From the NCBI GenBank assembly GCA_031414955.1, contig JANOQV010000039.1, positions 1 through 30,358 on the forward strand: a stretch of DNA of 30,358 bases. Direction: 5' to 3'. Shown piece by piece: positions 1 to 30,358 of the stretch (position 1 is its first letter; each line of letters begins with the position of its first letter). The stretch comes from Pedosphaera sp. Its GTDB lineage: Bacteria; Verrucomicrobiota; Verrucomicrobiia; Limisphaerales; SIBH01. The notes below the pieces were generated by a model, which searched no databases, was not told the origin of the DNA, and saw only the letters and a list, made by a program, of their open reading frames with translations. A program made the translations under genes and the position numbers.

Positions 1-141
1 CGCCCCGCAGATGCCCGCCAGCGTGCGCGAGCCGATGATCAGCCAAAGCGCCGTGGCCCCGCTGAAGCGCGTGGCATAGGCAAACAAGGCATACGACACC
101 ACCGAGCCCGCCGTGCTGACCAGCAACACCGGCCGCCGGCC
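1..141 (-). pseudogene. Inverted fragment of a second MFS (TetA/DHA1-like) transporter gene, open at the window edge
   Basis: The reverse complement of 141..1 translates without stops to GRRPVLLVSTAGSVVSYALFAYATRFSGATALWLIIGSRTLAGICGA. This aligns without gaps (28/47 identical by hand) to the + strand MFS starting at 131. Confidence 0.85.
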
Positions 142-1189
142 CGTCCTGCTGATCAGCCTGGCGGGCAGCGCCATTTCCTACGCGATGTTCGCCCTGGCTT
201 CCGGCATGGAGGGACGCGCGGCGCTCGGCATGATCCTGGCCGCCCGCGTGTTCGCCGGCATCTGCGGCGCGAACATCACCGTGGCGCAGGCTTACATCGC
301 GGACATCACGCCGCCCGAGCAGCGCACCAAGCGCATGGGATTGATCGGCATGGCCTTCGGGCTGGGATTCATCTTTGGCCCGCCCATTGGCGGCATTGCC
401 TTCAAGCATCTCGGCGACGCCGGGCCAGGCATCGTGGCCAGCGCCTTGTGCGCAGTGAATTTCATCCTCGCCGTCTTCATCCTCACGGAAAGCTGGAAGC
501 CCGACGCCCACACCGACGCCGCGCGCCGGCCGCGCCTCGAACAGTGGAAGCACACGCTGCGTCAGCCCACGGTCGGGCTGCTCGTGATCATCTTCTTCCT
601 CGCCACCTTCTGCTTCACCTGCTTCGAGATCACGCTCGGGCTGGTCATCGCGAACAACTTCAAGCTCGGCTTCAAGACGACCGACGCCATTTCGGTGGCA
701 GGAATGTTGTTCATGTACTGCGGCATCATCGGCGCCTTCGTGCAAGGCGGCCCCATCGGCAAGCTGGTGAAAAAACTCGGCGAGCGGAAGCTGATCGCCA
801 TCAGCCTGATCCTGACCGGAATCAGTCTCGCGCCCATGCCGTTCATTCACGGGGAGGGCAAGCTGTCGTGGTCGCTGCTCTTCAGCAATCAGGGCGGGCC
901 GTGGTGGATGTTGCTGCTGACGCTGGCGGTGCTCTCCATCGGCACGGGATTGACGCGTCCGCCGCTCTTCGGCCTGCTCTCGGTGCTCACGCCGGCGGAC
1001 CAACAGGGTGCGACCCTCGGCATCGCCCAGAGCGCCGGCAGCCTCGCGCGCATCTTCGGGCCGATGTTCGCGGGCTCGCTCTTCGCGGCGCACGCGGCGA
1101 TTCCGTATCTGACCTGCGCGCTGATCGCGGTCGTGACCGGTCTGGTGGCGTGGGCGAAACTCAGGCCGCCAGCATCGGCAGCGAGTTGA
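131..1189 (+). CDS. MFS transporter, TetA/DHA1-like; 5'-truncated (lacks roughly the first two TM helices)
   Basis: GRRPVLL (end of MFS motif A), AQAYIADIT, and motif C-like GLGFIFGPPIGG, plus many hydrophobic segments. An in-frame TAG at 77-79 blocks upstream extension, and 1-141 belongs to an inverted paralogue. Confidence 0.85.
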   Translation, partial: GRRPVLLISLAGSAISYAMFALASGMEGRAALGMILAARVFAGICGANITVAQAYIADITPPEQRTKRMGLIGMAFGLGFIFGPPIGGIAFKHLGDAGPGIVASALCAVNFILAVFILTESWKPDAHTDAARRPRLEQWKHTLRQPTVGLLVIIFFLATFCFTCFEITLGLVIANNFKLGFKTTDAISVAGMLFMYCGIIGAFVQGGPIGKLVKKLGERKLIAISLILTGISLAPMPFIHGEGKLSWSLLFSNQGGPWWMLLLTLAVLSIGTGLTRPPLFGLLSVLTPADQQGATLGIAQSAGSLARIFGPMFAGSLFAAHAAIPYLTCALIAVVTGLVAWAKLRPPASAAS

Positions 1190-1266
1190 ACCGGTGCGAG
1201 AGACGCTGAGGGTCACGGCCTGGGAACCGCGCGTGTCCTCACGGAAGCGACGGAGGGACGAAGCTT

Positions 1267-1285
1267 TGGGGACGCGCCGTCCCCA
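1267..1285. repeat. Short GC-rich hairpin (REP-like or terminator-like)
   Basis: tggggacg-cgc-cgtcccca, a perfect 8-bp stem in the gap after the MFS gene; no U-tract. Confidence 0.4.
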
Positions 1286-1430
1286 CGCCACGGAGCCAGA
1301 AGACACTCCTCTCCCGCAGCCTCGGCAATTAACCCCTTTCCACCCCCTGCCCCGTTGGGTAAAGGTTCCATGCTCGCAGGGTTTCCCCAGCGGAGATCAG
1401 CGCCCGGTTCCGGCGCGGCGAGCGGTTTCG

Positions 1431-2771
1431 ATGAACATCCATGCGTGCGCGTTTGATCCCCGCGCGCTGCTCCGTGGCAGCGCGGCGGCCGCATTATTGG
1501 TGCTCTTCACCCTGTGCGGGCTGGCCGCCGACCCGATGATTCTGACCAGCGCGAGCCAGCAGTTCACCGTCCGGGGCAAGCCTCAGCGGTCGGCCTTCGC
1601 GACCAGCGCGAAGGACGATCAAATTTACATCAACCCCGCCGTGCTGGTGGTGGCTTGCGAACGGATCAAGGAAGCCGTGGCGAAGGAGTTGGGCTGGATC
1701 GATCCGTGGCGCGGCGGGATTTTCGTGAATGTCCATCCGCTGCGTTTTGACAACGAGCGGCCGGAGCTTTCGGCCTTCCGCACCACCACGGGCTGGCGTT
1801 ACCGACTGGAGGTCCCGGACCAGATCAGCCGCGCCCGCCTGATTGAATCGATTGTGGAAGCCTTGCTGCTGGAATTCGCCGACCGGGCGGCGGCGCAACA
1901 CTCGGTGGAGTTGCCACCGTGGCTGGCCGAGGGGCTGGCCGCGCATTTGATGGCCGGCCCGCTCGCCGGACTGCCCTTGCAGCCCAACGCCACCAACGTC
2001 CGCCATAATCCACGCAACGATCCCGTGGCCCCGTTGCGGGCGAAACTTCACGAATCCGTCGCGCTTTCGGTCGATCAGCTCAACTGGCCGGAGTTCGACT
2101 GGGACGATCGTCGGGCGGCGGAGGCCTATCATCACTCGGCGCATTTGTTCGTGCGCGAGCTGTTGAAACTGGCGGGCGGCCCGGATTTGATTTCCGCGAC
2201 CCTGGCCTTTCTGCCCGAACACTTGAACTGGCAGAGCGCGTTCTTGCGCGGATTCGGGGCGCACTTTCCCCGTCTGCTCGACGTGGAGAAGTGGTGGGCG
2301 CTGCAACTGGCCCAATTGAAAACGCATGACACCAAATACGTGTGGTCCGGGCCGGAGGCACAGCAACGGCTGGAGGAGATACTCTACACGCCGATGGAGG
2401 TGCGCCTGGATGCGAACGAACTGCCCCACGTCACACCCGTGGCGCTGCAAACGGTCATCCACGATTGGGATTTCCAGCAGCAGGTGCCGTTGCTGCGCAA
2501 CAAGTTGGTGCAATTGAGCCTGCTGCGCCTGCGCCTGCCGGGGGAGTTGGGGGCCATCTCCGAATCCTATCGCGCGGTCCTCGAAAAATATTTGCAAGGA
2601 CGGTCCAAGGCGTGGTTCGGCCTCACGGCCCGGGGCGCGTTGCAGGAGGCCATCGCCCAGTTCAACGCGCTGGATGCGCAGCGCGCGAAGTTGACCGCCA
2701 AATCGGTGACTTCGGCCCCGCCCAGCGGGCCGGATGAGCCGGGCGCGGTGGTGCCCTTGACACTCCGATGA
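1431..2771 (+). CDS. Secreted hypothetical protein with a gluzincin/Peptidase_MA-like 'PxWLxEGLA' motif
   Basis: ATG at 1431 precedes a signal-peptide-like stretch (AAAALLVLFTLCGLAA-D). Contains LPPWLAEGLA but no HExxH. The track's 1194 start looks over-extended. Confidence 0.65.
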   Translation: MNIHACAFDPRALLRGSAAAALLVLFTLCGLAADPMILTSASQQFTVRGKPQRSAFATSAKDDQIYINPAVLVVACERIKEAVAKELGWIDPWRGGIFVNVHPLRFDNERPELSAFRTTTGWRYRLEVPDQISRARLIESIVEALLLEFADRAAAQHSVELPPWLAEGLAAHLMAGPLAGLPLQPNATNVRHNPRNDPVAPLRAKLHESVALSVDQLNWPEFDWDDRRAAEAYHHSAHLFVRELLKLAGGPDLISATLAFLPEHLNWQSAFLRGFGAHFPRLLDVEKWWALQLAQLKTHDTKYVWSGPEAQQRLEEILYTPMEVRLDANELPHVTPVALQTVIHDWDFQQQVPLLRNKLVQLSLLRLRLPGELGAISESYRAVLEKYLQGRSKAWFGLTARGALQEAIAQFNALDAQRAKLTAKSVTSAPPSGPDEPGAVVPLTLR

Positions 2772-2844
2772 CCAAATTTATAGTGCGGCCGCAATGGCGA
2801 GGACAAACTCAGCGGCGGACAATGGAGACGACCCTGATTCCCAA

Positions 2845-4029
2845 ATGACGACGCTCAAGCAGTTCCACTCGGCCGGGCGCGGCTTCTGGAGCGACGTGTC
2901 CGAGGCCGATTGGAACGACCACCGCTGGCAACTCAAGCACCGCATCACCACGCTGGAACAGTTGCGCCCCCTGCTCCCCACCTTGACCCCGGAGGAGGAA
3001 GCGGGCACCAAGCTGGCCAACACCAAGCTGGCGCTGGCCATCACGCCGTATTTCTTCAACCTCATCGATGCTTCCGATGAACACTGCCCGATCCGGCGAC
3101 AGGTCATTCCGCGTCTGGAGGAGGCGACCACGGCCCCCTGGGAAATGCTCGATCCGGTCGGTGAAGATTCACACTCGCCCGTGCCCGGACTGGTGCATCG
3201 TTATCCCGATCGGGTGCTCTTCCTCGTCACTGACCGGTGCGCCAGCTATTGCCGCTACTGCACGCGCTCGCGGCTGGTCAGCAATGCCACGGGCTACGAC
3301 TTCCATCCCGAGTATGACCGGCAGATCGATTATATCGCGCGGCACCCCGAGATTCGCGACGTGCTCCTGAGTGGCGGCGACCCGCTGCTCTTGAGTGATG
3401 ACAAGCTGGAGTCACTGCTCCAGCGGCTTCGCGCCATTCCGCATCTGGAGTTCCTGCGCATCGGCTCGCGCATCCCGACCTTTCTGCCCCAACGCATCAC
3501 GCCGGAACTATGCGCCATGCTGCGGAAGTATCATCCGCTCTTCGTCAGCATTCACACCAACCACCCGCGCGAACTGACCACGGAAGTGCGCGCGGCGGTG
3601 GGCCGCCTGGCGGACGCGGGCATCCCGCTGGGCAACCAGTCCGTGTTGCTCAAGCATGTGAACGACGATCCAGTCATACTGAAGGCGCTCTTCCAAAAGC
3701 TCCTCATGTGCCGGGTGCGGCCCTACTACCTTTACCAGTGCGACTTGATTGCCGGCTCGGCCCACTTGCGCACCAGCGTGCGGCGCGGACTGGAAATCAT
3801 GGAACAGATCCGCGGCCACACCACCGGCTACGCCGTGCCGCAATACGTGATCGACGCCCCGGGCGGCGGCGGCAAGGTGCCGATCAACCCCGCCTACGTG
3901 CTCAGCCACAACAACGACCGCGTGGTTATCCGCAACTTCGAGGGCAAGGTCTTCGAGTATCCCGAGGCGGCGGACGGGACTCCGCTGGTGCGCGGGGGCA
4001 AAGCCGTCGAGGTGCCCGAACTGGTTTAG
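2845..4029 (+). CDS. kamA: KamA-family radical SAM enzyme (lysine 2,3-aminomutase-like)
   Basis: LVHRYPDRVL, CASYCRYC (CxxxCxxC), LSGGDPL, NQSVLL, PYYLYQCD and the PLP-lysine motif DAPGGGGKVP. Start is 2845 or 2794. Confidence 0.9.
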   Translation: MTTLKQFHSAGRGFWSDVSEADWNDHRWQLKHRITTLEQLRPLLPTLTPEEEAGTKLANTKLALAITPYFFNLIDASDEHCPIRRQVIPRLEEATTAPWEMLDPVGEDSHSPVPGLVHRYPDRVLFLVTDRCASYCRYCTRSRLVSNATGYDFHPEYDRQIDYIARHPEIRDVLLSGGDPLLLSDDKLESLLQRLRAIPHLEFLRIGSRIPTFLPQRITPELCAMLRKYHPLFVSIHTNHPRELTTEVRAAVGRLADAGIPLGNQSVLLKHVNDDPVILKALFQKLLMCRVRPYYLYQCDLIAGSAHLRTSVRRGLEIMEQIRGHTTGYAVPQYVIDAPGGGGKVPINPAYVLSHNNDRVVIRNFEGKVFEYPEAADGTPLVRGGKAVEVPELV

Positions 4030-4194
4030 GCCCGGCGCGGCCCGCGCGAGCGACGGGTTCGCTCCGGGCGGTCGGCTCCAGCTTCAAGCCCGGGCGGATG
4101 GGAAAGTTTGATCATGCCGGTGACCGCATCCTCCCGAGCTGGCCAAGTGAGCTTCCCAAGGACAACAGCCGTGGGCTTAATTTCTAACCATTGA

Positions 4195-4563
4195 ATGAAA
4201 ACCGTCGCGATCATCGGAGCCTCAAACAACCGAGAGAAATGGGGCAACAAAGCGGTGCGAGCTTTCGCGCAGCAGGGTTACACCGTTTATCCCGTGAACC
4301 CCAACGAGCCGGAGATCGAGGGACTCAAGGCTTACGCCAGAATCCAGGATGTGCCGGTGCGTCCGCAGATGATTTCCGTCTATGTTCCGCCGCCGCGGTT
4401 GGTGAACCTCCTGCCCGACCTCGCCGCGCGGGGCTGTGATGAACTGTTCCTGAATCCCGGCACCGAATCGGCCGAAGTGCTGACCGAGTGCGAACGACTG
4501 GGCCTGAACGCGATTCAAGCGTGCAGCATCATCGCGGCCGGGGTGTCGCCGGGGAAACTCTGA
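4195..4563 (+). CDS. CoA-binding protein (YccU/CoA_binding_2 family)
   Basis: KTVAIIGAS...GYTVYPVNP...IEGLKAY...FLNPG...C pattern, 122 aa. Confidence 0.9.
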   Translation: MKTVAIIGASNNREKWGNKAVRAFAQQGYTVYPVNPNEPEIEGLKAYARIQDVPVRPQMISVYVPPPRLVNLLPDLAARGCDELFLNPGTESAEVLTECERLGLNAIQACSIIAAGVSPGKL

Positions 4564-4577
4564 TCCAGATCCAACTT

Positions 4578-4755
4578 AGAGCCGGTCTGAAAAGTCACTG
4601 GTGCAGCGCAAGCGGCCCGCCCCGGAGTGCGCCCGTCCTCGGGCGCAGCAACGTGCAAACACCAGCGGGCATGGGTTTTTCCGACGCGCTCCAAGTCATC
4701 ACGTTGCGGCACCCGAGGCGGGCGCACTCCGCCTCCGAATTTTCAGACCGGCTCT
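4578..4755. mobile_element. 178-bp non-autonomous MITE-like element with an internal inverted REP-like pair
   Basis: Perfect 16-bp terminal inverted repeat agagccggtctgaaaa (4578-4593) / ttttcagaccggctct (4740-4755). An internal ~32-bp imperfect inverted repeat lies at 4624-4655 / 4700-4730. Confidence 0.75.
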
Positions 4756-5837
4756 CAGGCCCGCCAGGTCTGCTTCAGGAACTCCGCGCCTGGGGCGGCG
4801 AGTTCCTCGCGGGTCGGCTCCTGGGCCACGCCGGGCGCGCGGCGCGGGAGCAGGCGTTGATGGAGCGGGATGTGCGGGACGTTGCGCACGTCGAAGTTCA
4901 AAAAGGACAAGAGCAACTGCACGCCGACGAGCACCGGCAGCGCGGCGAGCATGACGGTGCCGGCCGTGACGGGAACACCCGATTCCATCGAACCCCACCA
5001 GCGCAGCCCGCCGAAAAGAAGACCGAAGAGAAGGGCGGCGAACCCGGCCAGCAGTTCCACGGAGGCCACGCTGAAGTTGCGCAAGTAGTGGTTGTAGGCC
5101 ACGCGCTTGACGGCGTTACGAAAGTGCAGCAGGAGAAACGGCGCGAGGACCCGGCCGACGCGAAGATGGCTGCGCTCGTCCGCATATCGGGCCGACATGG
5201 GCACGTCCTCCACGACCGCGCCAAGCGTGTTGAGCCGGAACAGCAGATCGGACTCGAAGAAGTAGCGCGGGTGCAGTTTGTGCAGCGGCAATTCGCGCAG
5301 CACGGCGGCGTGAATGGCGACGTAGCCGTTCGTCGGATCGAAGATGCCCCAGTAACCGGAGGAAAGTTTCGTGATGAACGAAAGGCCGGCGTTTCCCACG
5401 AGGCGTAACGCCGGCATGGAGTGGATGGACTCCAGATTGATGAAGCGGTTGCCTTTGCTGTAGTCGGCGCGGCCCGCGAGAATCGGCCCGATGATGCGCG
5501 GCAGGATGGCCGGGTCCATTTGTCCGTCGCCATCGAGCTTCACCACGATGTCGGCACCGTCGTTCAGCGCCTGGCGGAAGCCGGTGATGCAGGCCCCGCC
5601 CACGCCGCGATTGCCTTCATGGTGCAAGACGCGCACGCGGGCATCTTCGCAATGTTCAGCGATGAATTGTCCGCTGCCATCGGGACAGGCGTCGTCCACG
5701 CAGTAAATCTTTCCGACCTCCGGCCCGATGGCGTCCAGGACTTCGAGAATGTGGGAGATGACGCGGTAACAGGGAATGACCACGGCGAGGCGCGGCGTGG
5801 CGGCGGCGGCGGTTTCCACTGGGAGAGAGTTATTCAC
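4755..5837 (-). CDS. Glycosyltransferase family 2, DPM1/GtrB-like polyprenol-phosphate type with C-terminal TM helices
   Basis: VVIPCY, VDDACPDGS, NRGVGGA, KLDGDGQMDP, DPTNGY, and two hydrophobic helices near the C-terminus. Confidence 0.9.
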   Translation of the reverse strand: MNNSLPVETAAAATPRLAVVIPCYRVISHILEVLDAIGPEVGKIYCVDDACPDGSGQFIAEHCEDARVRVLHHEGNRGVGGACITGFRQALNDGADIVVKLDGDGQMDPAILPRIIGPILAGRADYSKGNRFINLESIHSMPALRLVGNAGLSFITKLSSGYWGIFDPTNGYVAIHAAVLRELPLHKLHPRYFFESDLLFRLNTLGAVVEDVPMSARYADERSHLRVGRVLAPFLLLHFRNAVKRVAYNHYLRNFSVASVELLAGFAALLFGLLFGGLRWWGSMESGVPVTAGTVMLAALPVLVGVQLLLSFLNFDVRNVPHIPLHQRLLPRRAPGVAQEPTREELAAPGAEFLKQTWRA

Positions 5838-6486
5838 GACGCCAGGCGGAAATGAGGAACAGCGGGGCCAGCGGAAGGCGCAGCGGCACGCAGGTGGTCT
5901 TGACCCGAACGAAGCCGCTGGCCGCCAGCCGGGCTTCGACTTCGTAGCCGGTGTGGTAATGGTCCCAGGGTTTCTCGATGCCGAAGATTTTTCGCAGGAG
6001 CACGTAAACCCAGTTCTCGGTGGGCAGCGAGGTCAGCAGGATGCCGCCGGGCTTGAGCCAGCGGTGCAGCCGCGAGACGGGCAATTCCAGATCGCTAAAA
6101 TGCTCCAGCACGTCGGCGGCGATGGCGGTGTCAAAAGGCCGGTCGGCAAAATCCACCTTCGCCGCGTCGTCTTCAACGACTGTGATGTTCTGCAAGTTGT
6201 AGTGCTCCGCCACCTGCCGGGCCTGCCGGGCTTCGAGATCGAGCAGCGTCACATGCTTGAAATAACCGGCCAGCGTGGGAAGAAACACTCCCGAACCGCC
6301 GCCAAAATCCAGGCAGTTTCCGTCGGCCTTCGTGACGCGGCGGGCCAACCGGTTCAAACTGTGCAGGCGTTGCCAGAAGAACCGGCGCAACAGGGGATTG
6401 CCGGCGTAATAGAGGCGCGGAATGCGATCACTGTTGTCGGCAATGGCCGCCAGGTACTCGTGGGGAATTTGAACGAAGGATGTCAT
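5830..6486 (-). CDS. Class I SAM-dependent methyltransferase
   Basis: CLDFGGGSG (motif I), DVLEHF, LKPGGILL; overlaps both neighbouring genes. Confidence 0.9.
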   Translation of the reverse strand: MTSFVQIPHEYLAAIADNSDRIPRLYYAGNPLLRRFFWQRLHSLNRLARRVTKADGNCLDFGGGSGVFLPTLAGYFKHVTLLDLEARQARQVAEHYNLQNITVVEDDAAKVDFADRPFDTAIAADVLEHFSDLELPVSRLHRWLKPGGILLTSLPTENWVYVLLRKIFGIEKPWDHYHTGYEVEARLAASGFVRVKTTCVPLRLPLAPLFLISAWRRE

Positions 6487-8480
6487 AAGGGCGTGGGCTC
6501 GCGCAGCGCGACCGAGTTACGCTGGGGCGTGGGCGGCGCACTGCGGTTGAGTTCGAAGACCACAATGTGTCCGTCGGAGTAGCGCACCGTGCCCCGCGCG
6601 GCCATTTCATCCAGGCTGAGCCGGAGGTAGGTGCCGTAGTCGCCGAGCTTCTGGTAAACGGTCCAGGGACTTTGCTGCATCCGGGCCAACGTGTTCAGCC
6701 GCACTGTGCCGAAGCCGTTGGTCTCGAGAATCACAAACTGGATTCCGTTGCTTCGGAAATAGTTCTCCAGGCTGCCAACGGGCACGCCGGCGGGAAAACG
6801 CAGCGCCGGACCACTGACCCCGGGCACCGAGAGCGTGAGAAGCCGGTTGCGTTGGAAGTCGAATTGAAAAGGCGCGGCTGTCCAGACGAGCGCGGTGGCC
6901 CCGCTGGGAATGTTCGTCTGCAACCGCCGATGATACCAAGCGGCCTCGCTGGTGAGCATTTGCCGGCTGTAATCGGTCGTGGCCCGGTTGAAATCGAATG
7001 CAATTAATGTTCCCTCGTTCAGCGCCGTGGTCAGTCGCTTTTGAAATGAATCGTGGAAAAGAAAAACCACCAGCGCACAACCGGTGGCAAAGCCGCCGCC
7101 CAACCAGGCCCGGGAGCCGGCTCCTGGTGTCGTCCGCGCCCGGACCAGGCCCAAGGCGATCACGAACAGACCGCCGATGACAATGGGGCACGAATACCGG
7201 ACCGCCATGCTGATGGGAAAGAGGTGGCTATGCAGCAGCATGGTCGCGAGCACCGCGAATCCGCCGGCCGCCAGAGCGGGCAGGCCAGAAAGCTTGCGCT
7301 GAAAGCCCCGTGACCAGCCATACCAGAGGGCCGCCAAGGTGGCGCTGAACACCACGAACGAGGCCATGAAGTAGAAGACCGGCATGCTTCCGTAGAACAG
7401 CGGGACAGGCTCCAGCCAGTGGACGGATTCGTGAGCGGCGAGCGACGGATACTTCTCCATCAATGCGGTCGGAGCCGTAAAATCCTTGGCCGTGTTGCGC
7501 GCGTGCCACAAGGGCGACAGCGCCACGAGGCACCAAGGCAACACGGCGATGGCCACCAACCCCGCGGTCGCGGCCCCGGCCCGGAACGTCTTCAAGCGGT
7601 TGCCGGCCTGCAACAAGGCGAGGCCGAAAAGCGCGGTGAGAAAAAAGGCGGTGAAGAAAGCCAGCGTGACCTTCATCGAGATGAGCCACGCGGCCAGCAG
7701 TCCAATCGTCACGAGCAAGCGCCCCGGCAGCCGGGCACCGGGCTGCGCCAGAGCTTGCCGCAGGAACATTCCGCAAACGATGAGCGCCATGATGCCCGCC
7801 GCGCCCGCGTAGAGCGGCGAGATGTTGACGTATTGTGGATTGATCCAGCAGAGCGCGGCGAGAGCGCTGACGCCCAGCCACCAGGGCATTCGCCAACGCA
7901 GGGACAGTTCCGCGACGAAGAACAGGCACAGCGCAAAACAGGCGACCGCGTCGAAGCCGTTGAGCATTCCCACCTCGCCGATGGCCAGGAAGAAACCGTG
8001 GAAGAACGACGGGCTGCCCAGACTGTCCACGCCTAGCGAATCGAAGGCGTTCCCGGTCAGACTGCCGGTCTGTGCCATGCGCGTGGCGCGCGTGACGTAG
8101 GTGTGGAAGTCATCGTTGATGTTGAACGTGCCAGCCGGCATCAGCAGCAGTGCGGCCCCAAGAGCCATGGCCGGTGCGAGCCAGAGCGGAATCGACTCCA
8201 AGGGAAATGTTCGGTGTCGCCAGGGCTTGTGCCGGAGTATTTCGCGCAAAGCGACGCCGAGGCCCACCACCATCAGGAAGATTAGAACAGGTGGCCGCGC
8301 CAGATGCGTCAGGTTAAGGACACCGCCGATCAATCCGAGCCAGGCGAGACCAATGATCGCTGTCAGCGAGTGGAAGAGCAGAACACGGCGGTCCAGAATG
8401 GGCCGAGTCAGCCTTCCCCACCCATAGGCAGAGAGGATGAACAGCCCTACGACACACGTTTGATAGATTTTTTCCACCAT
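6483..8480 (-). CDS. Polytopic membrane protein, possibly a GT-C-type glycosyltransferase
   Basis: 665 aa with more than 10 hydrophobic segments, an acidic loop motif NDDFHTY after the early helices, and a soluble C-terminal domain. Translationally coupled to the methyltransferase and GT2. Confidence 0.6.
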   Translation of the reverse strand: MVEKIYQTCVVGLFILSAYGWGRLTRPILDRRVLLFHSLTAIIGLAWLGLIGGVLNLTHLARPPVLIFLMVVGLGVALREILRHKPWRHRTFPLESIPLWLAPAMALGAALLLMPAGTFNINDDFHTYVTRATRMAQTGSLTGNAFDSLGVDSLGSPSFFHGFFLAIGEVGMLNGFDAVACFALCLFFVAELSLRWRMPWWLGVSALAALCWINPQYVNISPLYAGAAGIMALIVCGMFLRQALAQPGARLPGRLLVTIGLLAAWLISMKVTLAFFTAFFLTALFGLALLQAGNRLKTFRAGAATAGLVAIAVLPWCLVALSPLWHARNTAKDFTAPTALMEKYPSLAAHESVHWLEPVPLFYGSMPVFYFMASFVVFSATLAALWYGWSRGFQRKLSGLPALAAGGFAVLATMLLHSHLFPISMAVRYSCPIVIGGLFVIALGLVRARTTPGAGSRAWLGGGFATGCALVVFLFHDSFQKRLTTALNEGTLIAFDFNRATTDYSRQMLTSEAAWYHRRLQTNIPSGATALVWTAAPFQFDFQRNRLLTLSVPGVSGPALRFPAGVPVGSLENYFRSNGIQFVILETNGFGTVRLNTLARMQQSPWTVYQKLGDYGTYLRLSLDEMAARGTVRYSDGHIVVFELNRSAPPTPQRNSVALREPTPL

Positions 8481-8610
8481 GATAAACCACGCTCGAGCTT
8501 GGTTTCACAGTGCTTATATCGTCGTGATCGCAGGCGGGCTTAACCGCAGCGGATAAATCCAAAACGATTGGTCCCTGGCGTTCGTGGCCACGAACCCCGA
8601 GGGCTGCGGC

Positions 8611-9459
8611 TCAAACCGGCAGCGTCTTCTTGAGGAACTTCGCTCCTTTGGTCGCGATCTCGTTGCGCGTCGGCTCCATGCGACGCCAGATGGCGGCAGC
8701 GCGGGCGATGACCTTCACGTCGGTGGTAAAGGATTCGATCACGACGTCGCCCTTGTAGCCGATGGACTTGAGCGCCTTGGCAATGCCGGGCCAGTCGATG
8801 TGATCGTTGCCCGGCGTGCCACGGTCGCAACCGCAGGCGTGGAAGTGGGCGAGGAGCTTGCCGGCCTTCTTGATCGCGGCGGCCTGATTCTTCTGCTCGA
8901 TGTTCATGTGGAAAGTATCGAGGTGCAGCTTCACGGCCGGGCTGTGGACGGCTTTGAGCAGCTTGAGCCCCTGCTCCACGGTGTTGAGGAAATCGGTCTC
9001 AAAACGGTTCAGCGGCTCGACACAGAGCGTCACACCGCGCTTCTGGGCGTAAGCCGCGAGCACTTTGAGGTTCTTCACCACGTCCAGGAAATGCTGCTTC
9101 TTCTCAGCCTCGGTGTGCGCGCCGATGCGGCCAACCACGGAGTAAAGCGGTCCGATGATCGAAGGGCAGCCCAGCACCACGGCCTGATCGATGATGGCCT
9201 TCACGTAATCGACGCCCGTCTTTTGCTCGGCTGGTGTCCCGCGGAAGTCGCGACCCGGCCCCATGCAGGCGCAGACGCTGCCGATGGCCAGGCCCGCCTT
9301 GTCGGCTGCGGCCCGCACTTTCGCCGGATCAATGTGCGAGGGGTCTTCAATAGGAATTTCCACCGTGGCGAAGCCCCACTTCTTGAAGGTTGGGAAATGT
9401 TTCACGCTTTCCGTGGTGAAGGGCGAGGTGAACAGGAACGTGTTGATGCCGAGTCTCAT
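8611..9459 (-). CDS. Sugar phosphate isomerase/epimerase, D-psicose/D-tagatose/L-ribulose 3-epimerase family
   Basis: EPLNRFET, HLDTFHMNIE, HFH...DRG.PG, VIESF and AAIWR, the TIM-barrel metal and catalytic motifs of this family. Confidence 0.9.
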   Translation of the reverse strand: MRLGINTFLFTSPFTTESVKHFPTFKKWGFATVEIPIEDPSHIDPAKVRAAADKAGLAIGSVCACMGPGRDFRGTPAEQKTGVDYVKAIIDQAVVLGCPSIIGPLYSVVGRIGAHTEAEKKQHFLDVVKNLKVLAAYAQKRGVTLCVEPLNRFETDFLNTVEQGLKLLKAVHSPAVKLHLDTFHMNIEQKNQAAAIKKAGKLLAHFHACGCDRGTPGNDHIDWPGIAKALKSIGYKGDVVIESFTTDVKVIARAAAIWRRMEPTRNEIATKGAKFLKKTLPV

Positions 9460-9652
9460 AAATTTGGATTTGTTTGTCCGGCGAGGCTAAGGAAACGCCG
9501 CGCCGTGTCAACTGCCTGCCTGGGTGCGTGCGATTGGAAGTGGCGGTCAACTGGAATGCCTTAGGCAAACGCTCGCGCTGGCGGCGACGTTGATCGCGGG
9601 GGGTGCTCCTGCCGGCATGGGCTGCTCCAGATGGGCGTCGTGACCGTCATGG

Positions 9653-10750
9653 TCACCGACCCGGCGGGCGCGGCGCAGGCGCGATGGAGCCGCCGGGGAG
9701 GAAGGTTGAGGGGGTCATGGTCTGACGCAGGTCGGTTTTGCCGCGGCTGACGTTGGAGGCCCAGTTCAACACGCGGCGCACAAGCGGGCGGGTGTCCCAG
9801 GACATGCAGGCGATGGGCGGCACACAGCCGGCGAAGGCCACGTCGTCGTCGGTGCAGATGAGCGAAACATCGCCGGGCACGCGGAGACCGCGAGCGGCGA
9901 GGAATTGCAGCGTGGCGACGAACCACGGCATTTCATCGACGATGAGCGCGGTGGGCGGCGTGACGCGGAAGATCGCTTCGAGGCACTTTTGAAACCCGGC
10001 GTCGTATTCCTCCCAGTCGGGCAGGTTGTATTCGCCGGTCTTGATTCCGGCCGCTTTCAGTTCACCCAGAAAGGCGCGCTCGTTCAGGCCGGGCGTGGGG
10101 AGACGGCGCAGCCGGCGGCACAGGAGCGCGATGCGGCGGTGGCCGAGTTCCAGGAGGGCGCGGGTCGCGGCGGTGAAAGCGGGCACTTTGTTCGGACCAA
10201 AGCCGGCGATGCGCAAGCCCTGGCGCTGGCCAAAGAGGGCGAAGGCCGGCTCGGGCCGACGGGCGAACCATTCCAGCACTTCACGCGAGCCAGCCAGCAC
10301 CACCCAGGCGTCGGCCTTGGTTTCCCCAACCAGCCGCGTGAGTTTGCCGAGGTCGAAACGGAGTTCCGTGAGCGAGCGTTGGGCGTAGCAGACGGTGTGG
10401 CCGGCCTCGACGAGCGAATGGTGCAGGTTCACCATGTAATCGAGTTTTCGGTCGGCTTCGAGATCGAGCGCGAGGATGGCGACACGGAGGGCGCGGGAGG
10501 ATTTGCCGCCTTTCGGATTGATGCGGCGCCGCCGCCCGGCGCCCTGCGGGATGAGCAGGCCGTCCTTCTCCAACTGCCACAGCGCGGCTTCGATGGTCTT
10601 GTTGTTGAGGCCGAGTTCGGTGGCCAGTTCGTGCTTGCCTGGCAGCGTGCCACTCCAGCGCCCGCGCAGGATTTCCGCGCGCAGGTGCTCCGCGACCTGG
10701 TCGGTGACGGACAGAAAGGACGGATACGGCACGAGTGAAAGCTGGCCCAA
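9653..10750 (-). CDS. Transcriptional regulator: GntR-like wHTH plus LacI-type sugar-binding domain
   Basis: N-terminal QVAEHLRAEILRGRW.GTLPG..ELA..LG...TIE.AL..LEKDGLL; C-terminal LLELGHRRIA and GLRVPGDVSLI. Exact start uncertain. Confidence 0.85.
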   Translation of the reverse strand: MGQLSLVPYPSFLSVTDQVAEHLRAEILRGRWSGTLPGKHELATELGLNNKTIEAALWQLEKDGLLIPQGAGRRRRINPKGGKSSRALRVAILALDLEADRKLDYMVNLHHSLVEAGHTVCYAQRSLTELRFDLGKLTRLVGETKADAWVVLAGSREVLEWFARRPEPAFALFGQRQGLRIAGFGPNKVPAFTAATRALLELGHRRIALLCRRLRRLPTPGLNERAFLGELKAAGIKTGEYNLPDWEEYDAGFQKCLEAIFRVTPPTALIVDEMPWFVATLQFLAARGLRVPGDVSLICTDDDVAFAGCVPPIACMSWDTRPLVRRVLNWASNVSRGKTDLRQTMTPSTFLPGGSIAPAPRPPGR

Positions 10751-10818
10751 TTCCGGCCAGGTGGCAACGCCGCAAGTCGTTGCGCGAGGGTCGAGGGAAC
10801 TTACCCTCAGCCTGATAC

Positions 10819-13800
10819 ATGATCAAAGCCATGATTGCATTGAGCAAAAAGATTTTCGAGCGGGCTGGAATTCCCCTCACGCTCGCCCTGTGCGTCTTCC
10901 TCGGCCTGGCACTTGCCACGGCCTCGGCCGGCACCGTGTCCGTCAGTTCGAGCGCGCCGGCGGTGAACGGCCACGACATCGCCAACCTGACGACGCGCAA
11001 TGACAGCGACAAGTTTTGGGCCGAGAGCGGTACTGTGGCGGGCAGCGCGCACGGGCAGACCTTCCACACCGGCAGCGCGCCGACGTGGCTGCGCGCCGTC
11101 ACTTACCGGACGACGCCGGGCAACGAGGGCGACCCGACGAAGACTTACGTCGTTCGCCTCGGCAAAGTCACCGGCACGAGCTTCGCGCAGGTTCACACCG
11201 AGACGTTCACGCAAAGCATCCAGTGGGGGAGCGAGCAATACCTGACTTGGACGTTCACCGCGCCGGTGCTGCTCGACGGCGACACGACCTACGGCGTGGA
11301 CGTCGGCATGACCAGCAGCACCTCGACGTGGCAGACGGGCATTCCGTATCTCTCGGTCACGGCGGACAATTATCTCGGCGGACAGTTCTACACGTCGGGC
11401 GGGGCATCACCGGGCGTGGGCAACAACAGCCTGACCTTGAGCGCGACTTCGGACCGGCATTTCCATCTGAACATTGACGCGCCGACGGGCACGCCGCTCG
11501 CGTTCATCGCGGGCAATCCGCCGGACAACTCCACGAACGCGCTCGTGCGCGCGGAATTGATCGGCGCGTTCAATCAAACGCTCAGTCCGGGCGCGGGCCA
11601 CGTCATCATCCGCAACGTGACCGCCGGCACGGAAACCAATCTCGCCGTGGCGGACCCGCGCATCACGCTTTCGGCGAACCTGCTCAAGGTCGCCACGCCG
11701 GGCTTGATTGACTGGGGCCGGAGCTACGCCATTCGCATCGCGCCGGGCGCGGTGCTCGGCACGGGCGGGGTGGCCTTCGTCGGCATCACGAACAACACGA
11801 CGTGGAACTTCACCACTTCGATCGACGATCCGTTGCTCGCCGCCATCGCCGCGCTCAAGAGCCATCTCGTCGGCACCACGAACCTGACCACGAACCAGAT
11901 CGCCGCGCACAGCCGCACCATCGACAACGAGTCGCCGCGCTACGCCGCCAGCGCGACGAACATCGCCGCGCTGTTCAGCCTGATCTCGACCTACGACGCC
12001 GAGGTCGGCCCGCTCTGGATCGCCACGGGCGATCTGACGCGCGCGAACGAGGCGGACGACATGACGTGGACGATCTACCGTGCGATGCAGGCGATCCTGG
12101 ACAACATCTACAACGCGCCGACGCTCGCGCAGCACGAGGCGCTGTTGCGCGGATTCAAGTTCGGCAGCTCGGCGAATTTCCCCGGCAATTGCGCCACGCC
12201 GCCCACGAACCAGACCCGCACCGTGGCCATCAACGCGAGTTTCCCCGACAGCTTCGGCCGCAGCACGCAGGGCTGGACCGAGCCGGCGCGCAAGCCCACC
12301 GGCACGTATCTCGCGCCCGGCACCATCGCCACCGTCACGGTGCCGCCCGCGCTCGTGGGGCAGGGTTATCAGATTCGCGTGGGCGCGCATTCGTGGGACA
12401 TGTCGGGTCGGCCCTCGGTGCGGCGGCTCGACCGTTGCACGCTGCTTTACGACATCAATTCCACGAACACTAAGGTCGCCAGTCCGCTCGGCGGCGGCAT
12501 CTACATCGAGGTGCCCAAGGGCCGGAACGCGGGCGTGGTGAACGTGACAGTCACCGGCGCGGCGCGTTCGCCGTATTTCTCGGCGAAGAGTTTTCACCAG
12601 ACCACGCTGTCGGAATGGGTCAACACCGAGCGCACGCAGCCGGGGCCGTGGGCGGATTTTCAAACGGAGAAATACATGGTGCAGGTGCCGCGCAGTTGGA
12701 TTTACGCGCTGGCCGATCCGCTCACGGCGATGACGAACTGGGATGCCGCGATTGACGCCTGCAACGATCTGATGGGCTTCCCGCGCATCCGGGGCAAAGA
12801 ATCCATCTACGATCAAGTGGACGTGCTGCTGCGCGCCTCGGTCTATGCGCCGGGCTATCCGGCGGTCAACAGCAGCTACAATCCCGACACGACCTACAAC
12901 GGCAACTCGACGAGCTACCTCGTGCGCGGCCCGGCGAGCGCGCCGGACTACGAGTTCCACGAGCACGGCCACGGCTACTTCTTCCCGAAGTTCGCCGACG
13001 AGCAGGAGTCCACGGTGAACCTGCTGCACATCGCGGTGATGACGCAGAAGTTTGGCAAGACGTTTGACCAGGCGCTGCGTGAATCGAATGGCAACGGCTC
13101 GTTCTGCACGCTGCCGAACACGGCGGTGCTGTGGATGACGAGCTTCAACTTTTCGCCACGCGAGGTGCCGATGGCCGACTGGGAGAAGGCGTATCAGCCG
13201 CAGGGCCACGCCAAGTTTGCGGACATCGCGCGCCTCTACGGCTGGGGCGGGTTGAGCAACTTCTGGTACTACTACAACGCGAAGGACGATCTGGGGCAGA
13301 GCTATTCCACCAGCACGGACAGCATGATTCTTCAGCTCGCCCAGTCCGTGGGCCGCGACGTGCGGCCGATGCTGCACTTCTGGGGCATTCATCCGACCAG
13401 CCCGGCCACGTTGAGCAACTCCATCGCCGCCGCGCGCCTCAAGGCGCCGGTGGAATTCTACGACCGCATCGTCCAGTACCAGGGCCTCGTGCCTACGAAC
13501 AACGCCACCTACCGGAGCTGGTGCAGCAACTGGTATGGCACCGCGCCCACGATGGCGGGTTACGGCGTCGAGCGGGAGCACGCGCGGCAGTGGAGCACAA
13601 ACCTGCAAAACGGCACCGATACGCAGGTGCGTTTCCCGACGGAAATCTTTGACGAAGCCGCGTCCACGCAGGTCAAGGCGCGCACGCAGGAGATTCTCAA
13701 TCTCTATTACCCGAGCGGCCGGCCCACCGACTACGCCGCGTGGGATGCCGGATTCCCCGGCGTGAACCTGAGCGACCCCGACGCTGATTTCGACGGCGAC

Positions 13801-14109
13801 GGCGTGAGCAACGATCTGGAGCGCATCTGGGGACTCAACCCGACGAACGCCGCTTCCTCCAGTCCCTACACCGCCATCGCGTCGCTCAAGACGACCGGCC
13901 AGTTCACCTACACCCGGCGCACCACGACGCTCACCGGCCTGAGCTTCACCGTGTGGACCTCGACCAACCTCACCGCCTGGACGCGCGACACCGGCGCGAC
14001 GCAGACGATCACCTCGACCGTGAACAACGTGCAGACGGTTAGGGTGCAGTTGAGCGCCGCGCTGCTCGCCCAGCCAAAACTGTTCGTCCGCGTGCAGTCC
14101 GGGCCGTGA
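10819..14109 (+). CDS. Secreted multidomain M60-like (enhancin-type) zinc metallopeptidase
   Basis: Signal peptide, Ig-like segment (NPPDNSTN...FNQ...WNFTT), M60 N-domain (PTGTYLAPG, SPLGGGIYI), zinc motif HEHGH with a downstream ESTVN glutamate, and a DADFDGDGVSN acidic motif. Start is 10819 or 10831. Confidence 0.85.
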   Translation: MIKAMIALSKKIFERAGIPLTLALCVFLGLALATASAGTVSVSSSAPAVNGHDIANLTTRNDSDKFWAESGTVAGSAHGQTFHTGSAPTWLRAVTYRTTPGNEGDPTKTYVVRLGKVTGTSFAQVHTETFTQSIQWGSEQYLTWTFTAPVLLDGDTTYGVDVGMTSSTSTWQTGIPYLSVTADNYLGGQFYTSGGASPGVGNNSLTLSATSDRHFHLNIDAPTGTPLAFIAGNPPDNSTNALVRAELIGAFNQTLSPGAGHVIIRNVTAGTETNLAVADPRITLSANLLKVATPGLIDWGRSYAIRIAPGAVLGTGGVAFVGITNNTTWNFTTSIDDPLLAAIAALKSHLVGTTNLTTNQIAAHSRTIDNESPRYAASATNIAALFSLISTYDAEVGPLWIATGDLTRANEADDMTWTIYRAMQAILDNIYNAPTLAQHEALLRGFKFGSSANFPGNCATPPTNQTRTVAINASFPDSFGRSTQGWTEPARKPTGTYLAPGTIATVTVPPALVGQGYQIRVGAHSWDMSGRPSVRRLDRCTLLYDINSTNTKVASPLGGGIYIEVPKGRNAGVVNVTVTGAARSPYFSAKSFHQTTLSEWVNTERTQPGPWADFQTEKYMVQVPRSWIYALADPLTAMTNWDAAIDACNDLMGFPRIRGKESIYDQVDVLLRASVYAPGYPAVNSSYNPDTTYNGNSTSYLVRGPASAPDYEFHEHGHGYFFPKFADEQESTVNLLHIAVMTQKFGKTFDQALRESNGNGSFCTLPNTAVLWMTSFNFSPREVPMADWEKAYQPQGHAKFADIARLYGWGGLSNFWYYYNAKDDLGQSYSTSTDSMILQLAQSVGRDVRPMLHFWGIHPTSPATLSNSIAAARLKAPVEFYDRIVQYQGLVPTNNATYRSWCSNWYGTAPTMAGYGVEREHARQWSTNLQNGTDTQVRFPTEIFDEAASTQVKARTQEILNLYYPSGRPTDYAAWDAGFPGVNLSDPDADFDGDGVSNDLERIWGLNPTNAASSSPYTAIASLKTTGQFTYTRRTTTLTGLSFTVWTSTNLTAWTRDTGATQTITSTVNNVQTVRVQLSAALLAQPKLFVRVQSGP

Positions 14110-14127
14110 ACCGGCCCGTGCAAGACC

Positions 14128-14250
14128 ATGAAGACAACAAAACCGACCACTTGCTTCGTGGTCACCGGTGTTTTCGGAAGCGCCCCGGTCGCGTTCACCG
14201 ACACCAACGCCATCACCGGGCAACACTTCTACCGCATCCAGTCGCCGTGA
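14128..14250 (+). pseudogene. 40-aa ORF consisting mainly of an orphan C-terminal tail of a secreted protein
   Basis: Translates to MKTTKPTTCFVVTGVFGSAPVAFTDTNAITGQHFYRIQSP*, which resembles QDTNAAAFNARFYRI at the end of 19249..20310. Confidence 0.55.
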
Positions 14251-14353
14251 GCCGTGGTCAGGCAGTTGAAAGCAGGGCCGGCGATGGCAGAGCCGTCCAA
14301 GATCGATCAACACCCGGCGTGACGCGGGACTTTTCGTCCTTCAAACTCAGCCC

Positions 14354-15619
14354 ATGATTCCGCGCAAAACAATTTTGATCGTCGCCATCGCCGCTGTCAT
14401 GCGGTGCGCGGAGGCGGCGGACGATTTGCCAGCCCTCACCACCCGCGCCGAAGGCGGCGATGTCAAAGCCCAGTTGGACCTGGCCATTCGCTACCGCGAC
14501 GGGAAGGGCATCGCGAAGGATGAGGCTGCGGCCATGCAGTGGGCGCATCGCGCGGCGGAGAAGGGCAACGCGGAGGCGCTGGATTTCGTCGGTCACGCCT
14601 ATCTCCGTGGTGCCGTGGTGAAGCGAAGTCCCGAAATTGCCTTCGGCTATTTCAAAGCGGCGGCGGAGAAATCGGCGCAGGCGGCGTTCAATCTCGGCCA
14701 ATGCTACTTCGGCGCGCAAGGCACGGAGCAGGACATCCCCAAGGCGCTCGACTGGTGGAAAAAGGCGGCGGCGAAAGGCCACGGGCGCGCGGCTTCGACG
14801 GCGGCGATGGCGTTGCTTTCCGGCGAAGGCGTCGCGCCAGACGCCGTGGAAGCGCGACGACTGGCGGAGCGCGCGGCGGAGTTGAACGATCCCTCGGGCC
14901 TCGTCGTGCTGGGCGAAATGCAGTTCCAAGCCGGCGAACTCGACGCGGCGAAAGCGAACTGGACGAAGGCCGCGAAACTCCAACCCACCGGGCTAACCGG
15001 GCATCCGGCGCAACCGTCCGGCAACGCCTCCGCGCAGCAGGGCGCCGACCTTTTGAAGCTCATCGAGTATCGCCAGCGCAAGAGCGAGCCGGGCAAGTTC
15101 GCCTTCGTGCAGATGCCGCACATCCATCAGGGCTACAACAACTGCGGCTCCACCGCCTGCGCCACCTTCGCCCGCTTTCAGGGCGGCAAGATCGGCGGCT
15201 GGGATTTCAAAAAACTCTGCCCGTCTCCCCTCGGCACCGGCACCGACTGGGGCCACCTGCTCGATGCCGCGAAAAAAATCGGCCTGCAGTGGAAGCTCAT
15301 CACCTTCACGCCGGACGACGCGGGCTTCGACCAAGCCACCGCCTTTCTGAAAAGCGAACTCGATGCCGGCCGGCCCGTCGTCGTGGATTTCAAATACATC
15401 GGCCCGCAATACCCCGGTGGCAGCGCCGGCCACACGCTCAGCGTCTGCGGCTACCTCGCGGCGGAGAACCTCTACATCCTCTGCAATCCCGCCGTCGCCA
15501 CCCCCGGCCTCCAGCTCATCACCGCCGCCGACCTCCAGAACTTCTGGCGCTCCGATCACTACGGCGCACTCTCGAAGGGCGTGCTCTCCCGGCCCGCCTT
15601 CGTCATTGAAAATCCGTGA
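14354..15619 (+). CDS. Secreted Sel1-repeat protein fused to a C39-like cysteine peptidase domain
   Basis: Signal peptide; Sel1 repeats (AQLDLAIRYRDGKG, AAFNLGQCYFG, DAVEARRL); QGYNNCG (catalytic Cys), ELDAGRPVVV, GHTLSVCGY (His), YILCNP. Confidence 0.8.
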   Translation: MIPRKTILIVAIAAVMRCAEAADDLPALTTRAEGGDVKAQLDLAIRYRDGKGIAKDEAAAMQWAHRAAEKGNAEALDFVGHAYLRGAVVKRSPEIAFGYFKAAAEKSAQAAFNLGQCYFGAQGTEQDIPKALDWWKKAAAKGHGRAASTAAMALLSGEGVAPDAVEARRLAERAAELNDPSGLVVLGEMQFQAGELDAAKANWTKAAKLQPTGLTGHPAQPSGNASAQQGADLLKLIEYRQRKSEPGKFAFVQMPHIHQGYNNCGSTACATFARFQGGKIGGWDFKKLCPSPLGTGTDWGHLLDAAKKIGLQWKLITFTPDDAGFDQATAFLKSELDAGRPVVVDFKYIGPQYPGGSAGHTLSVCGYLAAENLYILCNPAVATPGLQLITAADLQNFWRSDHYGALSKGVLSRPAFVIENP

Positions 15620-15913
15620 TGCCTCAACTCAGATCGTTGCCAGCAAACAAACCACCACGCCACCAGTCCCGCGCCTGCGGGACCAGCGGCAGCGAACTCG
15701 GCCCCGGCGCGACAAAGAAAATTCCGGGCGTTGGTTTTAAACGCTCCTGACCGCCGCTCATCAAGATGGGTGCCGCGGTGAAGGCGCAAATTGATGCCTT
15801 CTTTGGCCACTGTCCCTGACGCAATGCAAAACAGTGCGGAGAGAGCGGTGGAGCATTTTCCATCTTGCAAGATGGAGTTAAATCTACCCGCCGAAGATCC
15901 GGTGCGGGCAGCA

Positions 15914-16645
15914 CTACGGCACACGCAGAATTTCCGGGCGGAGGCGGCCGACGAATTGGCCCGGCAGGCGTGAATCAAGCGAGTCAGGCGCGGGTGATTC
16001 AGCGGACACATGGCCGTCGCAAAAGATCACGTTGGCTTTTCGCCCGTGCCGGAAGTGAGCGGTGGCTTCGGTGGTGTTTGTGCTGATGTAGTAAAATTCC
16101 TCGAGCATCGGGTTCGAGGGCGACGCGGGCGGTTGGAAGGTGTTCACCTGTGCGGCATCCGCGAAGAGCACCGTCTCGGAGGGATGCGTCACGCTGGAAA
16201 TGCGGATGGGAGGACGATTGAGCGGCACGGAGAGGTGCAGGTTGTAGCCGTAGCCGTAGGCAGCCCCGCGCACTTTGAGTTTGAATTGCGCCTGCGAGTA
16301 ATTCAGCGACGGGCAAATTTCCACGCCGCGTCCCTGAAGGTAAGGGTAGAGCGCGCCTTGGGTGGCGTCGAAGGCGCGTTCTCCCTCGGCACCGTTTTCC
16401 AGCCAGCCAAACCAATAGGTTTTTCCGCTGGCGTCGTAGCCGTTGAGCCAGCGGAAGCATTGGTCCTCATGGTCGTCCCAATACATCTGCGCGGCGAGAC
16501 CGAGTTGGCGAAGGTTGTTCGTGCATTGGGCACGCTGCGCGGCGGTCTTCGCACGACCGAGGGCGGGCAGGAGCAACGCCGCGAGCACGGAGAGGATGGC
16601 GATGACGACGAGCAGTTCGATCAAGGTGAAGGCCCGGCGTTTCAT
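15914..16645 (-). CDS. Prepilin-type N-terminal cleavage/methylation protein with H-X9-DG motif (PVC DUF1559-like group)
   Basis: [40 protein letters not shown], and [17 protein letters not shown] at 16645 overlaps the upstream stop (ATGA). Confidence 0.9.
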
Positions 16646-17004
16646 GCGTGGCTCGCGAGCGAAGGCTTGGGATAGGGGCAATGACGACAGTTGTTCTCGC
16701 AACAGTAGCCACGCCGCCGGTGATAGCTGGCGGTGAAGACCACCAGGCCGGCGTCGAAATAGAAATCGCCGGGAAGAATTCTCTGCGCGGCGGTGCTGTT
16801 CGCTTTGGCGCGGTGGAATCGCATCACGCAGTCGCGGCAGATGCAGGTTCTGTTTCGCAATTCCGTCGGCACTTGAACGAGCAACGCCTCCGGGATTTCC
16901 ACCCGGGCACACCAGCACGGGCCTTTGTAGGGGTCGGGCGTGCAGAGCTGGCAGTCGTTCGCTTGGCCGCAGAGCGGGCAGGAGATGGCTTCAGGCGGGT
17001 TCAT
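16642..17004 (-). CDS. Cysteine-rich CWC domain fused to a DUF5522-like domain
   Basis: [10 protein letters not shown]...PCWC...CICRDC followed by DFYF...[27 protein letters not shown] at 17004. Confidence 0.8.
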
Positions 17005-17989
17005 TTTGCCGATGGCGCAACTTCGGGTCGGTCGTGCCGGTCGCGGTGGAGCAATCGATTTGGACATACGCCTCCGCCGGGCCGCGCCACGCGAAGAGTT
17101 CGGGATGCAGCAAGTGCGCGAGGAGTGCCGTGCCGTCCACGACGCGTGGGCCGGGGCGATTGAAGTAGCCGCCGTCCACGGCGAAGACTTGGTTCTGCTG
17201 CACGGCGGGAAGTTCCGTCCAACCCGGTTGGTTCATGAGCCAGCCCGCTTGAGCTTGGGCCTCACGGGTCGCAAATCCGCAGGGCATGAGGATGAGAATC
17301 TCCGGTTCCGCCTCGCGCACCGACTCCCAACTCACGCGCACGGAGTCGGCCCACTTGCGGCCGAGCCGGTCCGTGCCGCCAGCGATCTCGACCATCTCCG
17401 GCACCCAATGTCCGGCGCAGAAAAGCGGGTCCATCCATTCGGCGCAGAACACTCGCGGACGGCGTGTTGTTTGCGCCACTCGCTCCGCAACATTTCGCAG
17501 CCGGTCTTGCCCGGCGGCGATGAGGCATTCGGCTTCGGTCGCGCGCCCGGTCGCCCGGCCGAGTGCGCGGAGGTCGCCCTCGATCTCCGCGATGGAGTGC
17601 GGCGACATCCAAAGCACTTGCGGCTGGTGCGGCAGGGCTTTCAGAGCACGGCTGACTTCGTTGCCCGCCGGGGCGCAGACCTGACAGAGATCCTGGGTGA
17701 GAATATGAGTGGGCGCGAGTTCGCGCAGGAGTTGTTCATCCACATGGTAGAGGCTTTCGCCGCGTCTCAGCGATTCGCTCACGGCGCGGTCAATCTCGCT
17801 GAGGCTGAGGTCGCTCACGGGAATGTTGCCGTGAACGACGAGCGGCTTGCCGCGAATTTCCGGCGGGAAATCGCAGCAGTGCGTGAGGCCCAGCAATTGA
17901 TCTCCGAGGCCCAGCGCGCAGGCCATCTCCGTCGCCGAAGGCAATAGAGAGACGAGGCGCAATTCGCCAGTCGCGGGAGTGGAACTCAT
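16991..17989 (-). CDS. BtuF-like cobalamin/iron-chelate binding protein, no signal peptide
   Basis: RLVSLLPSATE, THCCDFP, TQDLCQVC, GHWVPEMVEIAGG and FNRPGPRVVDG. Start ATG at 17989; the longer track ORF overlaps the upstream gene. Confidence 0.85.
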   Translation of the reverse strand: MSSTPATGELRLVSLLPSATEMACALGLGDQLLGLTHCCDFPPEIRGKPLVVHGNIPVSDLSLSEIDRAVSESLRRGESLYHVDEQLLRELAPTHILTQDLCQVCAPAGNEVSRALKALPHQPQVLWMSPHSIAEIEGDLRALGRATGRATEAECLIAAGQDRLRNVAERVAQTTRRPRVFCAEWMDPLFCAGHWVPEMVEIAGGTDRLGRKWADSVRVSWESVREAEPEILILMPCGFATREAQAQAGWLMNQPGWTELPAVQQNQVFAVDGGYFNRPGPRVVDGTALLAHLLHPELFAWRGPAEAYVQIDCSTATGTTDPKLRHRQNEPA

Positions 17990-17994
17990 GGCGT

Positions 17995-18528
17995 TCAGGC
18001 GGTGACGGGAACAAGGCGCGGCTCGCGCAACGACATGAACCGGCGTTGGGCCAGCGCCAGCCCGCCGAACAACCCGCTGGCGTAGAACAGGTCGCCGAGC
18101 AGGCCGTTGCGAAAGTAGGGCAGGCCGGCGACATAACATTCCAGCAGGCCGGCGGCATTCATGGGGTAGGTATCGAGGCAGGCCCACACGCTGAAGTTCG
18201 TCACGAGAAAGAACACGACGGAGCTGATCAGCGACGCGAGCGCAACGCGGCCCGCGCCGGGCCGGCGACGCAGCCAGAAGCCGAGGCACACGGTCAGCGC
18301 GAAGCAGCCATAGACAAACGGCATGAGCCGGTGGAGTCCGAGCACGAGGTCACCAAGGAACAGCGCCGCCAACGGCAGCACGAAGGCCGCGCGTTTACTG
18401 GCGAACTGCGCCCCGCCAAACAGGGCCATCGCGCCGATGGGGGTGAAGTTCCACGGATGGGGCAGCAGCCGCGCGACAGCGGCGGCGAGAATCATTCCGA
18501 CAAGGACGAGGTAACGCTGTTTGTTCAT
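17995..18528 (-). CDS. DUF6580-like small membrane protein, putative corrinoid transporter
   Basis: 177 aa with ~5-6 TM segments, RLLPHPWNFTPIGAMALFGGA, FFLVTNF.VW and CYVAGLPYFRN. ATG at 18528 overlaps the upstream TGA. Confidence 0.8.
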   Translation of the reverse strand: MNKQRYLVLVGMILAAAVARLLPHPWNFTPIGAMALFGGAQFASKRAAFVLPLAALFLGDLVLGLHRLMPFVYGCFALTVCLGFWLRRRPGAGRVALASLISSVVFFLVTNFSVWACLDTYPMNAAGLLECYVAGLPYFRNGLLGDLFYASGLFGGLALAQRRFMSLREPRLVPVTA

Positions 18529-19247
18529 GGTGTTTTCTTTCGTTGTGGTCTGGTCAGTTTTGGTTTTCCGCCGCCGCTGGTTGTGGGCAGCAAATCTGCG
18601 AAATGAAAGGGGCCGCGTGACACGATCTCGCCCACGCAGCAGGCCACGGGCTGCCGAAAAATCGGCCCGGCGTGGACGAAGGTGTGGAACTCGCCGTTCT
18701 CGCCGCACGGGTCAACGTGCGCGGGCAGGCTGGCCAGCAGGCCCTCGTCGTAGGTGCGACCGGCGAACGAGGCGGCGAGCTTCCGCCCATGCACGCACAC
18801 GAGCGTGGCGCGGAAACCGGCGCGGATGAATTCGCGGGCCAGTTGGGTCGTGTCGAGTCCCCACAAGGGGTAGAGCGCGGTCATGCCGACCTCGGCGAGC
18901 ATCCGGTCGCGATAGGCGCGGATGTCCGCAAGGAACAAATCGCCGAAGGCCACTTTGGTGATGCCCGCCGCCTTGAATTCGAGGCAGGCCGCGCGCATGA
19001 GCCGTTCGTAATCTTCGTTGGCGCACTGCTGCGGGATGAACACTTTCCGACAGGGAATCCCGAGCGCCTCGGCCTGACGGTTCAGCAACGAACAGCGCAC
19101 GCCGTGCATGCTCACGCGGCGAAATCCCTCGGTGCAAGTGGTCAGCAGCGCCGTCACCTCGTGCCGGCCCTCGGCGAGAATTTTACGGAGCGTCAGCGAC
19201 GAGTCCTTGCCGCCGCTCCACCCCAGAACGATGCGTTCGCGGGCCAT
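18525..19247 (-). CDS. PP-loop ATP pyrophosphatase, Dph6/MJ0570 (diphthine-ammonia ligase-like) family
   Basis: WSGGKDS, RVSMHGVR, FGDLFL.DIR.YR and DPCGENGEFHTFV. Confidence 0.9.
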   Translation of the reverse strand: MARERIVLGWSGGKDSSLTLRKILAEGRHEVTALLTTCTEGFRRVSMHGVRCSLLNRQAEALGIPCRKVFIPQQCANEDYERLMRAACLEFKAAGITKVAFGDLFLADIRAYRDRMLAEVGMTALYPLWGLDTTQLAREFIRAGFRATLVCVHGRKLAASFAGRTYDEGLLASLPAHVDPCGENGEFHTFVHAGPIFRQPVACCVGEIVSRGPFHFADLLPTTSGGGKPKLTRPQRKKTP

Positions 19248-19248
19248 G

Positions 19249-20310
19249 TCAGTCGGCGCGTGAAGCGTTGATGCGGTAGAAGCGCGCGTTGAAAGCGGCA
19301 GCGTTGGTGTCTTGCAACACTACCTGGCCGCCCGTGCCCGCGCGCGTGCTACTGGCTTCACTCCATGAGTGAAAATTTGTCGTGGCTTGCAGGACGTAGT
19401 TCCAATTCGTGCGGCTGAGGAATGTCTGCTGCCAGTGATCGCCCACTGCGGCGAATTGCTCGTGCTGGATGGGCGGCGGCGGGAAGGTGACGGTGAGGTT
19501 GTCAATCACGCCGTGCGCCAGGATGGAACCGGCATACGGACCCGGTGCCAGGCCGAGGTCGCTGTAGCTGCTGATGGCGAAGGTATCCACCTTGAACTGA
19601 GTGAACGGCCTGCCGAAGCCGGAGCTGTTCGTCGCGAGGCGCGCGGAAGTCACCGGGCCGACGAGCACGCCGTTGGTCTTGATGGAAGTCAGGACCGTTT
19701 GATTACTCGACGTGTAGGCCAGGACAATGCGCATCGTGACCCCCGTGGGCAGGTCAAACAGGCTGAAGTCGCCGCTGCCGTTGTAGTTCATTCCGGAGTT
19801 GGTGGAATAAACGGCGGGCCAGACGGTCGGGCCGAAACCGGTATCCGGGAAGAAATTGAACTCGACCAGGTTCGGCGAGTTCCGGCCCGTGCCGCGATTG
19901 AATGTGGTTGATTGGGCGTCGTCGCGATTTTGGAAACCGAAGGCCAGTTGCATCGGGCCGGGCTTGCCCGGATTGATTCCGCCAACGATGTCGTGGAGCC
20001 GAAGGTCCAGCTCGGCGCGGAAGTCGTCGTTCCGGGCCATGATCGTGCCCAGCGGCAAATGCAGATAGCTGTTGCTGCGCGAGGAATCCCAGGTGACTTC
20101 GAGATTCTGATTCGTGGAGTTCCAGCGTAACAAGCCCGCGTCGCCGAAGAGCTTCCAACCTTGAGCCAGCGGGTGGCTGGAAAAATTTTGAGTGACCGTC
20201 AGCACGCCGGACCCACTGTCCCCGACGGGGTCAGCGAATTGAGCGAGCGACAGATTGGGAACGAGGATTACGCTGGCCAGAGCCAGCGCCGGCAAACAAT
20301 TTTTCCGCAT
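19249..20310 (-). CDS. Secreted beta-rich hypothetical protein, first gene after the cobalamin riboswitch
   Basis: Signal peptide (LALASVILVPNLSLA-Q), a Ser/Thr/Asn/Gly-rich body, a PPPP linker, and C-terminal YVLQATTNF.SW...DTNA...RFYR. Confidence 0.8.
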   Translation of the reverse strand: MRKNCLPALALASVILVPNLSLAQFADPVGDSGSGVLTVTQNFSSHPLAQGWKLFGDAGLLRWNSTNQNLEVTWDSSRSNSYLHLPLGTIMARNDDFRAELDLRLHDIVGGINPGKPGPMQLAFGFQNRDDAQSTTFNRGTGRNSPNLVEFNFFPDTGFGPTVWPAVYSTNSGMNYNGSGDFSLFDLPTGVTMRIVLAYTSSNQTVLTSIKTNGVLVGPVTSARLATNSSGFGRPFTQFKVDTFAISSYSDLGLAPGPYAGSILAHGVIDNLTVTFPPPPIQHEQFAAVGDHWQQTFLSRTNWNYVLQATTNFHSWSEASSTRAGTGGQVVLQDTNAAAFNARFYRINASRAD

Positions 20311-20387
20311 GGTCTAATGGTCTTTCATCATGTCCTGCCGCAGAACGGCGGGACGGGTTGGCGATTGAGAGACCAGGACGGAATCTG

Positions 20388-20432
20388 AAAACGAAAAAGC
20401 CTTCAGACCCCGACAAACGGAGAATGAAGGCT
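20388..20432 (-). terminator. Intrinsic terminator candidate in the riboswitch leader
   Basis: On the minus strand, agccttca...tgaaggct forms a stem followed by ttttcgtttt, between the aptamer and the ATG at 20310. Confidence 0.65.
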
Positions 20433-20534
20433 AGAAATTCAACGAACCCCGCGAAGACAGTTCGCGGGCTGGCCTCATCCTTCTCTTTGACGGAGAAGTT
20501 GGCTCCGCAAAAGCGGAGCCATGACGAGCGCAAT

Positions 20535-20700
20535 CAAACCGGTATCCTGACTTTGGGCTTCGAACCTCGCTCCCTCCTTCCCAGCGTGTGGCTGGTGGCC
20601 TTGGGAGTTTGTAACCCGTTACAGTGGCGCAACCGTCCCCGATTCTCACGGGGTTCCCTGACATTTGATGGCTAAACTAACAGCGGCCGATGGCCGCGTG
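20535..20700 (-). ncRNA. Cobalamin riboswitch
   Basis: The minus strand reads AGGGAA-ccccGTGAGAATcgggg-ACGGTtgc-GCCACTGTAA...GCCAC...GGGAAGG...AAGTCAGGATACC (B12 box). It lies upstream of a BtuF-like gene. The 5' boundary is approximate. Confidence 0.92.
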
Positions 20701-20772
20701 TTTCAAAGAACTGCCGCTGTGTAGAACCGCGCGGCTCACATAGCAAGTGAGAAGTCCCGGACAGCGATGTCC

Positions 20773-20892
20773 CTTGATGAAGAAGGCAACATCCGGTGCC
20801 TGGTCGAAAAGTTTCTCCAGCAACGAAACGTCCACCGGGGCCGGGGCTTTTGGTTCCGACGCAATGGGGCGCTTCGTTGTGCGTGTTTTCAC
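20773..20892 (-). pseudogene. 5' remnant of a PAS-domain (probably PAS-AraC) transcriptional regulator
   Basis: GTG at 20892 gives VKTRTTKRP...LLEKLFDQAPDVAFFIK, the start of a PAS fold. Similarity stops abruptly after FFIK. Confidence 0.6.
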
Positions 20893-20949
20893 TTCGGAGC
20901 GGGATTTTAATCCAAGACGGCGGAGGAGACGACACGCTAGATTCAACGG

Positions 20950-21204
20950 ATGAAAACCACCCGTCGGCCCGTGGCCACAAAGCGGTTGTCCGCCTCGGCC
21001 CGGTGCTTCGCGCGTTCCATCATCTTCAGCCTGGGCCTCGTCCTCGCGGCCCAGCTTCACGCCAAACCGCTCAAGGTCTTCATCCTCGCCGGACTGTCGA
21101 ACATGCAGGGGCATGCCAAGGTCAGCACCTTCGAGCATATCGGCATGGACCCGTCGACGAAGCCGATGCTGGCGGAAATGCTGGGCGCGGATGGGAAGCC
21201 GTGA
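20950..21204 (+). pseudogene. Truncated paralogue of the SASA-family acetylesterase
   Basis: Signal peptide followed by KPLKVFILAGLSNMQGHAK..., stopping after 84 aa. 21061-21201 matches 22874-23014 at 129/141 nt (hand count). Confidence 0.85.
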
Positions 21205-21208
21205 TGTC

Positions 21209-22762
21209 ATGAACCACGCCCATAAAGTTTACGATGTCATTGTCGTCGGTGGAGGACACAACGGCCTGGTGGCGGCGACGTATCTCGCGAAAGCGGGGAA
21301 AACTGTCCTGCTCCTGGAAGCGCAGGCCGAACTCGGTGGTGCCACCACCAGCGTGAAACCCTTTCCCGAATACGAGGCGCGGCTGTCGAGGTATTCCTAT
21401 TTGGTTTCGCTGCTGCCCGATCAGATCGTGGCGGACTTGGGCGTCAACTTCAAAACCCTCGAACGCTCCGTCGCCTCCTATACGCCTTATCACCGCGATG
21501 GCCGGGATGATGGGTTGCTGGTCGCGGCCGAGTGGGATGAAGCGACCGAGAGCAGCTTCCGGCGGCTCACCGGATCGGACAAGGAAGGCCGTGCCTGGCG
21601 CGAGTTTTACGGGGAGATTGCCGTGCTGGCCAAGCGCCTTGCCCCGAGCATGCTCCAGCCGCTCAAGAGCGCTGCGGAAATCAAATCCGAAATGGGTCTG
21701 CCCGAAGTGTGGCGCAACCTGATGGAGGTACCGATTGGCGAAGTGATTCGCAATCGATTCAGTGACGACCTGGTGAAAGGAGTGGTTCTGACCGACGCGC
21801 TGATCGGAACATTTGTTTCGGCAGATGACATGCAGGCCAACCGTTGTTTCCTCTACCACTTGATTGGCAACGGCACCGGACAGTGGCGTGTGCCGCAGGG
21901 CGGGATGGGTGCCTTGGTCAAGGAGCTGTATCGCATCGCCACGCTTCACGGTGTGGAGATCAAACTCCAATCCAAGGTCGCCGCGCTGGAGAGCGGTCCA
22001 GCGGGCGTCCGCATCGAAACGGAATCCGGCCACACCTATCGCGCCAGAGATCTGCTCTTTGCCGCCGCGCCGCAACATCTGGCTCGCTTGCGCGGGCGCG
22101 CTGTTCCCGAGTCGCTCGAGGGATCACAGTTAAAAATCAACATGCTCCTGTCGCGCCTGCCGCGCCTCAAGTCTGGCGTGGATCCACGACTCGCCTTCGC
22201 CGGGACGTTTCATGTGAATGAAAGCTTCTCCCAACTGGAAACCGCCTACACCCGCGCCCGCGGCGGGGAGAGGCCGCAGCCACTGCCGCTGGAGCTGTAT
22301 TGCCATACCCTGACCGACCCCACGATCCTCTCCGCAGAGTTGAACGCGAAAGGTTTTCAAACGCTCACCCTTTTCGGCCTGCACACGCCCGCGAAACTCT
22401 TCGATGCCGATCCGGAGCGCGCCAAAGCACTGGCCAGGGAGCACGCCATCGCCAGCCTGAATCAATATCTGCTCGATCCCATCGAATCCGTCCTCGCGCC
22501 ATGCAGCGATGGCTCGCTGGCGATTGAAGTGAAATCACCTCTGGACTTGGAGAAGGATATTTCTCTGCCACGCGGAAACATCTTCCACCGCGATCTGGAT
22601 TTCCCCTTCCTTGACGACGCGAGGGGAGATGACCAACAACTCTGGGGTGCTGAAACCGATGACCCGCATATCTATCTCGCCGGCGCGGGAGCCCGTCGCG
22701 GCGGCGGCGTCAGCGGCATCGCCGGACACAACGCCGCGATGGCACTACTGGCGAACGATTAG
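21209..22762 (+). CDS. FAD-dependent oxidoreductase, phytoene desaturase/PYROXD2-like family
   Basis: YDVIVVGGGHNGLVAATYLAKAG, GGMGAL, PRGNIFH and GGGVSGIAGHNAA. ATG at 21209. Confidence 0.9.
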   Translation: MNHAHKVYDVIVVGGGHNGLVAATYLAKAGKTVLLLEAQAELGGATTSVKPFPEYEARLSRYSYLVSLLPDQIVADLGVNFKTLERSVASYTPYHRDGRDDGLLVAAEWDEATESSFRRLTGSDKEGRAWREFYGEIAVLAKRLAPSMLQPLKSAAEIKSEMGLPEVWRNLMEVPIGEVIRNRFSDDLVKGVVLTDALIGTFVSADDMQANRCFLYHLIGNGTGQWRVPQGGMGALVKELYRIATLHGVEIKLQSKVAALESGPAGVRIETESGHTYRARDLLFAAAPQHLARLRGRAVPESLEGSQLKINMLLSRLPRLKSGVDPRLAFAGTFHVNESFSQLETAYTRARGGERPQPLPLELYCHTLTDPTILSAELNAKGFQTLTLFGLHTPAKLFDADPERAKALAREHAIASLNQYLLDPIESVLAPCSDGSLAIEVKSPLDLEKDISLPRGNIFHRDLDFPFLDDARGDDQQLWGAETDDPHIYLAGAGARRGGGVSGIAGHNAAMALLAND

Positions 22763-22771
22763 TCTTATCCC

Positions 22772-24016
22772 ATGAAATACAAATCCATGAACACTCTCCA
22801 CTCAGCCCGACAATTTCTGCTGCTCACCACCACCCTTTTCTCCACGCTGATTTCCTTGAATGCGGCGGTGCCAGCCAAGCCGCTCAAGGTCTTCATCCTC
22901 GCCGGGCAGTCGAACATGCAGGGACACGCCAAGGTCAGCACGTTCGAGCACATCGGCATGGACCCGGCGACGAAGCCGATGCTCATGGAAATGCTCGGCG
23001 CGGATGGGAAGCCGAAGGTCTGCGAGCAGGTGTGGATTTCGTCCATCGGCTGCGGGAAAGACGAGACGACGGAACAGACGGGGAAGCTGACGGCGGGCTT
23101 CGGTGCCTCGACCGAAAAGATCGGCCCGGAGTTTACCTTCGGCATCTACATGGAGAAGTCCACGGACGCGCCAATCCTGATCATCAAGACTTCCTGGGGC
23201 GGGAAGAGTCTGAACACGGATTTCCGCTCTCCGAGCGCGGGGCCGTATGTGTTCAACGAAACGCAGCTCGCGGCATTTCAGAAACAAAACAAGGACGTGG
23301 CGGCGATGAAAGCGGAGAAAGCGAAGGCGACCGGCGTTTATTACCGCCGAATGATTGAGCATGTGAAATTGGTGCTCGCCGACCTCAAGCGCGTGGTGCC
23401 GGATTACGACGCGGCGCAGGGCTACGAGTTGGCGGGCTTCGCGTGGTTCCAAGGCTGGAACGACCTCGTGGACGGCAGCACTTACCCGACGCGCGACAAG
23501 CCCGGCGGCTACGAAGCCTACAGCATGGCGCTGGCGCATTTCATCCGCGATGTGCGGCGCGACCTCGGCGTGCCGAAGCTGCCGTTCGTCATCGGCGTGC
23601 TCGGCGTGGGCGGGCCGGTGGCGGACTACGGCCCCGACGAGCAGCGCTACAAGGCGACGCACCAAAACTTCCGCGACGCGATGGCGGCCCCGGCGCAGTT
23701 GCCGGAGTTCAAAGGCAACGTCGCGACGGTGCTGGCGGAGAAGTATTGGGACCGCGAGCTGAAGGCGGCTCGGGCGAAGGAAGGCGAAATCAAACAGCGC
23801 GCGAAGAAGCTCGCGACCGAAGGCAAACTGAAACCCGCCGAGGAAAAGGCGGCGCTGGAGAAACTGCGCGCGGAAGGGCTGACGGAGCGCGAGCGGCAGG
23901 TGCTGGAGAAAGGCATCTCCAACCTCGAGTTTCACTATCTCGGCTCGGCGAAAATCCTCGGCGGCGTCGGCAAGGGGCTGGCCGAAGCGATGGCGGAACT
24001 CAAAAAGACAAAGTGA
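22772..24016 (+). CDS. Sialate O-acetylesterase (SASA, SGNH-like) family carbohydrate esterase, secreted
   Basis: Signal peptide, FILAGQSNMQG, IGPEFTFG, IIKTSWGGKSL, WFQGWND and a C-terminal EFHY. Start is 22772 or 22787. Confidence 0.88.
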   Translation: MKYKSMNTLHSARQFLLLTTTLFSTLISLNAAVPAKPLKVFILAGQSNMQGHAKVSTFEHIGMDPATKPMLMEMLGADGKPKVCEQVWISSIGCGKDETTEQTGKLTAGFGASTEKIGPEFTFGIYMEKSTDAPILIIKTSWGGKSLNTDFRSPSAGPYVFNETQLAAFQKQNKDVAAMKAEKAKATGVYYRRMIEHVKLVLADLKRVVPDYDAAQGYELAGFAWFQGWNDLVDGSTYPTRDKPGGYEAYSMALAHFIRDVRRDLGVPKLPFVIGVLGVGGPVADYGPDEQRYKATHQNFRDAMAAPAQLPEFKGNVATVLAEKYWDRELKAARAKEGEIKQRAKKLATEGKLKPAEEKAALEKLRAEGLTERERQVLEKGISNLEFHYLGSAKILGGVGKGLAEAMAELKKTK

Positions 24017-24018
24017 TT

Positions 24019-24157
24019 TTGCACCACAGAGGCGGGATGAGCGCAGAGAATTTTGCGGGAACGAAAGTCTTTACACCAATTGCCATGTTCCGCTGTCCAA
24101 GAACAAGTCATCCATCACCCATGAAATCTCTGCGCTCATCCCGGCTCTGCGGTGCAA
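24019..24157. repeat. Intergenic 31-bp inverted repeat pair (CACCGCAGAG-type)
   Basis: ttgcaccacagaggcgggatgagcgcagaga (24019-24049) matches the reverse complement of 24127-24157 with 2 mismatches. Confidence 0.85.
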
Positions 24158-24171
24158 TCCCAATCCCACTA

Positions 24172-26571
24172 ATGAAAACCACACTCCTTTCCCTCGCGCT
24201 CGTCGCCTTCTTCGCAGCGCCGTTTCCGGCTTTGGCCGCTGCCAAGGGCCAGCCGATGACGATTCCTGATTTCACCCAAGGCGACACCATCCCCGCAGGA
24301 GCGAAGCACGACTGGAACCTCGGTGCCATCGGCGCGCGCGGCTGGATGTTTTGCGACAAGATGGTGACGAGCGATGCGCGGCAGGTCGCCATCACCCAAG
24401 TGGAAAAGGGTTCGCCCGCTGATGGCCTCCTCGGGGTCGGTGACGTGATCCTCGGCGCGGGCGGCAAGCCGTTTTCCCATGACCCGCGCACGGAGTTGGG
24501 CCAGGCGCTCACTGCTGCCGAAGCGGACGCGGGCGGCGGAAAGTTGGCGCTCACACGTTGGCGCGCGGGCAAGGCGGAGGAGGTCGTCGTCAAACTCCCA
24601 GTGCTCGGCAGCTACAGCGTCACTGCGCCTTTTGAATGCCCGAAGTCGAAGCGCATTCTGGAGCAAGGGTGCAAGTTGCTCGCCGCCCAAATCGCGGAAC
24701 CGGCTTACGCCAAAAAACAAAACCCCATCACTCGCTCGCTCAACGCCCTCGCCCTGCTGGCCAGCGGCGACCCCGCCTATCTCCCGCTGGTGAAGAAGGA
24801 AGCCCAATGGGCGGCGGACTTCTCCGCAGCGAGTTTTCAGACCTGGTATTACGGCTACGTGATGATGCTGCTTTCCGAGTATGTCATCGCGACGGGCGAT
24901 GCGAGCGTCATGCCCGGCTTGCAGCGGCTCGCGCTGGCCTCCGCTCACGGCCAGAGCGCCGTCGGCTCGTGGGGACACCGTTTCGCGATACCTGACGGAC
25001 GACTCAGTGGCTACGGCATGATGAACTCCCCCGGCGTGCCGCTCACGACCGCGCTGGTGCTGGCCCGCACCGCCGGCGTGAAGGACGCGGCGGTGGACCG
25101 CGCCATCGAGCGCAGCGCCCGCCTGCTGCGCTTCTACATTGGAAAAGGAGCGATCCCGTATGGCGACCACGCCCCGTGGACGGAGACGCATGAAGACAAT
25201 GGCAAGTGCGGCATGACCGCCGTCCTGTTCAACCTGCTCGGTGAAAAGAATGGCGCGGAATTTTTCTCGCGCATGAGCGTCGCCTCCCACGGCCCGGAGC
25301 GCGACACCGGGCATACCGGGAATTTTTTCAACATGCTCTGGGCCATGCCGGGCATCGCGCAGTCCGGCCCCGAGGCCACAGGCGCGTGGATGCAGGAATT
25401 TGGCGGCTGGTACTTCGACCTCGCGCGCCGTTGGGACGGCAGCTTCCTCCACCAAGGCCCGCCGGAAGCGCGCGAAGACAGCTACGCCGGCTGGGACTGC
25501 ACCGGTGCCTACCTGCTCGCCTACGCCATGCCGCTGAAGAAAATTCACCTCACCGGCAAACGCCCCAGCGGCATCCCGCAACTCGACGCCACCGCCACGC
25601 AATCGCTCATCAACGATGGACGAGGCTGGAACAACAAAGACCGCAAGAGCGCCTACGATGCGCTGGGGGAGGAAGAGTTGCTCGCCCGCCTCGGCAGTTG
25701 GTCGCCCACCGTGCGTGAGCGGGCCGCGATGGCCCTCGCCCGTCGCAAAAGCGCGCCCATTCCAGTGCTGCTCAAAATGCTGGATTCGCCCCGCCTCGAA
25801 GACCGCTACGGAGCCTGCCAAGCGCTCGGCTCGCTCAAAGGTGCCGCCGCCGCCGTGCCCGCGCTGCGAAATACATTCCGCCACGAAGACCTCTGGTTGC
25901 GCGTCCAGGCCGCGGAGGCGCTTGCCGCCATCGGCACGCCCGCGATGGTCGCCGTGCCGGAATTGCTGGAGCGCCTCGCCCGCGAACCCTCCGCGCAAGA
26001 CCCGCGTGGGATGGAACAGCGATTCCTTTGCTCCGCGCTCTTCGGCACGCTGCTCAAAAAATCGCTCGACGGCGTGGACCGCGACCTCCTCCGCAAAGCC
26101 GTCGCCGCCGGCCTTCGCAACCAGGACGGCCGCGCGCGCGGCGAGGTCGGCGGCATTTACCAGCGGCTCAGCTACGACGAACTCAAACCCCTCCTGCCCG
26201 CCATCCTCGAAGCCATCGTCACGCCCGCCCCGAGCGGGGAAATGTTTGCCGACGGCATCCGCGTGGAGGGATTGCGGCTTCTCGCCAAACATCGGATCGA
26301 GGAAGGCATCAGCGCGTGTGTGAAATACACCCGCGAGCAGAATCCGTGGGACAGCCAGAAGCGGACACCGGAGTTGATGAAAATCCTGCTCACCTACGGC
26401 GCTCACGCGAAGCCGGTCATTCCCGAGCTGACAAAACTCGCCGACTACTTTGCAAAGGACGAAAAGGACTTCCCAAAAAGCTTGATGCTCGTGAAGGCCA
26501 AGAGCGTCCGCGACACCATCGCCGCCATCGAGGCCTCGACGGAAACGCCGGAACTCGTGCGTCTCAAGTAG
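24172..26571 (+). CDS. Secreted protein with PDZ-like, DUF6288-like helical and HEAT-repeat regions
   Basis: ATG at 24172 with a signal peptide; WNLGAIGARGW...VEKGSPADG.L.VGDVILG (PDZ-like); GAIPYGDHAPW, HTGNFFN.LW and WYFDLARRWDGSF; HEAT-like VRERAAMAL and LRVQAAEALAAIG. Confidence 0.75.
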   Translation: MKTTLLSLALVAFFAAPFPALAAAKGQPMTIPDFTQGDTIPAGAKHDWNLGAIGARGWMFCDKMVTSDARQVAITQVEKGSPADGLLGVGDVILGAGGKPFSHDPRTELGQALTAAEADAGGGKLALTRWRAGKAEEVVVKLPVLGSYSVTAPFECPKSKRILEQGCKLLAAQIAEPAYAKKQNPITRSLNALALLASGDPAYLPLVKKEAQWAADFSAASFQTWYYGYVMMLLSEYVIATGDASVMPGLQRLALASAHGQSAVGSWGHRFAIPDGRLSGYGMMNSPGVPLTTALVLARTAGVKDAAVDRAIERSARLLRFYIGKGAIPYGDHAPWTETHEDNGKCGMTAVLFNLLGEKNGAEFFSRMSVASHGPERDTGHTGNFFNMLWAMPGIAQSGPEATGAWMQEFGGWYFDLARRWDGSFLHQGPPEAREDSYAGWDCTGAYLLAYAMPLKKIHLTGKRPSGIPQLDATATQSLINDGRGWNNKDRKSAYDALGEEELLARLGSWSPTVRERAAMALARRKSAPIPVLLKMLDSPRLEDRYGACQALGSLKGAAAAVPALRNTFRHEDLWLRVQAAEALAAIGTPAMVAVPELLERLAREPSAQDPRGMEQRFLCSALFGTLLKKSLDGVDRDLLRKAVAAGLRNQDGRARGEVGGIYQRLSYDELKPLLPAILEAIVTPAPSGEMFADGIRVEGLRLLAKHRIEEGISACVKYTREQNPWDSQKRTPELMKILLTYGAHAKPVIPELTKLADYFAKDEKDFPKSLMLVKAKSVRDTIAAIEASTETPELVRLK

Positions 26572-26718
26572 TGGCAAAAATATGGGTGGCCAATGTCGTC
26601 CCTGCTCTCGCGTTCCGCACGACCCGCCGGACGGAATTCCCGCCTTTGCAGCCGCCTTCCCCACCGCCATTCTCGCTCCCATGCTGACGCACTAAACCAA
26701 CGCGGGCATCGCCAAGGC

Positions 26719-28122
26719 ATGAAAGAAAATCAGCAACTCGAATGGAAAGAAACCTGGCGAGATGAGTTCCTGCGCTGGGTCTGCGGCTTCGCGAATGCGG
26801 AGGGTGGCATCCTTCACATCGGGCGCAATGACAAGGGCGTGGTCGTCGGCTTGCCGGATGCCGCGAAACTGCTGGAGGACATTCCGAACAAAGTCCGCGA
26901 TGTCCTCGGCATCCTCGTCGCGGTCAATGCCCATGCAGAGAACGGCCTGCCCTGGCTGGAGATTGTCGTGGATGCTTATCCCAATCCCATTAGCTACCGG
27001 GGCCATTACTTCCAGCGCTGTGGCAGCACCTTGCAGGAGATGAAAGGAGCCGCGCTGGACCGTTTCCTCCTCCGCAGGCAGGGCCGCACCTGGGATGGCG
27101 TGCCCATGCCCGGTGTCAAAGTTACGCACCTCTCCACTGCCGCCATCCGCCAGTTTCGGGATCTCGCCCGCCACAGCGGTCGCCTTGATCCGGCCGACCT
27201 CCGCTCGTCCAAAGCCGTTCTGATTGAAAAACTCCAGCTCACCGAGGGCACCTATCTCAAGCGCGCCGCCGTGCTGCTCTTCCATGAAGACCCCGAGAAA
27301 TTCGTTACCGGCGCCTTTGTCAAAGTCGGCTTCTTTCGTTCCGAATCCGATCTCGCCTACCACGACATGATCCAAGGCGACCTCTTTACCCAGGTCGCCA
27401 AGACCATCGACCTCATCCGCACCAAATACCTCAAAGCCGCCATCACCTATCAGGGCATCCAGCGCATCGAGCGCTACCCCGTGCCCGATGCCGCCTTGCG
27501 CGAAGCCATCCTCAATGCCCTTGTCCATCGCGACTACGCCGTCGGTGCCCCTGTGCAGATTCGCGTCCATGAAGACCGCCTGAAAATCTGGAACCCCGCC
27601 GTGCTCCCGGACGGCTGGACGGTGAAAAATTTCCTCCGCGAGCACGCCTCCACCCCCTTCAATCCCGCCATCGCCAACGTCTTCTTCCGCTCTGGAGAGA
27701 TCGAAACCTGGGGCCGTGGCATTCAGCGCATCTTCGCCGCCTGCAAGGACGCGGGCACGCCCCGGCCCGCCCTCACGTTTGACGGCACCGGCCTCGCCCT
27801 CGAGTTCCGCTACACGCCGGATTACCTCAAGGCGGTGAAAGCCCCCGACCCAGTCAGAGGTGAAGTCACCCCGGAAGTCACCCCGGAAGTCACCCCGGAA
27901 GTCGAGCGACTGCTCTCCGCCTTCACCGGCGAACACTCTCGCCGCGAGCTTCAAGAAAAACTGGGCCTGCAGGACGACGATCACATGCGCATCGCCTACA
28001 TCATGGCGGCGCTGGCCGCCGGCCTCATCGAGCGCACCCTCCCCGGCAAACCCAACAGCCGCCTCCAAAAATACCGCCTCACGGCCCAAGGCCGCGCCTG
28101 GCTCGCCCGGCACCCGCATTAA
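26719..28122 (+). CDS. AlbA_2 (Schlafen-like) + HATPase_c_4 + C-terminal wHTH protein
   Basis: ENQQLEWKE, CGFANAEGG.LHIG.ND.G.VVG, ALREAILNALVHRDY, NPAIANVF, IETWGRGI and KPNSRLQKYRLT. ATG at 26719. Confidence 0.88.
   Translation: MKENQQLEWKETWRDEFLRWVCGFANAEGGILHIGRNDKGVVVGLPDAAKLLEDIPNKVRDVLGILVAVNAHAENGLPWLEIVVDAYPNPISYRGHYFQRCGSTLQEMKGAALDRFLLRRQGRTWDGVPMPGVKVTHLSTAAIRQFRDLARHSGRLDPADLRSSKAVLIEKLQLTEGTYLKRAAVLLFHEDPEKFVTGAFVKVGFFRSESDLAYHDMIQGDLFTQVAKTIDLIRTKYLKAAITYQGIQRIERYPVPDAALREAILNALVHRDYAVGAPVQIRVHEDRLKIWNPAVLPDGWTVKNFLREHASTPFNPAIANVFFRSGEIETWGRGIQRIFAACKDAGTPRPALTFDGTGLALEFRYTPDYLKAVKAPDPVRGEVTPEVTPEVTPEVERLLSAFTGEHSRRELQEKLGLQDDDHMRIAYIMAALAAGLIERTLPGKPNSRLQKYRLTAQGRAWLARHPH
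27862..27903 (+). repeat. In-frame 12-bp tandem repeat (gaagtcaccccg x3.5), encoding EVTP
   Basis: Three perfect units at 27862, 27874 and 27886, plus gaagtc. Confidence 0.95.
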
Positions 28123-28153
28123 CTTCATGCACGAACATTCCGACAACGCCACC

Positions 28154-28243
28154 ATCCGCCGCGCCCTCCCCGGCCAGATCTTCTCCCGCACGCAGATTCC
28201 CCTCTGCCTCTGGTTCCTCGCGAAAAACAAAAACGCCGACGCG
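28154..28243 (+). pseudogene. hsdM: Remnant of a type I restriction-modification methyltransferase (HsdM)
   Basis: IRRALPGQIFSRTQIPLCLWFLAKNKNADA resembles the conserved HsdM segment LPGQLF..TQIP.CLWFL. Confidence 0.7.
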
Positions 28244-28381
28244 GAAGCGGCTGGAGCGGGCGGGGAAGAAGGCGTGAAGTCGCACTTTGAACGCAGGCTC
28301 GAACTGTTGAATCTCTCCCAACGCAAACTATGAAACGCACAGCAAAGAAAAAAATCCGCGAAACATTGAAGCCGCAACGCC

Positions 28382-30358
28382 ATGCCGATTCTCGATGAAA
28401 TAGAAACCTTCTTTGCTGCTCAGCCTGAGTGGCAACAACGCGGCTACGCGGCACTTCGTTCCGGGCAGGGCATTGATGATACACTCGTCGGTGAATTGGC
28501 CGTATCGTGCATTGCGGACGCTTCAACCCAACCTGCGAAGCCAAAGAAGTCGCCTCAAACTGCCGCGAAAGGCACTCCGCCGGATGCGGTGCCCGAGGTG
28601 CGCCTTCTCGGAATCGAAAATGTTCAGCACATCAACCGTCTTGCGGCGCAGCAAAGTTTGAAGCTCGCGGCGGACGGGTTGACTATTGTGTATGGCGACA
28701 ATGGGGCGGGCAAAACTGGCTACGGGCGAATAGTCAGGCAGGTCTGTCAGGCACGCGGGGAAATGCCGCTTCTGCGCAGCAGCGTTTACGAGGATGGGGG
28801 GCGCATCGGTTCCGCAGAGATTGTCTTCTCAGTCAACGGGGCTGAGGAGAGAACGACAATCTCCACCGCACACCCGCAGACCGGCTCTCTGCGGCACTTC
28901 AGCATCTTCGACTCGGCTGCTGCGAATATCCTCGTGAACGAGCAGAACGCGACGGCCTTCAGGCCATTCGGTCTCGACCTGCTCGACCGCTTCACGGCTC
29001 TTGCGGACACGGTGAAGCAGTCCATTGAGCAGCAATTAGCCGGCATGGCCGCGCCGCTCCTGCAGCTTTCAGATTTCCCCGAGACCACGAAGGCGGGGCA
29101 GTTACTCAAAGGACTGGCATCCGAAAGCGGAAGGCAAAACTTGGATTCGCGTCTCGCTCCGCTGACCGCAGCGCAAGAGGAGCGTCGCGATGAAGTGCGA
29201 GCATTGCTTGCCCAAGCCAAGAGCAACGACCCGGCAAAACTCGCGCAAGGCATCAATGCCAAAGCAACTCGCTACCAGCAATTCGGCCAGCGACTTGGAA
29301 CGATGGTGGCGGGCTTGGCACCAGAATGCATCCAGCGCTTCACAGGTCTTCGGACACAGACGCTGGAAGTGGAAGCCGCTGCGGAAATCGCTCGCACCAC
29401 CGCCTTCGCAAATGAACCACTGAAGGAGGTCGGGGCTCAAGTTTGGCGTCAACTCTGGGATGCAGCCCGCGCATACTCTCCTCACGCGGGGGCGGGACCG
29501 CCATTCGCCGAAAGCAAAGCAGGAGACCTGTGCGTGCTTTGCGCCCAGCCACTGAGCGCGGACGCAGCAAGCCGCTTCCAAACGCTTGAAGGTTTCGTCC
29601 AAGGTGAACTGCAAGCAAAGGCGAAGACCCTGCGCAAACAACTCAGTGCCGCGCTGGAGGAGTTCAACAACTTGCCCCTGCAACAACAGGGAGACGATGC
29701 TCTGCTTCAAGAACTCGCGACGGAGAACCCTAATCCTGCACCCGCATCCGAAGCTCTGTTGACCCGCGCTCGTGAGATTGTTCGAGACGTTCAGACACAT
29801 CACGCCACCGGCGAACCGAAACTGGATGACGCGACAAATCTTGAAGTTCCCGTTGTCCTCGTTGGATTACCTGCGGCACTTCGGCAACGCGCTATCGAGC
29901 TTCAGAACGCTGGAACTCCGACGGCGTTGTCAGCTTTCCAAGCCGAACTTCTGGAGTTGGACGCTACGACCAAACTCGTGGGTGCGGCAGAGCAAGTGAA
30001 GAAAGAGGCAGCGCGCTTGGCGCGGTGCGAGGTTCTTGAGAAGGCGAAGAAGTTCTCGACGCGAGGTGTAACCGAGTTGAGCAAACGCCTCACGACCCAA
30101 TATGTGTCTGAAGCCCTGTGCGAGCGATTCCGCACCGAGGTCAATCGGCTGGGACTGACCTACCTTGATGTTCGTCTCAGCCCCTCGGACGTCTCGAAAG
30201 GCAAGCTGTTCCACCGCCTCACGCTCAATGCCAAGCAAGACGCGCCGCTCCGTGAAGTCGTGTCCGAAGGTGAGTTCCGCTGTCTCGCTCTGGCCGCATT
30301 CCTTGCGGAGTCGGGTGGCAACGCCTCCGGGCTGTTGTTCGACGACCCGGTTTCTTCG
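28382..30358 (+). CDS. Rad50/RloC-like (AAA_13-type) coiled-coil ABC ATPase with zinc hook; 3'-truncated by the window
   Basis: Hand-translated from ATG 28382 (MPILDEIE...): Walker A GDNGAGKT (28694-28717), SIFDS, CVLC (29531-29542), signature SEGE (30263), and Walker B/D-loop LLFDDPVSS at the edge, all in one frame. Not in the ORF track because the stop lies outside the window. Confidence 0.88.
   Translation, partial: MPILDEIETFFAAQPEWQQRGYAALRSGQGIDDTLVGELAVSCIADASTQPAKPKKSPQTAAKGTPPDAVPEVRLLGIENVQHINRLAAQQSLKLAADGLTIVYGDNGAGKTGYGRIVRQVCQARGEMPLLRSSVYEDGGRIGSAEIVFSVNGAEERTTISTAHPQTGSLRHFSIFDSAAANILVNEQNATAFRPFGLDLLDRFTALADTVKQSIEQQLAGMAAPLLQLSDFPETTKAGQLLKGLASESGRQNLDSRLAPLTAAQEERRDEVRALLAQAKSNDPAKLAQGINAKATRYQQFGQRLGTMVAGLAPECIQRFTGLRTQTLEVEAAAEIARTTAFANEPLKEVGAQVWRQLWDAARAYSPHAGAGPPFAESKAGDLCVLCAQPLSADAASRFQTLEGFVQGELQAKAKTLRKQLSAALEEFNNLPLQQQGDDALLQELATENPNPAPASEALLTRAREIVRDVQTHHATGEPKLDDATNLEVPVVLVGLPAALRQRAIELQNAGTPTALSAFQAELLELDATTKLVGAAEQVKKEAARLARCEVLEKAKKFSTRGVTELSKRLTTQYVSEALCERFRTEVNRLGLTYLDVRLSPSDVSKGKLFHRLTLNAKQDAPLREVVSEGEFRCLALAAFLAESGGNASGLLFDDPVSS

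Follow-up and report, generated by a model that had tools for sequence, protein, structure and literature searches.

BtuM, a solitary S-component, and ECF-CbrT are transporters of vitamin B12, and the type IV pilus takes up DNA. The Btu loci of Bacteroides thetaiotaomicron have provided structures of BtuH2 (PDB 7BIZ; PMC8941943) and of the H-domain of BtuG1 (PDB 8BLW; PMC10404256). A link between B12 salvage and the DUF71-B12 subgroup of the Dph6 family dates from 2012, when DUF71-B12 was proposed as a CbiZ substitute tied to cbiB (PMC3541065). In Verrucomicrobiota, the mucin utilization loci (MUL) of Akkermansia muciniphila include pili genes (PMC12418764, a review). A literature search found no description of a riboswitch-linked B12 module that combines a BtuH-like domain, a lectin and a pilin.

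The window, a stretch of 30,358 nucleotides from a Pedosphaera sp. genome (G000), carries a cobalamin riboswitch followed by six minus-strand genes, g1 to g6. The locus is fairly likely to be an operon for corrinoid uptake, repressed by cobalamin, whose pilin module substitutes for the TonB-dependent receptor BtuB. The module is predicted to bind and transport B12.

A preliminary description of this DNA named a cobalamin riboswitch and a leader terminator. The full covariance model for RF00174 confirms the former (61.7 bits, gathering threshold 31.5, E 3.5e-13), and no second Rfam match is present in the window. For the latter, folding of the stretch from the aptamer to g1 predicts an expression platform: a terminator-like hairpin with its U tail, preceded by a strand that can pair with the hairpin. 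The leader folds much better than shuffled sequence (z -5.0, 0 of 200 shuffles equally good). A 65-nt stretch with the extended hairpin, followed by the U-rich tail, reaches -21.5 kcal/mol; a simple terminator scan with a loop limit of 3–8 nt did not report this hairpin. The upstream strand may act as an antiterminator, and the leader of the second riboswitch of the same genome shows a comparable arrangement. We infer that the operon is repressed by cobalamin via this terminator-type leader.

The genes are separated by +1, -4, +5, -14 and -4 nt. The tight coupling described earlier is present, but one overlap measures 14 nt and is not of the ATGA type. Profile matches agree with the earlier family assignments for all six genes: none for g1, Diphthami_syn_2 for g2, DUF6580 for g3, Peripla_BP_2 for g4, Cys_rich_CWC and DUF5522 for g5, and N_methyl with the first 30 positions of DUF1559 for g6. 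The operon contains no pore gene. The reported absence of a TonB receptor, ABC permease and ABC ATPase from the window is borne out by the contig, which contains none of the genome's 6 TonB-barrel matches, 2 FecCD matches and 58 ABC-ATPase alignments. Coordinates of all features are collected in the table.

Table. Features of the riboswitch-linked operon in the window
Feature	Position	Strand	Basis
Cobalamin riboswitch aptamer (RF00174)	20520..20683	-	Covariance-model score
Candidate antiterminator strand of the expression platform	20471..20490	-	Pairing with the 5' hairpin arm of the terminator (-12.6 kcal/mol)
Candidate intrinsic terminator, hairpin with internal loop and U-rich tail	20387..20432 (about)	-	Leader folds
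g1, secreted 353-aa protein: signal peptide, legume-lectin (ConA-like) fold, C-terminal domain	19249..20310	-	Fold of L020 homolog; fusions in L019-L023
Junction of in-frame deletion, BtuH-like domain removed	20190..20223	-	669 nt in G070, 33 nt in the window
g2, Dph6-like PP-loop ATPase, DUF71-B12 subgroup, accessory	18525..19247	-	PF01902, 110 bits
g3, DUF6580 membrane protein, accessory second copy	17995..18528	-	PF20221, 200 bits
g4, BtuF-fold protein, accessory	16991..17989	-	Best PDB match 5ysc
g5, Cys-rich CWC + DUF5522 protein, accessory	16642..17004	-	PF14375 and PF17653 over cut-off
g6, prepilin of DUF1559/H-X9-DG type, core gene	15914..16645	-	N_methyl motif, orthologs, model
Inserted stretch carrying the operon, approximate extent	15620..21060	.	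Empty site in G002

The conserved unit is formed by the riboswitch, a BtuH-fold surface domain, a lectin-fold protein and the prepilin, not by the six genes. Among 80 pilin loci, the riboswitch is present in 60, a BtuH-like gene in 46 and the lectin-fold gene, the most constant partner of the pilin, in 64. Contig ends cut short 14 of the 20 loci lacking a riboswitch. Where enough upstream DNA is available, the pilin occurs without riboswitch, lectin or BtuH-like gene in 6 of 66 loci. In an even sample of the order, drawn independently of this locus, 52 of 65 pilin copies sit 1.1–4.5 kb behind a same-strand riboswitch. Outside the order, the arrangement of cobalamin riboswitch, one secreted gene and pilin is found for 7 of 11 distant orthologs; the other 4 have no riboswitch. 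The pilin stays constant while its partner varies (BtuH-like, lectin or other PEP-CTERM domains). The gene neighbourhood is conserved behind cobalamin riboswitches for the core, but not for the middle genes (Dph6-like 5, DUF6580 6, BtuF-like 8 and CWC 14 of the 80 loci).

The lectin fold of g1 was assigned via a homolog in locus L020 (73% identity). The homologous domain aligns with L-lectins (Z 15.7, r.m.s.d. 3.2, 197 aligned residues; E 4e-9), with which it shares 10–16% identity; the same fold also occurs in lyases and hydrolases. The C-terminal domain of g1 is common to about 50 proteins of the genome (52 matches, 49 of them terminal). BtuH-like/lectin fusions are found in loci L019 to L023. 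g1 derives from such a fusion of 565 aa through in-frame loss of 212 codons, which are present in L019, L020 and G070 and absent from the window. The reading frame and the signal peptide are kept. The junction is spanned without mismatch by contigs of X1 and X2, two runs from a single study, possibly of the source sample itself.

The BtuH fold was tested on the L020 fusion and with a profile that includes the C132 copy of the window's genome. In the structure comparison, 8blw_B (Z 14.2, r.m.s.d. 3.2, 153 aligned) and 7biz_B (Z 13.6, r.m.s.d. 3.4, 152 aligned) are the only matches confined to the BtuH-like domain among the 50 listed. The profile matches with E 4.5e-5 and 0.048. The contact motif Asn399/Phe401 of BtuH2 aligns to GNAGF with an offset of one residue; of 41 rows, 27 have the Asn and all have the Phe. 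This comparison is limited to the motif, while the ring contacts of BtuH2 are Tyr510, Trp511, His476 and Trp577. DUF4465 and BtuJ gave no Pfam match to the domain at E 1 and are not among the 50 structure matches listed. The domain either has a PEP-CTERM end or forms a fusion with a lectin domain. Surface capture by the window operon itself, as proposed earlier, finds no support in g1, from which this likely capture domain has been lost.

The window operon is a second, inserted copy that has lost the BtuH-like domain and was probably gained horizontally. Positions 15907–20190 are 79% identical to G070, a genome of another family, and the leader with the 5' end of g1 (20223–20712) is 89% identical. 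The window pilin groups with another family (support 100/100), while the copy on contig C173 nests in the genus (100/96). G002, from the same genus, has an empty site: about 85 nt after the end of its Sel1/C39 gene (15615 in the window), the sequence continues with a match that starts at 21064. A similar joint (15622–21037) is seen in a contig of run X1, possibly from another organism. Gene remnants lie on the 5' flank of the inserted operon. A native copy at the end of contig C132, which is probably joined to C173, retains the BtuH-like domain, and the window copy may mainly contribute the four accessory genes. The lost domain, the foreign grouping of the pilin, the empty site and the remnants would also fit a redundant, decaying copy, with uptake left to the native C132/C173 module. 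This reading, which concerns the copy and not the system, deserves weight but is doubtful. Every one of the six genes has an open reading frame; the deletion preserves the frame and spares the signal peptide, and the riboswitch is intact. Furthermore, riboswitch, lectin and pilin occur naturally without a BtuH-like gene in 18 of 60 riboswitch loci.

The prepilin g6 carries an N-terminal methylation motif (PF07963 32.7 bits, TIGR02532 30.7 bits), in which Phe6 is preceded by Ala, not Gly. The predicted model (pLDDT 94.6) has a hydrophobic helix at residues 8–58. PF07596 (DUF1559) scores over its cut-off, but is limited to positions 3–32 of 268, and the H-X9-DG motif stays under its cut-off (TIGR04294, 15.4 bits vs 19). 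Among 69 orthologs 29 columns are invariant, including H200 and D210. The top 17 matches of a fold search are all pilins, the best being the type IV pilin PilA4 with a weak Z of 5.4 (r.m.s.d. 3.1, 121 aligned); Foldseek found nothing for the model at E 0.001. Pilus machinery is encoded elsewhere in the genome (PilM, T2SS ATPase, secretins).

The genome uses B12 in MetH, a class II RNR and a B12 radical-SAM protein and encodes a PduO-type adenosyltransferase; no B12 synthesis genes were found. A search of the genome (95.9% complete, 313 contigs) found none of btuB, btuC, cobS, cbiB (PF03186) and cobU. The best BtuB match (TIGR01779, 64.8 bits) covers the plug alone, and both FecCD matches are ABC-3 zinc-type permeases beside ZnuA. 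The permease of L112, a btuBCD locus, has no match in this genome. Neither of the two riboswitches precedes a TonB-dependent receptor.

Of 101 genomes of the order, 63 carry this type-1 pilin and 12 a second riboswitch-linked pilin module (type 2); a TonB receptor linked to a riboswitch occurs in 20, and the remaining 6 have none of these. The groups do not overlap, and 12.5 genomes with both type-1 pilin and TonB receptor would be expected if these were independent. The riboswitch-TonB genomes spread over 13 families, and within a single genus two genomes differ in state (G024, G086). The exclusion has Fisher values of 5e-11 over genomes and 1e-6 over families, which are overstated because related genomes are not independent. 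A TonB profile was made from the riboswitch-linked receptors, whose own high scores are thus by construction; of the 75 pilin genomes, 37 lack a match to it at E 1e-40. The remaining 38 do contain TonB receptors of other kinds, scoring up to 275 bits, and each of these could be a B12 importer that has no riboswitch. The zero co-occurrence suggests that the pilin module stands in for BtuB in a large group of Verrucomicrobia.

In the favoured reading, low B12 would allow transcription of the operon. The BtuH-like domain, PEP-CTERM-anchored or lectin-fused, would capture corrinoid at the surface. Prepilin peptidase would mature the pilin, one of the secretin machines of the genome would serve to build it into a short pilus or pseudopilus, and the conserved pilin head would take the corrinoid across the outer membrane. 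Passage through the inner membrane would fall to DUF6580; the BtuF-fold protein without signal peptide would then hold the corrinoid in the cytoplasm, and the DUF71-B12 ATPase would modify or repair it (Dph6-like chemistry is side-chain amidation).

Alternatively, the pilin may form no filament: fixed in the inner membrane by its N-terminal helix, it would bind B12 in the periplasm as a functional BtuF, and an unlinked porin or TonB receptor would let B12 through the outer membrane. The operon contains no assembly genes, and 31 prepilin-like reading frames share 3–4 secretins in the genome. A periplasmic binder would otherwise be missing because the BtuF-fold protein is probably cytoplasmic, and other TonB receptors are present in many pilin genomes. 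This arrangement is unlikely, since it leaves the exclusion of BtuB unexplained: neither pilin type occurs in any of the 20 riboswitch-TonB genomes, although L112 is the only riboswitch-TonB locus with a signal-bearing BtuF and a permease.

The PF01902 protein g2 scores far under the Dph6 equivalog cut-off (81.7 vs 197.3) and is of the DUF71-B12 type described in 2012. With four hydrophobic segments over the threshold used, g3 is a candidate solitary inner-membrane corrinoid carrier. It has no sequence match in the PDB; among 55 homologs, 8 have weak matches to PF07155, the family of ECF riboflavin S-components (best E 2e-4), and the DUF6580 family is found in 96 of the 101 genomes. The best PDB match of g4 is a vitamin B12-binding protein (E 1.8e-14). 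It has neither a signal peptide nor a hydrophobic N-terminus, and its homologs begin at the first strand, in contrast to the btuF of L112. Probably, g4 is a cytoplasmic corrinoid-binding protein; the missing signal peptide argues against a periplasmic carrier. CWC genes are also present in 6 of 12 type-2 pilin loci and 1 of 21 riboswitch-TonB loci, and DUF71-B12 genes in 5 of the latter.

The preliminary description had read the six genes as a complete route that leads from capture through envelope transit and import to remodelling in the cytoplasm. All or most of them occur together in L019 to L023 and G070, and every accessory family has a B12 link. This is nevertheless quite improbable: the middle genes are rare among the pilin loci, accessory genes also follow btuB-type receptors, g4 has no signal peptide and the capture domain is deleted. 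Additionally, the downstream enzymes for lower-ligand remodelling (cobS, cbiB, cobU) were not found in the genome. What holds of the proposed alternative B12 acquisition locus is its regulation, its non-canonical make-up and its pilin, not a conserved six-gene pathway. Least probable is a role in contact or storage instead of transport, in which cells would adhere through lectin and pilin to matrix or to neighbours that produce B12, with the BtuH-like domain as a surface reserve. BtuJ1 is described as a surface reservoir; the constancy and Z score of the lectin partner and the window copy, which retains lectin and pilin without the BtuH-like domain, agree with this, but adhesion would not render BtuB dispensable where TonB exclusion is complete in the sample, and it is the pilin that is constant while its partners vary.

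A broader proposal is possible, if somewhat less than likely: most Limisphaerales/Pedosphaerales would import B12 without TonB, by a dedicated DUF1559/H-X9-DG pilin, of two distinct subfamilies, that binds corrinoid received from the surface BtuH-like protein; a pilus or pseudopilus would then pull the corrinoid through a secretin. If true, the paralogous pilins of this phylum, which number dozens in each genome, would be substrate-specific receptors, and a general pilus-based import route would stand in for TonB-dependent receptors.

Among known systems, the B. thetaiotaomicron Btu loci are likewise riboswitch-controlled and present a surface domain of the B12-binding BtuH fold, and part of the nucleotide-loop contact motif of BtuH2 appears to be kept in the BtuH-like domain. 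They differ from this locus, which has no BtuB, BtuG or BtuCD and in which the pilin is the constant gene. Their BtuH is a lipoprotein with PKD domains, whereas here the domain is found with PEP-CTERM or as a lectin fusion and is deleted in the window. With BtuB and BtuCDF the locus shares its regulation and a BtuF-fold protein, and in 20 genomes of the order the riboswitch is followed by a TonB receptor; the window locus lacks receptor, permease and ATPase, and its BtuF-fold protein is probably not exported. As a polytopic membrane protein of small size, encoded in a B12 locus and with homologs that weakly match an S-component family, g3 resembles BtuM and ECF-CbrT, but it has no sequence match to any solved structure. 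As predicted in PMC3541065, g2 is a bacterial PF01902 protein adjoining B12 uptake genes; the CbiZ substitute proposed there is tied to cbiB, whereas cbiB, cobS and cobU were not found in this genome. In the MUL of A. muciniphila and in DNA uptake the substrate is mucin or DNA, no riboswitch is known to be involved, and the pilins are comparable to g6 in the N-terminal helix. Like those MUL (PMC12418764), the locus would employ pilin-type genes for the import of large solutes in Verrucomicrobiota, with retraction through a secretin as the model.

A cobalamin riboswitch (61.7 bits, gathering score 31.5) precedes the operon. Its leader is predicted to contain a terminator-like hairpin with a U tail, together with a strand able to pair with the 5' arm of the hairpin. 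No sigma-70 promoter was detected by a promoter scan. The six genes 3' of the riboswitch are spaced by +1, -4, +5, -14 and -4 nt, and the families recovered for them are those named in the preliminary description. The regulation signal and the gene set are directly supported. The TonB receptor, ABC permease and ABC ATPase that the preliminary description reported as missing are indeed absent: the contig, C39, contains no match to TonB barrels, FecCD permeases or ABC ATPases. A separate palindromic repeat sits at many contig ends of this genome.

Locations of the features (C, contigs of the Pedosphaera sp. genome, C39 being the window; L, loci; RNR, ribonucleotide reductase)
Location	Feature	Remarks
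C39:20520-20683 (-)	Cobalamin riboswitch	
C39:15907-20190	Region compared with G070	79% identical
C39:20764-21201	Gene remnants, 5' flank	141-nt remnant 91% identical to start of SASA-family gene (22874-23014); second remnant a fragment resembling C156
C39:4575-4760, 15683-15786	Intergenic repeat copies	Same repeats on many contigs of the genome
C39:10819-14109	Secreted M60-like metallopeptidase	Final residues similar to C-terminal domain of the first operon gene product (by eye)
C39:24169-30358	Three long ORFs (837, 563, >659 aa)	No Pfam match at E 1e-4; genus homologs of the 837-aa ORF at 71-86% DNA identity
C132:54563-56948 (L003), C173:57484-58339 (L004)	Native module copy	Split by repeat at contig ends
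C217:25623-26138	Native DUF6580 gene	No riboswitch link; beside pseudouridine synthase and lpxI
L170 (G017:C18:22000-31000)	BtuH-like/lectin fusion, two Dph6-like genes, DUF6580, signal-less BtuF	No pilin, no detectable riboswitch; adjoins relaxase-like frame
L091:8282-10753	Single 824-aa open frame	Spans BtuH-like, lectin and pilin parts; may be genuine read-through or a misassembly
L108-L111, L113, L118, L129, L137-L139, L143, L152	Type-2 loci	12/101 genomes
L099-L104, L106, L107, L114, L121, L131	Riboswitch-RNR loci	n=11, some with metE

Conservation was assessed for the best 80 of 89 loci around orthologs of the pilin. A riboswitch lies upstream in 60 of these. The family of the first operon gene is present in 64 and that of a 254-aa secreted protein in 46. 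That all six genes form one complete, conserved pathway is not supported, as CWC, BtuF-like, DUF6580 and Dph6-like genes occur in only 14, 8, 6 and 5 loci, respectively. The conserved core comprises the riboswitch, the pilin and one or two genes for secreted proteins, and the four genes in the middle are accessory. Among the 20 riboswitch-free loci of this set, 14 are truncated by contig ends and six are true orphans; no cobalamin riboswitch was found in these six or in L170. Four riboswitch-free orphan pilin orthologs (L045, L047, L089 and L096) all lie, by eye, upstream of a small heat-shock-like gene and an opposite-strand response regulator.

A 41-row profile of the 254-aa family hits PDB entries 8blw_B (E 4.5e-5) and 7biz_A (E 0.048). 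The former is BtuG1, whose C-terminal 250 residues are described as a BtuH domain (PMC10404256), and the latter is BtuH2, a B12-binding surface lipoprotein from Bacteroides (PMC8941943). The folds of both secreted domains are directly supported by the predicted model of a natural fusion, L020 (pLDDT 93.7). Residues 1-222 match 8blw_B 395-660 (Z 14.2) and 7biz_B 320-593 (Z 13.6), and residues 222-469 match legume lectins (Z 15.6-15.7). The BtuH2 contacts Asn399 and Phe401 correspond to a GNAGF motif, with Asn in 27 and Phe in all 41 rows. The BtuH-like domain is likely the capture domain. A PEP-CTERM-like motif is present in 24 of 47 ORFs of the family, and 16 exceed 500 aa through fusion to the lectin domain or further. 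Assignment of the C132 member to DUF4465/BtuJ, described as a separate family with a member from Verrucomicrobiota (10.1101/2025.08.21.671476), was rejected: profile and fold indicate BtuH, and there is no Pfam or NCBIfam match and no single-sequence PDB match. The absence of DUF4465 from the fold matches listed does not in itself decide against it.

The operons of the closest relatives begin with a gene for a 565-aa fusion. Of this fusion, residues 1-29 and the lectin portion remain in the window copy, which lacks 212 codons. Therefore the likely capture domain is absent from the operon to which the preliminary description had assigned the capture step; it is present in the other copy of the genome. 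An assembly error is unlikely, as contigs of two sequencing runs (one study, perhaps the source sample) span the deletion junction without mismatch. The C-terminal domain shared with the first gene product was discarded as a general mark of pilin partners (1 of 31 prepilin-like frames within 1.5 kb).

The second cobalamin riboswitch of the genome lies on C132. It is followed by the 254-aa secreted protein, a paralog of the first operon gene (43% identical) and the contig end in a repeat. C173 starts with the best-matching copy of this repeat (90.5% over 74 nt), followed by a pilin paralog (58-60%). The two ends would join into one module, and gene order in genus members agrees with this. The BtuH-like protein of this native copy has no PEP-CTERM tail, as in L042 and L048. 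In a pilin tree of 49 rows (16 from the genomes and 33 of the best 80 of 89 named loci), the C173 pilin is nested within the genus clade (support 100/96). The window pilin clusters with three named loci and with G070, a genome from a different family (100/100). In G002, from the same genus, the flanking genes are adjacent and the operon is absent; this was seen at one of four genus loci, the remaining three being too short or without a match. Because of the tree, the identity to G070 and this empty site, the window operon is most likely a gained second copy. Contamination as its source was rejected in view of an ordinary tetranucleotide distance of C39 (rank 50 of 111), the genome-wide repeat on it and flanks matching genus members at 71-86%.

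The genome encodes the B12-dependent MetH, a class II ribonucleotide reductase and a B12 radical-SAM enzyme. Additionally, a B12-binding MerR regulator, a PduO-type adenosyltransferase and a short B12-independent methionine synthase domain are encoded. In the assembly, which spans 6.55 Mb in 313 contigs and is 95.9% complete with 5.8% contamination, cobS, cbiB, cobU, btuC and nrdB were not found. The best match to a B12-receptor model has 64.8 bits and covers the plug region, and both FecCD matches turned out to be ABC-3 permeases adjoining ZnuA. A btuB or btuC gene elsewhere in the genome was not detected, in line with the proposed alternative pathway.

The distribution of the module was analyzed in 101 genomes of the order (evenly drawn, ≥90% complete, the present one included). 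Cobalamin riboswitches were found in 94 genomes (107 in total) and the type-1 pilin in 63, with 52 of 65 pilin copies located 1.1-4.5 kb behind a riboswitch. For the remaining 54 riboswitches, excluding those of the present genome, the downstream DNA was inspected. TonB receptors follow 21 of them (20 genomes). Of six receptors tested, four have their best score on the B12-receptor model, none reaching its cut-off. Class I ribonucleotide reductase genes, the usual B12-independent backup, follow another 11, in some cases with metE. A type-2 module follows 12; in it, a further PEP-CTERM-type domain is combined with a divergent BtuH-like domain and a pilin of a second subfamily, which occurs in exactly those 12 genomes. 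This PEP-CTERM-type domain is placed before or fused to the BtuH-like domain and has a conserved Trp/Gly pattern. It has no Pfam match, and the N-terminal domain of the module (11 rows) has no PDB match at E 5. Most other riboswitches precede genes for BtuH-like or lectin proteins, the pilin being encoded on a different contig or elsewhere.

Per genome, 63 are of type 1, 12 of type 2, 20 have the TonB receptor and 6 none, with zero overlap. Coincidence of type 1 and TonB receptor is expected by chance in 12.5 genomes and observed in none; this exclusion is seen directly, and its P values are overstated because kin are not independent. The TonB genomes are spread over 13 of 67 families, and one genus (g13) includes one genome with each state. 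A profile built from 19 riboswitch-linked receptors gives 666-868 bits for its members, high by construction, and 275 for the next outside protein. At E 1e-40 it has no match in 37 of 75 pilin genomes, including the present one. Weaker TonB receptors in 38 of the 75 are possible B12 importers. Outside the order, a distant pilin ortholog is present in 11 of 150 genomes of the phylum; in seven, it is preceded by a cobalamin riboswitch and one secreted gene.

The accepted route of large solutes such as B12 across the outer membrane is by way of TonB-dependent receptors. The exclusion suggests, with somewhat better than even probability, that the pilin module replaces BtuB. The full version, a route for B12 through a pilus and a secretin, is more tentative. 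The BtuH-like domain would capture the corrinoid, a pilin-dependent step would carry it across the outer membrane, DUF6580 would import it, and it would then be handled in the cytoplasm. In the main rival explanation the pilin is anchored in the inner membrane and serves as a periplasmic receptor. The 69 pilin orthologs share 29 invariant columns, most of them in the head. In the predicted model (pLDDT 94.6), the head consists of a pilin core that carries large insertions. Type IV pilins make up the top 17 fold matches of the model, the best with a Z of only 5.4, and Foldseek gave no match at E 0.001. The genome encodes PilM, a T2SS-type ATPase and secretins (three strong matches and one weak). 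Mucin import by Akkermansia is reported to require pili genes (PMC12418764). Modelling the pilin head (26-243) in complex with the first gene product (36-353) gave a score of 0.00 in two runs, which counts neither for nor against.

Of the 101 genomes, 96 encode DUF6580, almost without exception as a single, unlinked gene; the window gene belongs to a second subtype found in three genomes. The family is absent from the sole genome with a riboswitch-linked btuBCD (G036), three riboswitch-free genomes and G051. Weak matches to an ECF S-component family were obtained for 8 of 55 homologs, and PDB sequences gave one unrelated row (E 0.35). Behind the 21 TonB receptors, Dph6-like (5), BtuF-like (2) and CWC (1) genes occur; they look like intracellular steps for either outer route. 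DUF6580, signal-less BtuF, DUF71-B12 and CWC/DUF5522 are sorted as steps common to both routes. Judging from L170, the accessory cassette may be mobile on its own.

Three quarters of the sampled genomes of an order widespread in sediment, soil and water have a pilin module behind a B12 riboswitch, and none of these has a riboswitch-linked receptor. One member of an expanded pilin family of obscure function is now tied to a defined small ligand, and a simple read-out (B12-dependent growth, coloured ligand) makes the function of these pilins directly testable. Searches covering mainly open-access literature turned up no account of a pilin system for B12 under riboswitch control. Relatives are known for parts of it, namely BtuH, BtuF and DUF71-B12. 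The Dph6-like protein is a member of the DUF71 group from bacteria, for which a role in B12 salvage, perhaps replacing CbiZ, was predicted in 2012 (PMC3541065). Since rebuilding of the lower loop is not possible in this genome without cbiB, cobU and cobS, corrinoid repair by amidation is the proposed role. The closest solved structure to the BtuF-like protein is a B12-binding protein (E 1.8e-14). Neither it nor its full-length homologs have a signal peptide, whereas the btuF of the btuBCD locus bears one. The locus is real and well conserved. It belongs to the known class of riboswitch-controlled B12 scavenging loci, with what appears to be a hitherto undescribed type of outer-membrane step.
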